Notes under the pieces: model-generated | Seen by the model: the letters and a program-made list of their open reading frames with translations, nothing else | Database searches by the model: none | Told to the model about the DNA's origin: nothing | Source: a virus | IMG/VR virus record: IMGVR_UViG_3300027857_000012 | Span: 32,001-96,000 of that record | Length of the DNA stretch: 64,000 nt | Strand: one strand, 5' to 3' | In this document: piece by piece, positions 1 to 64,000 of the stretch | Position numbering within the stretch: position 1 is the stretch's first letter | Layout of the letters: each line of letters begins with the position of its first letter | Translations under genes and position numbers: made by a program

Positions 1-453
1 TGGCTCGAATCGATGTATCTGAACGCTCGTGCGAACCCAGAAGCGCTCCTTGTCAGTGTCAAAGACCATAAAGCATTCACAAATATTATCACAACGAGCA
101 CAAACTTCCGTGTGAATGTGCAACCAACACAAGCAACATTGTCTGATATGGTTGGTGGAGGACGAGCGACAAAATGGTTGAATCAAACAACTGGTCGCCT
201 GATCGATATTATCATGGTTCCGTACCTGATGCAAGGAACAGTCATTGCTGCGTCGCTCACACTGCCATTCCAAGTTGCTGAAATTGACAAACCACCGCTA
301 CGCGTTAGCACAAACAGAGAAATGTGGGCGCTCGAATACCCACCTGATCAAAGTCACCCAACACAGTGGATGTATGGGGCGTATTCGAGTGAAACAGTCG
401 TGTGTCAATACCTTGGCGGGCAAGGCATTCTCACGGGTATTGTCACAGCATAA
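1..453 (+). CDS. C-terminal part of probable major capsid protein (starts before window)
   Basis: Frame is open from base 1; followed by a terminator and then head-completion genes. The call is positional. Confidence 0.5.
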   Translation, partial: WLESMYLNARANPEALLVSVKDHKAFTNIITTSTNFRVNVQPTQATLSDMVGGGRATKWLNQTTGRLIDIIMVPYLMQGTVIAASLTLPFQVAEIDKPPLRVSTNREMWALEYPPDQSHPTQWMYGAYSSETVVCQYLGGQGILTGIVTA

Positions 454-496
454 GCGAAGTCACGCATTTCATCCTTGGTCGACTCAGAGGTCACTG

Positions 497-538
497 AACC
501 CTAGAGCAGATGCATCGTCATTCTAGGGTTTTTCTTTT
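497..538 (+). terminator. Rho-independent terminator
   Basis: aaccctaga...tctagggtt stem followed by tttctttt. Confidence 0.7.
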
Positions 539-559
539 ATTCAAAAGAAGGAGACCTGT

Positions 560-868
560 GTGGATAATCCAAATATTGCATCCGGATCGAGTTCAACGCC
601 AAACGCGCTTGATCGTGTTGGATCGAAGGCAACATTCCCTGTAGGACCGTCGATTGATGCACCACAATCAAAAGCTGTTGGCACATCATACCAACTCTCA
701 AATGCGAACACTGTTAGTAGATCACCAACACAGGTAAGTGGGACTGGTACAAATGTTGCAGGACAAGCATCAATGTCAGTCCCTTCTACGAAAATGTCAT
801 TTGACAAAGTACAACCAAAAATGATGCCAACAACACCAGGCCCTATGGGCACTGATCACAAACCATAG
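560..868 (+). CDS. hypothetical virion-module protein
   Basis: aaggag RBS, GTG start, S/T/P-rich. Confidence 0.65.
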   Translation: MDNPNIASGSSSTPNALDRVGSKATFPVGPSIDAPQSKAVGTSYQLSNANTVSRSPTQVSGTGTNVAGQASMSVPSTKMSFDKVQPKMMPTTPGPMGTDHKP

Positions 869-877
869 GAGAAATAC

Positions 878-1477
878 ATGCCAAATCCAGCGACAGACGG
901 ATCAGTGCCACAAGATACGCGTGGCGTCCCTGCAAATAGCGTATATGTACCAGGTACTGGAACAATTGCGCAGCAAGGTGGAACACTATCTGTCGACAGT
1001 ACTGGCACACCGTCAGCACCAAGTAGTGATAACATAGCGCAGGTGGCAGGGGCAGTTGTGCCTGTCGCCACTGATAATCTTGCATTTGCAGGGCAATTTC
1101 CTGCCATTCAAATGGGACAAACTGGTACAGGCGTTGTTTCTGTTGAACGTGTGCCAAATAAAATTTTGAATGTGCCTGGCACAGCGGTCACGGCTGGAAC
1201 AGCGGTCTCCATCTGGACACCAACGTCAGGAAAGAAATTTCGCTTAATGGGGTATCACCTTTCGAGCACTGTTGCGTCTTCACTCATTTTCAAAGATGGA
1301 ACAAGTAGCGGCAGTGCTGTCGAATTTTTACGAACGCCAATTCAAGCAGTGAATACTGGCACACCGAGTCCTCCTTTAGGCAATGGGTTTCTTTCAGCAG
1401 CGGCAAACAATCAATTGTGGCTTGATGTCACAGCAAGTGGAACTGTACATGGATTCGCAATCGGCATCGAAGAATAG
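878..1477 (+). CDS. virion decoration/fibre-like protein
   Basis: aggag RBS; C-terminal beta-rich domain loosely similar to those of the ORFs at 3220, 3678 and 4938. Confidence 0.6.
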   Translation: MPNPATDGSVPQDTRGVPANSVYVPGTGTIAQQGGTLSVDSTGTPSAPSSDNIAQVAGAVVPVATDNLAFAGQFPAIQMGQTGTGVVSVERVPNKILNVPGTAVTAGTAVSIWTPTSGKKFRLMGYHLSSTVASSLIFKDGTSSGSAVEFLRTPIQAVNTGTPSPPLGNGFLSAAANNQLWLDVTASGTVHGFAIGIEE

Positions 1478-1485
1478 AGGTACAC

Positions 1486-1701
1486 ATGCAGACACCAGGT
1501 GATCCACTCAATGTTCAGAATTTACCTTGTGCACAGGGCATCGTGCCAAATGTTCTCTATGTACCAACGTATCACACAGTAGCCAGCGGTGCATACGTTG
1601 GGGGGTACCAATGGATTGTCCCAACAACGGTCCCAGTCACAACACTGACATATCAAACAATTTCAATGTTGCCACTCACACCTGAACAAAAATCATCATA
1701 A
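1486..1701 (+). CDS. small hypothetical virion protein
   Basis: gaggt RBS; tightly packed between neighbours. Confidence 0.55.
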   Translation: MQTPGDPLNVQNLPCAQGIVPNVLYVPTYHTVASGAYVGGYQWIVPTTVPVTTLTYQTISMLPLTPEQKSS

Positions 1702-1705
1702 TGGA

Positions 1706-2602
1706 GTGCAAGTGGATACGTACATCAGTTGGTTTGATTGGAGTCAAGAGACAACAGGTCTCGAATGGGCATCACTCGTCGGAAATACTGGGCGCCTTGG
1801 AACAATCACAATGGGTGCAACGACGCTCCCAATTGTTCCAGCACTGACTGCAACACAAATCAACCAATATGATGTTATTACGATTTTTGATGGATCGTCA
1901 TCTGAAACAGTCACAGCAACTGCGCCAATTTCGATTGGTGCAACAGCACTCACGACAACGGCAACGACATTCGCACATGCTGCCGGAACGTGTTATTGCA
2001 CTGATGGAGCACTAGGGAGTCTTGCAAAACAGATCATCAAAGCGAGTCAATGGCTCGAAACAATTTGTCGTCAATCGCTTTTTGCGACAACATACACAAA
2101 CGAAGAATTAGGCATGCCGACAATGCGTGCATCGATTGACAATCACTCAACATTGCATTTTCGACCAAGACATTGGCCGATTAATTCGTTGACAGCACTT
2201 TCAATCGTGACAATTGTCGGCAGTTCGATTACACTTGACCCGACACAGGTCATCATTGATTCAGATAAACAAATTTGTAGTTTACCTAATTTTCAAACAC
2301 TTTCGATTGGAGGAGGCACAGTTGCTTATCCTCCGTGGAATATTGTCAGTCGGTACCAAGAAGCACAACTTATTTTGACATATACAGCTGGGTACGCGAC
2401 ACTTCCAGCAGATATCACCGAAGCAGTTGTTCTTTTAACAAGTGATATTCTTGCGAAACGGCAAAATCCTGTCGGAGCAACAGAAATTGATAGTGGTGTT
2501 CGACGAAACATTGCTGTACTGCGAGGTGATAACACAGGTGAAAGTTTGCTTTTTAAACGGGCAAAACGAATTCTTGACAATTACACAATGCAGTCATTCT
2601 AG
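1706..2602 (+). CDS. head-tail connector/adaptor (gp6/gp15-like) with inserted domain
   Basis: IIKASQWLETICRQ ... TYTAGYATLPADITEAVVLL ... RILDNY pattern typical of adaptors. Confidence 0.7.
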   Translation: MQVDTYISWFDWSQETTGLEWASLVGNTGRLGTITMGATTLPIVPALTATQINQYDVITIFDGSSSETVTATAPISIGATALTTTATTFAHAAGTCYCTDGALGSLAKQIIKASQWLETICRQSLFATTYTNEELGMPTMRASIDNHSTLHFRPRHWPINSLTALSIVTIVGSSITLDPTQVIIDSDKQICSLPNFQTLSIGGGTVAYPPWNIVSRYQEAQLILTYTAGYATLPADITEAVVLLTSDILAKRQNPVGATEIDSGVRRNIAVLRGDNTGESLLFKRAKRILDNYTMQSF

Positions 2603-2610
2603 GAGTCCAC

Positions 2611-2931
2611 ATGTCAGAAGATGTTCGAGGGAACATTGTGCGAGGAACACAATCCGTCATTTCGAACATTGTTGTGCAATTAGACAAATTGAACCCATTG
2701 GAAGCATCTGCGTATCAGGGCGCTGACCCGCATTTTACATATCGAGCAATTACGATCATGGTTCCGCTCGCTGATACACAATTCATTCGATTTCGTGACC
2801 ATCTTATTGATCAAAATGTCATCGATACAGTTACGAATGTACAACGAATTTATTTGATTGTGAGCGATCCTGAAATGCACACCATCGATGGACATTGGCA
2901 GTGGGTGTGCACGAGAATGAGAGGAAAATAG
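2611..2931 (+). CDS. head closure/stopper-like protein
   Basis: Follows the connector; ~106 aa, beta-rich, ends HWQWVCTR. Confidence 0.5.
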   Translation: MSEDVRGNIVRGTQSVISNIVVQLDKLNPLEASAYQGADPHFTYRAITIMVPLADTQFIRFRDHLIDQNVIDTVTNVQRIYLIVSDPEMHTIDGHWQWVCTRMRGK

Positions 2932-2933
2932 CA

Positions 2934-3200
2934 ATGCGAACACGACAAGCAAAAAGTGCACATATCAGCGAAGTGCCCGATCCAGTCGGGCTTCCGTCCA
3001 TAGCGCCACTCACAATGCCAGAACCATCACTTGAAGAACGTTTTCTCGCGCTCGAACAACGTCTTGAGAGTCTCGAGCGGCAGGCGCACACAGAACATAC
3101 GATTGGGCAGGAAACGCTTGATTCAATTGCAGCGCACGTTGTTCGTCGTTTAAACGAGCACCTCCGACAAATGTCAGGAGGCGTCCCACAAGAACCGTAG
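2934..3200 (+). CDS. hypothetical coiled-coil protein
   Basis: gagg RBS; LEERFLALEQRLESLE heptads. Confidence 0.55.
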   Translation: MRTRQAKSAHISEVPDPVGLPSIAPLTMPEPSLEERFLALEQRLESLERQAHTEHTIGQETLDSIAAHVVRRLNEHLRQMSGGVPQEP

Positions 3201-3219
3201 GGAGCCACGAGGCAGATGC

Positions 3220-3666
3220 ATGGTCAACTTTGGATCGACGCCGACAAGTACGACGCCACTTGGAACGAATCAGTTTCCTGTCAGCGCAACATATGTTCCA
3301 GGAACAGCTGGAGGCAATCTCACAGCACTTCAAGGTGGACCAATCTCAACCGACGGATTGGGCAACGTATCAGCACCTGTCGTTGTTGTTTTCGGAGGCA
3401 CTGCAACATTTCCAGTGCCAGGTAATTCTGGTGTAACCGTCGTTCGAAATAGTCCCGGTCGTTTAGCAAGCGTGATCGTAACAACGAGCGGATCAGCACA
3501 ACTCAATATTTATGATAATGCAACGCAAGCATCTGGAACGATTATTGGTGCAGTTCCAGCCAATGCAGCAGTTGGTTCTGTGTATGCATTCAATAGCCCT
3601 GCTGCACTTGGAATTGTTGTGAATTCAGTTGCATTTAGTTGTTCTGTGACAATTTGCTATTATTAG
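3220..3666 (+). CDS. virion fibre/decoration protein
   Basis: C-terminal domain GRLASVIVTTSG...YDNAT...PANAAVGSVY paralogous to the next ORF. Confidence 0.65.
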   Translation: MVNFGSTPTSTTPLGTNQFPVSATYVPGTAGGNLTALQGGPISTDGLGNVSAPVVVVFGGTATFPVPGNSGVTVVRNSPGRLASVIVTTSGSAQLNIYDNATQASGTIIGAVPANAAVGSVYAFNSPAALGIVVNSVAFSCSVTICYY

Positions 3667-3677
3667 CGGAGTAAGCT

Positions 3678-4928
3678 ATGTCAACAGTCAATGTAGGGAA
3701 CTCAACGAGTAATCCCGTTCCAGTGAACGTGAATGCGGCACTCCCAGCTGGCGGTAACACCATTGGCAATGTCAACATTCAAGCAAGTGGTTCTGCTGTC
3801 TCGCTTGGACAAGCGGTCATGGCTTCCTCGCTTCCAGTCGTTATCGCGAGCAACCAAAGTAATCTACCCACGAACTTTGTTCAAGTCGCTGGATCCGCGA
3901 TTGCAACAGCTGCCACCGGCATCATCAAAGTTGGATTAACTGATGGCACAGGCAATGCCATTACAAGTACCTCTAGCGCGATTGATGTCAACATCAAAAG
4001 TGGAGGAGGCTCTGGTTTCAGTGTTGTCGATGAAGTGGCATGGACAGCAGGCACGTCTGCACTCGTACCAACAGGCGGCGTCTTCAATGATTCTGCTGCG
4101 GCACTCACATCTGGGCAAGAAGGCACGATTCGACTCACGAACAATCGTGCTATTCACGTCAACCTTCGTGACGCAAGTGCGAATCAATTGCTAGGATCAA
4201 AGACAAGTGCCAACTCTTTGCCAGTTGTCATTGCGTCTGATCAAGCCGGGCCACTTCCTGTTGCGGGCATGGTTGCATCTGGATCAGCGAATGCCAATAA
4301 TCCTGTGAAGATTGGTGGTGCCTTTAACACAACGCAACCGACTGTCACGAATGGGCAGGCAGTTGATGCGCAGTATTCTGCTCGTGGTGCAGCCATCGTC
4401 ACGACGGGTGTCGATACATTCAATGTCACGATCAATGCAGCTATTCCAGCAGGCGGCAATACGATTGGTGCCGTCACACAAGCATCTGGTCCATGGACAT
4501 CGAATATTACACAAGTCGGCGGATCATCACTTGCGCTCGGACAGACCACAATGTCTGCAAGTGTCCCTGTTGCCTTTGCAAGTAACCAAAGCTCGTTAGG
4601 TGTCACACTTCCTGCAAATAACACGACGATGATTGGTGTTGTCAGTCCAGGAGGTATTTCGACATCAGCAATTGCAGCGGCAGCCACGAACACTGTTGTC
4701 AAGAGTGGTGCAGGTCGACTCTGTCGCGTTATGATCACGACATCTGGCACTGCTGCGCTAACATTTTACGACAATGCAACGGGCGGATCAACGACTGGCA
4801 ACATTCTTGGAGTCATCCCTGCAAATGCTGCTGCCGGGTCTGTCTACGATTTCCAATTTATCGCATCAACAGGTATTCAGGCACCGGGAGGTGCAAGTAC
4901 ACCTGCAGTAACTGTTGGGTATATCTAA
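3678..4928 (+). CDS. virion fibre protein with internal repeats
   Basis: Repeats of PAGGNTIG and S(L/V)PVVIAS(N/D)Q; shared C-terminal domain. Confidence 0.7.
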   Translation: MSTVNVGNSTSNPVPVNVNAALPAGGNTIGNVNIQASGSAVSLGQAVMASSLPVVIASNQSNLPTNFVQVAGSAIATAATGIIKVGLTDGTGNAITSTSSAIDVNIKSGGGSGFSVVDEVAWTAGTSALVPTGGVFNDSAAALTSGQEGTIRLTNNRAIHVNLRDASANQLLGSKTSANSLPVVIASDQAGPLPVAGMVASGSANANNPVKIGGAFNTTQPTVTNGQAVDAQYSARGAAIVTTGVDTFNVTINAAIPAGGNTIGAVTQASGPWTSNITQVGGSSLALGQTTMSASVPVAFASNQSSLGVTLPANNTTMIGVVSPGGISTSAIAAAATNTVVKSGAGRLCRVMITTSGTAALTFYDNATGGSTTGNILGVIPANAAAGSVYDFQFIASTGIQAPGGASTPAVTVGYI

Positions 4929-4937
4929 AGGCATACA

Positions 4938-7253
4938 ATGTCAACTGTCAATATCGGATCGTCACTCCCAGCTGGGAGCAACATCCTTGGACAAGTGAAA
5001 CTCGTCGATACTGGTGGCGTCAATCAACTTGCGATTGACGCGAATAACAACGCGCACGTGACGCTGTACAATGCCGCAAATGCGATGGCAATTGATAGTT
5101 CGAATAACGCACATGTGGGCGTGTGGAACGGTGCAAATCAACTTGCTGTGAATGCATCTGGAAATGCTGCTATAAATCTACTTCAAGTGGGTTCCGCAAC
5201 AGTCACTCTTGGCTCAAAAACGAGTGCAAATAGTTTCCCAGTCGTTATCGCTTCAGATCAGGGATCTGTAAAAATCAACATAGACCAAACGACCATTGGC
5301 ACGACAAATGGTATGGTCATTGTCAACAACAATACGGGTAGCACGATTTCAGCGGAAATCGCAGCGACGAAACGCCTGCGTGTCCAAATGGACAGCACAC
5401 AGGTATTTTATGAAGCGTGGGATTCTGGCACTGTAGAAACGACCTATAACTGGAATGCTGCCATCACTGGTGGAAATGGTTCTTCAACACCTTCTGCAGG
5501 TCAGGAAATACTAAGCAGTGGAACAACAGCAAATGGGTACGCCTATCTAACAAGTAAAAACAAATTTCAGCCAGTATCACCTGGATATCTCCAGTTTGAT
5601 CATCAAATACAATTTACATTTGCACTTCCAGCACATACTTATGCCTATTGGGGCGCAGGAACAGTGCCTGCGACACCTACTTCTGCTGCACCACTGACAG
5701 ATGCAGTCGCATTTGAACTTGCCACAAACGGAAAAATGTCGGCAGTTTGTTACGCGGGTGGTACGCGCAATTCAATTCAAGATTTATCATCATCGACTGG
5801 AAATAGTACGCAACCAGCTGACGCAAACGTGCACAAGTATGAAATTTATATACGCGGCGACAATATGTACTGGCTTATTGATAATCAATCTGTCGCTTCT
5901 ATTTCGACTGGTGCTCTTGGACCAAATACAAATCTCTTGCCAATAATGTTGCTTTCTGGTGTCGATGCAACAGGCGCGTCAAGTGCACAACAATTAACAA
6001 GTGCCGCTGTGTATGTCGGAGATACATCAAAAGCATTTTTCCATATTTCTGATCCGACACATCCGCAATATGCTGTTACTGTCAAACCGGGGTCAACTGC
6101 TATCGCTGCTACTGATCCATCACTTGCCATAGGATTTTCGCCAAACTCGCCACTTCCTACAGGCAGTAATACAATCGGAGCTGTCACACAGGCTTCCGGT
6201 CCTTGGTCTGAAAATCTTACTCAAATAGCAGGATCTAGTATCGCGACAGCAGCGACTGGTGTACAAAAAATAGGTATTGTTGGTAGTGGTGGAGCGACGA
6301 TTGATAGCACGATAGGAGCTGGCACTGCTCCAACAAATGCTATCATTGCTGGATCTACATATAATTCTTCTGCGCCCGCACCCACCACAGGACAGGCAAT
6401 GGCTTTGCAGGCAGATCAAGCTGGAAATCTGCGTGTATTTCCTGGAATCGCACTTACTACACTTGCTGCATGGACAACGAGCACAACAGTCAATACAACA
6501 CAGACTATTTTCACCAACAGTGGCGCACCTGCAGTACTCATTCAATTAAACCAAACAACAACAATCACTGTTGGCGCTATCACGTTTGAAGTCACATTTG
6601 ATGGAACAAACTGGGTAACAGCAACGGCTAATTGTATCATTGACCCAACATCAGCAACATATGCACAAATAGCGCTTCCGTACACATTACAAGCGAGCAC
6701 GAATAAAGCATTTATTATCGATAACAATGGTTGGCAAGGACTACGAATTAAACTTTCAACTGCTATCACTGGAACTGGAAGCGTGACACCATTCTATGCG
6801 CTGCTTCCTTATGATCCAGTGGATTCAGCAGTTGTCTATTCTCCTACAGCGGCAAACTTCAATGTTACTGCTGTGCAATCTGGCACATGGCTTGTCCAAT
6901 CACAAGCTGGCACAACTGGCGGTTCAACAGCTTCACACACTATTAGCGCTGCCTCGACGAATGCAACATCGACGAAAGCATCAGCAGGCCTCCTCTATGG
7001 GTTTTGTGTCTCGAACACAAATGCCGCTGCACGGTTCGTCAAGTTTTACAATAAAGCCTCTGCACCGACAGTTGGTACCGATACACCTGTTCTCACAGTA
7101 CAAGTGCCTCCTAACAGTACGGTCATTCGAGCATACCCAGAAGGATTAACATTTAGCACTGGTATTGCGTGGGCAGCGACAGGCGCTATTACTGATGCAG
7201 ATACAACAGCTATTGGATTAAGTGATTTATCAGTTGATTTGAACTACAAATAG
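4938..7253 (+). CDS. long virion fibre protein with lectin-like insert
   Basis: Shares LGSKTSANSxPVVIASDQ and NTIGAVTQASGPW modules with the ORF at 3678. Confidence 0.7.
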   Translation: MSTVNIGSSLPAGSNILGQVKLVDTGGVNQLAIDANNNAHVTLYNAANAMAIDSSNNAHVGVWNGANQLAVNASGNAAINLLQVGSATVTLGSKTSANSFPVVIASDQGSVKINIDQTTIGTTNGMVIVNNNTGSTISAEIAATKRLRVQMDSTQVFYEAWDSGTVETTYNWNAAITGGNGSSTPSAGQEILSSGTTANGYAYLTSKNKFQPVSPGYLQFDHQIQFTFALPAHTYAYWGAGTVPATPTSAAPLTDAVAFELATNGKMSAVCYAGGTRNSIQDLSSSTGNSTQPADANVHKYEIYIRGDNMYWLIDNQSVASISTGALGPNTNLLPIMLLSGVDATGASSAQQLTSAAVYVGDTSKAFFHISDPTHPQYAVTVKPGSTAIAATDPSLAIGFSPNSPLPTGSNTIGAVTQASGPWSENLTQIAGSSIATAATGVQKIGIVGSGGATIDSTIGAGTAPTNAIIAGSTYNSSAPAPTTGQAMALQADQAGNLRVFPGIALTTLAAWTTSTTVNTTQTIFTNSGAPAVLIQLNQTTTITVGAITFEVTFDGTNWVTATANCIIDPTSATYAQIALPYTLQASTNKAFIIDNNGWQGLRIKLSTAITGTGSVTPFYALLPYDPVDSAVVYSPTAANFNVTAVQSGTWLVQSQAGTTGGSTASHTISAASTNATSTKASAGLLYGFCVSNTNAAARFVKFYNKASAPTVGTDTPVLTVQVPPNSTVIRAYPEGLTFSTGIAWAATGAITDADTTAIGLSDLSVDLNYK

Positions 7254-7268
7254 AAAGGAGGCGACACT

Positions 7269-7931
7269 GTGGCATTTCCAACGTTTGACTCAGTTTTTAA
7301 CATTACACCGAATACGACAGCAACATGGTCACATACTGTCACCTCCTCACAGAGTAACAGGATCATTCTCGTTGCAGTCAATTGTGTGACAACAACAGGT
7401 GCTACAACGACAGCAGTATCCTACAATAGTTTGGCGCTCACAAAAATTATCGCAAAAGTGTATAACGGAACTAGCTCAAACGAGATTACATTGTGGTATC
7501 GTGTTGCACCATCGACAGGCTCCAATACAGTTTCTGTGACCATCACTGGAACAGGATCACTTACTGGTGATTCAGTGTCCTATTATAACGTTTCTCAAAC
7601 CAGTCCTATCGCGACATCTGCGAGTTTTAGTGGAACGACACTCAATCCAAGCAATTCACTTTCTAGCACAGATACAACAATGCTCGTCGTAGATGCACTC
7701 GCCAATCGAGGGAATGCGTCGTTCGGAGCAGCAGGATCAGGACAAACATCCCGGTATGCAGGAGCACCATCGTCTGGCCTTGCCGGTTCTGAAAAAACAG
7801 GGACATCAAGCAGCACCACAATGTCGAGAACGATGGCTGCTGATAATTGGGGGCAAATTATCGCAGCGCTCAACTCGTTTACTGCATCACACCGTATTGT
7901 GAGTGATGGATTTGGAGGAACGTTCTCATGA
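7269..7931 (+). CDS. S/T-rich virion protein
   Basis: gaaaggagg RBS, GTG start. Confidence 0.65.
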   Translation: MAFPTFDSVFNITPNTTATWSHTVTSSQSNRIILVAVNCVTTTGATTTAVSYNSLALTKIIAKVYNGTSSNEITLWYRVAPSTGSNTVSVTITGTGSLTGDSVSYYNVSQTSPIATSASFSGTTLNPSNSLSSTDTTMLVVDALANRGNASFGAAGSGQTSRYAGAPSSGLAGSEKTGTSSSTTMSRTMAADNWGQIIAALNSFTASHRIVSDGFGGTFS

Positions 7932-8170
7932 CAGTGATTACGATTCCTCGAACCTTTGGAGGAACGCTTTTTCTTAATTTGACCGTTGCGACGTCTCCAG
8001 TCCCAGGGCTCTCTGTCACAGCGCTTTTTCGAGATGGTGATGTACTTGCAACAGCACGTGATGGCGCCACAGGAGCCCATTTTCGAGATGGTTTGCTGCA
8101 CACACTATCACGAGATGGTGATATAACAACGCACTCTCGAGATGGTATTCTCCAGATGGGAGGGCGATAA
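7928..8170 (+). CDS. small protein with xxxxxxRDG 9-aa repeats
   Basis: Five RDG repeats; ATGA overlap with the upstream stop. Confidence 0.6.
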   Translation: MTVITIPRTFGGTLFLNLTVATSPVPGLSVTALFRDGDVLATARDGATGAHFRDGLLHTLSRDGDITTHSRDGILQMGGR

Positions 8171-8171
8171 G

Positions 8172-8492
8172 ATGCCAATTAGTCCATGGACACTTGGTCA
8201 ACTTTCTCCGATTTGGACAATTGTTCTTGCTCGAGACAGTAAACCAATGGATCTGACTGGTGTCACGGTCAATCAATTAAGTTTGTTACTCTACAACGGT
8301 AATCATGCCCAAACAGGGACAGGTGCAGGGACATTTACCATCATTGATACAAATCCAGGCGTTATTACATACCAACTTGTTACTGCTGACGTCCCTGTGG
8401 TCACCGGCACTTATTATGTACGAGTCAAAATTAATTTCAATAATGTCGCACCTGATATGTCAGATTATGTGACGTGGACAATTCAAGCATGA
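8172..8492 (+). CDS. BppU N-terminal-like Ig-fold virion protein
   Basis: PMDLTG...GVITYQL...GTYYVRVKI motif. Confidence 0.55.
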   Translation: MPISPWTLGQLSPIWTIVLARDSKPMDLTGVTVNQLSLLLYNGNHAQTGTGAGTFTIIDTNPGVITYQLVTADVPVVTGTYYVRVKINFNNVAPDMSDYVTWTIQA

Positions 8493-8504
8493 AGTGAGAA
8501 ACAT

Positions 8505-8930
8505 ATGGCAGAACCACTCTTTAATGTCACATGGGATTCAGCATCACTCGGTGCGATTGCCAATTTGAATAATTTTAGTAGTTTTTTGGACCCAGAAATG
8601 GTTGTTGCGCTGACTGAAATTGGTGATTTGATTGTACAAGCAGCCATTTCGAATACATGGTCTGTATTTTCGAGTCCAAGCGGGCAACTTGCAAGTGCGA
8701 TTACTTCGTCACTCACTGGCCCACTCGAGGTGATTGTTGAAGTCGGTGTTCCATATGCATGGAGAATGGAAGAGGGTTTTTTTGGAACAGATAGTCTCGG
8801 TCGAACATACAACCAGGAACCAAAACCCTATATTTTGCCAGCAATACAAGATAATGAAGATCAAATTATGGTCTTAATGAATCTCGCAGCAGCAAATGCT
8901 ATTGCAAAAATTGCACCAGGAGGCATTTAA
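8505..8930 (+). CDS. HK97 gp10-like tail completion protein
   Basis: GQLASAI...VPYAWRMEEG...PKPYILPA motif. Confidence 0.7.
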   Translation: MAEPLFNVTWDSASLGAIANLNNFSSFLDPEMVVALTEIGDLIVQAAISNTWSVFSSPSGQLASAITSSLTGPLEVIVEVGVPYAWRMEEGFFGTDSLGRTYNQEPKPYILPAIQDNEDQIMVLMNLAAANAIAKIAPGGI

Positions 8931-9425
8931 ATGCCAAGTACAACTACACCGGATACGCTCTCTGTTGCACAAGCCATTGTCTCGTATGGGCAAGGCCTTG
9001 TCGATAACAATAATATTCAAATTTATGCACAAGTGCAAATGGGCGAAATCCGAGATGTCACGAACGTTCTCCTTGCTGGGAATGCATGCTTAGAAATCTA
9101 TGCGAATCAGGACGATAGTCAACATTTCGCATTTGGGGGTAAAATTCGAGATGAGCAAACGTGGTTTCTCCTTTCACTCGTGAGTCTCGATGATGCACAA
9201 GCAGCAGAAATACATATTTATCAAATTCGTGATGCATTAGTTCGACCATTCCAAATTCATGCAACACTTGGTGCAATCGGGAGTGTTTATCATGCCCAGA
9301 TTAAAGCAAATTCTGGTAAGTTCATTAAGATTTTTCGAAATGGGCAATGGTTTCGAGCACATTTGATTGAAGTGATGACTCGACAAGAGTGGTATGTCCC
9401 AACACCTCCAGGTGTCATTGCATAA
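8931..9425 (+). CDS. tail terminator-like protein
   Basis: Size and position between the gp10-like and tail tube genes. Confidence 0.55.
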   Translation: MPSTTTPDTLSVAQAIVSYGQGLVDNNNIQIYAQVQMGEIRDVTNVLLAGNACLEIYANQDDSQHFAFGGKIRDEQTWFLLSLVSLDDAQAAEIHIYQIRDALVRPFQIHATLGAIGSVYHAQIKANSGKFIKIFRNGQWFRAHLIEVMTRQEWYVPTPPGVIA

Positions 9426-9437
9426 AGGAGAAATAGT

Positions 9438-9740
9438 ATGGCAACACAAACATATGCAGCGTATGGATCCAGTTGTGTGATTCCTGGAGTGCCTGGTATT
9501 GTCCTGAACGCTGGACAATGGATCACGATTGATACGACAACATTTCAAATCACTGCACAAGGATTTCTCCCTCCTGTTGTGCCAATTGTCAACAGTGACA
9601 TTGTTGATATTACTGTCGAATACGGAGAAGCTGGTGTCATTCCAGACGCAGCAGGCCAAACGATTGATGCTGGACACGTTGAAACAGTTGATGTGACGAC
9701 AGATACTGTCACGCATGACGGATTTCTGCCATCATCCTAA
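9438..9740 (+). CDS. small virion protein with two-fold internal repeat
   Basis: GVIP...AG...DxTTxxxTxxGFLP occurs twice. Confidence 0.6.
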   Translation: MATQTYAAYGSSCVIPGVPGIVLNAGQWITIDTTTFQITAQGFLPPVVPIVNSDIVDITVEYGEAGVIPDAAGQTIDAGHVETVDVTTDTVTHDGFLPSS

Positions 9741-9767
9741 GAAATTTCCATATGAAGGGATACAGCT

Positions 9768-11369
9768 ATGCCAATCACTGCGACAGCGGCCAAGGGTGTT
9801 GTTGATATCATGCTCGAAGCAGCGAATGGTGAGCAGCTGCTTCTCGCAACAACACCAGTTATTGCAACACTGACCGGAATCACTGCTCCAACAGGCAGCA
9901 CCGGTATGCGATTGCATATTAAAATCACCAACTGGACAACAAGTGGAACAGTAACGATTACTGGCACAGGTATTCCTGGAAATACAGAAACATATAACAT
10001 CGCGAGCCCAACACCACAACAGACACAAAGCGCTCAGCTCGCTAGCAATGAATATGTTTCTGTGAATGGCTACTCAGCTATTACCAATATTACGACCACA
10101 GGACTAGCAAACGCATTGATCACCGTGTGGGGCATTTATGCTGGCAAATTCACAGCACCATCAATCATGACATCGAACCGCGTCATGAAAGTCTATAGTC
10201 CAAATGAACATAACGCATTCATTGAACGAGACAAAAAAATCCTTCACCTTGTCAACAATACGAGTGTTGACCTAAAACAAGATGTGTATGCAGACCTTAG
10301 TCTTTGGTGGCCATACATGATGATGGGTGCACCAACAATTACGACATACCCATCTTCACCAACATCACTCTTAGCAGTGACGCCTCTTACATCAACCATG
10401 TCGCTGACAACACAACCAACAGCACCTGGAATGAAACTTATCATTGTTGTCACGTCGTTTACAGTTGCTGGAACGTTATCAATTGCTGGAACATCATATG
10501 GTGTTGCGACAACAGAATCCATTTCAATTACTGGCGCTGGAACGTATTATTCAAGCAATGTCTACTCAGCAGTGAATGCATCTGGCATTACGAATGTAAC
10601 AACAGCGGCGTCAATTGCTATCACCGGCGTCTTTGGATGGGCGCTAACGTTTTTGTCCGGTGGCAACCTTTATTCTGCAGCAATCGAGTGGTTTGATGGT
10701 ACTGGATCATGGACACACCCGTTCAGTTTTGCCACTGAAGGTGATTTTGATATCAAAGTACTGACCGAAGCGACACTCACGCTCAAAGGGAAGGCACAAG
10801 ATAAGCTGCCGATTGGTGATCGCACAACGACACCACTTACTGGCGTGAATCGTATTGCAAGCATTGGAGCTAATCTCAACGATGAACCAATTGTCGGGTG
10901 GCAGAGCGTTGTTTACATTGATGCAATTACCGGCACCCCACTCACAACAGCATATACAAACTGTCAAGAATTGAAAGTTGCACTTAAAACACCGCAAGAA
11001 GATCATTGGACCTTCACGAACACGCAGAATTACAATCGTGCGTACGCAGTGAAACGAGAATGCACATGTGAAGCGATGATTGATTTTACTGATATGCTTC
11101 AGTGGGAACAATTTCGCCAGAACTTGAAACAGTACTTGGCATTTCAATTCATTGGACAGTATATCGGCACGACTGGCGGTTCAGCAATTTACAAAAGTTG
11201 GACCTGGACACTCCCAATTCGCAGTGATGGCCAATTTGATGTTACATCAGATCCATCAAAAGGACAAGTAAGTGGAAAAGTTGTTTGGCGCACAGAATAT
11301 GATTCTGGTATTGGTGGATCATATAAACTGGTCGTCGTGACACAAATTCCACCAACATATCCTGCCTAG
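9768..11369 (+). CDS. major tail (tube) protein with two inserted duplicated domains
   Basis: Lies before the chaperone and tape measure; duplicated GMxLxIxxTxxTxxGTxxIxGT...YSA module. Confidence 0.65.
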   Translation: MPITATAAKGVVDIMLEAANGEQLLLATTPVIATLTGITAPTGSTGMRLHIKITNWTTSGTVTITGTGIPGNTETYNIASPTPQQTQSAQLASNEYVSVNGYSAITNITTTGLANALITVWGIYAGKFTAPSIMTSNRVMKVYSPNEHNAFIERDKKILHLVNNTSVDLKQDVYADLSLWWPYMMMGAPTITTYPSSPTSLLAVTPLTSTMSLTTQPTAPGMKLIIVVTSFTVAGTLSIAGTSYGVATTESISITGAGTYYSSNVYSAVNASGITNVTTAASIAITGVFGWALTFLSGGNLYSAAIEWFDGTGSWTHPFSFATEGDFDIKVLTEATLTLKGKAQDKLPIGDRTTTPLTGVNRIASIGANLNDEPIVGWQSVVYIDAITGTPLTTAYTNCQELKVALKTPQEDHWTFTNTQNYNRAYAVKRECTCEAMIDFTDMLQWEQFRQNLKQYLAFQFIGQYIGTTGGSAIYKSWTWTLPIRSDGQFDVTSDPSKGQVSGKVVWRTEYDSGIGGSYKLVVVTQIPPTYPA

Positions 11370-11402
11370 TTGAAACGTATTCAATACAGAAAGAAACATA
11401 TC

Positions 11403-11855
11403 ATGGGTGCATTTGATGATGTCGCAAATATCCTTCTTCCAGATCCATCTGATCCTGATGCAGCAGTTGCATTTCGGAAAAAATGGGGATGGGATGCGCA
11501 TGAACAGGTTATTATCCGAGGAGCATTTACAGCTGGTGACCAAGAGGTTGTCACTAACGCATCGGTAAATACGACAAAAAAGGGCGAAACGATCTTTCAA
11601 GCTGGCACAGCGCGACTGAAACTCATGGATCGAATGATTCTTGATTGGACATTTGCTCGAAACGGAGTGAAGATTCCAAAAACGCTTGATGCAATTAAAC
11701 GATTGCCAGCGTCATACTCAACACCAATTTTGGAAATTTGTGATCAACTCTCAAGTTCAATGACAGAAACAGAGCAAGAAGATTTTTTCGACTCTGCGAA
11801 CGGGCATTCCTCGGATCCCTCAAAGGAGATGAGTCTGTTCCAGACGCAGTCTTAA
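11403..11855 (+). CDS. tail assembly chaperone (gpG-like)
   Basis: Between tail tube and tape measure; ILDWTF motif; T TTT TTC slippery site at 11783-11789. Confidence 0.75.
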   Translation: MGAFDDVANILLPDPSDPDAAVAFRKKWGWDAHEQVIIRGAFTAGDQEVVTNASVNTTKKGETIFQAGTARLKLMDRMILDWTFARNGVKIPKTLDAIKRLPASYSTPILEICDQLSSSMTETEQEDFFDSANGHSSDPSKEMSLFQTQS

Positions 11856-11998
11856 AAGCAGAACTCTACCCTCTTTTTGGAGGGTATTGGGAGTATCACT
11901 CTGCACCGATGCGTGAAATCGTTGAACAACGACTCGTGCTCGCTGCTCGAAAGTCAGCAGAAACGATTCTGAATGATCGAGCACGGAAAGAACTGTAA
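11783..11998 (+). CDS. -1 frameshift extension of tail chaperone (gpGT-like)
   Basis: The -1 frame reads FRLCERAFLGSLKGDESVPDAVLKAELYPLFGGYWEYHSAPM...RKEL* and its TAA overlaps the tape measure ATG. Confidence 0.8.
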   Translation, partial: FFRLCERAFLGSLKGDESVPDAVLKAELYPLFGGYWEYHSAPMREIVEQRLVLAARKSAETILNDRARKEL

Positions 11999-14900
11999 TG
12001 GCAGGTGGAGTTGCAGGATCTATTGCGCTTGATTTGATTATCTCAGCGCAGAATAATACGCAAGCTGTATTCATGGAAGTGGGAACAGCCATTGCGCAAT
12101 TAGCCAGCGGAAATGTTCTTGGAGCATTAACTGCTGGTCTTGCTGCTGTATCCACCGCATTTGTTGGCGCCGCCAAAGATGCTGGCGATTTTCAACAACA
12201 AATGGAACTCACAGTGACAGGCGCTGGTGCTGATCAACGACAACTTGCAGCAATGAGTGCAGCCGTCCTTCAGATGTCCGTCGATACAGGCACATCAGCG
12301 AAACAACTCGCTGAAGGCCTGTATATGATCAACGCTGCGGGGTATCAAGGCGCAGCAGGATTACAAGTACTCAAAGCGTCAGCTGAAGGAGCAAAAGCTG
12401 AAAATGCTGACCTTGGCATTGTCGCAAAAGATGTCACTGGTATTTTGCATGACTATCATCTCCCTGCCGAAGATGCAGTGGCAGCAACAAATGGACTTGT
12501 TGCTGCCGTGAGTGTTGGCAAGATGCACATGCAAGATTTTGCTCTCTCGATTGGAACTGTGCTTCCGAAAGCCGCAGAACTTGGTGTCAAATTCCCAGAA
12601 GTCGCTGCCGCTGTTGCGATGATGACCAATTCAAACACAACAGCTCGACAGGCAGCACAGAATCTTGCATTTGCGCTCAAATCGCTCGGTGCGCCGAGTG
12701 GCATTGCAATTAAAGCGATGGAGTCAATTGGTTTATCAGCGCAGCAAGTCAAAGATATGTTAGGAACACAAGGACTTGCTGCGACACTCCAAATGATTGA
12801 ACAACATATCGGCAAAACATTTCCAGCGAACAGTTATCAAGCAACAGAAGCATTGAAAGAAATTACAGGTGGCGCAGCGGGGTGGAATGTCGCGCTTGAA
12901 CTCGGTGGCTCGAACATGAAAGATTTTGAAAAACAAATAAAATTTGTCACTGATGCTATGATGAAGGGCGGAAATGCAGTCGAGAATTGGGATATCATTC
13001 AGGGCGAGTTTAATTTCAAAGTGTCACAAGCCCAAGATGCCCTTCAAGCCATGATGATCACTGTTGGAAATCAGTTGCTTCCTATACTTGGAAAAATGGT
13101 CGATTGGGTGACACAGGCTGTGATTCATTTTACAGCATGGGAAGCGCAAACGCACTTTGTCGAAAATGGCCTCAACGCCATCGTCACTGCAATTACGTGG
13201 CTTACAAATGGTATCGGCACAGTCATTGATGTCATTACACAACTCTGGACGTTGATTCAACCAGCATTTGACGGTATGACCAAATCGGCCTGGACGTGGG
13301 GCCATAACATGATGGTTGGGTTTGGCAATGGCATTGTTTCAGTGATCAATGATATCATCGCTATCGTTCAAAATGTTGCACAAGAAATTGCGAATTATCT
13401 CGGATTTGCATCGCCTGCAAAGAAAGGTCCAGGCGCAGAACTTGCCAGTTGGGGCCCAGGTCTCGTTGGAGGATTTGTTGAGGGCGTTGCGAATAGTCTT
13501 CCACTTGTTGCAAATGCTGTCGCGCAAATTGCAGGACAGTTTAGCGCACTTGGATCAATCTCAACACTCCCAACTGGGACACCACAAGTCTCAACAATGA
13601 TCGATCAACTCACTGGTGACACTCGAAAAACGACCGTCACACCCAATATGACAAGATTGTCAACAGTTATGTCATCAACAGCCGCCGCTGGATCAACAAT
13701 GACGAGCAGTATTTCAAATGGTGTTGCTGGAGGTGCTGGAAAAGTAGCGACAGCAACAACAGCACTTAGCAAATCATTGACTGATATTTGTCCAAAAGCA
13801 ACATCGGCGAGTAAATGTGCAGCTGATGCAATGACGAGTGGCCTTGCTTCAAAAATCAAATCACAATCACCAGCAGCGCAAGCGGCAGCAGCGGCGCACG
13901 CAACTGCAGTTGCAGCAGCGGCAGCAAAATCACAAGATAGTGCCAATGCACGTGCTGCGCAATTAAATGCTGATTGGCAAAAAGCGATTTCAGAATCATC
14001 AACACAAGCCGTACAAGACCTCGTCAACAAAAGTCGTGCTGAATTTGCCAAAGGCAACATTGCCATGGCACAATTCTATGCTCGACAAGCACTCCAACTT
14101 GCAGCAGCACAACACGCTGAAGCGGTTAAAGCGGCTGCGGCGGCTGCAAAAGCTGGACCAGCACCCGTTGCCGGAGTAATGGGTGCGCCTGGACAGTATC
14201 CAGGCGCTGACGCACTTGCGCAAAATCCAGCACTTGCCGCTATTAATGATGCAAAAAAAGCTGTGACACAACTCAATCCAATCACGAGCCAAATTAAAAA
14301 TATTTGGGGTGATGTCCTAAAATTTTTCCAGCAAGTTGGCGTAGGAATGAGCAAAGTTGGAGCACAGATTCAAGCCGCATTTAAAGCAATGCTCCCTGGA
14401 CTCCAAGATATTTGGCGTGTCGTTCAAACACAACTTGTCCCGGCATTGAAAGAATTATGGACAGCAATTCAACCTGGTGTTGCACTTATAGGACAAATTG
14501 CAGGAGGGCTTGTCGTAGGGGGTGTCGCATTTGCGAAATGGGCAACATCGGCCAGTACACTCAAACCAATTTGGGATTTTTTGGTCGTCACAACCAAAAT
14601 CATTATTTCAATTCTTGCAACTTTGATTAGCACTATTGCTGACGCGCTTGCACCCGTGTTCAAACAGCTCTCAGATACGTTTAAAACACAATTGAAACCG
14701 GCGTGGGATGACATGATCAAGTCAATTCAACCCACGATCCCATTCTGGACAATGTTAGCACATGCTATTGGTGGATTGCTTGTGATCGCGATTGGCGTAC
14801 TCATAGCACTCATAGGTGGTCTCATTAAAGGACTCGGTGGTCTCCTTGCAGGCATTATTCAAGCCATTGGTGGAATTGTGCAAATTGTGAGCGGATTCAT

Positions 14901-16665
14901 TCAAATCATTAGCGGCATCATTGCGATGATTTATGACATTTTTACGGGCAATTGGAAACAACTTCAAAAAGATAATGACACAGTGTGGAATGGCATCATG
15001 ACCGTCATTAAAGGCATCTGGAATGTCATTGTTGGTATTCTCAAAGGAGCATGGGATCTCGTCATCGGAACAGCGTGGGGTTTCATTCAAACTATTATTA
15101 AGTTTTTCCAAAATCTGTCCGATACACTTGTTGGCCATTCAATTGTGCCAGAAATGATTTCAAAACTGATTGCTGTATTCAAAAATCTGTGGGATTCTAT
15201 CGTCTATATTATTGGACAAATTGTGAAATGGGTTGTCGATCAATTCATGTCATTCAGAGATAAAACGATTGCATATTGGAACGCTGTTCAAGCAGGCATT
15301 ACGCTTGTTCTCAAAATGATTCAAAGTATCATTCAAACAGATATTAATTTCATCCTCTCATGGCTTCAAAAACAGTGGACAGCGTTTCAAGCAGGTGTTC
15401 AAACGGCCTGGAATGCTGTCCAAACAATTATTCAAAAAGCTGGAGCTGCTATTTCCTCATGGTTGGGTACATGGATTGCTGGTATGATTGCAAGTGCGAT
15501 TCAATGGGGCACGAATCTCATGAAATCATTTGCGGATGCAATCACAAAAGGAATTGCCAATGTCACAACTGCTGTCACCGGTGTCGCAAACAAAATTAAA
15601 TCCTTCTTGGGTATAGCATCTCCAGCGCAAACAGGACCACTCTCCACATCTGATCAGTGGATGCCGAATTTTATGACAATGCTCGCAAATGGCATCAAGA
15701 TCAATACACCAAAAGTCACATTTGCAATCAATGGTGTCGCCAATCAATTCACACTCCTTACAACAAATGTCAATACATCTGTGAATAACATCAACGCAAA
15801 GATAGGAACGCTTGGCAATAATTTTGGAACAGTCAGTAACACGATTACATCACATATGACACTTCTTGATTCACAGGTCAATCTCTCTGCGAACAATATC
15901 AATCAATCAATGAACGGGATCGGCACGAATGTCATTCGTCTCGGAAAAACTGTTGGTGATGGATATGGATATATTGGGTGGATCGCAACTGTCACAAGTA
16001 CATCCGTCGGACAAACAAATATTGGATTTGCAAAACAACTCAAACACACTACAGATGATGTGATCACGACACAACAAGACTTAGTGACACAAATGCAAGA
16101 TGGATGGAACCAAATGAACGATGGCGGGAAAGCGTGGAATGATCAAATGAATCAATGGTGGGCTGGCGTGGAGAAAACACTCAACGAAAAAACAAAAGGG
16201 ATTCATGACGCGCTGTTCAAATTGGGGGATGATATTAAAACCATGTGGGGCAATCTTGGAACATGGTTGACAGATGCAGGAAGAAATTTCACAAACTGGA
16301 TGCAGGGCATGGTCCAGCAAGCGCAAACAGCGAGTCAACAGGTTGCAATGGCTGTGTCATCTGTGCTCGGCCATAGTAAGCCAAAAATTGGTCCATTGAA
16401 AGATGATGATCTTTGGGGCAAACACATGATGGATAACATTATCTCTGGTATGAAATCACGAATTCCGGAGTTGACATCTGTTGCGAATCAGGCTGCTGGC
16501 ATCGTCTCTGATCGATTTTCTCCATCATTTGCACTCTCAACGGGCTCAACACCAACGAGGCCGATGACGATTTATATGACCATTGATGGTAAAACAGTCG
16601 GAAAAGTCGTCACGAAATATCAAGAAGGTGAACTTCGAGTTCAGGGTGTCATTCGAAGTACCTAG
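11998..16665 (+). CDS. tape measure protein (TP901-like core)
   Basis: 1555 aa, Ala-rich helical with Trp/Phe periodicity; TP901-type N-terminal core. Confidence 0.9.
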   Translation: MAGGVAGSIALDLIISAQNNTQAVFMEVGTAIAQLASGNVLGALTAGLAAVSTAFVGAAKDAGDFQQQMELTVTGAGADQRQLAAMSAAVLQMSVDTGTSAKQLAEGLYMINAAGYQGAAGLQVLKASAEGAKAENADLGIVAKDVTGILHDYHLPAEDAVAATNGLVAAVSVGKMHMQDFALSIGTVLPKAAELGVKFPEVAAAVAMMTNSNTTARQAAQNLAFALKSLGAPSGIAIKAMESIGLSAQQVKDMLGTQGLAATLQMIEQHIGKTFPANSYQATEALKEITGGAAGWNVALELGGSNMKDFEKQIKFVTDAMMKGGNAVENWDIIQGEFNFKVSQAQDALQAMMITVGNQLLPILGKMVDWVTQAVIHFTAWEAQTHFVENGLNAIVTAITWLTNGIGTVIDVITQLWTLIQPAFDGMTKSAWTWGHNMMVGFGNGIVSVINDIIAIVQNVAQEIANYLGFASPAKKGPGAELASWGPGLVGGFVEGVANSLPLVANAVAQIAGQFSALGSISTLPTGTPQVSTMIDQLTGDTRKTTVTPNMTRLSTVMSSTAAAGSTMTSSISNGVAGGAGKVATATTALSKSLTDICPKATSASKCAADAMTSGLASKIKSQSPAAQAAAAAHATAVAAAAAKSQDSANARAAQLNADWQKAISESSTQAVQDLVNKSRAEFAKGNIAMAQFYARQALQLAAAQHAEAVKAAAAAAKAGPAPVAGVMGAPGQYPGADALAQNPALAAINDAKKAVTQLNPITSQIKNIWGDVLKFFQQVGVGMSKVGAQIQAAFKAMLPGLQDIWRVVQTQLVPALKELWTAIQPGVALIGQIAGGLVVGGVAFAKWATSASTLKPIWDFLVVTTKIIISILATLISTIADALAPVFKQLSDTFKTQLKPAWDDMIKSIQPTIPFWTMLAHAIGGLLVIAIGVLIALIGGLIKGLGGLLAGIIQAIGGIVQIVSGFIQIISGIIAMIYDIFTGNWKQLQKDNDTVWNGIMTVIKGIWNVIVGILKGAWDLVIGTAWGFIQTIIKFFQNLSDTLVGHSIVPEMISKLIAVFKNLWDSIVYIIGQIVKWVVDQFMSFRDKTIAYWNAVQAGITLVLKMIQSIIQTDINFILSWLQKQWTAFQAGVQTAWNAVQTIIQKAGAAISSWLGTWIAGMIASAIQWGTNLMKSFADAITKGIANVTTAVTGVANKIKSFLGIASPAQTGPLSTSDQWMPNFMTMLANGIKINTPKVTFAINGVANQFTLLTTNVNTSVNNINAKIGTLGNNFGTVSNTITSHMTLLDSQVNLSANNINQSMNGIGTNVIRLGKTVGDGYGYIGWIATVTSTSVGQTNIGFAKQLKHTTDDVITTQQDLVTQMQDGWNQMNDGGKAWNDQMNQWWAGVEKTLNEKTKGIHDALFKLGDDIKTMWGNLGTWLTDAGRNFTNWMQGMVQQAQTASQQVAMAVSSVLGHSKPKIGPLKDDDLWGKHMMDNIISGMKSRIPELTSVANQAAGIVSDRFSPSFALSTGSTPTRPMTIYMTIDGKTVGKVVTKYQEGELRVQGVIRST

Positions 16666-16677
16666 AAAGGAGGAACA

Positions 16678-19600
16678 ATGTCAGCGATTTGCACCATTGG
16701 TGGTGTCGTGTACACGATGATCGAGGATCAACATGATCTCACAAACTCTGTCAATGAACGACAGAGATTTAAGTGTGACATTATTGATTATACAGGCCTT
16801 GCGCATTTTGTCAAAGGTGAACAGATTACGATTACTGATCCTGGCCTTGGTATGGTGTTCAATGGCTTCATTAACTCTGATAAAGAAACGCCACAATATC
16901 CGAGCGGCGCGATTTTGCATGAAATCGATTGTATTGATCAACATTATTTAGCAGACAAACGCACCTATACGCAAACATACGAAACGCCGACACTTGCTGG
17001 AAAAATTGCCGTCGATATGCTCAGCAATGTCTTGCTTGCAGAAGGCATCACACAAAACTTTGCTGTGCAAGATGCTACGACGATGACTGATTGGAATACT
17101 GGGACAAATACTGGCACGATGGGGGCACTCAATGTTGGTGATGGCAATCTTGAACTGCTCACTGCTGGATCGACTGTCACGATCGTTGAAGGAACAACAG
17201 CCCAATTTGCGACAGGCACATTGACCAATATGCAAGCAACAGCAAATCTGCTTGTGCCAACAACAACAAATGCACTTCGACTACAATCAACACTTTCATT
17301 TGCGTATGGCATTGAGTTTGCACAAAGTCTTATTGGTGTCACCGGAACAGCCTCTGGAAATGTGAGTGGGACAGCTTCTGGCACTGTGAGTGGTAATCCT
17401 TCAGGTACAGCCAGCGGATCAATTAGTGTCAGTGGAGGATTGACTCCGTCTGGGACTGTGAGTATTTCCGGAGGTGCACCTGGCGAGTCTGCGTCATTTA
17501 GTGGCTTCTTCGCTGGCATTACATCGACAGGATCAGCATTTCTCTCGACAAGTGAATCATTCAGCACATCGGCAAATTTGGGATTTTCAACATCAGCAAC
17601 ATTTCCAATGACGACAAGTGTCACTGGGCAACCATACCAACCAAAAACAAAAAGTAAAGCAAAAATTGTTGATACCCATTATCATGTTGTCACTGTCGAT
17701 AAAGCTGTTGCTGATAACCGAACCGATGCTATTATTTGGACAGGCAGTCAAGTCATTGGGAGTAACGACACGTTATTTTATGATATTTGGATTGCGTCCA
17801 CCTCGCCGTCAGAAGAAGGCGGTGTCGATCTCTATTTTAGTGATGGAACTACGCTCACTCAATACCTTGGCACACTCCAAAACAATTTTGATGTAGGCGT
17901 GTGGGATCAAAATCTCCTCTCTGTATCACCAATCCAAGATCTCTCAAATGATGCAAAAGATGCATGGTATACACGCCAAATTAATTTGAGCGCTTTATCT
18001 GGCAAAACAGTCACAAGTGTTTCGGTCTTCAATGCAGCCAATATTGCTGGCACATTTGATATTTATGTAAAAAATTGCTACTTAGGAAGTCATTCCGGAT
18101 CACCATTTTTTGGTCCGTCACAAACAGCACCAACACTCAATCCGCCAGTCACAACATCCATTGGAGCCTATATCGTTGCTGCGACGATTGTCACTGTTGT
18201 CGCTGTCTATAATCCGACAATCAGCTCTCGCGTCTCACCCGCGTACAACATCGATCCTGTGAAATTGGTTAAAAATTCGAATATCACGTGGATTTCGTCA
18301 TTGCCAGCAGCTGGGCCTGCATTCGTAACGGGATCTCAAGGATTTCCAACAGTACCTGGCATCTCAAATGTTTTTGTGAGTTACGATGCCACCACATGGC
18401 TTCCTTGTGTCAATAATCAAGCACTTCCTGGCCTCCCCACAGGTGCAAATGTTGCTGGCATGTCACTCTATTTACTTGAAACATTTTCTGGCGGACAAGA
18501 TCCGAGCGCACTTCCAGCGCTCGTCAATGTGACTATTACCATTAATTCAGCGCCAAAAGCGACAACAACAGATATCACAAGCGTGTATGGAACAACATCA
18601 GCATGGAATACGGGTGTTGAATTTGGTGCAGCGCCCAATAGTAATGGTGATCTTGCGCTTGGTATGACATCCTATAATTGGCCGAACTTGACAGGTATGT
18701 CCTTCACACCAGGTAGTGATGTTTCTGGGCACAATCCGACACAAGGAACATCTGGTGGTGTCTATACTGTGTCATCTCCTGGGTATTCTGGTGGTGCATC
18801 GTGGTCCACGTCAAGGTTCAACTTTATTGCGGCAGTACAAGATTTTACCGCTGAAGCTGATTTCGCACTCAATTCTTCAAGTGAAATTCAAAATGAAGTT
18901 GGCTTTCTCTATCGACAAACATACTGGGGATCTCCCAATAACAGTTTCGCATATTACATTCGTGTGATGCGAAACCCAGGAGGAGGTGCAGGTGGTACTG
19001 GCGTCACATTTGGCTATGGCACAAATAACCCTCCATCAAATCCTGGTGGCGGCCCTTCATCTGGCCCATTTACACCTGTAGTTGTGACAAATCAAACAAT
19101 TAACAATGGCACAACATATCACATTAAACTTGTCGTAGGGCAAAATAGACACACTGTGTACTGGAATCATGGATCTTCACCTATTATCGACGTACTCGAT
19201 AACACGTATACAGCACCTGGAAATATTGGTCTCAGGACGTATCACTACAGTACTAATTCTGGTTCTGGGAAAATCTCGAATTTCACTGTGACAAATACAT
19301 TTGCTGGCGTGTGGACATCACCATCCATTAATCTTAATAGCCTCGGGACATGCGGTGCAACCCAGGTTTCATGGTCAGAAGTGAACCTCGTTGGGACACA
19401 GCAAGCTACAGCGATTGCGATGGCGTCACTCGACGGTGGATCAACATGGCAACAGTGTACAAATGGATCTGTCGTTCCAGCAGCGATTATTCCTGGTCTT
19501 CAAGTTGGCACAAACGTTGTCGGCAAATCACTCAAAATTCAATTGATTCTTGCGGCGACATCGCTGTTGACAAGTCCGATCATTCAAGGCCTCTATGTTC

Positions 19601-20157
19601 GTGTCTGTGGTGCGTATCCTGGTGCATCAGGTAATCGAAGCACAGCGCCGCTCGGGAATGATCTCATGATTCGAGCAAATCAATCAGGATGGGGCACTGC
19701 CTTCGATGGACAAACATGGGTCAAGGTGGGCACTGGTACTGATGCGATCGTAAGTAATGAAGGCTCGATCGCTAATACAACAGGTGATGTGCATGAAGTG
19801 CTTGGTAGTCGCACATGGACTGATCTTGATGGCACGGTTCGTTTTCAACTTTCAGCGGCAACGATCTCAGCTGGCATCGAGTTGCGCTACACTGATGCGA
19901 ACAACTTTTATCGATTACAGGTTTCAACGACAACTGTAACCATTCTCAAGAAAGAAGTCGGTGTCACAACAACACTCGCCACTGTTCCAATCACTGTCAC
20001 AACGGGTGTGTGGTGGCGTATGCGGTTTCGCGTTTTTGGAACAGCGCAACCAATTTTACAAGGCAATGTGTGGCTTGATGGCACACTTGAACCAACAATT
20101 CATCCGACAACTGGGTTTTGGGATAACACACTCTGGACAATTGTCACGGCTGACTAA
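16678..20157 (+). CDS. tail tip/hub protein, N-terminal part, with lectin-like domains
   Basis: Hub-like N-terminus (HEIDCIDQHYLADKR...LLAEGIT) followed by beta-sandwich domains. Confidence 0.65.
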   Translation: MSAICTIGGVVYTMIEDQHDLTNSVNERQRFKCDIIDYTGLAHFVKGEQITITDPGLGMVFNGFINSDKETPQYPSGAILHEIDCIDQHYLADKRTYTQTYETPTLAGKIAVDMLSNVLLAEGITQNFAVQDATTMTDWNTGTNTGTMGALNVGDGNLELLTAGSTVTIVEGTTAQFATGTLTNMQATANLLVPTTTNALRLQSTLSFAYGIEFAQSLIGVTGTASGNVSGTASGTVSGNPSGTASGSISVSGGLTPSGTVSISGGAPGESASFSGFFAGITSTGSAFLSTSESFSTSANLGFSTSATFPMTTSVTGQPYQPKTKSKAKIVDTHYHVVTVDKAVADNRTDAIIWTGSQVIGSNDTLFYDIWIASTSPSEEGGVDLYFSDGTTLTQYLGTLQNNFDVGVWDQNLLSVSPIQDLSNDAKDAWYTRQINLSALSGKTVTSVSVFNAANIAGTFDIYVKNCYLGSHSGSPFFGPSQTAPTLNPPVTTSIGAYIVAATIVTVVAVYNPTISSRVSPAYNIDPVKLVKNSNITWISSLPAAGPAFVTGSQGFPTVPGISNVFVSYDATTWLPCVNNQALPGLPTGANVAGMSLYLLETFSGGQDPSALPALVNVTITINSAPKATTTDITSVYGTTSAWNTGVEFGAAPNSNGDLALGMTSYNWPNLTGMSFTPGSDVSGHNPTQGTSGGVYTVSSPGYSGGASWSTSRFNFIAAVQDFTAEADFALNSSSEIQNEVGFLYRQTYWGSPNNSFAYYIRVMRNPGGGAGGTGVTFGYGTNNPPSNPGGGPSSGPFTPVVVTNQTINNGTTYHIKLVVGQNRHTVYWNHGSSPIIDVLDNTYTAPGNIGLRTYHYSTNSGSGKISNFTVTNTFAGVWTSPSINLNSLGTCGATQVSWSEVNLVGTQQATAIAMASLDGGSTWQQCTNGSVVPAAIIPGLQVGTNVVGKSLKIQLILAATSLLTSPIIQGLYVRVCGAYPGASGNRSTAPLGNDLMIRANQSGWGTAFDGQTWVKVGTGTDAIVSNEGSIANTTGDVHEVLGSRTWTDLDGTVRFQLSAATISAGIELRYTDANNFYRLQVSTTTVTILKKEVGVTTTLATVPITVTTGVWWRMRFRVFGTAQPILQGNVWLDGTLEPTIHPTTGFWDNTLWTIVTAD

Positions 20158-20267
20158 CAAAAACAAACAATGTGTTGTTAAGAATTAGCAACTTTTTCAG
20201 TAATAATTGACAAAATTTTCTGCAAGATTTGCTAATCATCAACAATGATTTTAACAAGGAGATAGAA

Positions 20268-21026
20268 ATGGCTGACTACACGACTATTAATATGCAATAC
20301 AATACCGGAACAGATGCCTCGCCAACATGGACTGGAACTGCGATTGCACTTAGTGGTAGCGCAGGCGCAAACGAACTCCGTATGGCGATTACAGGTGGAG
20401 GAACATCCATTGCATCTGCGTCATGGCCGTTTATGGCCAAACCAGTATCAGGCACGACCGCGGTCACATCACTCTATGCATATACAGCAGACACAACGGG
20501 GTCGCAGGTTGCAACCTATACTGGCGACAATACGAAAGCGAGAGTGCTCCGCTGGAACTTCGACAATACTGGAAACCCAGTGACAGTCATGCAGGTCGGG
20601 TTTTTCGCGAATAACACACACACCGCGCCAAGCGCAGGGACACAACCTCCTGGCACAAACAATGATGCATTTACGAATGGTCAGTCGAGTGACACATCAA
20701 GTACGAGTTATATCAAATTCAATTTGTATGGTTCTGGACTGACTGCTGGTGGGTCACAAGAAACGCCTGCAGCTGGCACTGTTGGGACCGCTCCAACAGC
20801 CACAACAGGCACAGCTGGAAGCGTCACAACAACAGCTGGCAACTGGTTAAACGCTAATGCTGCATGGCAATCAGGGCAGGGGTTCACACAATATATCACA
20901 GGAGTTGCGATTCCACAAACGGCCACGGCATTCAACTGGTATATGACATGGGTCATTTTTATTGGTGCGAATATCACGGCTGGGACATGGACACCCGTAT
21001 GCACACTCCAATATTCATATTCATAG
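20268..21026 (+). CDS. G/T-rich virion protein
   Basis: aaggag RBS; ends LQYSYS. Confidence 0.65.
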   Translation: MADYTTINMQYNTGTDASPTWTGTAIALSGSAGANELRMAITGGGTSIASASWPFMAKPVSGTTAVTSLYAYTADTTGSQVATYTGDNTKARVLRWNFDNTGNPVTVMQVGFFANNTHTAPSAGTQPPGTNNDAFTNGQSSDTSSTSYIKFNLYGSGLTAGGSQETPAAGTVGTAPTATTGTAGSVTTTAGNWLNANAAWQSGQGFTQYITGVAIPQTATAFNWYMTWVIFIGANITAGTWTPVCTLQYSYS

Positions 21027-21037
21027 AATGAGGCACT

Positions 21038-21622
21038 ATGGGACTTATTGAAGACTTACTTGGGTGTCCGCTTTATGATATTACTCGCCCATATTGGGCT
21101 GTCAAACTATCAACAGGAGAATGGATTTGTGAAGCAAGGTTAAAAACAGATGTGTATCGAGGCACAGAACGGCCGTTTGATTGGTCAAATGACCTTGTCG
21201 CAAATGATGATGTGCTCAAAATCATACAACTATGGTTACTCTGCCCAGCAAGTCCTCGATCACCATTTGGAAATACAGCACGATTAACCATCGAAGAACC
21301 AGGTACAGCATTCCAATTCAAAGTCGGATCAGTTGAAAGCGCTATCGTGACATCAACGAAAACATTTCAGGCACAAATTATCGGAAAAGTAACAAACAAA
21401 GAGACTGGTGATTGTGATGTGTTCATTTGGGATGAAATACAACGAGGACTCATTACGCCAACAACATACATATATGATTCAAAAACTCGAAGTGCAAAAC
21501 GTGATGCGAATGGAACATTAATTCGAGCTGGACAGACAAACGTGTATAACTTTCACTCATGGAGAGAAGGTATTGCACCTCTTGGTCAACTCGAATTAAA
21601 AACAGTCGGAATTCACATTTAG
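21038..21622 (+). CDS. hypothetical protein (possible fibre assembly factor)
   Basis: gagg RBS; globular composition unlike the flanking fibres. Confidence 0.6.
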   Translation: MGLIEDLLGCPLYDITRPYWAVKLSTGEWICEARLKTDVYRGTERPFDWSNDLVANDDVLKIIQLWLLCPASPRSPFGNTARLTIEEPGTAFQFKVGSVESAIVTSTKTFQAQIIGKVTNKETGDCDVFIWDEIQRGLITPTTYIYDSKTRSAKRDANGTLIRAGQTNVYNFHSWREGIAPLGQLELKTVGIHI

Positions 21623-21635
21623 AAAGGCGTAACAT

Positions 21636-21980
21636 ATGACAACAACATGCAGTACAGTGCTCAGTCAAACGTTTAACAATTCTTCAACATGGTCATCAGG
21701 GCATCTCACTGTTGGTACATTTTTCGAATTAACACTTGATATCACATTTTCCAGTTTCACGCAAAATGTATTTATTACAGTCAGTCGTGTTGATATAGCC
21801 GGCAATTTGATTCAAATTTGGGGGACAGAAGAAGTACCACCTGGCCCTATTCAAGAATCACCTGATTTTGGACCAAGTTTTGCCTATGCATGTACAAGAA
21901 CGTGGGGCAATACACTCCAAATTGATATCACGACAACTGGCACATTTACTGGATCCTTAAGCCTTCAAGGCAAAGGATAA
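21636..21980 (+). CDS. hypothetical virion protein
   Basis: gaaagg RBS. Confidence 0.55.
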   Translation: MTTTCSTVLSQTFNNSSTWSSGHLTVGTFFELTLDITFSSFTQNVFITVSRVDIAGNLIQIWGTEEVPPGPIQESPDFGPSFAYACTRTWGNTLQIDITTTGTFTGSLSLQGKG

Positions 21981-22000
21981 ATCATCAAAGGTAATATCTT

Positions 22001-25000
22001 ATGAGTACAGCACTTACAGTCTACATGCAGGAAGTCAATGCTTCCTCGACACTCAGTACTGCAAATGCGCTCATCGAAAATGGAACAACTGGCGCCTCAA
22101 ATACCAATAAAAACTCGACTATTGCAAGTGGCACGACTGGGTGGGGAGAAATCTTTGCTCAAGGCACGTCAAACGCGTGGGGCGCTGGTGGTTCTGCTCC
22201 AAGTCCTAGCGGTAATGGGTGGCTCGATGATGGGACCACTCTTGTTGGAAATCATTTTGACACTGGCACGTGGACCGCGACCGTCAAAATGAATATGGGG
22301 TCTGGCTCAGTCACTGCCGACATTCATGTAAGAGCATATCAACGAAGCAGTGGCGGTGTCTACACACTCATTGCTGATATGCTTGCAAGCGCACAATCAA
22401 TCACTACATCATCGAGTGTTTTTACATGCACTGCATCGAGTGTTGCTGCATCAAACGCATTTGTCACAGGTGATAAACTCTATGTTGACGTTCTCCTCAA
22501 TATCACAGCTTCATCATCCGGCACAACAATTAAAATACAAGAATCAAGTAGTGGAACACAAGGATATACGAATGCGCAGGTCGTATCACCTGGTTATTTA
22601 GCGAGTACACAGATTGACAAAGATGTTGTTCTTCGTGCTCGAATTCAAGCGCTCGTTAACAAAGATGTTCGACTCCGCGGACGACTCCAACAACTTGTCA
22701 CCAAAGACATTCAACTCCGCGGAAATGTTGGATTTGCTGCAAAAAAAGATGTTACACTTCGTGGCCGCATTCAACAACTGACCACCAAAGATATTCAACT
22801 TCGTGGTCGTCTGCAACAACTGACCACCAAAGATATTCAACTTCGTGGTCGTATTGATATTCTCAGCACAAGAGACATTCGTACTCGAGGTATCGTTGCT
22901 GCCTCAAGTGTCAGAGATGTTCAAATGCGCGGACGTATTCGAGTCCTTGTCAATAAAGATCTTGGACTTCGAGGCCGCCCAGTCACCACTGTTCCAAAAG
23001 ATATCGCACTTCGAGCGAACGTGACATCACAACCACTTGCAAGTGGCGGATTTACTATTTTTGCGAATGGCACTGGCACAGCGCTTTATGATAGTGTTCG
23101 CATTACACAATATCCTGATCCATCATTGAGTCTCTCGCCCATTGTGCCTCGTCTTGGCACAACCAATGTCACGTGGAATGAAACAATTTCACTCAATACC
23201 ACATTTGGAATTGACGTTTCACTTGATGGTGTCAACTGGACAGATGTAACAGCCACGAATGGTGCAAGCATTCCAGGACTCTATTCTCAAACTGATCCAG
23301 TCATTGATGGATTCGATATTGATTCAAGTGCGAACTACTTGGCAACATCTGGATTCATTGGACAAGATAGCTTTGTTGGACGTACTGTCTCGAATGGATT
23401 TGGCACGAGCATTGATGGAAATACGTGGACCATTCTCGGCGGCACGGCATCTGGACTGTCTGTGAGTGGAGGAAATGCGATTGTCGCACAAGGTGCTGGG
23501 AATAGTACGCTGAAATTCGGCACACTCACAGCAAGTGACACACAAACAACACTTTTCTGCACATTTGGGTCTTCAACAGACATTGTGGGTCTTGATATTC
23601 GAGCAACAAACTATGGAGCCAATACACTATACCGACTCAAAGTTACACCAACAACATTCACAATTGAACGACATAACGCTGGTGTCGTCACAACACTAAC
23701 AACAATTTCAGTGAGTCTCTCTACAAGTGTTGAATATGGGCTTCGTTTTCAAGTGCTTGGAAGCCTCCTCTCAGCTCGATATTGGCTTGAAAATACTCCA
23801 GAGCCAACAACATGGCAAATTAATGTAACAGATCCATCTCCACTTGTTGGTGCTGGAAACGTGGGTGTCTTTGCACTTGCAAATTCTGCGACGAGTATTC
23901 TCCTTGATACGTATGGCGTCATTGATTTGTCACGCAACGCAACATGGACATATGACACTGCAAACAGTCGTCTTATTGCGACAGGAGGTACAGAAGGCCT
24001 CTATATCTATACACTCATCTCACGCCCAGATGTCGATTTTTTCATTGATCTTGACCGAGCAGATGCTGGTGGAGCAGTATGGAGATATGCTGATCAAGGA
24101 AATTATTATTATCTTTTGATCACTGATAGTCTTTCAAGCACAGGATTCCGAAACACAGTAACAATTTATCGTGTTGCTAATAATGTTCAGACACAACTTG
24201 CAACTGCAGCAATCACATACACTGTTGGTTCTGCAAGTAGTTCGTATACAGCAACATTCACTCGAGGGACATTCCACCGTTTCCGAGTGACAATGCTCCT
24301 CAATGTCATCACTGTTTATATTGATGGAAATATACTCATCACATATACTGACACAACACCACTTAGCACTGGCATGATGGGTCTTTACACAAATGGTGGC
24401 TTGATTGGAAGCCGTTTCTACATGCTTTGGATGCAACCAGATGGAGATCTTGTCACTGGTACACCCAATTACGATATTGTGACTGGAAAATTCGTCTATA
24501 CACGTGTCCGTCTCACAACAACAGATCCTGGTCAAACACCACAAACACAAGATCTTACAGTGTTAGCGACGACAGCAAGTATTCAAGCAGGAGCACTTAT
24601 TCCAAGTGTCACATACACAGCAACATCTGTCGCGAAAAATTTTGATGATCTTGCGAAACAGAGTAACTATTCATGGTTCATCGATCAAAATAAAGTCTTT
24701 AATTTTCGATCACGCGCAGCATTTGCGTCACCATGGATTTTGCAATCGTCACCATACGGACTTGTGCCAGTGAATGACATTGAAGTCACGTCGAATTTCG
24801 AACTCGATGTTGGTAATGATCTCTATCGAAATCGACAAACGATTCTAGGAGCGCTTGACACACAACTTTTCACTGAAACAAATGTCGGTGATGGAAGTAC
24901 ACGAACATTCCCACTTGGATACGAAGTTGGGGCGCAACCTACTGTCTTTGTAAATGGTGTTCCGCAAACGGTAGGTGTAAAAGGATCAGCAGGATTCAAT

Positions 25001-25501
25001 TTTTATTATGCAATTGGCGATCCTCATCTTGTGCAAGATGTAAGTGGACAACTTCTCCAGAGTTCAGATCAAATTCAAGTGACATACCTTGGTCTGTTCC
25101 CTGTCACTGTCGTTGTCGATGATCTGACACAGCAAGCACTTCAACAAGCAATTGAAGGAGGATCTGGTATTGTTGAAAGTGTCCAAGATGTGACTGGGCA
25201 AGGTATCAATAAAGCATCAGCCATTGCACTTGCCAATCAATTATTATCACGATATGGCATTGCTGGACGAACACTCATCTTTGATACAACACGAAATGGA
25301 TTGCAAATTGGCCAAATGCTGACCATTTTCTTGCCAGAACATGGCATTCTTGAGGGGCAATTTTTCATCACACAAGCAGAAATTTCACTCATGAAAGGTA
25401 ACGCCGATACACAAGTATGGTGGTACAAAGTAACAGCATCAGAATTGCCTAAAAAAGCAAGTTGGGCAAAGTTGCTTGCTAGTGGTCTAGGGTTACAATA
25501 A
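22001..25501 (+). CDS. tail tip/hub protein, C-terminal part, with 14-aa repeats and lectin-like domains
   Basis: Hub-like C-terminus FDDLAKQSNYSWFIDQNKVFNF...YRNRQTI...GSGIVE...LQIGQMLTI. Confidence 0.65.
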   Translation: MSTALTVYMQEVNASSTLSTANALIENGTTGASNTNKNSTIASGTTGWGEIFAQGTSNAWGAGGSAPSPSGNGWLDDGTTLVGNHFDTGTWTATVKMNMGSGSVTADIHVRAYQRSSGGVYTLIADMLASAQSITTSSSVFTCTASSVAASNAFVTGDKLYVDVLLNITASSSGTTIKIQESSSGTQGYTNAQVVSPGYLASTQIDKDVVLRARIQALVNKDVRLRGRLQQLVTKDIQLRGNVGFAAKKDVTLRGRIQQLTTKDIQLRGRLQQLTTKDIQLRGRIDILSTRDIRTRGIVAASSVRDVQMRGRIRVLVNKDLGLRGRPVTTVPKDIALRANVTSQPLASGGFTIFANGTGTALYDSVRITQYPDPSLSLSPIVPRLGTTNVTWNETISLNTTFGIDVSLDGVNWTDVTATNGASIPGLYSQTDPVIDGFDIDSSANYLATSGFIGQDSFVGRTVSNGFGTSIDGNTWTILGGTASGLSVSGGNAIVAQGAGNSTLKFGTLTASDTQTTLFCTFGSSTDIVGLDIRATNYGANTLYRLKVTPTTFTIERHNAGVVTTLTTISVSLSTSVEYGLRFQVLGSLLSARYWLENTPEPTTWQINVTDPSPLVGAGNVGVFALANSATSILLDTYGVIDLSRNATWTYDTANSRLIATGGTEGLYIYTLISRPDVDFFIDLDRADAGGAVWRYADQGNYYYLLITDSLSSTGFRNTVTIYRVANNVQTQLATAAITYTVGSASSSYTATFTRGTFHRFRVTMLLNVITVYIDGNILITYTDTTPLSTGMMGLYTNGGLIGSRFYMLWMQPDGDLVTGTPNYDIVTGKFVYTRVRLTTTDPGQTPQTQDLTVLATTASIQAGALIPSVTYTATSVAKNFDDLAKQSNYSWFIDQNKVFNFRSRAAFASPWILQSSPYGLVPVNDIEVTSNFELDVGNDLYRNRQTILGALDTQLFTETNVGDGSTRTFPLGYEVGAQPTVFVNGVPQTVGVKGSAGFNFYYAIGDPHLVQDVSGQLLQSSDQIQVTYLGLFPVTVVVDDLTQQALQQAIEGGSGIVESVQDVTGQGINKASAIALANQLLSRYGIAGRTLIFDTTRNGLQIGQMLTIFLPEHGILEGQFFITQAEISLMKGNADTQVWWYKVTASELPKKASWAKLLASGLGLQ
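22619..23020 (+). repeat. ten tandem 42-bp (14-aa) coding repeats (K/R)D(I/V)xLRGR
   Basis: caacaactgaccaccaaagatattcaacttcgtggtcgt occurs twice exactly, the other copies are degenerate. Confidence 0.85.
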
Positions 25502-26240
25502 TAGTCACCTAAATGGACTTTTGAGAGAGGGTTTTGATGTATCCTCAATGCATCCAGGATACATCAGAAAGTTCATGAAAAGCAAAAGACAATGGAATAT
25601 ATATCTCACGAGAAAAATGTATCCTGGGCATACCTATTCATATGTGGATGCTTACAATAATACACTATTCCTTATATATGTGTATAAACTATGTGATTGA
25701 TGTATCTTACGCATAAAATCATAATAACATTGGTTGACTTCTCTTTATAACACTGCCTTGATGCTAAATTTTCGCATTGAAATGTATGATTTTTTGAACA
25801 TTTAAAATCAATATCAGTGAGAATGAAATCATCCCGATACGCGCGATAGATACTATATACTAGTCTATAGTAATATGCTTCTTTCTTCTTTTTCTTAAAT
25901 GAAAATAAAGAAATCTCTTTGTTCGAATACAAAATTTTATTAATAAGATATTTGAATGAAAAGAAAAGCTTCTTTGTATTTAAATGAAGAAAATGCTTCT
26001 TTAGATGAAAGAAGAAAGAACTCTTTGTTTAGATATAAAATCTTATAGATAATATATTTGAATGAAAAACTTCTATTAAATGGTGGAAAAAGAAAAAATT
26101 TTTCTTTTAAATATGTATTGTTATGCTAGTCAAGTTGCGCTTGTATAATAGTCAATTGCTACTTGTATCTATGGTGAATTTTCGAAAAATGCTTGCTTTT
26201 TGACCAGAATTGGTGATTTTTTCGCAAAGTTTTGCAAATT
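25502..26240. other. AT-rich noncoding region, candidate replication origin/module boundary
   Basis: Sharp drop in GC; degenerate direct repeats at ~25897-25962 and ~26003-26069; lies upstream of the primase gene. Confidence 0.45.
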
Positions 26241-26253
26241 CACTCAAAAAGTA

Positions 26254-26282
26254 TTTACTTTTTAGCACAAATATGTTATAAT
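26254..26282 (+). promoter_or_regulatory. sigma70-type promoter (phage consensus)
   Basis: TTTACT-17-TATAAT with extended TG. Confidence 0.75.
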
Positions 26283-26333
26283 AAAAATGTGATCAAGAAA
26301 AGAATGAAAAACCGTCACGCAACGGAGGCAATT

Positions 26334-26570
26334 ATGAGGGATTTGCAGAAGGTCACGAGCCAGTCGACGCAAACGTTGAGGAAGTTCATCAGTCGAGCAT
26401 TTGCAACTGGAGGGATTACACGCACTTCACAGGAGGAATTGCTCGATCTAGTCGATTCACTTGAACAAAAGATTGATAGCGCGATTCAACCAGAATCTTC
26501 TGTTCCTGTTCAAGTGAATCGACAACCTCGTCACAGTCGTCGAACAAAGACAGAAGCACTTGCAAGCTAA
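26334..26570 (+). CDS. hypothetical protein
   Basis: ggagg RBS directly downstream of the promoter. Confidence 0.6.
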   Translation: MRDLQKVTSQSTQTLRKFISRAFATGGITRTSQEELLDLVDSLEQKIDSAIQPESSVPVQVNRQPRHSRRTKTEALAS

Positions 26571-26660
26571 CAGTAATCGGGGGATGTGAGGCTCAATCAC
26601 TAGGGGACCCCCGATACTTCCCTTTTACATCTGAATAGTGTGTCTTCGAGGGGATCTTAA

Positions 26661-27584
26661 ATGTTTTTAGAAACGCTGGCTTGCTATGGCCTCTTTACAC
26701 CATCATCAGGGCACTTAGATGAGAATGTGCTTATTCAATGCCCTTTTCATCAAGATGATCGACCGTCATGTTCTATTAACATTCGTGCAGATGTCTTTTT
26801 CTGTCATGGGTGCCATGAACATGGTACTCTTCTTCGGTTTGTGTCACTCTTAGAGGCCAAGCGACTCCATCTTGACGAGCTCAATGAATGGCTTGGCCTC
26901 GTTGCGCTTGCGAAAATTAAACGACAAGCCCCCGTTGATCCATTACCCGAGTTTCTGGTTCCTCAGATTCGCCTCCAAAGGAAGGAAACAGAGCGCGCTG
27001 CTCGTATCAGAGCATATGATTTTTATACATCACTTCCTATTCCTCAATGGAATATGATTAAGTATCACTATTTGCAAGATCGAGGATTTTCAGATTCGAC
27101 GCTTAGGTTGTTTGGTATTCGATTGAATCCATCAAGTCATTATCAAATTGTCATTCCAGTATCACAGCAAAATCGATTTCGTGGGTACATTGCACGTCGA
27201 AATTGTGATGTTGAGAATAGTATTAAGTATGTCAATAATCCTGGATTTTCGAAATCAACAACAGTTGGTGGATCACTTCGAAAAGGACCCGTTCTCATTG
27301 TCGAGGGATGGTTCGATATGATGATGGCTCGTCAGAATGGCTTTCGAAATACAGCGTGCCTTTTCGGGTGGCACTGTAGTGATACACAAGCCGAGTTTCT
27401 TCGACTGTATGCAACAGAAATTATCTCTGGCCTTGATAATGATGCTCGAGGTCATGAAGGAACACGGCGATTACAAACATTATTTCCTCATCTTCCATTT
27501 CGGAGACTTCCATTTCCACACGATGTCAAAGATGTGTGTGAAATGGATCCAGCGCAATTTACCGCAAGCATTTATTTCACATAA
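26661..27584 (+). CDS. dnaG: DNA primase (CHC2 zinc finger + TOPRIM)
   Basis: CPFHQDDRPSC...FFCHGC; VLIVEGWFD; GLDNDARG; KDVCE. Confidence 0.9.
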   Translation: MFLETLACYGLFTPSSGHLDENVLIQCPFHQDDRPSCSINIRADVFFCHGCHEHGTLLRFVSLLEAKRLHLDELNEWLGLVALAKIKRQAPVDPLPEFLVPQIRLQRKETERAARIRAYDFYTSLPIPQWNMIKYHYLQDRGFSDSTLRLFGIRLNPSSHYQIVIPVSQQNRFRGYIARRNCDVENSIKYVNNPGFSKSTTVGGSLRKGPVLIVEGWFDMMMARQNGFRNTACLFGWHCSDTQAEFLRLYATEIISGLDNDARGHEGTRRLQTLFPHLPFRRLPFPHDVKDVCEMDPAQFTASIYFT

Positions 27585-27611
27585 ATGCTACACAGAAAGA
27601 GAAAAACAAAA

Positions 27612-28283
27612 ATGTCATCAATCATGGACGAAATTCTGCAGGGTGCGGCAGAGAGATCAAAAGATTTTAGTGGCGTTCTTAAAATCAAGTCAGGTGAAAA
27701 AATTGTCATTCGATTTTTGATGGAGGGGTCGAATGGTCTCAAAATTATGGTACATGGTCGGTTTCTCCAGACAGATCAAAATGCTGGGTATACCGTCCCG
27801 TGTGCAAAACAATATGGCAAAGAATGTCCATATTGTGATCTTGTGTTCGAAACTGATGATGGTCGAAGCAATTTGAATCATTTCTGTTGGCTCGTGTGGA
27901 ATCATTCAATTGGAAAGTTGCAGGTGTTTTTCTTCAAAAATAATAAAGCAAGTCCTCTGCAACAATTAGCTGAATCATTCTCTGACAATGAAACTATCGT
28001 TTCACATGATTTTTCGCTCAAGCGTGAAGGTGAAGGTATGACAACAAAATACACACTATCACTCTTGACTCGAGCACCGCAACCACTTCCTGCAGAGGCA
28101 AAGGTACCAACAAAGGTGGAGCTGCAGCACAAAATGATCCGTGAGATGCTCGCAAAAGCATTTTGCCCCGATCTCTTAACGGATAAACCTATTACTGTGA
28201 AACAGCAAGTAAAGAGTGTTGATACAATGCTTGATCCATCATACGAAGATCCTGATGACGATTTACTTCCGGGAGGAAAATAA
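27612..28283 (+). CDS. single-stranded DNA-binding protein (gp32-like)
   Basis: VIRFL, CPYC, KREGEGMTTKY, acidic C-terminal tail. Confidence 0.7.
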   Translation: MSSIMDEILQGAAERSKDFSGVLKIKSGEKIVIRFLMEGSNGLKIMVHGRFLQTDQNAGYTVPCAKQYGKECPYCDLVFETDDGRSNLNHFCWLVWNHSIGKLQVFFFKNNKASPLQQLAESFSDNETIVSHDFSLKREGEGMTTKYTLSLLTRAPQPLPAEAKVPTKVELQHKMIREMLAKAFCPDLLTDKPITVKQQVKSVDTMLDPSYEDPDDDLLPGGK

Positions 28284-28652
28284 ATGCTCGAACATATTGA
28301 ATCACCCGAGTGTCTCGATGATCGATTGGCTGCAATTTACGCAGCAATTCATTCGCTGCAACGTCGCGTGTTTGGAGAAACGTGGCCTCGAGACATTGAC
28401 GAAATGATTTCAAAATACGTCAAATACATCCAGGTCGAGTGCGTTGAAGCACTCCAATGTACGAACTTTAAAGATCATAAGCGAAAGCAACAAATTGATC
28501 TTGAAAATCTTCGTGATGAAACAGTTGATATATTCATCTATGCCATTGCAATGGCAGGGTGTTCGTTCACATCTCTTGATGATTTCATGTCAACTGTCGA
28601 GCGAAAAGTCCAAAAAAACAATACTCGACAAGATTGGGATATTAATCGATGA
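28284..28652 (+). CDS. all-alpha NTP pyrophosphatase (MazG/dUTPase-2-like; possible dCTPase)
   Basis: ECVEAL...NLRDETVDIFIY two ExxE/D helices. Confidence 0.7.
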   Translation: MLEHIESPECLDDRLAAIYAAIHSLQRRVFGETWPRDIDEMISKYVKYIQVECVEALQCTNFKDHKRKQQIDLENLRDETVDIFIYAIAMAGCSFTSLDDFMSTVERKVQKNNTRQDWDINR

Positions 28653-29161
28653 TTGTCATTGTTGAAGGTCCGGACAATTCAGGCAAAACGACGCTCGCAC
28701 GAGCATTGTCTGCTCGAATTAATGTTCCATACTATAAATATCCGAAACGACCGTTTTCGGATATACAAGCATTCGATACAAAACTTGTCACTCGATATGT
28801 TGATCGATGGTTGGTCGATTTTCTTGCACATGTACCCCAATCACTCATTCTCGATCGGTCGTATCCTACAGAGTGGGTATATGGTCAAGTGTTTCAACGT
28901 GAAATTGATCTTGATGATTTGGTGTATGTTGACCAAGGATTTGCGCTCCTTGATGCGCATATCGTTCTTTGTACAAAACAATCGTATGTGTCGTATACAG
29001 ATGATCTTATTGCGTCAGAAGCACTCCCTGCACTTGTTGAGCAATACCACCAATTTCAAACATGGACGCGAGTTCAGCGCATTTTAGCACTCGATACAAC
29101 AAATGAAAATCTCGAAGAACAACTCGAAGCCATTTGTGCTTTCATAAAGGAGTATGCATGA
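28649..29161 (+). CDS. dNMP (thymidylate-kinase-like) kinase
   Basis: IVEGPDNSGKTT P-loop; ILDRSYPTEWVY. Confidence 0.85.
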   Translation: MIVIVEGPDNSGKTTLARALSARINVPYYKYPKRPFSDIQAFDTKLVTRYVDRWLVDFLAHVPQSLILDRSYPTEWVYGQVFQREIDLDDLVYVDQGFALLDAHIVLCTKQSYVSYTDDLIASEALPALVEQYHQFQTWTRVQRILALDTTNENLEEQLEAICAFIKEYA

Positions 29162-29889
29162 ACAAAAAAGTCATCGGCCTCATCCCAGCAGCCGGGAAAG
29201 GGACTCGATTAGGATGGGCGACTGCGAAAGAATTGTGGCCGATTGAAATATGTGATGGACTCATTATGCCTGTGCTCCAAAGCACGATTGACAACATGGT
29301 CATGGCAGATGTCCAAGAGGCTGTCATTGTGACAACACCAGAAAAACCGGAGATTATGCGGTATCTGTCGACGATGCATACAATGAGAATTGCCTATGTG
29401 TGTCAAGCACATAATTATGGAAAAGGTAAATCATCTGGCCTCATTGAAGCGATTGAGAGTGCATATCATTTGACAAAAGAAACCATTGTGGTCTTCGGGA
29501 TGCCTGATACGTATGTTCGTCCAAATACATGCTATGACGGACTCATCGAAAAGGTACGTGATGATGGGTATGATGTTGCGTTCGGATTATTCCCAACAGA
29601 GACACCACATAAATTTGGCATAGTTGACTTTGATGGGAATATGGATGTCCGTTATGTGTTCGAAAAGCCACGCACGACAATGCTCCAGTACATGTGGGGT
29701 ATCCTTGTTTGGTCACCAACATTTACTGAATACATTCATACATCTGTGCAACAAGGCATTGTTGAATATGATATTATTCTCAATAATGCACTTCAACTTG
29801 GCATGCCCATGTGTGCGAAGATCGTGCAAGATGGACAGTATGCTGATCTTGGAACGCAAGCTGATATTCTTCGAGTGTGGCGTGAATGA
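29158..29889 (+). CDS. sugar-1-phosphate nucleotidyltransferase (RmlA-like)
   Basis: GLIPAAGKGTRL...KELWP; FEKP; YADLGT. Confidence 0.85.
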   Translation: MNKKVIGLIPAAGKGTRLGWATAKELWPIEICDGLIMPVLQSTIDNMVMADVQEAVIVTTPEKPEIMRYLSTMHTMRIAYVCQAHNYGKGKSSGLIEAIESAYHLTKETIVVFGMPDTYVRPNTCYDGLIEKVRDDGYDVAFGLFPTETPHKFGIVDFDGNMDVRYVFEKPRTTMLQYMWGILVWSPTFTEYIHTSVQQGIVEYDIILNNALQLGMPMCAKIVQDGQYADLGTQADILRVWRE

Positions 29890-30040
29890 TGCACCACTCT
29901 TTTCGCCAAAGCGAATATGGAGAGCGATTCGTTTATGGATATGGTTCGTCGCTGTGTGTGATAAAGATGATTTAAGTTTCTGGGATTTTATTCGATATGA
30001 CGGACGGCCTCATGCAAGTGAAAAGGCAGGCAAATATTGA
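29882..30040 (+). CDS. small hypothetical protein
   Basis: Fills the gap with overlapping start and stop. Confidence 0.35.
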   Translation: MNDAPLFSPKRIWRAIRLWIWFVAVCDKDDLSFWDFIRYDGRPHASEKAGKY

Positions 30041-30771
30041 ATCTAAATGATCAACAAGAATTGATTGAACTTGCACGAGAATGCACGTGGAAGACGCAAG
30101 ATCGTCTTCGACAAGAGGAACATGCGTTCATCGATAATGCATGCGTGTTCGTGCAATCAACATATACTGACGACTTCAAACGGTATCTTGCACTTGGATC
30201 CATTCCACATATTGTTGATATGGATCTTGATCTCGCTGAGCAAGAAGGTCGTGAAAAACTGCAAATTCTCTGGAAGCAGAGTGGCATGTTCGAATTATTG
30301 TATGATCGGTCACCATTGTTTGCAGGTCGACCAACACTTCCGATAGGAAATCTCCGGGCATCATTTTTGATTATCGGTGATGCACCAGGGCAAGGGAAAC
30401 TTGTTCCCATTCATAATGAGTTTGATCGAACGTTGGCCTACGGGCCGAGTAGTCATATGCTTCGAAAAGCGCTTCTCTCGAATGGGTTGTATTACGATTG
30501 TTGGTTTACAAATCTCTGTAAGTTGTCAATTCGAGAGAATGCTCCATCGAATGCAGAACAACGCGCATTGCATAAATCGATTCTTGATCAAGAATTAGCG
30601 CTGTTAGTACCTGAACGGATTATTACACTCGGAACCCATGTGCATGAGGCATTCATAGCAATGTATGATGCACGATATGTGTTTAAAGTACCGCACCCTG
30701 CATGGGCACATCGGACAAACATGACACCTCAAGCATATGGACAAATGATCAAGGAGCGATTGCATGCCTAA
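30037..30771 (+). CDS. uracil-DNA glycosylase superfamily (family 4-like) protein
   Basis: LIIGDAPG, WFTNLCK, IITLG, VPHPA motifs. Confidence 0.7.
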   Translation: MNLNDQQELIELARECTWKTQDRLRQEEHAFIDNACVFVQSTYTDDFKRYLALGSIPHIVDMDLDLAEQEGREKLQILWKQSGMFELLYDRSPLFAGRPTLPIGNLRASFLIIGDAPGQGKLVPIHNEFDRTLAYGPSSHMLRKALLSNGLYYDCWFTNLCKLSIRENAPSNAEQRALHKSILDQELALLVPERIITLGTHVHEAFIAMYDARYVFKVPHPAWAHRTNMTPQAYGQMIKERLHA

Positions 30772-31852
30772 GCGACGGATAGGGTACGCGTTTTGGGGAT
30801 TCATGGCAGATGTTCGAATGCAATATGGACGCCCATTTTCAGCACCAGATGGGAACTATTTGCATTCATGGGCAATTCTGCATGGGTTTCAAGATGCAGG
30901 GTGGGAAACAATTCGATTGTTTCCTGATCGAGACGCAGAGTATGTTCAATTGAATGGTGCAAATGCATTCAAAGCATTCTCACGAAATGACCGATGGCGA
31001 GCCTATGCTCGATCGATGCAAGCACATCATATCATCACGCCTAAAATGATACGCTGCGATTGGCCAGAGATTGATGTTGTACTACTCGAATGGCGTATGC
31101 CGACACCCAAAAATACACTACCACTTGAACATCCTGATTTTAATCCAGATCTTGTATTGCAACAACGACTTATTGAGCACTATACATCAAAAGGTGTGCC
31201 TATTCTCTGTCTCGATATGGACTGTTTGATGAATCCGGCGATCGATGATGCACTATTCCATCACGTATTTGAATTAGGATGGCGACGAGGTGCAGAGCAT
31301 CATATAGAAACACCATTTTATATGGATTCAATGAAACAATTTGCAATGGGAGCACATGCAAAAGAAATCGTCTATGTTGGTAATCGATATGATCGAGATC
31401 CATCATTTGAACAATTTTTTGGACATGGTGGACATGGATTTCAATATCATGTCTATGGTAACTGGCTCGAAGGTGGGAAAGATAGTCAAACTCGATGGCC
31501 ACATATTCAGTTTCATCCTCGAGCGCAACCATACGAGATTCGTGATGCGTATAAAATGGCTGCAGCTGTTCCATTGCTGATGAAGGATACATATGCACAA
31601 TATGGATTCATGACAGGTCGGTTACTCGAAGTGCTTTTATTTGGATCGATTCCATTTTTACCGATCACATTTCGTTCACCTCTGACATATGTGCCAGATG
31701 CATTTCGTATTTATGATGAAGCAGATATGTGCGCTCTTGCAGATTTCTTAGCATCTGAAACTGTTCGAGCATACATTCGAAATGAAATGATTGATGCACT
31801 TGAGTTTTGTGATATTGCACATTTTATTCGCAAGATCATGCACGTGTTATAA
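30764..31852 (+). CDS. GT-B glycosyltransferase, candidate DNA base glycosyltransferase
   Basis: IVYVGNRYDR, HVYGNW, GFMTGRLLEVLLFGSIP; operon context. Confidence 0.65.
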   Translation: MPKRRIGYAFWGFMADVRMQYGRPFSAPDGNYLHSWAILHGFQDAGWETIRLFPDRDAEYVQLNGANAFKAFSRNDRWRAYARSMQAHHIITPKMIRCDWPEIDVVLLEWRMPTPKNTLPLEHPDFNPDLVLQQRLIEHYTSKGVPILCLDMDCLMNPAIDDALFHHVFELGWRRGAEHHIETPFYMDSMKQFAMGAHAKEIVYVGNRYDRDPSFEQFFGHGGHGFQYHVYGNWLEGGKDSQTRWPHIQFHPRAQPYEIRDAYKMAAAVPLLMKDTYAQYGFMTGRLLEVLLFGSIPFLPITFRSPLTYVPDAFRIYDEADMCALADFLASETVRAYIRNEMIDALEFCDIAHFIRKIMHVL

Positions 31853-31867
31853 TGGAGTGATAAAATA

Positions 31868-32767
31868 ATGGAAATTCATGTTGATACATTTGCTGAAGCA
31901 TATGAATGTTTACGACACCAACTATTGATGAATGGAAAAAATGAAACGCCTCGTGGACTCTTGACAAAAGAGCTACTTCATGTCACATTTGAATTGAGAA
32001 ATCCAAGGGCTCGTCTTTGGTTTCACCCTGAACGGAAATTCTCGTTACCATTTGCATGTGCAGAGGCGACGTTGCTTTTCGACCCAACGAATTACGTGAG
32101 CACAATCGCATTTTTTAATCAGCGAATGCGTCGATTTTCAGATGATGGTGTGCATCTCTATGGTGATTACGGAAAACGGATTGCAAGTTATCTGCCTGAT
32201 CTTGTGCGAAAATTAAGAAATGATCCATCGACACGCCAAGCGATTGTGCCAATTTTACATATTGATGATATTCGTGCAGAAACAAAAGATTTTCCATGCA
32301 CATCAACATTACATTTTTTGATTCGAGAGAATAAGTTGCATCTTTTTGTATCAATGCGATCAAATGATCTATACTGGGGAACAGGATATGATGTCTTCGT
32401 CTTCACAATTTTACAAGAAATTCTTGCAAACGAGTTAGATATCGAGATGGGGTCGTACTATCACACAGCACATTCACTTCATGTGTATGAACAGCATTTC
32501 GAGTGGCTTAAGACAATGACAGGTGTGCAGGATATTATCTTTTCTGTGCCATATCGTCTTCATGATATGCTACACCTTGTCTTGCTCGCAAAACAATGTA
32601 AAATTATGAATGAGGAAGCATTTTCAGAATGTCCAGATGCGTTTGAATATGTCTTTGAGCAGTATGCTCGGAAGAAACGACATCTTCCACTATCAGAAAA
32701 ATCACATTATCACGCTTGGACGATTCCATTTCTCACACATACACATGAGGCGCTGAATGACAAATAA
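31868..32767 (+). CDS. thymidylate synthase homologue, probably dCMP-modifying (hydroxymethylase/hydroxylase-type)
   Basis: DPSTRQA, DFPCT, MRSNDLYWGTGYDV (Asp at the Asn177 position), SLHVY. Confidence 0.8.
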   Translation: MEIHVDTFAEAYECLRHQLLMNGKNETPRGLLTKELLHVTFELRNPRARLWFHPERKFSLPFACAEATLLFDPTNYVSTIAFFNQRMRRFSDDGVHLYGDYGKRIASYLPDLVRKLRNDPSTRQAIVPILHIDDIRAETKDFPCTSTLHFLIRENKLHLFVSMRSNDLYWGTGYDVFVFTILQEILANELDIEMGSYYHTAHSLHVYEQHFEWLKTMTGVQDIIFSVPYRLHDMLHLVLLAKQCKIMNEEAFSECPDAFEYVFEQYARKKRHLPLSEKSHYHAWTIPFLTHTHEALNDK

Positions 32768-35609
32768 AAGTAATGTGAAAGTGATGCCATATGTGTCACT
32801 ACATGCACACAGCGCATATAGTGATTATGATGGTGCAGGTAAGCCACTTGATCGAGCAAAACGCGCAAAACGACTTGGGCAAACTGCATTGACCATAAGT
32901 GACCATGGCACAATGAGTGGAGTGATCGATCATTACTTCGCGTGTAAAGAAGTTGGCATTAAACCAATTCTCGGGATTGAAGCATATCACGCAGTTGAGT
33001 TTCCGCCATCAGATGAAATGAAGCGATATCATCTCACATTGATGGCAGAAACACTTGACGGATACTATAATCTCTGTCAAGCATCGACAGAAGCAAATTT
33101 AGTCAACTTTTATCGAAAACCGATTATGACTTTTGAAACACTTCAAAAATATCGAGAAGGTGTCATTTGTTTATCCGGATGTGTGTTAGGATGTTTGCCA
33201 CAAACATTGCTCACAGATGGATTTGATGCAGCATGTCGACATGCAGAAACATTCCTCAACATTTATGGCGATCGATTTTACTTTGAAGTGCAACCACAAG
33301 AATTTGATGATCAAAAGCGAGCGAATGATGGAATTCTCGCACTTGCAGATAAATTCGCTCGACCACTTGTCATGACATCTGATTCACATTATGTTGCACC
33401 TGAAGATTTAGATACATATCTCGTGATGCGCAAGATGGGGTATCACCCCCCTAAAAAGAATGAAACAGAACTCACAGATGATATGTTCGAACTCGAACGA
33501 GACCAGTGGGAAGAAGGTATTCGACAACAATATGGAAAATTATATCTTCCGTCTGGTGAAGAACTTGCGCGTCGATGGTATGGATTGATGGGAACAGATG
33601 GCTCGGCGTATGTTCTTGAATCACAAACAATTGCAGATCGCTGCGTCGTTGAACTCGATTTTCCTGAACTTGTGCCTCAAGCGTCACTTGAATTGGATGC
33701 GTCAGGCAATCCAATTCCATCTGAGAAAATCCTTGCGCGAAAGGTTCGACAAGGTTTGATTGAAATGGGCAAGTGGAATTACTATGAAACTCGAACAGTG
33801 ACATTTGGCGATACAACGATGGAAGAACAATATCGACCATATGTTGATCGAGTGAAACAAGAACTTGCTGTGATTGTTGAAAAGAAATATGCTGATTACT
33901 TTTTGCTTGTTGCGGATATGGTTGACGAAGCGAGACGAAAAAAAATTGCTGTTGGTCCAGGAAGAGGATCGGGTGTTGGATCACTCGTTGCGAGAGCAAT
34001 TGGAATCACAGAAGTTGATCCTGTCGCACAAGGATGCATGTTCGAACGATTTCTTCAGCCATCACGTATGTCACTACCTGATTTCGATGTTGATTTTGAC
34101 CCATATCGTCGGCAAGAAATATTTGATTACATGATGCAGAAATATAACGGGCGAGCAGCCCCTATTTGTAACATTAATCGACTTACAAAAGATAGTTTAA
34201 TCAACGATTTGTGCAAAGTGCTTAACATTCCTGATGAAATTAAGCTACTGATGAAGAAACTCATCGGTGCACTTGGCATTGGTAAAGATAACACAATTAT
34301 TCCTGAGTACGATAAGCTTGCTCGACAACCCGATCTTCGAAAAATTGATCAAACATACTCAGAAGTCATTAAACATTTTTGTAAATTATATGGCGGTATG
34401 CGAGGATATTCGCAACACGCGAGTGGACTTGCCATTTCAAGTGGCAATCTATCACAGTTCGTGCCATTGTTTGTTCGTGGCCCGAAAGATGCTCGAAAGA
34501 CATATACATCGTATGAAATGTCTGCGCTCAATAAGCTGAATATCGTCAAAATCGACATTCTAGGTCTCGATGCCGTGACTGCATTACAACGAATGTGTAA
34601 ACTGACATTCGTTGATTATCATGATATCCCGTTGGATGATCATGCAACATTTCATGCATACCAACAATTGAACGTTGTTGGCATCTTTCAATTTGAAAGT
34701 CCTGGTGCACAAGCGATCTTGAAAGCAGTGCAGCCAGAATCAATTTCTGAGTTGACAGCATGCAATGCATTGAATCGACCAGGATCACTCGAACTAAAGC
34801 AACTTGATGTGTATGTCGATGGAAAACGTGGACATATCGACATGTCTACACCACTTTCACAATGTTGCCTCGATTCATATGGTGCTCTGATTTATCAAGA
34901 GCACGTGATGCAGGCGTGCCGAGACATTGGTGATATGTCATGGGCATCATCGATCAAAGTGATGAAACAACTCCATGGGATGAATGCTCGAACAAGTCCA
35001 TTAGCGCAAGAGTTCATCCAAGGTGCAATGCGAAAGCACCATTTGAGTGAACAAGAAGCGTGGGAACTCTATACGAAGTTGACAGGATACACATTTAACA
35101 AGGGACATGCAGCAGCATATTCAATTCTGTCATATTGGTTGATGTGGATGAAAGTGCACTTTCCATTTGAGTTTTTCCTCTCGATTTTACAACTCGAAGG
35201 TAACGACATCAAACGAAAAGAAATTGAATGTGATGCAACTCGAAATAAGGTAGTCGTGTTACTTCCACATGTGAATGGTGGTGAGAATTATGAGTTTGTG
35301 CATATTCAAGGAGAACGAGCCATTCGAGGTGGTCTTCGGTGTGTCGATGGCGTTGGCCCAGTGATTGCAAAATCAATTGGACGTGATTGGAAGGAAAATG
35401 GTGATTTTCAAAGTACAGATGATATGCTTCGTCGAGTAAATGGAATTGATAAAAAGGGTGGCCCCGGCAAATCACCAGTTAATTCTCGAGCATTGCAAGC
35501 ACTCCAAAATTCTGGCGCACTTGAGTTTAATTTTGAAGTATATAAGTCAAGGTGTATCGCGTACCTTTCAAGTCTCAATGCGAGAAAATCAGCAAGAAGG
35601 TTTGTATGA
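32757..35609 (+). CDS. dnaE: DNA polymerase III alpha subunit (family C)
   Basis: PHP SLHAHSAYS/SDHG; GPGRGSG; PDFDVDF; KIDILGL; FNKGHAAAY. Confidence 0.95.
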   Translation: MTNKSNVKVMPYVSLHAHSAYSDYDGAGKPLDRAKRAKRLGQTALTISDHGTMSGVIDHYFACKEVGIKPILGIEAYHAVEFPPSDEMKRYHLTLMAETLDGYYNLCQASTEANLVNFYRKPIMTFETLQKYREGVICLSGCVLGCLPQTLLTDGFDAACRHAETFLNIYGDRFYFEVQPQEFDDQKRANDGILALADKFARPLVMTSDSHYVAPEDLDTYLVMRKMGYHPPKKNETELTDDMFELERDQWEEGIRQQYGKLYLPSGEELARRWYGLMGTDGSAYVLESQTIADRCVVELDFPELVPQASLELDASGNPIPSEKILARKVRQGLIEMGKWNYYETRTVTFGDTTMEEQYRPYVDRVKQELAVIVEKKYADYFLLVADMVDEARRKKIAVGPGRGSGVGSLVARAIGITEVDPVAQGCMFERFLQPSRMSLPDFDVDFDPYRRQEIFDYMMQKYNGRAAPICNINRLTKDSLINDLCKVLNIPDEIKLLMKKLIGALGIGKDNTIIPEYDKLARQPDLRKIDQTYSEVIKHFCKLYGGMRGYSQHASGLAISSGNLSQFVPLFVRGPKDARKTYTSYEMSALNKLNIVKIDILGLDAVTALQRMCKLTFVDYHDIPLDDHATFHAYQQLNVVGIFQFESPGAQAILKAVQPESISELTACNALNRPGSLELKQLDVYVDGKRGHIDMSTPLSQCCLDSYGALIYQEHVMQACRDIGDMSWASSIKVMKQLHGMNARTSPLAQEFIQGAMRKHHLSEQEAWELYTKLTGYTFNKGHAAAYSILSYWLMWMKVHFPFEFFLSILQLEGNDIKRKEIECDATRNKVVVLLPHVNGGENYEFVHIQGERAIRGGLRCVDGVGPVIAKSIGRDWKENGDFQSTDDMLRRVNGIDKKGGPGKSPVNSRALQALQNSGALEFNFEVYKSRCIAYLSSLNARKSARRFV

Positions 35610-36574
35610 AAGCGAGACCAACAGCGTCATCAATTCGAGCAGCTACCGCATCATTCGTTGAACGTCAAAATCTCGTCAAGAAAAAGCAGGAAGCGATGGT
35701 CCAGTTACTTGATACATACGTTGATGAAACAGAATTTGTATCAACTGGGCTTGCATCAATTGATGCAATGCTCGGTGGTGGAATCCCGACAGGGAAAATT
35801 CTACAGATCTATGGACCAAATCAAGCAGGAAAGACATCCCTTTGTCTGCACATTGCAGCAAAATATGATTTCTGTGTTTGGATTGATGCAGAATCAACGC
35901 TTTCAAAAGAACGAGCAGTTCTCTTAGGTGTTAATCCGAAGCGATTCTTATTAGTTTCACCAGAGACAGGCGAACAAGCGATTGACGCCATCAAACAATA
36001 TATCAAGGCAAATGTGCCTCTCATTGTCGTTGACAGTGTCGCGGCCATGGTGCCTGCAAAACAATTGATTGTTGATGAGAAAGAAACGCCTGAAAAACAG
36101 GCTGGCATTTCTCTGACAGCCGGATTGATGTCGAGGCACATTTTCTCCATCGCAAATGCGTGTCGACTTTCAGGTGTGACTGTTCTGTTTGTGAATCAGG
36201 TGCGTGATAAAGTTGGTGGCTTTATGTCCTTTGGACCACAAATATACACACCTGGAGGGAGAGCACTGGGACATGCATTGTCGATGAATATCAAAATGGA
36301 TCGATCTGGAAAATTGAAAGTATCAGATGATACACTTGGCATTACAATTAAACTTGCAATGGAAAAGAACAAGGTGACACATCCATTCTTGGATGCAGAG
36401 GTCGGACTCATTTTTGATGCTGGATTCATGGAACTTGCTGCTGCAAAAGAAGAATTGAAACCAGCAAGAGCACGATCACTTGCACGTCGTCGTGCTCGTT
36501 TAGGAATTGCAGGTGGAGTTGAACATGAGGAGGAGATACAAGACGAGGGTGAGGACGATCCTGATGTCGAGTGA
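35606..36574 (+). CDS. recA: RecA-like recombinase
   Basis: STGLASIDAMLGGGIPTG, GPNQAGKT, IVVDSVAAM, FVNQVR, TPGGRAL, KNKV. Confidence 0.9.
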   Translation: MKARPTASSIRAATASFVERQNLVKKKQEAMVQLLDTYVDETEFVSTGLASIDAMLGGGIPTGKILQIYGPNQAGKTSLCLHIAAKYDFCVWIDAESTLSKERAVLLGVNPKRFLLVSPETGEQAIDAIKQYIKANVPLIVVDSVAAMVPAKQLIVDEKETPEKQAGISLTAGLMSRHIFSIANACRLSGVTVLFVNQVRDKVGGFMSFGPQIYTPGGRALGHALSMNIKMDRSGKLKVSDDTLGITIKLAMEKNKVTHPFLDAEVGLIFDAGFMELAAAKEELKPARARSLARRRARLGIAGGVEHEEEIQDEGEDDPDVE

Positions 36575-36824
36575 CGAACATGAAATTTCTATTCAATTTG
36601 AACAGACAGCCCGTCTTGTGCTTAAAGAACTCCCGCTTCGAGCGCAAGCGTGGACGTCACATGACCTGTTTAAAGTCAATGAGCTTCTGGTTGATTTTGC
36701 GCTTTATGTTGCCAAGCAAGTGCAATGTAGTGGTGTTGATTTGTGGAGTGATCAAAAACTTGAACATTTTGTCCATACGATGAAGGATGTGCATGAGGAT
36801 GATCACTCCACATTTACATTGTGA
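36564..36824 (+). CDS. hypothetical protein
   Basis: gagga RBS; overlaps the end of recA. Confidence 0.5.
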   Translation: MSSDEHEISIQFEQTARLVLKELPLRAQAWTSHDLFKVNELLVDFALYVAKQVQCSGVDLWSDQKLEHFVHTMKDVHEDDHSTFTL

Positions 36825-36875
36825 GATGATAGAATTTACATCTTATTCTTTTTCAACACCCAAAATGTGTTGAGG

Positions 36876-37751
36876 ATGTATGAAAGTATAACAAAAATGC
36901 CAAATGAAGGTGATCAGTTGCTGAATGCAATGCTTTCTGGAGACATGTTTTCAATGAAACTCCAAAAAGTGTTGAATCAAATGTTTGTGGATGATGCAAA
37001 ACAGAAAGCTCAAAATGACCCAAGAGAAGGACTCCATGCATCATCAATTCTTGCCCCATTTACTGGTGTCACTCGATTATGTTTTCGTGAACATGTTCTA
37101 AATAAATTTTATCTTCCGATACATGATTTGCTTGCACCAGATACACTTCGAACATTTCTTGTCGGATGGTATTTGCACTTAATGTGGCAACGATTATTCA
37201 AGCAAAGTGGATACGCTGTTGAGGTTGAGAAAACACGTATTGACGAGAAATGGGGGGTGTATCATACCCCAGATGTAATTGCACGATTTCCGCATCTCTC
37301 AGGAAATCATCTCTATATCATTGAAATCAAAACAATGAATGCACGATCATTTGAAAAAGCAGTCGAGCTGAGTGATCCAAGAAGAAGCCACGAAGGTGCT
37401 TTTAAACAAGCACAGTTGTATATGTATTTAACAAATGTGCCAGAGGCTGTCATTCTATTGCACAATAAAAACACTAGTGAATTTGTTACATTCACCATAC
37501 AACTCGATAAAGTATTTATCCAACCATATATTGATCGGTTGGATATACTTGTACAACTCTATGAAAGATACGCGCAAGAACGTCGTTTACCAAAACGTGT
37601 CTGTGAACACAGTGACACGCCACGGGCGAAACGATGCCCAATGCGAGATGTGTGTTGGGTCGCAAATGATGCTGAGCGACAAACATGTCTTCGAGGCACT
37701 CTTGTGAACCCAACACAAAGGAATGTATCATTAACACATGAAGAAGAATAA
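36876..37751 (+). CDS. Cas4-like PD-(D/E)XK exonuclease
   Basis: HTPD...IIEIKT, QAQLYM, and Cys cluster (CFR ... C-x8-CP-x4-C). Confidence 0.8.
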   Translation: MYESITKMPNEGDQLLNAMLSGDMFSMKLQKVLNQMFVDDAKQKAQNDPREGLHASSILAPFTGVTRLCFREHVLNKFYLPIHDLLAPDTLRTFLVGWYLHLMWQRLFKQSGYAVEVEKTRIDEKWGVYHTPDVIARFPHLSGNHLYIIEIKTMNARSFEKAVELSDPRRSHEGAFKQAQLYMYLTNVPEAVILLHNKNTSEFVTFTIQLDKVFIQPYIDRLDILVQLYERYAQERRLPKRVCEHSDTPRAKRCPMRDVCWVANDAERQTCLRGTLVNPTQRNVSLTHEEE

Positions 37752-38313
37752 AACGTCACCACAGAGTATCATATTCGATACAACAATTGTGCTCGGGATC
37801 GACTACTCATATAAGGAAGTCGGTCTTGCCATTCTATATAAAGGGTCAGTTGAATATGTTGATCGAATCAATTTTCAACTTATTGAAGCAAAAAACAATG
37901 TTAAGTTGAGAAAAAAGCATCGTCGAGCAATTCTTCGAAAGAAAGTTGATTCACTCGTTAATGCATATCATGTGACAGCCATTATTGTCGAGCGAATTCG
38001 ATTGTTTAGTCGTGGGTTCGTCTCGATGCCAACAATTATCGCGCTCGGAGAGTTGATTGCTGCAATCATTGATGCTGTGCCAGATGCGCTTCCAGTATTT
38101 TCGACAGAAACGAGGGTGTGGAAAAAGCGAATTCATGGGAATGCAAGTGCCCAAAAACAAGATACGGTGAAGTGGGCGCAACAACACATGACAATTAGTT
38201 TATTTATGCAACGTGGTGAACGGTCATTTACGCATAATGAAGCAGATGCACTTGCACTTGCATTCTTTGCGTATCATGCAGATGCACCACGGTTTCTGAA
38301 ACGAGAAGAGTAA
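37738..38313 (+). CDS. ruvC: RuvC-like Holliday junction resolvase
   Basis: VLGIDYS, IIVE, WKK...G.A.K, HNEADALALA. Confidence 0.8.
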   Translation: MKKNKTSPQSIIFDTTIVLGIDYSYKEVGLAILYKGSVEYVDRINFQLIEAKNNVKLRKKHRRAILRKKVDSLVNAYHVTAIIVERIRLFSRGFVSMPTIIALGELIAAIIDAVPDALPVFSTETRVWKKRIHGNASAQKQDTVKWAQQHMTISLFMQRGERSFTHNEADALALAFFAYHADAPRFLKREE

Positions 38314-38546
38314 TGCGTCACTATGCTGTGTTTTTTGATGTACCGTCCGAACCTTACGTCTGTTCTCAAATGGAAAAATGCCAACGACGAGTGACTGTGC
38401 TGTATGCATTAAAACAACAATCAACGAAGGTTGGAGTGATTTTATGGGCAGCATGTCAGGAATGTTTTGAAAAAGTGCCACACCAAAATATTCTACTCAC
38501 TATTCAATTAGAAAGTGTTGAGAATGAAAAAACGACAATGGAATGA
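38313..38546 (+). CDS. small Cys-containing hypothetical protein
   Basis: TAATG coupling; CxxxxxC...CxxC. Confidence 0.5.
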   Translation: MRHYAVFFDVPSEPYVCSQMEKCQRRVTVLYALKQQSTKVGVILWAACQECFEKVPHQNILLTIQLESVENEKTTME

Positions 38547-38910
38547 TCGAGAACGACTTATTCTCAAACGAATTCTGCATGCTCAGCGCCAGCCAGCTTC
38601 TGGCGCGAACTGGTTATTCAAAGAAGATGGCGTCGCGCCAGAATTACTCTATCAGTTAAAGTCGACAGAGCATCGATCAATTACTTTGCAATTAGATGAT
38701 TTGCTCATACTTCGAACACATGCACAGGCCCTTCAGAAGGCTCCAGTGTTTGTTCTCGATTTTGTTGGTGGGCCTCTTCTCCTATGTGTTGGGTTAAGTG
38801 ACATTTTTCGAGTGGCACAAGCACTTTTTCAAGATGGTGCTATCTCAATAAAATCACTTGAAGAAAGTGCGCAACTAACACATGATATCGACGACCTCGA
38901 TCATTTGTAA
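38524..38910 (+). CDS. putative PD-(D/E)XK nuclease/resolvase-like protein
   Basis: QPASGA...KEDG...YQLKST...SITL pattern. Confidence 0.5.
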   Translation: MKKRQWNDRERLILKRILHAQRQPASGANWLFKEDGVAPELLYQLKSTEHRSITLQLDDLLILRTHAQALQKAPVFVLDFVGGPLLLCVGLSDIFRVAQALFQDGAISIKSLEESAQLTHDIDDLDHL

Positions 38911-38939
38911 TGTACATCGATACAATTGCATGATATAAT
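38911..38939 (+). promoter_or_regulatory. promoter (phage consensus)
   Basis: TGTACA-17-TATAAT with TG. Confidence 0.6.
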
Positions 38940-38958
38940 GCAGAAAGACGAAATCATA

Positions 38959-39348
38959 ATGAAAGAACAACGACGACGAGATGTTCCATGCACATGGTCC
39001 CCTATGACAATAAAAGGTGGCGACATTTCGTTCTCTGTAAGCGTTGTCGCAGTTGATCTCACCTCTGGCATGCAGATTCAATTGCTGCACTCAAAACCAC
39101 TGTTTGCAGCAGTGACTGTGGGTGAGGAAACAATTAAATTAGGTGAATGCAGTGTTCAAAGAGCGATCATGAGCGCTGACGGAAGCATGAAACTCGTGTT
39201 TGCAAGCCACCTCAGTACATGGCTTTTAACAACTGAACAACAAATACAATTTCTTGATCGACTCATCACGCTTGTCATCCTTGATCTATCGAAAAACGCC
39301 ATGATTGCCGAAGAGAATGATGAGGAGGATGACGAAAGTATAACGTAA
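38959..39348 (+). CDS. hypothetical protein
   Basis: ORF downstream of promoter; acidic tail. Confidence 0.55.
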   Translation: MKEQRRRDVPCTWSPMTIKGGDISFSVSVVAVDLTSGMQIQLLHSKPLFAAVTVGEETIKLGECSVQRAIMSADGSMKLVFASHLSTWLLTTEQQIQFLDRLITLVILDLSKNAMIAEENDEEDDESIT

Positions 39349-39370
39349 ATATAAATTGAAAGGAAACACA

Positions 39371-39781
39371 ATGATTCAACGAGGCAGGGGACCTCGACAT
39401 AAATATCGAGAAATTTGTCGTGGTTCCATTGGGCAAAATCGACACTTTGTGGCAAGTGTTCGAAGTGATGAACGCATTTCGTTCGGTCAGTCAAATCATG
39501 TCATTACAGATGACGGGTCGACTGACATGTACCTAGCGCATGCAATCGCGATTTACCGAGAAAATGTCACATCACTCCTTCGCGTGATCATGTATGTCGC
39601 ACTTCATCTTGATGAGAATGATATACCGGAACAAGATAGAGCATTTATCGAGCAACTTCGAAGCATTTCACTTGACCAACAAAGACAACTTGTCGAATTC
39701 ATGCAGAAAACTGGGTATCCGCCTGCGAATTTTCAGGGACAACCATACATAGGGTATCGCCAAAGGGAAACTGGTGAATAA
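39371..39781 (+). CDS. hypothetical protein
   Basis: gaaagga RBS. Confidence 0.55.
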   Translation: MIQRGRGPRHKYREICRGSIGQNRHFVASVRSDERISFGQSNHVITDDGSTDMYLAHAIAIYRENVTSLLRVIMYVALHLDENDIPEQDRAFIEQLRSISLDQQRQLVEFMQKTGYPPANFQGQPYIGYRQRETGE

Positions 39782-39822
39782 TGTGAATTTCCATAAATAG
39801 ACGAAAATTCATTCCAAAACAA

Positions 39823-39851
39823 TGTACTTTTCGTCTATTTAATGATATAAT
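39823..39851 (+). promoter_or_regulatory. promoter overlapped by inverted repeat
   Basis: TGTACT-17-TATAAT; IR taaatagacgaaaa/ttttcgtctattta. Confidence 0.7.
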
Positions 39852-39911
39852 ATTCTTAGTAGTTCGCACAGCGAACATGATCAACCAAAATAAATGAAGG
39901 AGTTTATACAA

Positions 39912-40334
39912 ATGGCGAAGCGTTGGCCGATTGCCCAAGCTGCAACAGTAGCTCAGGCATTTCTCAAATCGAGACATACAACTGATGAAGAGCATCAGAC
40001 AGATTTACACTGGCGCGATATCACACGCCGCTTCCCTCTCTCTGCGAGTTTACTGCTGTTACTGGCTGAGAGCAATGGGATCAAACTCATCGAGCACGTG
40101 CATCCAAATTACTCGATGCGTAAAGCTGAAACTGCCATGGTGAAGGGTACGAATTTCTCAGAGGTCACTGCAACTGACGAGGACGAGGATGATGAAGAGG
40201 ACGAAGAAGAGATTGTCGAGGCAAAAAAGCCCCGAAAAACACCTGAACCGAAATCCACAAAACCAGCAAAACACGCTGTTGCTGCTGCCGCACCGAAGGG
40301 TGACGTCAACGTCGATGACCTTCTCGAAATTTAA
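39912..40334 (+). CDS. hypothetical protein with acidic then K/P/A-rich tail
   Basis: aaggag RBS; own promoter and terminator. Confidence 0.65.
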   Translation: MAKRWPIAQAATVAQAFLKSRHTTDEEHQTDLHWRDITRRFPLSASLLLLLAESNGIKLIEHVHPNYSMRKAETAMVKGTNFSEVTATDEDEDDEEDEEEIVEAKKPRKTPEPKSTKPAKHAVAAAAPKGDVNVDDLLEI

Positions 40335-40356
40335 CATTTCTACTCCGCCACTTTCA

Positions 40357-40398
40357 TTCAAGCGACTGACTTCGTGTTGGTCGCTTGAATTCTTTTTG
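40357..40398 (+). terminator. Rho-independent terminator
   Basis: ttcaagcgac...gtcgcttgaa followed by ttcttttt. Confidence 0.65.
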
Positions 40399-40455
40399 GT
40401 GAATTTCCAGACAAAATGAATTCGAAAAATGTTGAAAAAATTCACTAAAAAAGTA

Positions 40456-40484
40456 TTTACTTTTTGCGCATAACATGTTATAAT
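40456..40484 (+). promoter_or_regulatory. promoter driving the tRNA/ncRNA array
   Basis: TTTACT-17-TATAAT; near-identical to the 26254 promoter. Confidence 0.75.
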
Positions 40485-40583
40485 AAAAATGTAAGTTGAT
40501 AGAGGAAATTTGAACATCGCTCCTAATGGACGATTGAGCAAACTTGTGTGATTCTAGCTACGAATTTTCTCTAATAACTTTTA

Positions 40584-40709
40584 TGGATGATCGTCTATCG
40601 GTTAAGACGAACCAGTATATTGCCCAGAATGGTAGTATCAAACTGAGCAATGTCCAAATACTACTTGGACTGGTGGGAAACAGAGGTTCGAGTCCTTTGT
40701 CATCTGCCA
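40584..40709 (+). ncRNA. tRNA-scaffolded RNA with kissing-loop domain replacing the anticodon arm
   Basis: Acceptor tggatga/tcatctg+CCA, D-arm gtct/agac, T-arm ggttcgagtcc; the insert has two hairpins whose loops gtagtat and atactac are complementary. Confidence 0.75.
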
Positions 40710-41102
40710 TTTCTCTCATGTATTCGCACTCGTGAAATCGAGTGAGACGTACATTCACAATCGAGGAGCAGATTCGATCACAGATGGGTCGTGACGCTCT
40801 ACAAATTGCAGAATAGCAATCTTTTCATTTGTTTAGGTCCTTCATCTTCCAAATGAAGTTGACACCTGCCAAGATGAAGAGATGTCTCTCTAGTGTAAGA
40901 GGCCAAGGGGTTTGTCGCCACCTTATCGCACGTCGAACATGTTCGGAAGTTTCTAGCATGGCCGCTAGAAGAGAGATCCATATTTGTTCTGTTTTCTCAC
41001 GAAGAGTGCATACATACAATTGGATTTTGTTCCCGAAAGGGATGCACTCTTGACTTGAACAGCGCAAATAGTTTTCTCAAGTGTCCTCTCACGCAACGAA
41101 CG

Positions 41103-41175
41103 TACAAACTAGCTCACTTGGTAGAGCGCTTGACTTCTAATCAGGATGTAACTGGTTCGATTCCAGTGTTTGCTC
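41103..41175 (+). tRNA. tRNA-Arg(UCU), acceptor end mismatched
   Basis: Cloverleaf; loop cttctaa. Confidence 0.7.
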
Positions 41176-41218
41176 CTTCGGGAGTTGTTCGTTCAACTCG
41201 GACAGGAGAGAAATGTGG

Positions 41219-41340
41219 GGGTGTTCCGAGTTCGGCAAATGCGGACTTGTTCTTTCACCAAGAAGCGGTCTGACCTTCGTAAGAAGTTCAGTAAACTGGT
41301 GAAAATGCAAGGAGAGGTGGTTCGACTCCATCAGCACCCA
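41219..41340 (+). ncRNA. tRNA-scaffolded RNA with long rod replacing the anticodon arm
   Basis: Acceptor gggtgtt/agcaccc-a, T-arm ggtgg ttcgact ccatc, rod cttgt..tttcacca/tggtgaaa..gcaag. Confidence 0.65.
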
Positions 41341-41598
41341 TTACATCATTGGTCCACTCTGTTTTGGATCCAGGACAGGTGCTCTTAATGGTGTAAACAC
41401 TTCAAGCCCTTCTCAAGTAGCATGCAGCTCTAAGTTCCACTGCTTTGACTCTCACCACGGGAGGAAGTAAGGGAGGCAGGCGATTCGCTTTAAGTCCCTA
41501 AGACTATGAGGATATCAGCTTGAAGATGATCAGCAAATGACCACGTCCCCTTGAACGACAAGTACACGTTCAGAGAGAGTGCCGATTTGCTGATCTGT

Positions 41599-41682
41599 GG
41601 AGGGAACCCGAGCTGGTTAAGGAGACTGTCTTGAAAATAGTTAGACGGCAACGTCTTGTGGGTTCGATTCCTACTCCCTCCG
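41599..41682 (+). tRNA. tRNA-Ser(UGA)
   Basis: Cloverleaf with long variable arm; loop cttgaaa. Confidence 0.9.
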
Positions 41683-41744
41683 TGTTTTCTCTGAATGTAT
41701 CACTCCGAAACGGCAATTCATCTGCGCATTCAGAGAAAATTTCT

Positions 41745-41815
41745 GCCTCTTTCGTTCAACGGTAGGATGCCCATTTCGTACGAGGAAGACGACTGTTCAA
41801 TTCAGTCAAGAGGCT
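41745..41815 (+). tRNA. atypical tRNA, possibly Thr(CGU), with poorly paired anticodon stem
   Basis: Perfect acceptor and T stems; loop ttcgtac. Confidence 0.55.
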
Positions 41816-41882
41816 TGCTCCTTCTACACATATTCACGATATTCTCCTAAAATATGTGCAGGACAATGTAGAAGGGGTTTTT

Positions 41883-41955
<73 letters not shown>

Positions 41956-42005
41956 TCCACTCATTGCCGTGGGGGCTACGGGTGGTATAGTGTTGAAAAT
42001 CAAGG

Positions 42006-42079
42006 AAGCGGTGCCTGATTGTAGGTGAAATTGTGTAGGCTCATTACCTATACTGTTGGTTCAAATCCAATCACTGCTT
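42006..42079 (+). ncRNA. D-armless tRNA-like RNA
   Basis: aagcggtg/cactgctt stem and T-arm gttgg ttcaaat ccaat; a single hairpin in place of the D and anticodon arms. Confidence 0.5.
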
Positions 42080-42148
42080 TAAGAATCAGTATGAACAGAA
42101 CTCCTTTCTTAATATCCTGGTAGAATATATTCATACTGATTCTTTTCT

Positions 42149-42314
42149 GCTCTCGTCGTCCAGCGGTCTAGGACATTCGTATGCTTTTTATCTTCCTTGC
42201 AGTGATTCTAGATATACTGCCACAAAGAAGTTACTTGTGTAGCTGCCAAGGCGTTTCTTTGCAACAGGTAGAGAGGGTACGAAAGGCCTTGGTTCGAATC
42301 CAAGCACGAGAGCC
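42149..42314 (+). ncRNA. tRNA-scaffolded RNA with ~100-nt multibranch insert
   Basis: gctctcg/cgagagc, D-arm gtcc agcggtcta ggac, T-arm cttgg ttcgaat ccaag; insert closed by ttcgta/tacgaa. Confidence 0.75.
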
Positions 42315-42318
42315 TTTT

Positions 42319-42391
42319 GTCTTCGTCGTCTAGTGGTCTAAGACGGTGGTCTCCAAAACCACTTACGGAGGTTCGAGTCCTTCCGAAGGCG
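42319..42391 (+). tRNA. tRNA-Trp(CCA)
   Basis: Cloverleaf; loop ctccaaa. Confidence 0.9.
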
Positions 42392-42490
42392 TGAGCCGTG
42401 GACTGCTACGATCGCTAGCTCGTCACGGGCCTTGTGCGGAACATAGTCCGCTATGTGACAAGAATCAAGGGTACAGAGAACGCAGTATCT

Positions 42491-42563
42491 GGTGCATTAG
42501 GCGAATGGTCAAGCCGCTACCCTGTCACGGTAGAGAATACGAGTTCAACTCTCGTATGCGCCG
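42491..42563 (+). tRNA. tRNA-Asp(GUC)
   Basis: Cloverleaf; loop ctgtcac. Confidence 0.9.
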
Positions 42564-42606
42564 TTCCATATCTTGCATTTTCGCCATTGTACGGCAAGAT
42601 ATGTAC

Positions 42607-42679
42607 CCCGATATGGTGAAATCGGCAAACACCTAGGGCGAGGGGCCCTAGAGTGAGGGTTCGAGTCCCTCTATCGGGA
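42607..42679 (+). tRNA. atypical tRNA (Leu-type D arm, no variable arm, U-less anticodon loop)
   Basis: cccgata/tatcggg; anticodon hairpin ctagggc gaggg gccctag. Confidence 0.55.
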
Positions 42680-42719
42680 GTGGGCCGACTGGAGCTCATA
42701 CCTCTTGACAAGCAGGTCC

Positions 42720-43025
42720 AAGAGAGACAACTCTTCAAACCGTGGGGTCCTCCGATAGTGCTGGACTAGACTGGCTTTTCTGCACTGCGACAGTCAAACG
42801 AAACGCAATGCGTGGTAGTGGAAACACTATCGCCGTCGGGTAGGTTAATGATGCAGCAGACCCGCAAACCGACGTCCTTCCGAGGGATGTGAGTGCACCC
42901 GCACCGAAGGAAAACTGGAAACACCTCTCTTCTGCATAAAGGGAGCATGAGCACTTTCGTTGCTGAGGAGCCAACGACGGATGTGGCATCCGATGGAATG
43001 TTCTGTAGAGCATTCTTGCTCCTCT
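42720..43025 (+). ncRNA. candidate large structured RNA
   Basis: Multiple helices (tgcac/gtgca, tggtagtg gaaa cactatcg, gtcgg/ccgac, gtcctt/agggat); no credible ORF. Confidence 0.45.
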
Positions 43026-43141
43026 CGGTCACTGATAACTCAACGGTAGAGTTTCACTCCAACAGGTCATGCTGAAAATCGACTGCAATGTTGACTCTGC
43101 AGAGATGGAGTAGTAAAAGGTTCGACTCCGCACAGTGATCG
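43026..43141 (+). ncRNA. tRNA-scaffolded RNA with ~45-nt insert
   Basis: cggtcactg/cagtgatcg, D-arm actc aacggta gagt, actcca/tggagt closing the insert, T-loop ggttcgactcc. Confidence 0.6.
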
Positions 43142-43243
43142 TTCGGGATAGGGGTATTCTGCCATTTTCCTGATGTGAAATCAGGTTCCCTACAAAGTTA
43201 CACTGATTTCACGACAACGGGGTATGATGATTGCCATACCTTT

Positions 43244-43316
43244 GGGGATATAGCTCAATTGGAAGAGCGCTGCTGTTGCAGAGCAGAGGTTAGGGGTTCA
43301 AGTCCCCTTATCTCCA
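43244..43316 (+). tRNA. tRNA-Ala(UGC)
   Basis: Cloverleaf with G3:U70; loop gttgcag. Confidence 0.9.
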
Positions 43317-43317
43317 T

Positions 43318-43553
43318 CTCCCTTCACTTGGTGGATCAATCTACGAGGCGAACTGGAGTCTTTCTTGGCCGGCGGTCTAGCCCACCGACGTAGACGGGTG
43401 GAATTTGGTGGAATCACCAATTCAGTGCTACAATAGCTATCACTGATGCAAAACGATTCAACACTGCAAGCCTCGCGATAAGGCGATCCTGAAGCATTGT
43501 CAAGGATATTCCGAACTGAGCTATCGGTGAGGAAGATATCGCATTCATGGGAG
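43318..43553 (+). ncRNA. structured RNA leader upstream of endonuclease
   Basis: Closed by ctccc/gggag (the RBS); several hairpins; atagct/agctat loop complementarity. Confidence 0.45.
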
Positions 43554-43559
43554 TGTAAT

Positions 43560-44198
43560 ATGTCTTTCAAAAATAAACATCATTCCAATGAAGCCAAACA
43601 AAAAATTTCTGCTGCTGCAAAAAGGTCTGGTGAAAAAAATGGCAACAATGGGAATACGTTTAGTGGCCATTATCATTCTGCTGAAACAAAAGCAAAAATA
43701 GGTGCAAATACAAAGAAAATATTAACAGGAAAATCATTACCATCCATTCAAAAACAACATATTTCAAAATCGTTAATTGGTAAAACGTATTTAAATAGAA
43801 AAGTTTCAGATGATGGTAAAAAGAGACTTTCAAAAAGCAGAATAAAGTTTTGGGAACCTTTGACTGATGAAGAGAGACAAAAACGAACTAATCATTTGAC
43901 ACAGCAGAGTGCAAAGTTTCAAGGTACAAAACCAGAATGCATTTTTGAAGAGATACTTATTAATAATAATATTCAATTCGAAAAACAAAAATGGATTAAA
44001 AGGTATAAAGTTGATTTCTATCTTCCCGAAAGAAATTTGATCGTCGAAATACAAGGATGTTACTTTCATGGATGTGAGCAATGTGGACATAATTCTGAAA
44101 AACAATTACAAGCGAGAGATAATGATAACTCCCGAAAATTAAATTTAGAAAAATTAGGATATCAAGTGAAGTTCATTTGGGAACATGAACTTGTATAA
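43560..44198 (+). CDS. NUMOD3 + DUF559/Vsr-like homing endonuclease
   Basis: HSNEAKQKIS and HSAETKAKIG NUMOD3 motifs; TKPE, VDFY, VEIQGCYFHGC, D..RK..L...GY.V..IWE; AT-rich. Confidence 0.8.
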   Translation: MSFKNKHHSNEAKQKISAAAKRSGEKNGNNGNTFSGHYHSAETKAKIGANTKKILTGKSLPSIQKQHISKSLIGKTYLNRKVSDDGKKRLSKSRIKFWEPLTDEERQKRTNHLTQQSAKFQGTKPECIFEEILINNNIQFEKQKWIKRYKVDFYLPERNLIVEIQGCYFHGCEQCGHNSEKQLQARDNDNSRKLNLEKLGYQVKFIWEHELV

Positions 44199-44209
44199 TC
44201 TTACAACGA

Positions 44210-44309
44210 GAGAGAGTGGCAGAATGGTATTGCGCCTATCCGTAAGATGGGTCTATCGTTCCCGTGCGCAAGGGTGATAGAATTGTTGGTTCGATTCCAG
44301 CCTCTCTCA
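44210..44309 (+). tRNA. tRNA-Tyr(GUA) with extra-long variable arm
   Basis: Loop ccgtaag; ~35-nt variable region. Confidence 0.75.
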
Positions 44310-44312
44310 TAC

Positions 44313-44385
44313 GCAATCGTAACTCAATGGACAGAGTGACAGTCTTCGAAACTGTTTGTTGGTGGTTCGAGTCCACTCGATTGCA
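44313..44385 (+). tRNA. tRNA-Arg(UCG)
   Basis: Cloverleaf; loop cttcgaa. Confidence 0.9.
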
Positions 44386-44387
44386 TT

Positions 44388-44459
44388 CGTACTATAGATT
44401 AGCAGGAAGATCATCGCAACGGGACATGCGAGGCGGTAGTTCGAACCTACCTAGTACGT
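44388..44459 (+). tRNA. tRNA-Pro(GGG)-like with 8-nt anticodon loop
   Basis: tcgca acgggaca tgcga; C1:G72. Confidence 0.6.
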
Positions 44460-44534
44460 TGTTGAGTGATGACAACGCTGTGTGAGTCTCCTTTCGAGTG
44501 TCTCTCGAATCTGCCAATTATTCGAGAGACATGC

Positions 44535-44605
44535 ACAATCGTAGCTCAATGGGAGAGCAGTGTCCTGATACGGCATTGACGGAGGTTCGATTCCTTCCGA
44601 TTGTA
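44535..44605 (+). tRNA. tRNA-Ile(GAU)
   Basis: Cloverleaf; loop ctgatac. Confidence 0.9.
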
Positions 44606-44806
44606 TGCGTCCGCCCGAAGAAAGAGGATGATTGCAACAAGATCGTCCGATGATGGCTGCGGATAACACATGGGATTGGCTCCCCATTGACTGACGATCC
44701 AATCAGAAGAGGAAGAGCACGACTGCAGAGATCATGTTGGGGCGATCGCATCAAAAGACATGAGGGCTGAAAGATGTTTCGCAGAGCAAATTGTGTTTTG
44801 GATCAT

Positions 44807-44879
44807 GTGGGCGAAGTTCAAGAGGTTGAATACGGCGTTGCCAACGCTGAGGTAGTCAGTTCGAGTCTGACCGTCCGCT
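44807..44879 (+). tRNA. tRNA-Gly(GCC)
   Basis: Cloverleaf; loop ttgccaa; U73. Confidence 0.9.
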
Positions 44880-44973
44880 TTCTCTCCATGTTTTCTGTAT
44901 CGCCGTTCCTGGATGCTACTTTTACCAGGGTTCCGTATCCAGATGTATATACGAAAGTATGGAGAGATTTTTT

Positions 44974-45075
44974 GGGACTCTAGTGTACAGTGCACACTCT
45001 CGATGTATGGCCATACGGGACGAGAGAGGATCAGACGGCTGACGAGTCGTTCGGTGCAATTCCCTGAGACGTCCC
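44974..45075 (+). ncRNA. degenerate tRNA-scaffolded RNA
   Basis: gggac/gtccc, D-arm gtgt/acac, elongated arm ending in a ggcc tetraloop, T-like loop ggtgcaattcc. Confidence 0.45.
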
Positions 45076-45221
45076 TTCAACCATGGCTCTGCCCGTACAG
45101 GGAGTGCGCAGTCCCCTGTGGATCGCTTTGCGGTTCGTTCGTGCGTCGAATGTCGGAGTCATGGAACTGCGCTATTTTGAGGTTCTTTTCTCGTCCTCCT
45201 TGGTGTGTGATTGGGGATCAA

Positions 45222-45300
45222 GAGCGTATTGCCCTTAGTGTCGGCGATGCTAAACGGGTTCATACCCCGGTTGATGGTTCAAATCCATCCAGTACGCTCA
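45222..45300 (+). tRNA. atypical CAU tRNA (10-bp acceptor, long D stem)
   Basis: gagcgtattg/cagtacgctc; ttagtgtc ggc gatgctaa; cggg ttcatac cccg; T-arm gatgg ttcaaat ccatc. Confidence 0.55.
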
Positions 45301-45307
45301 TATTTGT

Positions 45308-45418
45308 ATGAGTGCTGTGAATTTGTCCGTTCAACTCGGACCACTCATTTCTGGGTGAAACCAGATCGTCTCCAGGTAGCAGAATGACGCGCTGAGATGC
45401 GTTGCCATTCGACTCATG
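45308..45418 (+). ncRNA. circularly permuted tRNA mimic (YrlA/Y-RNA-like topology)
   Basis: Order: outer stem, T-arm gtccg ttcaact cggac, closed acceptor cactca tttc tgggtg, D-like arm acc...ggt, outer stem. Confidence 0.55.
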
Positions 45419-45476
45419 TGGCAAACAATATGAGTTTTCCTTTCGTTTTATGCAGGAAGGATCAACATATAAGAGT

Positions 45477-45869
45477 ATGCGCACTGCTTCCCAACATGTT
45501 TCAGATTGGGCTTCCACCGTTGTTCGGCAATGTGGAACATGTCACTCTGCTCGTACTCTTATATTCGAGGAGAAAATATGCACACTGAGATGCGATATGT
45601 GTGAAAAGAGTATTGTTGAAACACACAATGCACCACGTCGAACATTTGAATCAATTCAAAATCCATCAGTGTTGTGTTGGTGGAATGATATTGGAGGAAT
45701 CGACTGTCCAAACGTTGCGACGCTCGTGTGTTCGATTCACCCGTTTTATCATGTTTGTGATGAACATAGTGACTCATGTTATGCATGTGTTGTTGAATGG
45801 TCGAATATGTTTCCTGTAGAAAGTGCACCTGCACCTGTTGTTGATGCAATTATAATCGACCTCTTGTAG
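45477..45869 (+). CDS. Cys-rich (zinc-binding) hypothetical protein
   Basis: Several CxxC motifs; stop codon lies inside tRNA-Asn. Confidence 0.55.
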   Translation: MRTASQHVSDWASTVVRQCGTCHSARTLIFEEKICTLRCDMCEKSIVETHNAPRRTFESIQNPSVLCWWNDIGGIDCPNVATLVCSIHPFYHVCDEHSDSCYACVVEWSNMFPVESAPAPVVDAIIIDLL

Positions 45870-45934
45870 CTTAATGGTCAAGCGTCAAACTGTTAATTTG
45901 AAAGATGTTCGTTCGAATCGAGCCGAGAGGGCCA
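45860..45934 (+). tRNA. tRNA-Asn(GUU)
   Basis: Cloverleaf; loop ctgttaa; G73-CCA. Confidence 0.9.
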
Positions 45935-46124
45935 CCTTCTTCTACATCGATCATGGTTTTGCCTATTCTCCCTGATCGTCCCAGAAGTAAAGGAGTGCGT
46001 AGTATTGCGGGCAGAGAACAGGTGCACTCGCTATTTTAAGGACACAGTATGCAGCAAAATCATCCATGGGATCATCCACCCAAGACTGAGCCTTCTGAAA
46101 CACGAAGGCAGAAAGGTGGAATAT

Positions 46125-46277
46125 ATGCGAAAAATGTACAAGAGGAAAAGCAGATCACTCTGTTCAATGTGTAAAATGCACAAAACTGGAAGAGCATGTC
46201 GATGGGTAGGTCGTGAACGTGAAGCCAGAATTCGATTTGCTCGAGAAAAACGATGCTATCTTGGCCCTGTCGTTTAG
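46125..46277 (+). CDS. small basic CxxC protein
   Basis: gaaaggtgg RBS; MRKMYKRKSRSLCSMCKMHK. Confidence 0.55.
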   Translation: MRKMYKRKSRSLCSMCKMHKTGRACRWVGREREARIRFAREKRCYLGPVV

Positions 46278-46334
46278 TGGCAGGATATCCCTCTTTCACA
46301 GGGAAGATGTCGGGTTCGATTCCCGCCAGGGCTA
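46263..46334 (+). tRNA. tRNA-Glu(UUC)
   Basis: Cloverleaf; loop ctttcac. Confidence 0.9.
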
Positions 46335-46352
46335 TTAATCAGAGGAGGTGTT

Positions 46353-46646
46353 ATGGAAACAGGAGGTATGTTCGAACCATCTCAATCAGTGCATCCAGAA
46401 TGTAGTCGAAAACGACAATATCGTCTCTATCGGTTGCTCCACTTGATTGAGTTCTGCCAAATGGTTGCTGTATTTGTTCTCGTAACAAATCATGCAGCAG
46501 AAATATCTGTTCTATTGTGTATATGTGCACTCTTTGTTGCACATCTAGTATGTACGATAGTCTCTTCTGAGTTGTTCGAACTGCAAATACAACAGACAAA
46601 ATACGACTCGTTTGAGCATGAAGATGAAATGTATGATTGGATGTAA
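46353..46646 (+). CDS. small membrane protein
   Basis: ggaggtg RBS; two hydrophobic segments. Confidence 0.6.
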   Translation: METGGMFEPSQSVHPECSRKRQYRLYRLLHLIEFCQMVAVFVLVTNHAAEISVLLCICALFVAHLVCTIVSSELFELQIQQTKYDSFEHEDEMYDWM

Positions 46647-46650
46647 TTGT

Positions 46651-46721
46651 TCGTCTCTGGTGTAATGGTAACACGAGTGGCCTTGGACCACTTATTCTCT
46701 GTTCGAATCGGAGGAGACGAG
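46651..46721 (+). tRNA. tRNA-Gln(UUG)
   Basis: U1:A72, G73; loop ccttgga. Confidence 0.85.
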
Positions 46722-46836
46722 TTCAGGGCAGGTGCAAAGAACACTGTTTTAAGCTTTTTTACACCTTCGGGTGTCCTTCACCATTGAACGTTGTTCTTTG
46801 GACTGTTCTGAAAGGGAACGAGTTCGCTCGTTCTTT

Positions 46837-46921
46837 GTCTGAGTAGTGTAAGAGAAACACACCTCATGATCGGCCTTGCAAACACATTGAGGAAATAAGA
46901 GTGCAAGTCTCTTCTCAGACA
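46837..46921 (+). ncRNA. tRNA-scaffolded RNA with 21-nt anticodon loop
   Basis: gtctgag/ctcagac-a, D gtgt/acac, cctca/tgagg, T-arm aagag tgcaagt ctctt. Confidence 0.7.
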
Positions 46922-46922
46922 G

Positions 46923-47335
46923 TCGCTTTAATCACAAAGCGAACTGATCGTATCGAACAACTCAATAATAGCATCCTCGGAGGCTCTCTGTTGCAGGAGA
47001 TGCTAACGAAGTGTACCCGCACTTGGATGCTGCAGCAGAAGCAATTCTGCCCACATCGATGGGAGGAGGGCTGTCTTCTTCCAATCGAATACGATCTTGA
47101 TCACCTGAGCATGTTTAAGTGCTGTTACAGCGTGACACAGTGCTGAAGGATGCTCGCGAGGTGCCCCTGAGGGATCAGTTAGGTCGCACCTAACCACCTC
47201 GTCCATGCCACGCCCGCAACGTGGCAGATGTTCGATGAACGAACTGCGCGAGACCACTTTCGTGCACAGTAGACTTCTCTTGTGGGAAGTGGTTCCCAGA
47301 GGAGGACATTGCGGCTGGGGTCGAGTGACCCCAGT
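46923..47335 (+). ncRNA. ~410-nt ornate multi-pseudoknot RNA candidate
   Basis: Many nested helices and three loop-mediated long-range complementarities. Confidence 0.55.
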
Positions 47336-47337
47336 TC

Positions 47338-47410
47338 CTGGGTGTAGGATAGCAGCAAGTCCGTCTGCCCTGGGAGCAGAAGATCGAGGGTGCGAGTCCC
47401 TCCACTCAGA
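47338..47410 (+). tRNA. tRNA-Pro(UGG)
   Basis: C1:G72, A73; loop cctggga; T-loop tgcgagt. Confidence 0.85.
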
Positions 47411-47486
47411 CATGATGCTGCCACGACAGCATCAAGTGTTCTTTTCACAGTGCTTTTGACCATTGCTGTGTTGTGAAAAGAACGTT

Positions 47487-47557
47487 GCTCGTTTAAGTGA
47501 GTGGTACACTGTCTGGCTTCCAACCAGAATGCGCGAGTTCGATTCTCGTAACGAGCT
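47487..47557 (+). tRNA. tRNA-Gly(UCC)
   Basis: Cloverleaf; loop cttccaa. Confidence 0.9.
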
Positions 47558-47656
47558 TTCACCCATTTCCCAATAAGTGGGTGAAACAGGCTGTCCCATC
47601 AGCCACCTATCCTTGCTATCCCTCTGGAACTACTGTGCTATTTTCAGAGGGATCGA

Positions 47657-47727
47657 CGCGGGTTAGTGGAGTAGTACCACGTGGGGTTCATAGTCCTAAA
47701 ACGTCAGTGCAAATCTGACACCCGCTA
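47657..47727 (+). tRNA. initiator-type tRNA-Met(CAU)
   Basis: C1 unpaired; G-rich anticodon stem; loop ttcatag. Confidence 0.8.
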
Positions 47728-47744
47728 TATTTTAAAAGGTCGAT

Positions 47745-48044
47745 ATGCGAATTCACTACGATCATGTCGTCGGAAAATGGATGTTACTGTTTGGAGAACG
47801 TGCATTTCTCCATTCTGTCAATGAATGGAATCAATTTGGACAATCGTTTAATTGGTATACATTTCATATCTGGACGTGTGAAGTCGAGTATGATGAAATG
47901 CTTCCTGGACTTGATGTCAGGATCATTTTATTTGGTCTTGGGCTTCGATTTCGACATAATCGAAATTGGGAAGGATCGGAAGCACAGTCGATTTTTGAAC
48001 ATGCGCTCAAAGAAATTCGTGAGTTGCATGAAAATGGATTATAA
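47745..48044 (+). CDS. hypothetical protein
   Basis: aaaggt RBS; fits between two tRNAs. Confidence 0.6.
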   Translation: MRIHYDHVVGKWMLLFGERAFLHSVNEWNQFGQSFNWYTFHIWTCEVEYDEMLPGLDVRIILFGLGLRFRHNRNWEGSEAQSIFEHALKEIRELHENGL

Positions 48045-48125
48045 GTGGCATTGGCAGAATGGTATTGCACTTGCCTGTAGAGCAAGCACCTTCGGGTACT
48101 GGGGGTTCGAATCCCTCATGTCACA
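48045..48125 (+). tRNA. tRNA-Tyr(GUA)
   Basis: Cloverleaf with variable hairpin; loop ctgtaga. Confidence 0.9.
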
Positions 48126-48127
48126 TT

Positions 48128-48303
48128 GGAGTCATCGTCTAGGTGGAAGGACAGTTACATATTCTCAGAAGATCATGCACGTATTTGTGGAGAGATGGCT
48201 ACATATCTTACATGATCTTTTGGCAGTGCGGTTCCATGAGTAGGGGCACAAAATGCCATGAGGAAACATGTGACAAACAGTCGTTCGAGTCGACTTGACT
48301 CCA
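48128..48303 (+). ncRNA. tRNA-scaffolded RNA with ~110-nt insert
   Basis: ggagtca/tgactcc-a, D-arm gtct..ggac, gttacat/atgtgac closing the insert, T-arm agtcg ttcgagt cgact. Confidence 0.75.
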
Positions 48304-48334
48304 TTCGGAAGTCTCCTTCCGAAATTGTTGGGAC

Positions 48335-48366
48335 AAAGGCGCACTCATACAATAAGTGCGCCTTTC
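48335..48366 (+). terminator. terminator-like hairpin ending the RNA array
   Basis: aaaggcgcact...agtgcgccttt. Confidence 0.55.
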
Positions 48367-48385
48367 ACTGAATTGAGAAATACAA

Positions 48386-48646
48386 ATGAACTCTGAAGGA
48401 AGTGTTCGCGTTGCATTCGATTTTGAACTCGGTGCATTGGATCAACTTGATCAACTTGTCGAGAAAACACATGCACCAAAACGTGCAACCGTTGTTGGAA
48501 ACGCGCTCCGTGTCTATGGACAACTTGTAAATGAAATTGATCCAGTGCGTCATCCTTGGTTCGTGTTCAAAGTTGAAGACGATCAAGGGCATCTCGTGTA
48601 CACAATAAATATGAAAGCATTACTATTAGGTGAGAATGACGCATGA
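48386..48646 (+). CDS. ribbon-helix-helix-like DNA-binding protein
   Basis: VRVAFDF...LDQLDQL...KRATVVGNAL pattern. Confidence 0.55.
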   Translation: MNSEGSVRVAFDFELGALDQLDQLVEKTHAPKRATVVGNALRVYGQLVNEIDPVRHPWFVFKVEDDQGHLVYTINMKALLLGENDA

Positions 48647-49014
48647 AACGACTTTTGCTCTTGTGTGTTTTCTGCGTCTTCGCCGTAGCATGTTCTGGTG
48701 GGCCAACACCTCAAGAAACAAGTACGACACCAACAACATGCCATGTCGCATCGACGCAACGCATTCATAATTCGACAGTCTTTTTGCAGAAATGCACAGA
48801 GAGTGATTTTGTTGCGATAAGCAATCAGCATGTTGTGCCGACAAATGTCTCATGCACAGAGACGTTAGCAACGCATGAAACGCAATTCGATATTCCTGCA
48901 ATTGAAGGGACAGGGAATACACAACTCTGTACTCTTTCAGCAAATTGGAAATCTGCCATGATCACATGGACAGATGATACACAGAATCACACAGTCACAT
49001 TTTCAAATTCGTAA
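48643..49014 (+). CDS. lipoprotein
   Basis: MKRLLLLCVFCVFAVAC lipobox. Confidence 0.7.
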   Translation: MKRLLLLCVFCVFAVACSGGPTPQETSTTPTTCHVASTQRIHNSTVFLQKCTESDFVAISNQHVVPTNVSCTETLATHETQFDIPAIEGTGNTQLCTLSANWKSAMITWTDDTQNHTVTFSNS

Positions 49015-49040
49015 TGCAATGCATGTCATAAGAGAGTACG

Positions 49041-49268
49041 ATGCGTCGATTCGGGGAAGTAGCGTTTCCATTTCTTCTTGCTGCTTCATCATTATTACTA
49101 TTTTTTACTGTATTGTATGCATTTCTCTATAATTTCATTTATCTGTTCGTCTGGTTTCTCTGGTATTTTATTGGTGCACTGTGGCTTGTCTCATTCTTTT
49201 TCATGCTTATGACAGCAAAAGAAGAGAAACGACGAGCACAGAAGTATCATCGAAAAACGCCGAATTAG
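49041..49268 (+). CDS. small membrane protein
   Basis: Two TM segments and a basic tail; stop lies inside tRNA-Thr. Confidence 0.6.
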   Translation: MRRFGEVAFPFLLAASSLLLFFTVLYAFLYNFIYLFVWFLWYFIGALWLVSFFFMLMTAKEEKRRAQKYHRKTPN

Positions 49269-49331
49269 CTCAGTGGTAGAGCACCGTTTTTGTAAATCGG
49301 ATGTCGTGGGTTCGATCCCCTCATTCGGCCT
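49259..49331 (+). tRNA. tRNA-Thr(UGU)
   Basis: Cloverleaf; loop tttgtaa. Confidence 0.85.
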
Positions 49332-49394
49332 TAGAGGACGCGCCTCTTTTCACTGAAAATTGAAAATGAAAATACAATTGAGAGGAACAACATT

Positions 49395-50087
49395 TTGTCA
49401 ACACCGATTGAACCTGCTGTTCAACTTGATGTAACAACATCAATGGATGATGATGCAGATCGTGCTGGAACTATCACGAAGAAATTACTCGCGATTCGAT
49501 TGCTTCGCGGTATTGTGGCTGGCACTGCAGACGTTGATGCACAGGCGAGTGATGAGCATGGGCAAGGTGGCACATTCGCCACATGGTTTGGAGGGGCGCG
49601 TGCTGGTGCGATTGGGAAAGGGCATATGCGTGAAGTGTATCCACTTGCACGTGGCGACAACGACCCCGAAGATAATGCTGGTGATCTCAATCCAAACAAT
49701 TTTGATCTTATGATGCGAACCGTGCGTTGGGGTGGAAATACCTATATCATGCCGTCTGTGCGTCTTCAAATGCAACATTACAATGACGAGTTCGGATCTG
49801 GTCGTGAAGATGGCCCTCTCGATACCGAATATCAACCAATTCTTGGATTGGTGACGATTACGGATGGTGAGTTAGGTGATGGTGATCAGTTTGCCGAGTG
49901 GCTTGAACAGCAAAGTGGAAAAGTGTATGCGACGACCGTTGTGCTCGGCTTTGGACATGAACACGATCGTGCAGTGAAACAGTGGAAACAGATTGCGTTG
50001 CGCAACCCACATGTGTTTGTCATTGAAGCAGATGGATCAACAGACGCAAACGATCTGGCTGCTCAAGTGCTTGCTCGTCTTCGGTAA
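49395..50087 (+). CDS. vWA-domain protein
   Basis: LDVTTSM (MIDAS-like), GGNTY, TITDGE, VLGFG. Confidence 0.65.
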   Translation: MSTPIEPAVQLDVTTSMDDDADRAGTITKKLLAIRLLRGIVAGTADVDAQASDEHGQGGTFATWFGGARAGAIGKGHMREVYPLARGDNDPEDNAGDLNPNNFDLMMRTVRWGGNTYIMPSVRLQMQHYNDEFGSGREDGPLDTEYQPILGLVTITDGELGDGDQFAEWLEQQSGKVYATTVVLGFGHEHDRAVKQWKQIALRNPHVFVIEADGSTDANDLAAQVLARLR

Positions 50088-50108
50088 CATACTCGCCTCT
50101 CTGTCTCG

Positions 50109-50140
50109 AGGGAAGGATCGTCGATCCTTCCCTTTTTTTT
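50109..50140 (+). terminator. Rho-independent terminator
   Basis: agggaaggatcg/cgatccttccct followed by a T-run. Confidence 0.85.
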
Positions 50141-50193
50141 GCGTTTAGAATCGATGAATTTTTTTATTATGTGCATATTATCATCAAAAAATA

Positions 50194-50222
50194 TGTACTT
50201 TTTGCGCATAATATGATATAAT
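50194..50222 (+). promoter_or_regulatory. promoter (phage consensus)
   Basis: TGTACT-17-TATAAT with TG. Confidence 0.75.
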
Positions 50223-50253
50223 TATGCTATCAAAACATGTACGGAGGAGAAAA

Positions 50254-51315
50254 ATGGTTCAAACGACACAAAATGGTGCAAGTGCACCACCAGTTGTACA
50301 TAATGCGTTACTCGATATTACGAAAGTGCCGAAGCTTGTTGGCACAGAACCCGCGAGGAAGGCACGACATTTGTTGAAAGTTGTCGAAAATACAACGATT
50401 CCACTTTACCTTATCGGACCAAGTGGTTCAGGCAAAACAGCGACAATGAAAGCTGTAGGAAAGGTGTACAGCCACACACACAAAGTGCCATGTTATTATG
50501 TACAGCTTTCACCAGAAGACACAAAAACGTCGATTTTCTTAGGGCATCGAATTATTCGTGGCAGTCTCGAGGTTGTCGAAGGCGTGATGGCAATTGCTGC
50601 ACAGCAGAAAGCAATCGTGCTCGTTGACGAAATCACGCATTCAACACACCAGATGTTGTTGATGTTCAACAGTCTTGATGGCGGCGATTCAGTCATCACG
50701 ATTGGTGACAGAGCGATTAATGCTGATGGAATGCGTGTGATTTATGGGTCAAATGCATCGACCCATGCGGGAAATATTCGAGTTCCGCAAAGTTTTGCAA
50801 ATCGAGTTATCTCATTTGCATTTGAATATCCTGAATTTGAAGATGAATTGGTCATCGCAAAAGACATTGCACGTCGCAATTGGTTGGGGTCAACACCTCT
50901 TGATGTACCTGATGCTGTGATTACATTTCTGACATCATTCGTGCGTGAGAAACGACGACCTGATTGGCCTTTGAGTGCTAGAAATATCGCGCACGGCATC
51001 CTCCTCGCGCAGCTCGCGGAAATAAAACACCCTGAAATGAGTGCAAAAGCAAATAAGATCGCAGACTACTTCACGAAAAATCAAAACATTGCTGCGTCCA
51101 GACAAAATATCGCAACTCGACTGCAAATTGTTGCAAAAGACGCAACGGCATTGCAGAGGCCAGAGATTGGGGAATTTCTTGAATTTGTCTCAAAGACCGG
51201 TGTTGAAGAATTTAAGCAACTCGTCCTTTCGGCAGTGAATTTTCATGTCGATATGGAAGGCATGGATGTATTCGACACGTCGCTTAGACAAGACGTGCTG
51301 AGTACAATCATTTAA
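50254..51315 (+). CDS. MoxR/CobS-like AAA+ ATPase
   Basis: GPSGSGKT, VLVDEI, SN, ANR, FEYP, SAR. Confidence 0.85.
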   Translation: MVQTTQNGASAPPVVHNALLDITKVPKLVGTEPARKARHLLKVVENTTIPLYLIGPSGSGKTATMKAVGKVYSHTHKVPCYYVQLSPEDTKTSIFLGHRIIRGSLEVVEGVMAIAAQQKAIVLVDEITHSTHQMLLMFNSLDGGDSVITIGDRAINADGMRVIYGSNASTHAGNIRVPQSFANRVISFAFEYPEFEDELVIAKDIARRNWLGSTPLDVPDAVITFLTSFVREKRRPDWPLSARNIAHGILLAQLAEIKHPEMSAKANKIADYFTKNQNIAASRQNIATRLQIVAKDATALQRPEIGEFLEFVSKTGVEEFKQLVLSAVNFHVDMEGMDVFDTSLRQDVLSTII

Positions 51316-51333
51316 AATTATAAACATAAACGA

Positions 51334-51362
51334 TGTACTTTTTGTTTACTTTGTGATATAAT
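51334..51362 (+). promoter_or_regulatory. promoter (phage consensus)
   Basis: TGTACT-17-TATAAT with TG. Confidence 0.75.
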
Positions 51363-51383
51363 TGATTTAAATGAGGTACACAT

Positions 51384-52889
51384 ATGCATCAGTCTGTGTT
51401 GAGGCCATTGCACCTCATTCGAGGTGAGAACGTCTCTCTTGAGGAGACGACTGACTTGAATGCACCAGTGGCATCGGTGTCATTTATCAAAAACGAAAAC
51501 AAGTATACTATTCGAATCAATCATCCGAAAGCGAGAACACTCTACACAGCGTCGATGTTGAATGGAAAAGTATCATACAATGAATTTGTTGTGGGGCTTT
51601 TATATCATGAAGTGTTCCACATCTTGTTCAAATCATTTGACGTTTTGTCACCGATTCCAACAGAGTTTTTCAAATTCGTGCACAATGTTCTTCTCGATGC
51701 TCAAATTGAATATCAAGGCACGTTGAAATACCCATCTGTATCAACGTATCTTCGGTGGATTTTATCAGCACTTCGACGTGATACAGATATGGTGCAGATC
51801 GAATCAATGAAGGGTGGAAGCACACTTGTTCAAATGAAGGATGATTTCTTTTACTTAGTTCGGTTTGGTGTGGTGACACCCCATATGGATCCGCATTTCC
51901 GTGACTTTCTTATTCCGCTCATTTTAAGTGCCGTTCGACTGGATGTTTCGAATGTGATGTTGGTCACGAGGGCTGTCTATGAATACTTCATGACGACAGC
52001 CGAATCGCAAGAACTTGTCACTGCAATGTCTCGACTCGCGCCAGGATCTTTTCGCCCGTTAAATGCAGGTGATCTAGAAGTGATTGGTGAAGCAGAGCAA
52101 GTGCTTTCGTCAAATCTCAAAGATGTGCTTGATGAGGTGCAGAACACGCCTGATACTGGAAAAATGCCTGGATCCGAGCTACGTGACATCAGCGTTGAAG
52201 AGAAGGATACAGCATTTTATCGGTCAACCGTTGCAAAGTATGCAGAAACGATTACACTTATTCGAAATGCATTTAAGAGGAAGCTAAATGCGGTCGGACC
52301 ATGTCCCACATTTGATGGCGACATGAATTTAGCACGTCAACAGCAAGCATATGTCAATAGTTTAACGGGTGATTCAGATCGAGATTACTTGGTCATGAAA
52401 CCCGTTGACCTTAGTGTTGATGTTGTTGTTATTCGTGACATTTCTGGATCGACTGCAGGAATTCAGAAAGAATATGCTGAAATGACCGTATGTTTACTCG
52501 CTTCTGTTCAGCAACTTCGAGGTGTCCGATCTGCGGATATCGATTTTTCGACAACAGCTGTCGCACTTCTGGATTTCGATAAATCCATTCGGGAAGCACG
52601 CTTGTTCCCACGAGCAGATGGTGGAACGAACCTTGCACCAGCGTATCAATTAGCATTGAATATGCGGTGGCAGTCAAAACGTCGTATTATCCACGTCATT
52701 ACTGACGGTGGATTTGGTGATAGTTACAAGGATGATGAAGCGAAACTGCTTGCACGAGGCGTTAAAATCTTCAAGTGGTTGTTGCTCGAGCCAAATGAAA
52801 TGGGCGGTTCGTATTCGAATGGACTTCGAAAGACGTCCGTGAGCACATTTGGTGTCGACATTGCGAAAAGTATTCTAGGAGAACTTTAA
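51384..52889 (+). CDS. HExxH metallopeptidase-like + vWA protein (CobT/NorD-like partner)
   Basis: LLYHEVFH...NVLLDAQIE; DISGS, GGTNL, ITDG. Confidence 0.8.
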   Translation: MHQSVLRPLHLIRGENVSLEETTDLNAPVASVSFIKNENKYTIRINHPKARTLYTASMLNGKVSYNEFVVGLLYHEVFHILFKSFDVLSPIPTEFFKFVHNVLLDAQIEYQGTLKYPSVSTYLRWILSALRRDTDMVQIESMKGGSTLVQMKDDFFYLVRFGVVTPHMDPHFRDFLIPLILSAVRLDVSNVMLVTRAVYEYFMTTAESQELVTAMSRLAPGSFRPLNAGDLEVIGEAEQVLSSNLKDVLDEVQNTPDTGKMPGSELRDISVEEKDTAFYRSTVAKYAETITLIRNAFKRKLNAVGPCPTFDGDMNLARQQQAYVNSLTGDSDRDYLVMKPVDLSVDVVVIRDISGSTAGIQKEYAEMTVCLLASVQQLRGVRSADIDFSTTAVALLDFDKSIREARLFPRADGGTNLAPAYQLALNMRWQSKRRIIHVITDGGFGDSYKDDEAKLLARGVKIFKWLLLEPNEMGGSYSNGLRKTSVSTFGVDIAKSILGEL

Positions 52890-53506
52890 TGGACGATATC
52901 ACCGTCGTAGAACCGACTGATATTACTGTTGCAACGCAAACAATTCAGTGCCCTCATAATCGAGCACTCACCATCCGAAATGTGTTGGGAGCAATTGCTT
53001 ATTATCACAAAGATGATGATAAGTCATGTTTTCTGATGAATCGATTGGAGACTGGTGCGTCTCCAATTTTGTCAGCAATGGTTACGTCAACAGGGTTCGC
53101 AGATACGCCCGCAACAAGAGCAGCGGTTGTGACTGCCGGTGATGCTCGACAAGCGATTTATGCATATCTAAGCAAACTCACTGGACAACACCTTGCGGAT
53201 GCACTGAGTCGTCTATTGGTCGTCTATTCAAAGACGACAATTCAGGATACACTCATACAAGAGCTTGTGTCAACATTTGGATTGCCTGTTGTTACGAATA
53301 TTCAAGTCATCTGTGGCGAAGATTACTCAAAGTTTCTCGAGACTCGAGGGAAGAACAAAAAACAAAAGAGTGATTACATGCATATGACGAGTCTCAAAGC
53401 CCATGATGTGCAAGTCGCAACAAAAACATATGATCATGAACGACGGCAGCGTGCACAAGATCTTCAAGATTTGCTCGATGCAAGTCGATTCACAAGGGGA
53501 CGATAA
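52889..53506 (+). CDS. hypothetical protein
   Basis: TAATG coupling; aggag RBS. Confidence 0.6.
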   Translation: MDDITVVEPTDITVATQTIQCPHNRALTIRNVLGAIAYYHKDDDKSCFLMNRLETGASPILSAMVTSTGFADTPATRAAVVTAGDARQAIYAYLSKLTGQHLADALSRLLVVYSKTTIQDTLIQELVSTFGLPVVTNIQVICGEDYSKFLETRGKNKKQKSDYMHMTSLKAHDVQVATKTYDHERRQRAQDLQDLLDASRFTRGR

Positions 53507-53508
53507 AG

Positions 53509-53964
53509 GTGTCTAGAATCACATTGCATCAGCAATTTATTACCATGACTGAAGTTGTCGCGCTTCGAAGTTCATGCCCTCGAATGGCTGTTGGTGCAGT
53601 GATGACAGTGCAAGGACGCATCATTTCGACTGGGTATAATGGTTCTCCAAGAGGAACAGCACACTGTGAAGATGCTGGGTGCATTGTCACGGATGGACAC
53701 TGTATTCGAGCTGTGCATGCAGAACATAATGCGCTCCTGTTTGCAAACTTACAAGGTGTGTCAATGCATGAGACGATTCTCTATTGCTCACACCTTCCGT
53801 GTTGGGAGTGTCTTAAAATTATCATTCAACTGCACGTTGGTGCAGTCTGTTACCATCGATCATATAGAGATAATCGATGTGAGAAATTCGGATATACATC
53901 GCAAATTGATGCATTTCGTGCGGCGTGTATTGATGTATTTCAAGAATACCCAGTGATGATATGA
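53509..53964 (+). CDS. dCMP deaminase
   Basis: RSSC..VGAV..TGYNG..HAEHNA..PCWEC. Confidence 0.9.
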   Translation: MSRITLHQQFITMTEVVALRSSCPRMAVGAVMTVQGRIISTGYNGSPRGTAHCEDAGCIVTDGHCIRAVHAEHNALLFANLQGVSMHETILYCSHLPCWECLKIIIQLHVGAVCYHRSYRDNRCEKFGYTSQIDAFRAACIDVFQEYPVMI

Positions 53965-54401
53965 AAACAGAGCAAAGAGTGATTCCAGAATTGATTGAAA
54001 TCAAGATTGCATTAAATATGGATTCGTGCGTACAGGATCCACGAGCAAGAGAAACATTGCTTCGACAGTATCGAACACTGCTTCGAGTGTGTATTGCACT
54101 CGAATTACATCAACATTTTGCGGACGATCTTTCTCGACATGATATTTTTGCTGATTTATGGGCAGAGGAAGTAGCGATCGCACAAAGTGCCTGTGATGTT
54201 GGGACATATATTTCTCGGTGTCTTCGACCGATTGTTGATCGATCATTTGTGCATGCACAAATGTGGAGTGCCATTGCAGATGTTGTTCTGCGGGCACTTG
54301 GGTCGAATGCACATAAAAGTGTTCACATTTCACTTTCAGCAAAAGCATTTCGACTTGCTGAAACATTCGCACTTGAGGAGGAGAAAAATCGTGATAAGTG
54401 A
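53961..54401 (+). CDS. hypothetical protein
   Basis: ATGA coupling. Confidence 0.55.
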   Translation: MKTEQRVIPELIEIKIALNMDSCVQDPRARETLLRQYRTLLRVCIALELHQHFADDLSRHDIFADLWAEEVAIAQSACDVGTYISRCLRPIVDRSFVHAQMWSAIADVVLRALGSNAHKSVHISLSAKAFRLAETFALEEEKNRDK

Positions 54402-54678
54402 CATATTGGCATCACTTCGTGATATTGCCAACTTATCTGTTGATGAAGATGTTCGTGCAGTAACATCATACATGCAAACAATTCGGGACGCTGGTGTTTC
54501 ACCAGGAAAGGTCTCAGAACGTGGCCTTGACTTTGCAGATGAGTTGATGTTTAATCAGTATCCTGAACGACAGAAGATTATTCGGATGCAGCTATCTGCA
54601 TACATTATGTCAAAATCAGCGAAACAAGTAGGAGTACATGCAGAAACTCGCCGAGCGGAACGATCGTCAAAAGAATAA
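54391..54678 (+). CDS. hypothetical protein
   Basis: gaggagg RBS, GTG start. Confidence 0.55.
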   Translation: MISDILASLRDIANLSVDEDVRAVTSYMQTIRDAGVSPGKVSERGLDFADELMFNQYPERQKIIRMQLSAYIMSKSAKQVGVHAETRRAERSSKE

Positions 54679-54892
54679 AAAACGGTTAGTTCGCATGTCA
54701 TCAGACCCATCGTTGGATGATCGAATTAGAATTGCGCAAGCAATGTGTCTTGTGCTTGCGCAAGCGTTTCACAGTGAGTCGTTGACACAAGAAGCATTCG
54801 AAACATGCACAGCACTGGAATGTCAGGCACTTCGAATGCTTCTCACGCTCATTGACGATTTACGACAGCAAATACCCAAGGATCATTCATGA
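54638..54892 (+). CDS. hypothetical protein
   Basis: aggag RBS. Confidence 0.5.
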   Translation: MQKLAERNDRQKNKKRLVRMSSDPSLDDRIRIAQAMCLVLAQAFHSESLTQEAFETCTALECQALRMLLTLIDDLRQQIPKDHS

Positions 54893-55131
54893 TTGGATCT
54901 ATCGGCATTGGGTCTGCCCTTTTGGGCATTTTTTGGATGTATAATTGCATTGCGCTGCAACACCTCTATCAAATCACACGACAATCGACGCCTGGAAGTC
55001 ACTATTGGCTCACGACGCTTCCTGTTCGAAATCATCTTCATCAAGTTCAAAAGAAGCGTGATCGTGAGCTTCTGAAATCACTTCTTTCAATCGGGATTGC
55101 CGTGACTTGCCTTTTTCTTATCTTAAAATAA
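54889..55131 (+). CDS. small membrane protein
   Basis: Hydrophobic termini; ATGA coupling. Confidence 0.5.
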   Translation: MIGSIGIGSALLGIFWMYNCIALQHLYQITRQSTPGSHYWLTTLPVRNHLHQVQKKRDRELLKSLLSIGIAVTCLFLILK

Positions 55132-55144
55132 GTATCATTTTCTA

Positions 55145-55173
55145 TATACATTTTGAAGAAAATATGATATAAT
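55145..55173 (+). promoter_or_regulatory. promoter (phage consensus)
   Basis: TATACA-17-TATAAT with TG. Confidence 0.6.
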
Positions 55174-55214
55174 TGTGTCAAATTCAATTGTCTTTTTTTG
55201 CAAGGAGGAAAAAC

Positions 55215-55802
55215 ATGTCTCAGCATGCAGATTATTTAGAAGAAGATATTTCAGAAGAAGAACCAACGCCATTTCGAAAAGGGCCAGCACCCCGAAAAGA
55301 AAAAGCAAGCATGTCGCCTCGACGATATCTTGTGCTCGTTATCAATGGTGTGTATGGGCAATTACTGTGGGCGCGAATTAATAACAATCCAGATCTCGAG
55401 GTTGAAAAAGAGCATCGAATCAATGAGCTCCTGCGGCAAGCTGCTGACATGGGTGTATCACTTCGACGGAATCCAAAAACAGGTCGATACGTTCTCGCTG
55501 ATCCAAAAGAAGAAGCTGGAAAGTTTGGCGACTTGAACACGAGTCCGATTGATATGTTGCATACCTATTTTGACACAGCACTCGGGACACTTTTTAGTGC
55601 ATATGCTGAATTGCAAGATCAGTATCAGGATATTCGTGACGCTGAGAACAGATCAGTGATGAATGGAAACTCACCGACAGATAGTGTTCAAACGCACTAT
55701 TTGAAACTGGTGAGTGCGAAACATGATATTAAACTGTATCAAGCAATTCGAAATGATCTGCTTCGCTTATTTGGCGTGGAAGTACCCGAAGGAATATCAT
55801 AG
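55215..55802 (+). CDS. hypothetical protein
   Basis: aaggagg RBS. Confidence 0.65.
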   Translation: MSQHADYLEEDISEEEPTPFRKGPAPRKEKASMSPRRYLVLVINGVYGQLLWARINNNPDLEVEKEHRINELLRQAADMGVSLRRNPKTGRYVLADPKEEAGKFGDLNTSPIDMLHTYFDTALGTLFSAYAELQDQYQDIRDAENRSVMNGNSPTDSVQTHYLKLVSAKHDIKLYQAIRNDLLRLFGVEVPEGIS

Positions 55803-55825
55803 AATCGATGTGTTCTTGTAAACGA

Positions 55826-55854
55826 TGTACTTTTCCTCCATTTTGTGATAAAAT
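55826..55854 (+). promoter_or_regulatory. promoter (phage consensus)
   Basis: TGTACT-17-TAAAAT with TG. Confidence 0.7.
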
Positions 55855-55886
55855 ACTAGTATACAATACAAATTGGAGGGAAGAAC

Positions 55887-56651
55887 ATGAATATTAGGAC
55901 GATCAAAGCACAATTTCCAGGAACATGTTCGTTTTGTCATGAACCATTCGCCAAAGGTGATATGTTTCAATACAATTATGAATTCAAAGTAGGATATCAT
56001 GCCGGGTGTCCTATTGTCACAACTCCACTTCTTCAACGAGTACTCAGCACCCCAGTCATTCAAACACCACTTCCAATGATCGAAACGCACCGTGATGATA
56101 TTACATCTGCACCATTGAAAACACTCGATGCACAAGCACATTTGCTTCCACAAGTCATCGATCTCTTTGATGGTCGATTCAGTATTGAATATGTATTAAA
56201 AAACGGAACACGTCGGCATATTGTTGTCTGGATCAAGACGAGGAAAAAGGGGCAATATGTCGGGTCTCGATGGATTCGAGTGCATTTCGGGCAACATAAA
56301 GGTACTGAGTATGTGCATTGTGCTTTTATCACGGTCGAAGGGAAACTTGTGTTTCTTCGATCATTCACGCAAGACCCAGAGTTAGATGCTGAGCGAAAAG
56401 CAGCCGCAATCGCAGCAGTGCAAGTCCTTGTCACAGGAAAAGAAAATGCACAGTATGCGATGAATTATGCGAAAATGTCACAACGGTGTTGGCATTGCGA
56501 AAAAGTGCTCACAAACATCCGCACACTCCACGATATTGAAAAGAATGGTGGAATGGGTCCTGTATGCGTGAAAAAATATCCAAAACTTGTCGATCGTGTA
56601 CGAGATGCGTGCCGACAGGGACAACCAAGTGTTATTACATTGTCATTGTGA
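55887..56651 (+). CDS. zinc-ribbon protein (DUF6011-like C-terminus)
   Basis: N-terminal CxxC...HxxC; C-terminal RCWHCEKVLT...GMGPVC. Confidence 0.6.
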   Translation: MNIRTIKAQFPGTCSFCHEPFAKGDMFQYNYEFKVGYHAGCPIVTTPLLQRVLSTPVIQTPLPMIETHRDDITSAPLKTLDAQAHLLPQVIDLFDGRFSIEYVLKNGTRRHIVVWIKTRKKGQYVGSRWIRVHFGQHKGTEYVHCAFITVEGKLVFLRSFTQDPELDAERKAAAIAAVQVLVTGKENAQYAMNYAKMSQRCWHCEKVLTNIRTLHDIEKNGGMGPVCVKKYPKLVDRVRDACRQGQPSVITLSL

Positions 56652-56682
56652 ATCAGTGACATTTCAAAAATGCGTAAAACGA

Positions 56683-56711
56683 TGTACTTTTTCTCCACTT
56701 TGTGATATAAT
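56683..56711 (+). promoter_or_regulatory. promoter (phage consensus)
   Basis: TGTACT-17-TATAAT with TG. Confidence 0.75.
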
Positions 56712-56731
56712 TGTTCTTAGTAAAGGTACAT

Positions 56732-57091
56732 ATGCGAGAACGTGAATTACCAGGAATGCGGCAGGTATTGCCGAAACAAAGTGAAATTGACCAACATTTA
56801 ACTGCAGTGAATATGACAATGCTTGCAAGTGCACGAGCAAGAGAACTTGCGTGGTTTCATGAACGACGAATACCGATCGTCGAGGTGAACACAATGATCT
56901 ATCTTGTGCCTGATGGCATCGACGAAAAAGAGTTTGCACATCAACTTGGGCAAGTGAATCTTGTGCTTGGAGAATTGTTAACGCATCTTGCATGGTTTGA
57001 ACAGCACGGATTAAGTTTGAAACGTCGAACGGTTGCTGGAACTCAGCAGTATGTATATGATGGCAAACGAGCACCCAAAAGTGAGATGTAG
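56732..57091 (+). CDS. hypothetical protein
   Basis: aaaggt RBS after the promoter. Confidence 0.6.
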   Translation: MRERELPGMRQVLPKQSEIDQHLTAVNMTMLASARARELAWFHERRIPIVEVNTMIYLVPDGIDEKEFAHQLGQVNLVLGELLTHLAWFEQHGLSLKRRTVAGTQQYVYDGKRAPKSEM

Positions 57092-57148
57092 TTTTCTACA
57101 TCTTTGCTCATCGAGGGGCCCCAAATGTCATCTGGAATGTGATAGAAA

Positions 57149-57439
57149 TTGCGTAAGGGAACGGCCAATCCAAAAACAGCGTGGCGAACAGCATATTACG
57201 CCAAATTGAATGATATTACACAGCACTTGCATCAACAAGACGAATTATTGCAATTAATTCACACGGATCTTCCGATGTTTCGATGTCGACTGTTATTTTT
57301 TCATTATTTTGAATCATGTTGTTGGTTCGTAGATCAAGGATTCAAACTTGAATTTTCGATGATTCATGGATCAATTTTTCATGATTTGACAACAAATACG
57401 TGGAAAGTCGTCGATTCAGTCAAAATAAACGAGAAATAG
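57149..57439 (+). CDS. hypothetical protein
   Basis: ORF in operon; weak start. Confidence 0.4.
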   Translation: MRKGTANPKTAWRTAYYAKLNDITQHLHQQDELLQLIHTDLPMFRCRLLFFHYFESCCWFVDQGFKLEFSMIHGSIFHDLTTNTWKVVDSVKINEK

Positions 57440-57443
57440 TAAA

Positions 57444-57680
57444 ATGAAAATAACCATTGAGTTTGAAACAATAGATCAAGATGAAGCACTTCGAATTATT
57501 CGTGCACTGTTTCCAAGCGCAGTGTCATACAAAAGACACTGTGAAGAGTGTTCTCGATTGCTAGAAAATGGTCGATATCGATACTGTCGAGCATGTGTTC
57601 GCGGCAAACAGCATTTACAAAGTCGTGAATCAAGAGCAAGGCAAACTGCAGAATTGCGAGCATGGGCTCGTCAAGCGTAG
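57444..57680 (+). CDS. small zinc-finger protein
   Basis: CEEC...CRAC. Confidence 0.55.
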   Translation: MKITIEFETIDQDEALRIIRALFPSAVSYKRHCEECSRLLENGRYRYCRACVRGKQHLQSRESRARQTAELRAWARQA

Positions 57681-57690
57681 GAGAAACACA

Positions 57691-57873
57691 ATGCGAGCAT
57701 ATGGGCCGAAACGAAATGATTGGTGTAGTGTGCGAGGCACCATTTGCAAAGATCAGTGGTGTATTGCCAACAAGTATCGTCGTGGTCTTGGAAAAGGAAA
57801 TACTGCTCTTCATCGACGTGTTCGAAAATCAGCGAAAGCGCGAGCACGTCGTGAGAATCGAGTGCATGTATGA
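57691..57873 (+). CDS. small very basic protein
   Basis: aggag RBS; R/K-rich C-terminus. Confidence 0.55.
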   Translation: MRAYGPKRNDWCSVRGTICKDQWCIANKYRRGLGKGNTALHRRVRKSAKARARRENRVHV

Positions 57874-58181
57874 GTGAAGAGTTACGACAACGTCGAGCTG
57901 CATTTGTGGACGCAACAAATCTTGTACTTCAAGCGTATATTCTGAATGGTGGCTCATTTGGGGCACGTATGTTAATGTGTGCTGAGGTACTTGGCCCTGA
58001 CGATTTTGCAACAGTACAGTTTCTCGTCCAAGTGCTTCCAAAGGATCTCGACAATGTGTATGATATTATTGCAGCACTTGCAGGTGAATTAATCGAAGCT
58101 CGAACACGATTATGTATTCTTGGTGCAATGTCTGATGCCGATCGACTCAAGTCAGCTCGTCCGCTTTGGAGGGTTCGGTAA
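57870..58181 (+). CDS. hypothetical protein
   Basis: ATGA coupling. Confidence 0.55.
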   Translation: MSEELRQRRAAFVDATNLVLQAYILNGGSFGARMLMCAEVLGPDDFATVQFLVQVLPKDLDNVYDIIAALAGELIEARTRLCILGAMSDADRLKSARPLWRVR

Positions 58182-58624
58182 TGCTTGAAGAAGTGCATAT
58201 TGCATTTACTGGACCATCACAGAGGTGTGTAAATGATTCAATGATGCTTCGAGCACTTCTCACTGAAATTCACTTAGAATTTGGATCATCTGCTGTCATT
58301 CGAACTGGTGCGTGTATTGGGACTGATGCACTCGTTGCTCGAATTGCGACACGTCAACAGTTACATGTGTTTACAATTGTGCCAGCGTATCGAGGAAAAG
58401 TTGATGTTGAGTGGCAACAGTGGTGTGCATCATATCATGAAATGCTGGAAGAAACATCGTTTCGTGATAGAAATACATACATGGTGCAAGGAGCGGATTA
58501 TGTATTCGCCTGTTTTCGAAATCGATCGCCAGAAGCATTGCAAACAGGTGAGGGAATGACGTATCGAATTGCTCAACGAATGGGTATTCCAACGATATGT
58601 GTGTACTTTAATGAAAGTGAGTGA
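58181..58624 (+). CDS. SLOG/DprA-YspA-like Rossmann-fold protein
   Basis: IAFTG, TGACIGTD, RDRN..MV..AD, GMTYRIA...GIP. Confidence 0.7.
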   Translation: MLEEVHIAFTGPSQRCVNDSMMLRALLTEIHLEFGSSAVIRTGACIGTDALVARIATRQQLHVFTIVPAYRGKVDVEWQQWCASYHEMLEETSFRDRNTYMVQGADYVFACFRNRSPEALQTGEGMTYRIAQRMGIPTICVYFNESE

Positions 58625-58821
58625 AACGTGCAAAAGCGATATGCACTCTTGCGTTTTTTCACCATTCTGTTAACGATTGTTGTCGTGTTAGTGTTTATCA
58701 CCATTGCATTTACGACAACACATACTGCAACAGATTTTACAAATATGCTGATCCCAATAGGGATCGTCACGATTTTTGTGACCCTTATTCTTGGATTCAT
58801 TTTGAAACCAAAGAGGTAGAT

Positions 58822-59346
58822 ATGTGTTACGTACATGAACCGTTAAGTGAAAGGATAGTGATCGATCGTGATCACGACACATTTTCCAGCAGGGTTCCCG
58901 CCAACAACAGGCGAATTATTTTACTTTCTCCTTGGTATTCTTTTAGTTGGGATTACGTTTGCACTTTTCAAATGGGCAGACAGAAAATTCGCGTATTTTA
59001 TCATCGCATTTTCGATCGTGTTGCTCCTGTTGGTGCACGCATAGTCTTGGCGATTCGGAAAATATATCGCCAAGGGCATGTGTCGATTGATGTTGACACA
59101 GCACCGACAGAAAAGATTCAACTCGGTGTCGGTGCACCTCGTGAATTTTCTGTTGTTCTTGGTCGAATGCATGAACGATTGCATGAGTTAACCGAATTCA
59201 GTGATCATTTGATTGTCGATGGATTTCGATTGGCATCAAAAGGTCGCCGTATACAGTGGCAAGACGGAAAAATGTATGAAATTGTTGATGTCTTTCAAGA
59301 TCCGAAAGATCCGATGTTGATTGTTGGAACATTGCAGCAGAGGTGA
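58822..59346 (+). CDS. hypothetical protein
   Basis: gaggt RBS. Confidence 0.55.
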   Translation: MCYVHEPLSERIVIDRDHDTFSSRVPANNRRIILLSPWYSFSWDYVCTFQMGRQKIRVFYHRIFDRVAPVGARIVLAIRKIYRQGHVSIDVDTAPTEKIQLGVGAPREFSVVLGRMHERLHELTEFSDHLIVDGFRLASKGRRIQWQDGKMYEIVDVFQDPKDPMLIVGTLQQR

Positions 59347-59555
59347 TGTATGCATGCGTGTTTCTTTTGTGTGAATAGAACATGGAATCGATGCTCATGT
59401 GGCACATATTGTTGTCCTGAGCATCTTGCACCACATGTATGCCCAAAATGCACTCATATTGCAAACATACAACTTCGTTCTCGAATAGAACACCGTCTTG
59501 TTCCTTGGCAATATGTTGAAGGAGAAGAACGGTTTACTCAGAAAGTGATACAAGA

Positions 59556-60173
59556 ATGATTGAACCGAATGGTGAATACCTTTCTCAGACAGATGAGGAT
59601 ATATTCCAAGTTGTTCGAGGCGGATTGCAACTCGCAGAACAAATTCTTTTGATGGCGAAAGGAAAAAGCACGAAGTCAACACGAATTGCGCTCAATTATA
59701 TTGGGAAGTATGGTGACTGGACACCACTTCTGTTGCATCCATGGTATCGACGATACCTCATGCTCCGGAACTATGGGGCAGATGAGGTTGAAGCAATGAA
59801 TCAAGAGCAATATCCTCATGCAAAATTCTATCCAGGCGAGACGATTTTGTATCACCGAACATTGGTGGTAACAATCGATGAGCCGTTACCACCACCATCA
59901 GTGACTGGAACACATTGGCAATATTACTCTGTGTTTGGTGATCGAGGTGAGCGTGTCGAAGTGCCAGAAGATGCATTGACTCGATTGCATTCCGGTATTC
60001 TAACACACGCTGGTGCTATACGTATAGGGCGACCAGAACACGGTGGAGCAGTAATCGAATATGTAGAAGATGTTGGAGAAGCCTTGTTCGTCTACAAAGA
60101 CAACGAGAAATTGGGTGAACATGTGCCATTCGGGGCAGAGGGAGTATTGCAAGATGCATCAACAGATGCTTGA
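59556..60173 (+). CDS. hypothetical protein
   Basis: ATGA coupling; 205 aa. Confidence 0.55.
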   Translation: MIEPNGEYLSQTDEDIFQVVRGGLQLAEQILLMAKGKSTKSTRIALNYIGKYGDWTPLLLHPWYRRYLMLRNYGADEVEAMNQEQYPHAKFYPGETILYHRTLVVTIDEPLPPPSVTGTHWQYYSVFGDRGERVEVPEDALTRLHSGILTHAGAIRIGRPEHGGAVIEYVEDVGEALFVYKDNEKLGEHVPFGAEGVLQDASTDA

Positions 60174-60414
60174 ACATGTCGTTATAGTGGCCATGCTTGT
60201 TTCAGCATGTAGCATTTATATTGGATGGATATGGTTTGCACTTGCATTTTTCCGTGTCGTTCGTCGCTGGTCTCGATTTCGCTACGTCACGTTCACTGAG
60301 CATCTGACATATGTCTGGTATGCGTGGCGTCTCCAGTATGCATTTGTTTGTTTTCTTGTCGGATTAATCTGTGTCGTACTCGGACAAACTATATTACGTA
60401 TGGTAACACAATGA
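60166..60414 (+). CDS. small membrane protein
   Basis: Two TM segments. Confidence 0.5.
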   Translation: MLEHVVIVAMLVSACSIYIGWIWFALAFFRVVRRWSRFRYVTFTEHLTYVWYAWRLQYAFVCFLVGLICVVLGQTILRMVTQ

Positions 60415-60647
60415 ATCGTCCGAAACCAAGTGAACTTGCTCCAGACGATTCGCCAATCCCAGCAATACTTCAAGAAGTGAATCGTCTGCAATATGAAATT
60501 TATCATCGTCTCCGTACTGGTGAACGTCGATCATCGACGAGTATTATTCTACTTGATGATGCACAAAAACAACTATTAAAAACGCTCTATCATGATATGC
60601 ATGTTCTTCCAGTGATCAACAAATATGGGTATTATGAATTATATTGA
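60411..60647 (+). CDS. hypothetical protein
   Basis: ATGA coupling. Confidence 0.5.
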   Translation: MNRPKPSELAPDDSPIPAILQEVNRLQYEIYHRLRTGERRSSTSIILLDDAQKQLLKTLYHDMHVLPVINKYGYYELY

Positions 60648-61003
60648 TGTATGAACGAGATATCAAAATGAATGAACGAGATATGATCCTCGAATGGAAA
60701 GCACAACTCACAATCGGACATGTCTGTGATCTTATCGAACAAGTATATAAGTACAGACTCCACCGAGGATCAATACATATCCTCGCCGTATCACCACCAA
60801 AGTTTCTGATCGCAGCAAGTCGCCTTGATGCTACTGGTGTTCGCCAACATCTTCTTCTGTTGCTCGACTGTCTGACGATCATTGAACTCTCACCACTCGA
60901 GGAAGAAAGGTTGATCGAGTGGGGAATGAAACAAGTGCAACGTCAAGTGCTCGCTGAACAGGTACTTGTTGGTGATGAAGAAGAAACGGGAAAGGGTACA
61001 TAA
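60644..61003 (+). CDS. hypothetical protein
   Basis: Overlapping operon arrangement. Confidence 0.5.
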   Translation: MMYERDIKMNERDMILEWKAQLTIGHVCDLIEQVYKYRLHRGSIHILAVSPPKFLIAASRLDATGVRQHLLLLLDCLTIIELSPLEEERLIEWGMKQVQRQVLAEQVLVGDEEETGKGT

Positions 61004-61240
61004 ATGATACACATATTCAATTTGTCATTGCTTTTGCTTGGATCTGTGTCACTCACTGTTGGTGTTGCAGGACTTGTTGCGGCAAGTGTCAAATATCGAC
61101 CAACACGAGCTGAGCTACAGAATGCGAAAGCATTTGAAACATGGTGGAAACAATTGTGGCTCCAACGACCGATGAATCATGCACTTGCTGTGATGCTAAT
61201 CGGAGCCATTTTGAATCTTTTAGCACTGATGACTCGATAA
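61004..61240 (+). CDS. small membrane protein
   Basis: Two TM segments. Confidence 0.55.
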   Translation: MIHIFNLSLLLLGSVSLTVGVAGLVAASVKYRPTRAELQNAKAFETWWKQLWLQRPMNHALAVMLIGAILNLLALMTR

Positions 61241-61251
61241 AGGAATAGTCA

Positions 61252-61479
61252 ATGTCACAAGATTACTTGCAAACGAAATTCTCTTGCATTCTGACACTCC
61301 TCCATGAATGGACAACAAGCATAGGTGAAATTCGAATTTACAGGTCAGAATCGTGTTCGATTCACCTCGTTGTTGCAACATCCAAATCACATGTCATCAA
61401 AAAGTGCGATAATGAAGAGACAGCAGTAGATGATGCACGTCTCCTGATAGGTGTCGCGGACATTCAACCGACGGACTAA
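61252..61479 (+). CDS. hypothetical protein
   Basis: aagga RBS. Confidence 0.5.
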   Translation: MSQDYLQTKFSCILTLLHEWTTSIGEIRIYRSESCSIHLVVATSKSHVIKKCDNEETAVDDARLLIGVADIQPTD

Positions 61480-61593
61480 AGGTGGATGTGTATTGTTGAG
61501 GTGCACGAGACTAATGTCCATTAGTATACTTGCATTTGTGCATAAAGAAGAACAAAAATTATGAAAATATTGAAAATGATAGGATAAATTGTC

Positions 61594-61962
61594 ATGGCAG
61601 CACCTGAACAACTGTTGTTTGATATACACTTGCTTGATACATTTCTTGATGCGTTTCGACTTCATTTAATTCGAATGGCAGATTTATGGTGGAAAACACA
61701 CCAATCAGAGTGGCCAAAAACACCAGAGAATCTTTGTTATCCAGATGGATTAGCGGCATTTATGCGATTTACATTGTCGCAGTGGATGATGGCGCATCAG
61801 AAAGACATTATTGCACTGCTTGAGTCAAAAAATATTCCTGTTTCAATTGATGTGAAAATGGAACATCTGCAGCACGAAATTCTTGATAACATTAAGATGC
61901 TTGTGCAAGATGGCTATATCTCAACACCCGATTGGGGAAGAAAGGATACACATGAACACTGA
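61594..61962 (+). CDS. hypothetical protein
   Basis: agga RBS. Confidence 0.55.
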   Translation: MAAPEQLLFDIHLLDTFLDAFRLHLIRMADLWWKTHQSEWPKTPENLCYPDGLAAFMRFTLSQWMMAHQKDIIALLESKNIPVSIDVKMEHLQHEILDNIKMLVQDGYISTPDWGRKDTHEH

Positions 61963-62182
61963 AGGTCTTGCGCTCATTCGATGTGCTTTGAGTGAGAGTG
62001 ACCCTGCACATGCAATTAATTGTTGGTCAATGGTCAAATACCGAGAGGTCAATGCGTCTGGGCAACACCCAATTGCATTTGAGCATATTACATTTGCAGA
62101 AGCACTTTCACTTGTGACAGGGACACCAGCAGCAGACATTGAAGCAGAACTTGCAACGCTGACACAACAAGCATCAGAATAA
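61952..62182 (+). CDS. hypothetical protein
   Basis: gaaagga RBS. Confidence 0.55.
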   Translation: MNTEGLALIRCALSESDPAHAINCWSMVKYREVNASGQHPIAFEHITFAEALSLVTGTPAADIEAELATLTQQASE

Positions 62183-62264
62183 GAGAACGTGCAAAAGAAT
62201 CAAACATCATCACAAAAATGACTCGATGAAAAACTCAAAATAGCATTTTTATGTTGGAAAAGTA

Positions 62265-62293
62265 TATACTTTTCCACATTTTTGTGATATAAT
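62265..62293 (+). promoter_or_regulatory. promoter (phage consensus)
   Basis: TATACT-17-TATAAT with TG; overlapped by an inverted repeat. Confidence 0.7.
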
Positions 62294-62347
62294 TAAATTA
62301 GGTCAATCAATTGGATGGTTGATCATAGCAGAAAGGATTGTTTTTGA

Positions 62348-62581
62348 ATGACAGGTAATGAAATTGTAGATCAAGATGCCGCAGATGCATTGCTTCGAAA
62401 GTATAAGAAGACATTGTCAGATGCAGCACGAGACTTTTGGATGGTGCATCGAGATGAGTATGATGCAATTCAGACATCTGAGTTTCCTCTTGAAAAGGAT
62501 ACGGAAATGACGCATCAATTTTTGGATGCTGTTGATGATGTTACAGATGTTCTTGCACGGTCCTGGACGTTGACGTCGTAA
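62348..62581 (+). CDS. hypothetical acidic protein
   Basis: gaaagga RBS after the promoter. Confidence 0.6.
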   Translation: MTGNEIVDQDAADALLRKYKKTLSDAARDFWMVHRDEYDAIQTSEFPLEKDTEMTHQFLDAVDDVTDVLARSWTLTS

Positions 62582-62676
62582 TCCTTCAACTCCGTTTCTT
62601 CTGGATGGAGAGACGGCATAAAGAAAAACACGCTGCCAAGAATGCACACAATGTTTGATCAGATTAAGGAACAATT

Positions 62677-63012
62677 ATGGTACAAAAACAATTAAATCGA
62701 TGTAGCAATGATGAAATTCTTTGGATGGGACATGTATGGTATTATTTGCGAGTTACATTTTGTGTCAAGTGGCAATTAGCACATCCTAATGAAGAACAAG
62801 ATTCGGATGAAGACGCACTCAAGTGGAAAATAGAAGATGAAGAATTTTCTCCATTTCAAGCGAGCATTTATCGTGCTGGTTTCGAGTGTGCAAAACGAAC
62901 ATTTGAACGATACGGATTCCGAATCCTCCATAACGAATTATTTCCTACTCGGCCTCTTCTTCGACTTGCATTATTAGCTCGATGTCCAAAAGATGATGAA
63001 ATTGGAGAATAA
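62677..63012 (+). CDS. hypothetical protein
   Basis: aagga RBS. Confidence 0.55.
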   Translation: MVQKQLNRCSNDEILWMGHVWYYLRVTFCVKWQLAHPNEEQDSDEDALKWKIEDEEFSPFQASIYRAGFECAKRTFERYGFRILHNELFPTRPLLRLALLARCPKDDEIGE

Positions 63013-63013
63013 T

Positions 63014-63544
63014 ATGGAACAATCACGATTCGTTCTTGATACGACGGGTCATAACCGTCAAAGACGAAGCTATGAAACATATGACACAGTCCTTCAATTG
63101 TACCAAGAAAGAGAAATATGGAGACAGCCGAATGTTGTCACACTCCTTGGGAGTGCGGCATTCGACCGTGAATATCGATTCTTTTCAGAATTGTTTACGT
63201 TGGCTGGGTGTCTTGTCTATTCCAGTGGAGCGCAGCAGAATGATATATCTGAAGTGATGCAAATGCGCTTGACGCTATTGTCATTCTCAAGAATCGCACA
63301 CAGTGATATTATTCTTGTGATTAATGGTGTTCGGCATCATATGTACGATTACTTGGGGCCAAGCACACGAAACGGCATTGCGTTTGCGCGGTCACTTGGT
63401 AAGTCGATCACATTTGCTTATCCACATGCATGTCGAAAACTCTGCCAATGTAATGGATACTTTGATGTGTTTGACCCACTGTTGTATGCAGATGAGATTG
63501 CATATATACACGATTCGATTTATGCTGAAACAGAACATGAATAA
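63014..63544 (+). CDS. nucleoside deoxyribosyltransferase-like Rossmann protein
   Basis: VVTLLGS..F, RIAHSDIILVIN, YLGPSTR.GI.FA..LGK. Confidence 0.55.
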   Translation: MEQSRFVLDTTGHNRQRRSYETYDTVLQLYQEREIWRQPNVVTLLGSAAFDREYRFFSELFTLAGCLVYSSGAQQNDISEVMQMRLTLLSFSRIAHSDIILVINGVRHHMYDYLGPSTRNGIAFARSLGKSITFAYPHACRKLCQCNGYFDVFDPLLYADEIAYIHDSIYAETEHE

Positions 63545-64000
63545 GAAAAACACGAAATCATGGTGGATGGTCTTGCTCAGAGATGATTAGCGAAGAATTG
63601 TTGCTTCTTGCAGAATTTTCGCCTCGACTCGAAAAGAAGCAAAAGAAAAAGCTGCTTTTCGATGGAATATCGAGTCGATTGAGAACTTTACAGCAACAAC
63701 AGATCGTGAACGTTTTTGTAATACTTCAATGTATGGTGAGGCAGAACAAAACAATTTCTGAGATTGGTATGAACAATACGTATCACATGTCAAGATTGAA
63801 TGGTGTATCATTCAGAGTTCGAATGTTCACGACACGATTGCTCTTGAAATTCGAGCGTGGCATCATTACTGAATTTGAAGACTATGAAGATCGGTTTACG
63901 CTTGAAGAATTGGAGTACATTACGTCTCGAATTGACCAAAGTCTTTGGCATACACCAAACGAACGGTTTTGTAAGTATTGTCATCATTGGCATGCAGATG

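What the first reader, a model, noticed from the sequence alone, without database searches (positions are those of the whole stretch)
40584..40709. First RNA of the array: tRNA body fused to a three-way junction with a perfect 7-bp kissing loop
The stem accagt/actggt encloses hairpin atattgcccag/ctgagcaatgt and hairpin ccaa/ttgg. Their loops GTAGTAT (40632-40638) and ATACTAC (40658-40664) are exact complements. This topology resembles compact aptamer or ribozyme folds, but I do not recognise the sequence. It is one of only two elements in the array with an encoded CCA.
Basis: seen in the sequence. Interest (0 to 1): 0.72.

Follow-up and report, generated by a model that had tools for sequence, protein, structure and literature searches.

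The report
Oversized tRNA-Gln-like gene with folded insert
The first gene of this soil phage's tRNA array is a tRNA-shaped RNA whose anticodon loop is split by a 47-base folded insert that pairs with the anticodon, one more example of the unexplained oversized tRNA genes already seen in other phages.

Summary
Every stem and both loops sit at the stated coordinates, and the three-way junction is the lowest-energy fold of the 64-nt domain. A 7-bp loop-loop match arises by chance in about 0.05-0.16% of shuffled loop pairs.

The element (40585-40709) is a complete cloverleaf body with an encoded CCA. I read it as a tRNA-Gln(UUG)-type anticodon arm split between nt 32 and 33 by a 47-nt insert. The six bases after the insert (CUUGGA) equal positions 33-38 of the array's own tRNA-Gln. 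The insert pairs with the anticodon, so the transcript cannot decode.

No homologue was found, so the kissing loop has no covariation test. No Rfam ribozyme or riboswitch matches.

It is one case of a wider kind: 62 of 108 pattern hits in IMG/VR are acceptor-closed oversized tRNA units. Streptomyces BE-cluster phages carry a conserved, unannotated analogue. Phage T4 rnaC/rnaD and the "enigmatic introns" of Lak megaphage tRNAs are the precedents in print. This scan has noted the same kind on at least eight other genomes.

Most likely it is an unspliced, non-decoding tRNA mimic (0.4). A spliced pre-tRNA (0.25) and a decayed gene (0.2) remain open.

The parts
40356..40390 (+). Intrinsic-terminator-like hairpin (15 pairs plus a T run) that ends the upstream protein operon
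40456..40484 (+). Best sigma-70-like promoter of the array region (TTTACT, 17 nt, TATAAT, with TG extension; 10 of 12). It makes the element the first gene of the tRNA-array transcription unit, after a leader of about 94 nt.
   Evidence: This is a consensus match only; the region's total promoter count does not exceed shuffles (16 found, 14.8 expected).
40585..40591 (+). Acceptor stem, 5' strand (GGAUGAU)
   Evidence: Pairs 7 of 7 (two G-U pairs) with 40699-40705
40592..40610 (+). D arm (CGUC, loop UAUCGGUUAA with GG, GACG) plus A26. An alternative register gives U8, a GUCU/AGAC stem and A14/G18/G19/A21.
   Evidence: Sequence reading. The Rfam tRNA alignment covers it. It closely resembles the D arm of the array's tRNA-Trp.
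40611..40616 (+). Anticodon stem, 5' strand (ACCAG = 27-31) plus U32
40617..40663 (+). 47-nt insert between nt 32 and 33 of the anticodon loop
   Evidence: ARAGORN with intron option at 90% threshold: tRNA-Gln(ttg), intron at position 33, length 47. Single copy in the genome.
40617..40653 (+). Hairpin 1: 7 bp (one U-G), a C/A mismatch, 3 bp, and a 15-nt loop AAUGGUAGUAUCAAA
   Evidence: MFE of the domain
40632..40638 (+). GUAGUAU in loop 1, complementary to loop 2
40654..40668 (+). Hairpin 2: CCAA of the insert paired to U34 U35 G36 G37 of the relic anticodon loop, with the 7-nt loop AUACUAC
   Evidence: and my numbering
40658..40664 (+). AUACUAC, loop 2. Its last base is C33 of the relic loop.
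40664..40669 (+). Relic of anticodon-loop positions 33-38 (CUUGGA; anticodon UUG). It is identical to the same positions of the array's tRNA-Gln at 46650-46722.
40670..40674 (+). Anticodon stem, 3' strand (CUGGU = 39-43)
40675..40681 (+). Variable loop GGGAAAC. The '(G)GAAAC' type is shared with many oversized units in IMG/VR.
40682..40698 (+). T arm: AGAGG, UUCGAGU, CCUUU
40699..40709 (+). Acceptor stem 3' strand (GUCAUCU), discriminator G, and encoded CCA

Best explanation
The element is a transcribed gene derived from a tRNA-Gln(UUG)-type tRNA.

Shown: it keeps the parts that tRNA-processing enzymes recognise, namely a 7-bp acceptor stem, D and T arms with the elbow nucleotides, a G discriminator and an encoded CCA.

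Shown: its anticodon loop is split between nt 32 and 33 by a 47-nt insert.

Shown as the lowest-energy fold:
- The insert forms a long hairpin.
- Its CCAA pairs with U34 U35 G36 G37 of the old anticodon loop.
- U32 pairs with A38.
- The result is a gap-free three-way junction in which the anticodon is buried. The RNA as transcribed cannot read a codon.
- The two hairpin loops can additionally form 7 base pairs with each other.

Inferred: RNase P and 3' trimming release a roughly 125-nt RNA that is as stable as a tRNA. It is not spliced, and it works as a non-decoding tRNA look-alike. The tRNA body serves as a processing and stability scaffold, and the junction domain is what is presented.

My best guess for its role is to occupy a host factor that binds tRNA-Gln-like RNAs, for example an anticodon nuclease or another tRNA-directed defence or modification enzyme. 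That last step is conjecture.
For: Body and position:
- Acceptor pairs 7 of 7, with a T arm and CCA.
- The Rfam tRNA model aligns the body with a 68-nt insertion in place of the anticodon arm (17.6 bits).
- A terminator followed by the best promoter lies just upstream.

Fold:
- The junction is the MFE; z = -2.64, 8 of 1000 shuffles as good.
- The loop-loop complement has p of 0.0005-0.0016 per loop pair.
- The U-G pair in hairpin 1 and the two G-U pairs in the acceptor fit an RNA on the + strand.

Origin:
- ARAGORN (intron option, 90% threshold) reads tRNA-Gln(ttg) with a 47-nt insert at position 33.
- The flank CUUGGA equals positions 33-38 of the array's tRNA-Gln, including its unusual C33, G37 and A38. 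By my arithmetic, a 6-mer match to one of about 22 loops has p of about 0.005-0.01.

The kind is real and under selection elsewhere:
- 62 of 108 pattern matches in IMG/VR are acceptor-closed units of 109-141 nt. About 1.4 would be expected by chance.
- 35 of 45 examined lie within 1.5 kb of ordinary tRNAs.
- The Streptomyces BE-phage analogue, also a tRNA body with a closing stem and a three-way junction, has compensatory changes in 17 of 33 pairs and an invariant insert core. That pattern is cargo-like, not intron-like.
- Another IMG/VR unit (L041, and identical L052, L081, L086) has the same CCAG/CUGG closing stem and two hairpins whose loops are complementary over 7 nt.
- T4 rnaC/rnaD are annotated small stable RNAs in a tRNA cluster, and rnaC folds with a T arm plus long hairpins.

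No splicing machinery was found in the phage: no RtcB, no PF09414 ligase, no relative of the Jay2Jay Rnl1 N-terminal part.
Against: - There is no homologue of this element, so neither the junction nor the loop pairing has comparative support.
- There is no RNA evidence of any kind.
- An intact relic of the anticodon loop is equally what a spliceable pre-tRNA would show.
- One IMG/VR family (L025/L083 versus L117/L125) has conserved tRNA-Gln 'exons' around a fast-diverging, covarying insert. That is an intron-like pattern.
- The unconstrained MFE of the whole 126 nt uses a different pairing of GGUAGUAU and does not even form the acceptor stem.
- The loops are A/U-rich with 3-nt repeats (GUAGUA / UACUAC), which slippage could create.
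- The decoy function has no direct support. No partner protein is encoded nearby: 7 of 10 neighbouring ORFs have no Pfam family and 5 of 10 have no PHROG.
Confidence: 0.4

Rival explanations
1. It is an intron-bearing pre-tRNA-Gln(UUG). The 47 nt (40617-40663) are removed after transcription by an unknown, non-archaeal, non-group-I route. Splicing yields a 78-nt tRNA with the loop U-CUUGGA. The junction, and perhaps the loop pairing, is the structure the excision machinery recognises, or it keeps the tRNA inactive until excision.
For: - Deleting one contiguous segment restores a 5-bp stem and a 7-nt loop whose positions 33-38 equal those of the array's own tRNA-Gln.
- The insert pairs with the anticodon, as tRNA introns of archaea and eukaryotes typically do (established knowledge).
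- The discriminator G and a weak 1:72 pair fit glutamine identity (recalled rules).
- Lak megaphage tRNAs carry conserved 'enigmatic introns', with presence/absence variants (PMC6784885, passages read).
- The IMG/VR family L025/L117 shows conserved tRNA-Gln flanks (AGAGA-CUUUG ... GA-UCUCU) around a diverging, covarying insert.
Against: - No protein-dependent tRNA splicing is known in bacteria (established knowledge).
- By inspection I could not place a bulge-helix-bulge motif at the boundaries.
- 47 nt is far too short for a group I intron, and Rfam finds none.
- The phage has no RtcB, PF09414 ligase or Rnl1-like match. The PF09511 search had no valid control.
- The array already has an uninterrupted tRNA-Gln(UUG).
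- ARAGORN needs a lowered threshold to make the call, and its intron calls on 45 other oversized units are inconsistent.
- The body resembles the array's tRNA-Trp and Glu-type bodies more than its tRNA-Gln.
Confidence: 0.25
2. It is a decaying duplicate tRNA gene. An insertion or slippage event broke the anticodon loop, and the remaining structure is a by-product of local inverted duplication. The loop complementarity is chance. The RNA, if made, has no function.
For: - It is an orphan with no relatives.
- It is redundant with the intact tRNA-Gln.
- Its stems are nearly perfect, as expected of young inverted repeats.
- 3-nt repeats are present in both loops.
- The array contains other degenerate units, for example 43026-43141 with a poor T stem.
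Against: - The body is fully intact, with 7 of 7 acceptor pairs and one of only two encoded CCA ends among 29 units.
- It sits first after the operon's promoter.
- The domain folds better than 992 of 1000 shuffles.
- Comparable units elsewhere are conserved with covariation: 17 of 33 and 16 of 25 pairs.
Confidence: 0.2
3. The junction is a ligand-binding aptamer or a small self-cleaving ribozyme grafted onto a tRNA body.
For: A closed three-way junction with two hairpins and loop-loop pairing is the general architecture of purine riboswitch aptamers and of some hammerhead forms (recalled). The fold is stable.
Against: - No Rfam family matches, even at E<=10 on the element alone.
- The junction has no unpaired nucleotides that could form a pocket or a catalytic core.
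- There is no expression platform.
- There are no homologues to show conserved core nucleotides.
Confidence: 0.05

Closest known systems
'Enigmatic introns' in tRNA genes of Lak megaphages (Devoto et al. 2019, Nat Microbiol, PMC6784885; abstract and 'intron' passages read)
   Same: Oversized tRNA genes inside phage tRNA sets that bacterial tRNA finders miss. The intervening sequences are conserved, the mechanism is unknown, and the sequences were reported as unclassified by Rfam. [quoted passage not shown]
   Different: The Lak phages are 540-kb gut phages of Prevotella with no relation to this 134-kb soil phage. Their intron sequences are in Supplementary Table 6, which I could not see, so similarity of position or fold is untested. 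One Lak insert is itself predicted to be tRNA-like; this one is not.
Phage T4 species 1 and species 2 RNAs (rnaC, rnaD)
   Same: Small stable RNAs encoded in the phage tRNA cluster, next to a homing-endonuclease gene (annotation). rnaC folds with a tRNA-type T arm and terminal stem plus long extra hairpins, z = -4.57. To my recollection their function is still unknown.
   Different: rnaC lacks a recognisable D arm and anticodon stem. The element here keeps a full cloverleaf body and a relic anticodon loop. I saw no sequence similarity by eye and did not run a search.
Unannotated 132-136-nt tRNA-like element of Streptomyces BE-cluster phages
   Same: tRNA body, then a 7-8-layer closing stem at the anticodon-stem position, then a three-way junction with two hairpins. 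It shares the '(G)GAAAC' variable loop and T arm (21 of 22 nt). It is missed by ARAGORN and Rfam. Covariation supports 17 of 33 pairs.
   Different: Its insert has an invariant core (a GUGCAC loop and CUAGUAGCGCUGCUAG) and no relic anticodon. A covariance model of it scores this element (26.2 bits) no better than ordinary tRNAs (29.9, 29.6), so only the tRNA body is shared.
Archaeal and eukaryal tRNA introns (bulge-helix-bulge; review PMC4090602 seen in a search listing only)
   Same: An insert in the anticodon loop that pairs with the anticodon.
   Different: I could not place a bulge-helix-bulge motif. The host is bacterial: the phage has a DnaE-type polymerase, and an initiator-like tRNA has a 1:72 mismatch (my reading). 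I did not search for a splicing endonuclease.
Purine-riboswitch-type three-way junction with loop-loop docking (recalled)
   Same: A closing stem, two side-by-side hairpins and loop-loop pairs. Here 4 bp plus 7 kissing pairs would match the 11 layers of hairpin 1.
   Different: No junction nucleotides, no Rfam match, no expression platform, and 7 plain Watson-Crick pairs where the riboswitch has a tertiary loop network.
Engineered 'tRNA scaffold' for recombinant RNA (Ponchon and Dardel 2007; recalled, not read)
   Same: The anticodon stem of a tRNA carries a foreign structured RNA, while the body secures processing and stability.
   Different: That is a laboratory design. Whether nature uses the same logic here is inference.

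Membership tests
Canonical decoding tRNA | Acceptor stem, D arm, T arm with a T loop | tested here: met
   7 of 7 acceptor pairs and a 5-bp T stem with UUCGAGU. The Rfam alignment covers the body.
Canonical decoding tRNA | 5-bp anticodon stem with a free 7-nt loop; passes standard detectors | tested here: not met
   60 nt lie inside the 6-bp closing stem. ARAGORN at default settings misses it. Rfam tRNA scores 17.6 bits against a cut-off of 29.
BHB-type (archaeal/eukaryal) tRNA intron | Two 3-nt bulges separated by a 4-bp helix at the splice sites | tested here: not met
   By inspection of 40611-40674 against the ARAGORN boundaries. No script was run.
BHB-type (archaeal/eukaryal) tRNA intron | Splicing endonuclease plus RtcB or another ligase available | tested here: inconclusive
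   The phage has no RtcB, PF09414 or Rnl1-like match. The PF09511 control failed. The endonuclease family was not searched. The host is unknown.
Group I intron in a tRNA anticodon loop | Catalytic core of 200 nt or more with P3-P9 | tested here: not met
   The insert is 47 nt. Rfam shows no Intron_gpI match at E<=1 or E<=10.
Known riboswitches and small self-cleaving ribozymes (Rfam 15) | Match to a curated covariance model | tested here: not met
   only tRNA
tmRNA | tRNA-like domain with G3:U70, tag reading frame, ARAGORN or Rfam detection | tested here: not met
   No tmRNA call. Position 3:70 is A-U and the D arm is full (sequence reading).
YrlA / bacterial Y RNA | Ends in the Ro-binding stem with a loop-closed acceptor mimic; Ro60 (TROVE) partner | tested here: not met
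   The ends lie in the acceptor stem. There is no TROVE match in the genome, with a valid control. No RF02553 match.
Phage oversized tRNA-like RNAs (T4 rnaC/rnaD; Lak 'intron' tRNAs; IMG/VR units found here) | Lies in a phage tRNA cluster; tRNA acceptor and T arm closed around tens of extra nucleotides; missed by standard tRNA finders | tested here: met
Phage oversized tRNA-like RNAs (T4 rnaC/rnaD; Lak 'intron' tRNAs; IMG/VR units found here) | Accumulates as a stable RNA of full length | not testable with these tools
   Only the source DNA run holds the sequence.
BE-phage tRNA-like element (model R1) | Scores above ordinary tRNAs with the family model; GUGCAC loop and CUAGUAGCGCUGCUAG hairpin | tested here: not met
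   26.2 bits, against 29.9 and 29.6 for ordinary tRNAs of the window. The motifs are absent.
IMG/VR 'CAGCA' family (model R2) | Mini-hairpin after the D arm, covarying hairpin, invariant CAGCA linker, intact anticodon arm | tested here: not met
   It is the top hit at 29.0 bits, but ordinary tRNAs score 28.3 and 27.3. The element has GAGCA where the family has CAGCA, and it lacks the mini-hairpin.

The most novel reading that the evidence does not exclude
Phages of bacteria carry a previously unrecognised class of short tRNA intervening sequences. These are neither group I introns nor bulge-helix-bulge introns. They bury the anticodon in a folded junction, so the tRNA is made inactive and is switched on by excision during infection. 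This element would then be a silenced pre-tRNA-Gln, and its kissing-loop junction would be the recognition structure.

A bolder variant: the mutually complementary loops here, the complementary loops of L041, and the palindromic GUGCAC loop of the BE-phage element join such RNAs to one another into dimers or larger assemblies.
Probability: 0.15. Interest if true: 0.85.

Novelty: new variant of a known kind. Interest (0 to 1): 0.5.

Why it matters
Oversized tRNA-shaped genes have been known since phage T4 (rnaC, rnaD), and in 2019 those of megaphages were called 'enigmatic introns'. Nobody knows what they do or whether they are spliced.

This element contributes in three ways:
- It is a clean case in which the insert can be placed to the nucleotide (32/33 of a tRNA-Gln-type loop), and the insert visibly buries the anticodon.
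- The search it prompted shows that such units are common in uncultured phages: 62 acceptor-closed units from one narrow pattern.
- The same search found a conserved analogue in cultivable Streptomyces phages. That makes the question testable at the bench, by Northern blot, deletion and probing in Jay2Jay or NootNoot.

If the units are spliced, that would be a new RNA-processing route in bacteria. If they are not, they are a widespread family of tRNA mimics that probably bear on phage-host conflict over tRNAs.

Tried and rejected
**Homologue searches that found nothing for this element**
- blastn of 40400-42400 and of the element alone against 50,697 phage records gave only generic tRNA pieces and hits at E of 0.3-4.
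- An exact 34-mer search in IMG/VR gave 0 hits.
- The Cas4-like neighbour gene had 0 relatives in IMG/VR.
- DnaE had 2 relatives in IMG/VR at 33-36% identity and 5 in JGI metagenomes at 28-33%.
- ARAGORN finds no tRNA in these loci. One weak Rfam tRNA hit occurs in one of the two whole records that could be searched; L007 and L008 were not held.
- The upstream ORF is an orphan: its only match is itself.
- blastn-short of the insert against all 127 fetched loci gave nothing beyond chance. A shared 9-mer UGGUAGUAU with L036 is not significant by my arithmetic.

**No RNA holder listed**
- The look-up of sequencing runs returned only the probable source DNA run, so I did not use read laying.

**Protein partners**
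- No TROVE, RtcB, PF09414 ligase or PF01743 CCA-adding enzyme in the genome.
- The PF09511 search had no working control.
- tblastn with the N-terminal 216 aa of Jay2Jay RNA ligase found nothing and had no positive control.
- 10 neighbouring ORFs gave no RNA-related family in Pfam. 10 ORFs gave none in PHROGs, apart from a homing endonuclease, a Cas4-like exonuclease and DnaE.

**Ideas rejected**
- MITE or repeat element: the sequence is single-copy in the genome.
- Archaeal virus: the phage has a DnaE polymerase and bacterial-type tRNA features.
- Class II tRNA with a long variable arm: the extra sequence lies inside the anticodon stem.
- Minus-strand promoter inside the element: there is a 10 of 12 match at 40641-40614, but promoter-like matches in the region do not exceed shuffles.
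- Membership in the BE-phage or 'CAGCA' families.

**Other blanks and limits**
- The 'CAGCA' family has no match among cultured phages.
- My IMG/VR pattern search had no control pattern set beforehand. The control I used is internal: acceptor pairing of at least 6 of 7 in 62 of 108 matches, against about 1.4 expected. An earlier scan note reports that pre-set controls went against a similar family elsewhere, so prevalence should be read with care.
- In six literature searches, the only paper I saw on short inserts in phage tRNA genes was the Lak study (preprint and published version). I did not open a listed review of bacterial group I introns (PMC3984707). Supplements are closed, so Lak Table S6 was not seen.
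Full report
**Where it lies**

The window is bases 32001-96000 of a 134,001-bp IMG/VR virus record rated complete by CheckV. The only sequencing run that holds the stretch is a soil metagenome, probably its source.

The phage has a DnaE-type polymerase, 31-34% identical to those of gut phages and of Streptomyces BE-cluster phages. No close relative exists in any collection I could search.

A tRNA array of about 9 kb runs from 40.5 to 49.4 kb. ARAGORN finds 18 tRNAs and Rfam 21. A strong terminator-like hairpin (40356-40390) closes the preceding operon. The best sigma-70-like promoter of the region (40456-40484) follows, so the element is the first gene of the array unit.

**The observation**

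The three-way junction is the minimum-energy fold of the 64-nt domain 40611-40674. It scores -18.5 kcal/mol, and the next topology scores -16.9. It is more stable than 992 of 1000 dinucleotide shuffles (z = -2.64).

The loops GUAGUAU and AUACUAC are exact complements. This happens in 0.16% of shuffles of the two loops and in 0.05% of loops drawn from the array's composition. The duplex is worth -5.7 kcal/mol.

A competing nested helix (AUAUUGCC with GGUAGUAU) uses the same segment, and it appears in the unconstrained fold of the whole RNA.

On geometry, which I reasoned and did not compute: hairpin 2 (4 bp) plus 7 kissing pairs equals the 11 layers of hairpin 1. Four-nucleotide linkers flank the pairing segment in loop 1. 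A side-by-side arrangement is therefore feasible.

**What it is**

The body is a full cloverleaf:
- The acceptor pairs 7 of 7.
- The D loop carries GG.
- The T arm is AGAGG-UUCGAGU-CCUUU.
- The discriminator is G, followed by CCA.

Its D and T arms are almost those of the array's tRNA-Trp.

Standard detectors miss it. On the element alone, the Rfam tRNA model gives 17.6 bits, with a 68-nt insertion in place of the anticodon arm.

With the intron option and a lowered threshold, ARAGORN reads tRNA-Gln(ttg) with 47 nt inserted at position 33. I think that reading captures the origin of the gene:
- The closing 'stem' ACCAGU/ACUGGU is a 5-bp anticodon stem plus a U32:A38 pair.
- The six bases that follow the insert, CUUGGA, are identical to positions 33-38 of the array's uninterrupted tRNA-Gln at 46650-46722. 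That tRNA has the unusual loop C-CUUGGA with C33, G37 and A38.
- The CCAA of the insert pairs with U34 U35 G36 G37.

So the anticodon is buried, and the RNA as transcribed cannot decode.

**What it is not**

- No Rfam family other than tRNA matches at E<=1 over the array or at E<=10 on the element alone.
- It is too short for a group I intron.
- I could not place a bulge-helix-bulge motif.
- It is not a tmRNA: there is no ARAGORN call, 3:70 is A-U, and the D arm is full.
- It is not a Y RNA: the topology is wrong and there is no Ro60 gene.
- It is single-copy, so it is not a repeat element.

**The wider kind**

A weak blastn hit of the variable loop plus T arm (21 of 22 nt, E = 4) led to an unannotated region of Streptomyces phage Jay2Jay.

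That region holds a 136-nt tRNA-shaped unit. It has a closing stem at the anticodon-stem position that opens into a three-way junction. ARAGORN and Rfam do not detect it.

The unit matches 39 BE-cluster phage records. I aligned eleven of them:
- 17 of 33 predicted pairs show compensatory changes.
- Acceptor stems differ between clades.
- The insert has an invariant core: a GUGCAC loop on a covarying stem, and CUAGUAGCGCUGCUAG.

A covariance model of this unit scores the present element at 26.2 bits, no better than ordinary tRNAs at 29.9 and 29.6. It is therefore an analogue and not a homologue.

I then scanned IMG/VR with a pattern made of the shared D-arm motif, a 60-90-nt gap and the T loop:
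- It gave 108 matches in 107 contigs.
- In 62 of these, the 7 nt before the D arm pair with the 7 nt after the T arm at 6 or more positions; 49 pair at 7 of 7. About 1.4 would be expected by chance (plus my arithmetic).
- The other 46 include pairs of adjacent ordinary tRNAs.
- There are 45 distinct sequences.

Of the 45 acceptor-closed loci among L022-L101 that I examined:
- 35 have ordinary tRNAs within 1.5 kb.
- Default ARAGORN overlaps the unit in only 2, and both are adjacent-tRNA artefacts.
- With the intron option it makes a call in 37, with inconsistent anticodons.

Several families stand out:
- (a) A 'CAGCA' family. 24 sequences carry the motif and I aligned 20, dropping L043 and L076 as false motif hits, L087 as aberrant and L126 as near-identical to L029. 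16 of 25 pairs are compensatory. This family has an intact anticodon-like arm whose three central bases differ between near-identical copies.
- (b) L025/L083 and L117/L125. These have conserved tRNA-Gln-like flanks around a diverging, covarying insert with a T-arm-like hairpin, which is an intron-like pattern.
- (c) L041 (and identical L052, L081, L086). It has the same CCAG/CUGG closing stem and AAAC variable loop as the present element, and two hairpins whose loops are complementary over 7 nt.

A model of family (a) puts the present element on top at 29.0 bits, but ordinary tRNAs follow at 28.3 and 27.3. The element is not a specific member.

**What is in print**

Devoto et al. 2019 reported tRNAs with 'enigmatic introns' in Lak megaphages. 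They stated that introns in phage tRNAs had not been reported before (PMC6784885, passages read). [quoted passage not shown] Their sequences are in a supplement I could not open.

Phage T4 carries rnaC and rnaD, annotated as small stable RNAs, at the end of its tRNA cluster beside the homing endonuclease segB. rnaC folds with a tRNA-type T arm and long extra hairpins.

Earlier notes of this scan describe the same kind of unit on at least eight other genomes, with the same two precedents. One of those notes reports RNA libraries that hold the unit unspliced. I did not check those notes, apart from the T4 annotation.

**How it most likely works**

Shown:
- The gene has an intact tRNA body with CCA.
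- It has a promoter-proximal position.
- It has a stable junction fold that buries a relic tRNA-Gln anticodon.

Inferred:
- RNase P and 3' trimming release an RNA of about 125 nt.

From there the readings split:
- **Unspliced, non-decoding tRNA mimic (0.4).** No splicing route of this type is known in bacteria. No ligase or RtcB is encoded. An intact tRNA-Gln is already present. The best-conserved analogue, in the BE phages, has a conserved insert core with no relic anticodon.
- **Spliced pre-tRNA-Gln (0.25).** It is kept alive by the exact relic loop and by family (b).
- **Recent, functionless wreck (0.2).** It is kept alive by the element's orphan status and its near-perfect stems.
- **Aptamer or ribozyme (0.05).** It has no support beyond topology.

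**Verdict**

The element is a new, orphan variant of a known but unexplained kind. Its main value is as a sharply defined example. It also led to a cultivable system, the BE phages, in which the kind can be tested.

Noticed in passing
L011:1396-1531 (Jay2Jay NC_029098 about 100,926-101,061); L012:217-351; L013:217-351; L014:201-333; L015:202-334; L016:202-334; L017:202-334; L018:205-337; L019 and L020:202-333; L021:198-331: An unannotated, conserved 132-136-nt tRNA-shaped RNA that matches 39 Streptomyces BE-cluster phage records. It has a tRNA body, a covarying closing stem and a three-way junction, with an invariant GUGCAC loop and a CUAGUAGCGCUGCUAG hairpin. 17 of 33 pairs are compensatory. 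It has its own TTGACA/TATAAT-like promoter in Genie2. A T4-like RNA ligase gene lies about 0.85 kb downstream in Jay2Jay. A constant 7-codon frame (GCA ... TAG TAG) runs through it, but there is no G3:U70.
   Followed up: partly
IMG/VR loci L029, L030, L032, L033, L039, L044, L051, L053-L055, L062, L065, L072, L073, L090, L092, L100, L103, L108, L128 (alignment A2): A family of 109-122-nt tRNA-shaped genes in large phage tRNA arrays, many ending in ACCA. After the D arm come a mini-hairpin, a covarying hairpin and an invariant CAGCA linker, then an intact anticodon-like arm. The three central loop bases of that arm differ between near-identical copies (GUC, UCU, GUU, UUC, UCC, GCU; one copy has an 8-nt loop containing CUA). 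16 of 25 pairs are compensatory. There is no match among cultured phages.
   Followed up: partly
L025:10697-10811 (= L083) and L117/L125: tRNA-Gln-like genes (U1:A72) with AGAGA-CUUUG[about 45 nt]GA-UCUCU. The flanks are conserved, while the insert diverges, keeps a covarying stem and carries a T-arm-like hairpin (GG-UUCAAnU-CC). This is an intron-like pattern.
   Followed up: no
L041:246-375 (identical in L052, L081, L086): A 130-nt tRNA-Glu-like body with a CCAG/CUGG closing stem. It has two hairpins whose loops AAUUCUAGAAC and GAAUACUAGAAUA are complementary over 7 nt and contain the palindrome CUAG.
   Followed up: no
L078, L107, L110, L115, L123: A high-GC family of 133-135-nt tRNA-shaped units. 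The insert holds an embedded T-arm-like hairpin (GGGG-UUCGAGU-CCCC) and a hairpin with a GUGCAC loop like that of the BE-phage element. The loop is GUGCAU in L107 and differs altogether in L123.
   Followed up: no
window 41219-41340, 42143-42314, 43026-43141, 44974-45075, 46837-46921, 48128-48303: Six more oversized tRNA-shaped units in the same array. The unit at 41219-41340 has its anticodon stem extended into a rod capped by a GUAA tetraloop. Its 5' flank UCUUU plus 3' flank AU could restore a Lys(UUU) loop, and ARAGORN and Rfam call no tRNA-Lys in the array.
   Followed up: partly
window 44388-44459; 46650-46722; 47338-47411; 42607-42679: Unusual anticodon loops in otherwise ordinary tRNAs of the array: an 8-nt loop (ARAGORN anticodon 'ggga'); C33 in tRNA-Gln(UUG) and tRNA-Pro(UGG), with loops CCUUGGA and CCUGGGA; and G33 in tRNA-Pro(AGG).
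   Followed up: no
window 43497-44198: An A/T-rich ORF with homing-endonuclease PHROG matches (HNH and other endonuclease families) sits inside the tRNA array. This parallels segB in the T4 tRNA cluster.
   Followed up: partly
window 41187-41203 and 45325-45341: Two orphan T-arm-like hairpins that differ at one base (GUUCG-UUCAACU-CGGAC and GUCCG-UUCAACU-CGGAC), lying between tRNA units with no acceptor partner.
   Followed up: no

What the first reader, a model, noticed from the sequence alone, without database searches (positions are those of the whole stretch)
46923..47335. ~410-nt ornate RNA with three long-range loop pairings
Nested helices include gatcgtatcga/tcgaatacgatc, tagcatcc/ggatgctg, cacctgagcat/atgctcgcgaggtg, tgccacg/cgtggca and ctggggtc/gaccccag. 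The long-range pairings are gctgt(47070)/acagc(47127), accact(47253)/agtggt(47288) and ccgcaa(47214)/ttgcgg(47309). It is flanked directly by a tRNA-like RNA and tRNA-Pro, so tRNA processing would excise it. Large ornate RNAs such as GOLLD and ROOL occur near phage tRNA clusters, but I do not recognise this sequence as either.
Basis: partly seen in the sequence, partly recalled or inferred. Interest (0 to 1): 0.7.

Follow-up and report, generated by a model that had tools for sequence, protein, structure and literature searches.

The report
Orphan folded RNA in phage tRNA operon
A roughly 415-base stretch between a tRNA look-alike and a proline tRNA gene of an uncultured 134-kb soil phage is non-coding and folds far more tightly than chance, so it is probably a new structured RNA, but no relative was found and its role is unknown.

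Summary
The + strand folds to -175.4 kcal/mol (z -7.5, 0 of 100 shuffles as good). The minus strand reaches only z -2.8. Each sub-domain is significant on the + strand alone.

No Rfam family matches, even at E<=10, so it is not ROOL, GOLLD, tmRNA or Y RNA. Overlapping ORFs look non-coding.

The three "long-range loop pairings" are at chance level: 4 seen against 3.95 expected.

It sits in the phage's single tRNA operon, between a tRNA-like element and tRNA-Pro.

No homologue was found in any collection I could reach, so covariation is untestable. No RNA data exist.

Neighbouring short spacers carry the same long perfect hairpins, so a purely cis-acting spacer remains a serious rival.

Earlier AI notes of this scan report other large RNAs in phage tRNA arrays on other DNA. 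None shares sequence with this one.

Verdict: a plausible orphan member of a known kind, with moderate interest.

The parts
46650..46722 (+). tRNA-Gln(ttg), upstream limit of the 615-nt spacer
   Evidence: ARAGORN; Rfam tRNA 51.5 bits
46723..46834 (+). Leader part of the spacer. It holds a long imperfect hairpin (46723-46811, about 24 bp) and an 8-bp hairpin (46815-46834). It may belong to the same RNA or be a double-strand processing site.
   Evidence: Helix probabilities 0.84-1.0; z -5.45 on +, -3.94 on -
46836..46922 (+). tRNA-like element with acceptor, D, T arms and an anticodon stem carrying a 21-nt loop. It abuts the 5' end of the RNA.
   Evidence: ARAGORN only at relaxed settings (ps90 with a 14-nt intron, or ps80). 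Not listed by the Rfam tRNA model at E<=10. Own fold z only -1.67.
46923..46942 (+). 5' hairpin H1 (7 bp, 6-nt loop)
   Evidence: P 0.93; z -4.19
46946..47096 (+). Domain D1, a four-way junction. It is closed by 46946-46953/47089-47096 and has arms 46969-47032 (branched), 47035-47050 (GCAA loop) and 47056-47088.
   Evidence: Arms P 0.63-1.0, closing helix P 0.40; z -4.52 on + versus -1.02 on -; model R2
46948..47242 (+). Alternative long-range closing helix 46948-46959 / 47229-47242. It would enclose D1, D2 and the 47206 hairpin in one roughly 295-nt multi-branched core. It excludes the D1 closing helix.
   Evidence: P 0.8 when 46923-47337 is folded alone (also the MFE)
47107..47202 (+). Domain D2: hairpin 47107-47155, then Y-shaped 47156-47202
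   Evidence: P 0.84-1.0 and 0.70-0.97; z -3.14 on + versus -1.01 on -; model R3
47104..47119 (+). 16-nt segment perfectly antisense to the Shine-Dalgarno region of a phage ORF outside the window (genome 8316-8331, ORF 8339-8827)
   Evidence: 15 of 1000 shuffles reach 16 nt; both partners are buried in hairpins. A lead only.
47206..47336 (+). Domain D3, a row of hairpins: 47206-47226 (7-nt loop CCCGCAA), 47230-47244, 47245-47266 (loop CCAC), 47269-47312 (loop GUGG) and 47313-47336 (10 bp), ending 1 nt before tRNA-Pro.
   Evidence: P 0.47-0.98; z -5.53 on + versus -2.62 on -, with 8 G-U of 48 pairs; model R1
47338..47411 (+). tRNA-Pro(tgg). Cleavage of its 5' end by RNase P would make the 3' end of the RNA (inferred).
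   Evidence: ARAGORN; Rfam 53.1 bits; cloverleaf drawing
40456..40484 (+). Promoter-like site (TTTACT-17-TATAAT with TG), directly after terminator-like hairpin 40356-40390. Candidate start of the tRNA operon.
   Evidence: This is a consensus match only: 17 sites were found against 19.1 expected.
50108..50134 (+). Strong terminator-like hairpin (12 bp plus a T run) after the last tRNA. Candidate end of the tRNA operon.

Best explanation
Window 46923-47335 is not a protein gene. It is a + strand, strongly self-folding, non-coding RNA inside the only tRNA operon of an uncultured 134-kb tailed soil phage.

Inferred mechanism:
- The operon is transcribed as one precursor, from the promoter-like site at 40456 to the terminator at 50108.
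- RNase P cutting at the 5' end of tRNA-Pro (47338) makes the RNA's 3' end.
- 3' processing of the upstream tRNA-like element (46836-46922) makes its 5' end.
- The released RNA of about 415 nt is protected by a 5' hairpin and a 10-bp 3' hairpin.

The fold is a multi-branched core followed by a row of stable hairpins. The core is either a 150-nt four-way junction or a 295-nt closed multiloop.

I read it as a discrete stable RNA of the same kind as the large or stable RNAs already known from phage tRNA islands (ROOL, GOLLD, T4 RNA C and D). It is not a member of any of those families. Its trans function is unknown. The claimed knotting by three loop pairings is not supported.

Shown: the structure signal, the strand, the lack of coding signal, the context, and the absence from Rfam. 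Inferred: transcription, processing, stability and a trans role.
For: Folding:
- MFE -175.4 kcal/mol, z -7.53, 0 of 100 shuffles as good.
- The minus strand gives -148.9, z -2.79.
- Domains D1, D2 and D3 give z -4.5, -3.1 and -5.5 on the + strand against -1.0, -1.0 and -2.6 on the minus strand. 19 of 137 pairs are G-U.
- Seven consecutive 300-nt windows from 46550 to 47749 have z <= -2.99. The minimum of the 65 array windows, -6.55, is at 47150-47449.
- GC is 53%, against 43% for the genome.

Not coding:
- The 4 overlapping ORFs have no Pfam match at E<=1.
- Their codon scores are -0.17 to -0.02. Real coding windows score 0.435 +/- 0.145.
- The 81-aa + strand ORF has no homologue and was not even called as a gene in the protein collection.

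Context:
- All 18 ARAGORN tRNAs of the genome lie in this one + strand array.
- Terminator-like hairpins bracket the array and a promoter-like site follows the first.
- tRNA-Pro starts 1-2 nt after the last hairpin, and a tRNA-like element ends at 46922.

Not a known family or a repeat:
- 0 non-tRNA Rfam families at gathering score (21 matches, all tRNA).
- Nothing relevant at E<=10.
- The stretch is single copy in the genome.

The kind exists: passages of Kretsch et al. (10.1101/2024.12.08.627333) say ROOL and GOLLD are encoded in phages and prophages, often near tRNA islands. [quoted passage not shown]
Against: - There is no homologue, so no covariation: selection on the fold is unproven.
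- There is no expression or end-mapping data. The only run holding the stretch is the probable source DNA run.
- The signal is not unique in this genome. In a 300-nt scan of the whole genome, 10 of 298 windows have z < -4, and the two windows on this RNA rank 8th and 9th. That scan used 15 shuffles per window and is noisy.
- Of 10 shorter pieces of the array folded (whole spacers or parts), the two spacers next to tRNA-Pro and tRNA-Gly (47412-47486, z -3.69; 47558-47656, z -5.79) are built of the same long perfect hairpins. That fits a generic cis role for spacer hairpins.
- Many stems are long and perfect (7-10 bp). That is less typical of old conserved ncRNAs than of young or processing hairpins (my judgement).
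- The global closing helix is ambiguous: P 0.40 for one pairing, 0.8 for the other, depending on context.
- The nearest accessible relative (L005 = L018, 50% ATPase identity) has a short array with no large spacer: ARAGORN finds 5 tRNAs and Rfam 6. The long spacers of L008 that I folded appeared, by my reading of the sequence, to hold small ORFs instead.
Confidence: 0.45

Rival explanations
1. Cis-acting spacer. The stretch has no function as a free RNA. It is a run of stable hairpins in the polycistronic tRNA precursor that keeps neighbouring, partly non-canonical tRNAs from misfolding together. The hairpins would also offer double-stranded entry sites for processing nucleases or block exonucleases. 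The spacer is degraded after processing.
For: Long perfect hairpins recur in other spacers of the same array:
- 47412-47486 (8-bp and 16-bp stems, z -3.69).
- 47558-47656 (11-bp and 12-bp stems, z -5.79).
- 44460-44534 (13-bp stem, z -2.04).
- 42081-42180 (15-bp stem, z -2.28).

The leader 46723-46811 is a duplex of about 24 bp. The local hairpins are robust (P > 0.9), while the long-range closure is ambiguous. No homologue was found.
Against: Over 400 nt and about 137 base pairs is much more than insulation or a cleavage site needs. 6 of the 10 pieces folded have no significant structure (z -1.32 to +0.55), so tRNAs in this array do not generally need such hairpins. The four-way junction D1 (z -4.5) is more than a simple hairpin.
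Confidence: 0.3
2. Trans-acting antisense regulator. After release, the segment 47104-47119 pairs with the 5' untranslated region of a phage gene at genome 8339-8827 (outside the window). The pairing covers the start of that gene's Shine-Dalgarno sequence and changes its translation.
For: - A perfect 16-nt antisense match to genome 8316-8331. It ends inside AGGAG, 5 nt before the ATG of a 162-aa ORF.
- The pair is unique in the genome.
- 15 of 1000 dinucleotide shuffles of the RNA reach 16 nt anywhere in the genome.
- The duplex energy is -24.9 kcal/mol for the 16-mer.
Against: - This was found post hoc.
- Both partners are buried in their own hairpins. The opening costs of 12.9 and 13.0 kcal/mol cancel the 16-mer duplex energy.
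- The target ORF has no known family.
- A naive duplex scan of 180 start regions did not single the target out, and that scan was not informative.
- There is no conservation test.
Confidence: 0.08
3. Decayed remnant. The stretch is what is left of former RNA genes (tRNAs, a tmRNA as in Streptomyces BE-cluster phages, or another ncRNA) and no longer has a function.
For: - The array holds several odd or tRNA-like elements.
- ARAGORN at 80% threshold calls a 'permuted tmRNA' over 46830-47363 with tag ARDHFRAQ*.
- The distant cultured kin NootNoot carries a tmRNA in its tRNA array, while this genome has none by ARAGORN.
Against: - The tmRNA call vanishes at thresholds of 85% and above. It reuses the T arm of a tRNA-like element that already has its own acceptor stem, and its tag is not recognised.
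- Rfam finds no tmRNA or tRNA match at E<=10 inside 46923-47335.
- Decay should erode helices, yet the fold is among the most stable in the genome.
Confidence: 0.07
4. Protein-coding. One of the overlapping ORFs (46901-47146 +, 47205-47459 +, 47003-47413 -, 47179-47562 -) is a real small gene, and the RNA structure is incidental.
For: Open frames of 81-136 aa exist. Other spacers of this array do hold small ORFs with coding-like codon scores, for example 47745-48044 (0.40) and 48386-48646 (0.54).
Against: - Codon scores are -0.17 to -0.02, below the 5th percentile (0.225) of real coding windows.
- There are no Pfam hits at E<=1.
- No homologue was found for the 81-aa ORF.
- Three of the four ORFs overlap tRNA genes, and the fourth starts by GTG inside the T arm of the tRNA-like element.
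- Two lie on the minus strand. 38 of the 46 ORFs of at least 150 aa are on the + strand, and each of the 8 on the minus strand lies inside a longer + strand ORF.
Confidence: 0.03
5. DNA-level element. The inverted repeats act in the DNA, for example as an origin, a recombination site or a protein-binding site, and not in RNA.
For: The region holds many perfect inverted repeats. The minus strand also folds better than chance (z -2.79).
Against: There is strong strand asymmetry: 26.5 kcal/mol, and z -7.5 against -2.8. 19 of 137 pairs are G-U, which exist only in the + strand RNA. The location is inside a tRNA transcription unit.
Confidence: 0.03

Closest known systems
ROOL and GOLLD RNAs (large ornate RNAs of phages and prophages, in Rfam)
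   Same: Large (over 400 nt), heavily base-paired, non-coding, phage-encoded, and sitting in or beside a tRNA island. The context is stated in passages of 10.1101/2024.12.08.627333. GOLLD can carry tRNAs in its linker, and here a tRNA-like element abuts the RNA.
   Different: No match to any Rfam model at gathering score or at E<=10. There is no family and no covariation-supported structure. The pseudoknots are not supported. It is smaller than GOLLD. Nothing is known about multimers.
Phage T4 RNA C and RNA D (small stable RNAs of the T4 tRNA region)
   Same: Non-tRNA RNAs transcribed from a phage tRNA gene region with unknown roles (passage of PMC3014915). The presumed release by the tRNA-processing machinery is the same idea.
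   Different: The T4 RNAs are much shorter (sizes recalled, not checked here). No sequence or model of them was available to compare, so homology is untested.
tmRNA of Streptomyces BE-cluster phages (for example NootNoot, NC_042009.1)
   Same: A non-tRNA structured RNA embedded in the tRNA array of a roughly 131-kb siphophage. That phage shares gene order with this one: DnaE-like polymerase, UvsX/RecA, Cas4-like nuclease, RuvC, then the tRNA array.
   Different: ARAGORN finds no tmRNA at default or at thresholds of 85% and above. Rfam finds none. There is no acceptor pairing of the two ends, no T arm and no credible tag. The kinship is distant, at 31-34% polymerase identity.
Other large RNAs in phage tRNA arrays noted earlier in this scan (AI notes e1-5885740, e1-6013234, e1-6058500, e1-5922890)
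   Same: Same kind of place (gaps between tRNA genes of uncultured phages) and no Rfam match. One note also describes a soil phage spacer as a string of modules rather than one giant RNA.
   Different: Those notes report conserved homologues, and this RNA has none that I could reach. No shared short words with any other window were found. I could not see their sequences.

Membership tests
ROOL RNA (Rfam) | Match to the family covariance model | tested here: not met
   cmscan of all 4227 Rfam 15 families. No ROOL match at gathering score on the whole window, nor at E<=10 on 46700-47400 and 45900-48400.
GOLLD RNA (Rfam) | Match to the family covariance model, in particular the conserved 3' half | tested here: not met
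   Same searches: no GOLLD match.
Large structured RNAs of phage tRNA islands (the kind, not a family) | Non-coding, several hundred nt, located within or beside a phage tRNA cluster on the tRNA strand | tested here: met
Large structured RNAs of phage tRNA islands (the kind, not a family) | Secondary structure kept by covariation across homologues | not testable with these tools
   No homologue was found.
- blastn of GenBank phages: none.
- nhmmer and blastn on 16 related loci: none.
- Three single-sequence covariance models on 318,250 bases hit only themselves.
- The models found nothing in four whole records.
- Exact patterns in IMG/VR and GTDB contigs gave nothing real.
Large structured RNAs of phage tRNA islands (the kind, not a family) | Expressed as a discrete RNA | not testable with these tools
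   Only one run holds the stretch. It is DNA and probably the source.
tmRNA | tRNA-like domain from paired 5' and 3' ends with a T arm, a resume codon and a tag reading frame; detection by ARAGORN or Rfam | tested here: not met
   Not found at the default threshold or at 95, 90 and 85%. It appears only at 80%, as a 'permuted' call with an unidentified tag. No Rfam tmRNA match.
Bacterial Y RNA (YrlA-like) with Ro60/Rsr | A Ro60 (TROVE) gene in the genome and a Y RNA model match | tested here: not met
   TROVE PF05731: 0 matches at E<=1 in the 134-kb genome, with the control positive in 2 of the 14 control genomes, the two listed as carrying a match. No Y RNA family in the Rfam searches.
tRNA (RF00005) | Cloverleaf model match inside 46923-47335 | tested here: not met
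   No tRNA match inside the stretch at E<=10. ARAGORN at the relaxed threshold finds only the flanking elements.

The most novel reading that the evidence does not exclude
The RNA is the first seen member of a new class of large phage RNAs that ride in tRNA operons, are cut out by the host's tRNA-processing enzymes, and then act in trans. One possibility is a self-assembling or decoy scaffold. Another is that one arm (47104-47119) pairs across the ribosome-binding site of a phage gene 70 kb away. That would tie the output of the tRNA island to control of phage gene expression.
Probability: 0.15. Interest if true: 0.65.

Novelty: new member of a known kind. Interest (0 to 1): 0.35.

Why it matters
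Phage tRNA islands keep turning up large folded RNAs whose function nobody knows. ROOL and GOLLD were recently shown to build RNA-only cages, yet their role in infection is still open.

Each independent, unrelated RNA in the same genomic niche strengthens the idea that the niche itself is what matters: co-transcription with tRNAs and free release by RNase P. This one is compact at about 415 nt. Its predicted ends are clean, at a tRNA-like element and at a tRNA. It would therefore be an easy substrate for testing whether tRNA processing really excises such RNAs, and whether they are stable, multimeric or regulatory.

As it stands it is a singleton without covariation or expression, so it is a candidate and not a discovery.

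Tried and rejected
Homologue hunt (all negative or uninformative):
- blastn 'distant' of 46700-47420 against 50,697 GenBank phage records: no match.
- Exact patterns in IMG/VR: a tRNA-Pro 24-mer gave 0 stretches and a 19-mer of the RNA gave 0. An 18-mer gave 6 stretches, all negative with model R2, so chance.
- Two exact patterns in GTDB genome contigs: 0 and 0.
- Neighbour ATPase 50224-51315 as a guide. 122 proteins were found, the best non-self at 56% identity. The single-protein scan of IMG/VR found none. Alignment scans gave L002-L004, L018 and L005-L017.
- nhmmer and blastn of the 615-nt spacer on those loci: nothing below E 0.37.
- Three single-sequence covariance models (R1-R3) on 18 sources (318,250 bases): only the window itself, 1 of 18 sources each.
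- The models on whole records: R3 on all four (G001, G002, G003, NC_042009.1); R1 and R2 on G001 and G002 and on G003 and NC_042009.1. 0 matches. L005, L008 and L009 were not held and so were not searched as whole records.
- These blanks are weak evidence. tRNAs of the same anticodon are only 56-75% (11 pairs, L008) and 55-68% (4 pairs, L005) identical to this phage's.
- tblastn of the ATPase against GenBank phages: no match.

Expression: no RNA holder was listed. One DNA run holds the stretch, probably the source, with no variant letters.

Considered and rejected:
- Permuted tmRNA.
- Y RNA with Ro60. The 501-aa neighbour 51384-52889 has only a VWA domain and no PDB sequence match. I did not fold it, because the pair looks like a MoxR/CobS-type ATPase with a VWA partner (the CobS/CobT naming is recalled).
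- Internal repeats or paralogues: none, only tRNA T arms repeat.
- A 19-nt likeness between 46836 and 40883 does not extend.
- The long spacer of L008 before its tRNA-Pro is not notably folded. Its folded spacers seemed, by my reading of the sequence, to hold small ORFs.
- The naive duplex scan of 180 start regions was uninformative.

Literature. Searches found no description of this RNA. I saw passages only of 10.1101/2024.12.08.627333, PMC10690425 and PMC3014915, and listings for the rest. The supplementary tables of PMC10690425 list candidate RNAs from IMG/VR and could bear on whether this stretch was already catalogued.
Full report
WHERE IT LIES. The window is bases 32001-96000 of a 134,001-base virus record that CheckV rates complete. 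The genome is 43.1% G+C.

The record looks like a tailed phage. It has a 1555-aa tape-measure protein, a head-tail adaptor, a primase, a DnaE-like polymerase, a UvsX-like recombinase, a Cas4-like nuclease and a RuvC-like resolvase.

Its polymerase is at most 33.9% identical to anything in 50,697 GenBank phage records. Among the hits are the roughly 131-kb Streptomyces BE-cluster phages at 31-32%. Phage NootNoot has the same order of replication and recombination genes followed by a long tRNA array. The kinship is distant.

All 18 tRNA genes that ARAGORN finds in the genome lie in one + strand array at window 41103-49330. Rfam adds further tRNA-model matches, 21 in all, and nothing else. A terminator-like hairpin at 40356-40390 is followed by a promoter-like site at 40456-40484. 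A strong terminator-like hairpin at 50108-50134 follows the last tRNA. So the array is plausibly one transcription unit. This rests on consensus matches and is an inference.

THE OBSERVATION. As RNA, the + strand of 46923-47335 folds to -175.4 kcal/mol, against -133.5 +/- 5.6 for dinucleotide shuffles (z -7.53, 0 of 100 as good). The reverse complement reaches only -148.9 (z -2.79).

Split into parts:
- D1 (46943-47100): z -4.5 on the + strand, -1.0 on the minus strand.
- D2 (47101-47202): -3.1 and -1.0.
- D3 (47203-47337): -5.5 and -2.6.
- 19 of the 137 predicted pairs are G-U.

The signal is therefore real, spread over the whole stretch, and specific to the strand that carries the tRNAs.

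Two need correction:
- The outer helix gatcgtatcga/tcgaatacgatc needs a bulge and has P 0.40. The same 5' strand can instead pair with 47229-47242. That pairing has P 0.8 when the 415-nt RNA is folded alone and encloses a core of about 295 nt.
- The CACCU/AGGUG extension of the third helix loses to a stronger alternative.

The three 'long-range loop pairings' do not stand out. I counted loop-centred complements of 6 nt or more and found 4. The mean is 3.95 when the unpaired bases are shuffled, and 52% of 500 shuffles reach 4.

The whole 615-nt spacer from tRNA-Gln to tRNA-Pro is structured (-245.5 kcal/mol). Upstream of the finding it holds a hairpin of about 24 bp (46723-46811) and a tRNA-like element (46836-46922). 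ARAGORN accepts the tRNA-like element only at relaxed thresholds, and the Rfam tRNA model does not list it at E<=10.

HOW SPECIAL IS THE FOLD? Within the array, seven consecutive 300-nt windows from 46550 to 47749 have z <= -2.99. The minimum of all 65 windows, -6.55, is at 47150-47449.

It is not unique in the genome, however. In a coarse scan of 298 windows (15 shuffles each, so noisy), 10 have z < -4. The two windows on this RNA rank 8th and 9th. The genome mean is -0.9.

I also folded 10 shorter pieces of the array, whole spacers or parts of them:
- The two spacers just downstream (47412-47486, z -3.69; 47558-47656, z -5.79) are built of the same long perfect hairpins.
- Two more have one long stem each (z -2.0 and -2.3).
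- Six show nothing (z -1.32 to +0.55).

This is the main reason I keep a cis-acting 'hairpin spacer' as a serious rival.

NOT CODING. Four ORFs of 81-136 aa overlap the stretch.
- None has a Pfam match at E<=1.
- Their codon scores, from a model trained on 38 long genes of this phage, are -0.17 to -0.02 per codon. Real coding windows score 0.435 +/- 0.145, with a 5th percentile of 0.225.
- Small ORFs in other spacers score up to 0.54.
- The 81-aa + strand ORF has no homologue among 5.8 billion clusters and is not itself on record as a called gene.

NOT A KNOWN RNA. Rfam 15 (4227 models) gives only tRNAs at gathering score. With permissive filters and E<=10 on 46700-47400 and on 45900-48400, the only match that touches the stretch is a weak minus-strand match to a human lncRNA model. 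It scores 19.2 bits against a 60-bit cut-off and spans 47308-47388, across the 3' end of the stretch and into tRNA-Pro.

So the RNA fails the model test for ROOL, GOLLD, tmRNA, Y RNA, RNase P RNA and introns alike.
- ARAGORN calls a 'permuted tmRNA' only at 80% threshold. The call reuses the T arm of the tRNA-like element, and its tag is unrecognised. I reject it.
- The genome has no TROVE (Ro60) gene.

NO RELATIVES WITHIN REACH. The stretch is single copy. No match was found in any of these:
- GenBank phages.
- IMG/VR by exact patterns (the 6 hits are chance).
- GTDB contigs.

Only the probable source run holds the stretch, without variants.

I used the MoxR-like ATPase just downstream of the array as a guide and collected 16 distinct related loci. 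The closest, L005 = L018 at 50% identity, has a short tRNA array: ARAGORN finds 5 tRNAs and Rfam 6, with no large spacer. L008 (43%) has 16 tRNAs by ARAGORN with long spacers. The ones I folded appeared, by my reading of the sequence, to hold small ORFs.

Sequence searches and three single-sequence covariance models found nothing outside the window. This says little. Even same-anticodon tRNAs are only 55-75% identical between these phages. Covariation, the decisive test, therefore could not be run.

MECHANISM.
- Shown: a + strand-specific, non-coding, very stable fold inside the tRNA transcription unit. tRNA-Pro begins 1-2 nt after its last hairpin, and a tRNA-like element ends at its first base.
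- Inferred: RNase P cleavage at tRNA-Pro and 3' processing of the tRNA-like element release an RNA of about 415 nt. Its terminal hairpins protect it. It then acts as a free RNA, as proposed for other RNAs of phage tRNA islands (passages for ROOL and GOLLD; for T4 RNAC and RNAD). I put this at 0.45.
- The cis-acting spacer reading gets 0.30.

One specific lead for a trans role came up. Bases 47104-47119 are a perfect 16-nt antisense match to genome 8316-8331. That target overlaps the Shine-Dalgarno sequence of a 162-aa ORF of unknown family. 15 of 1000 shuffles do as well anywhere in the genome. However, both partners are buried in hairpins whose opening costs cancel the duplex energy, and the find is post hoc. 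I put it at 0.08.

COMPARISON AND NOVELTY. It works like, or at least sits like, the large RNAs of phage tRNA islands, but it belongs to none of their families.

Earlier AI notes of this scan describe several other unrelated RNAs in the same niche on other DNA. One is a soil-phage spacer read as a string of modules. None shares sequence with this one.

I therefore file it as a new, orphan member of a known kind. Interest is moderate. The structure signal is strong and the predicted ends are clean. Against that, there is no covariation and no transcript, the 'ornate, knotted' reading is not supported, and a mundane spacer role is not excluded.

Noticed in passing
window 47104-47119; partner at G000:C1:8316-8331 (L026:1817-1832), outside the window: A perfect 16-nt antisense match between the RNA and the Shine-Dalgarno region of a 162-aa ORF of unknown family. 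The pair is unique in the genome, and 15 of 1000 shuffles reach this length. Both partners are buried in hairpins.
   Followed up: partly
window 47412-47486 and 47558-47656: The two short spacers after tRNA-Pro and tRNA-Gly consist of long perfect hairpins (8, 16, 11 and 12 bp; z -3.69 and -5.79). The hairpin-rich zone therefore runs from 46723 to 47656, across three tRNA genes.
   Followed up: partly
window 48101-48400 and 43151-43450; genome 119701-120000 and 14401-14700 (outside the window): Other 300-nt windows fold as far beyond chance as this RNA, or further (z -6.5, -5.3, -6.6 and -5.6 in a noisy 15-shuffle scan). In total, 10 of 298 genome windows have z < -4.
   Followed up: no
window 44388-44459: ARAGORN calls a tRNA with a four-base anticodon (ggga) directly after tRNA-Arg(tcg). 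Rfam scores it 38.4 bits as a tRNA.
   Followed up: no
window 47338-47411: In ARAGORN's drawing, tRNA-Pro(tgg) has an anticodon loop that begins CC, so C stands where U33 is usual. Its T loop reads TGCGAGT rather than the usual TTCGA type. The tRNA-like element at 46836-46922 has a similar TGCAAGT loop.
   Followed up: no
window 43497-44198: A 233-aa ORF with HNH/homing-endonuclease PHROG matches sits inside the tRNA array in a stretch of only 30-36% G+C. It is likely a mobile insertion.
   Followed up: no
window 50224-52889; L005 9923-12595; L008 9950-11005: In this phage a tRNA array sits directly upstream of a MoxR-like AAA ATPase, which is followed by a 501-aa protein with a C-terminal VWA domain. 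The array-then-ATPase order recurs in L005 and L008. L005 has a 527-aa ORF after the ATPase, which I did not test for VWA.
   Followed up: partly
L019 (NC_042009.1 57000-100000): The distantly related Streptomyces phage NootNoot carries an annotated Ro RNA-binding protein, a tmRNA, an RNA ligase and a nucleotidyltransferase within or beside its tRNA array. This phage has no TROVE match and no ARAGORN tmRNA.
   Followed up: partly
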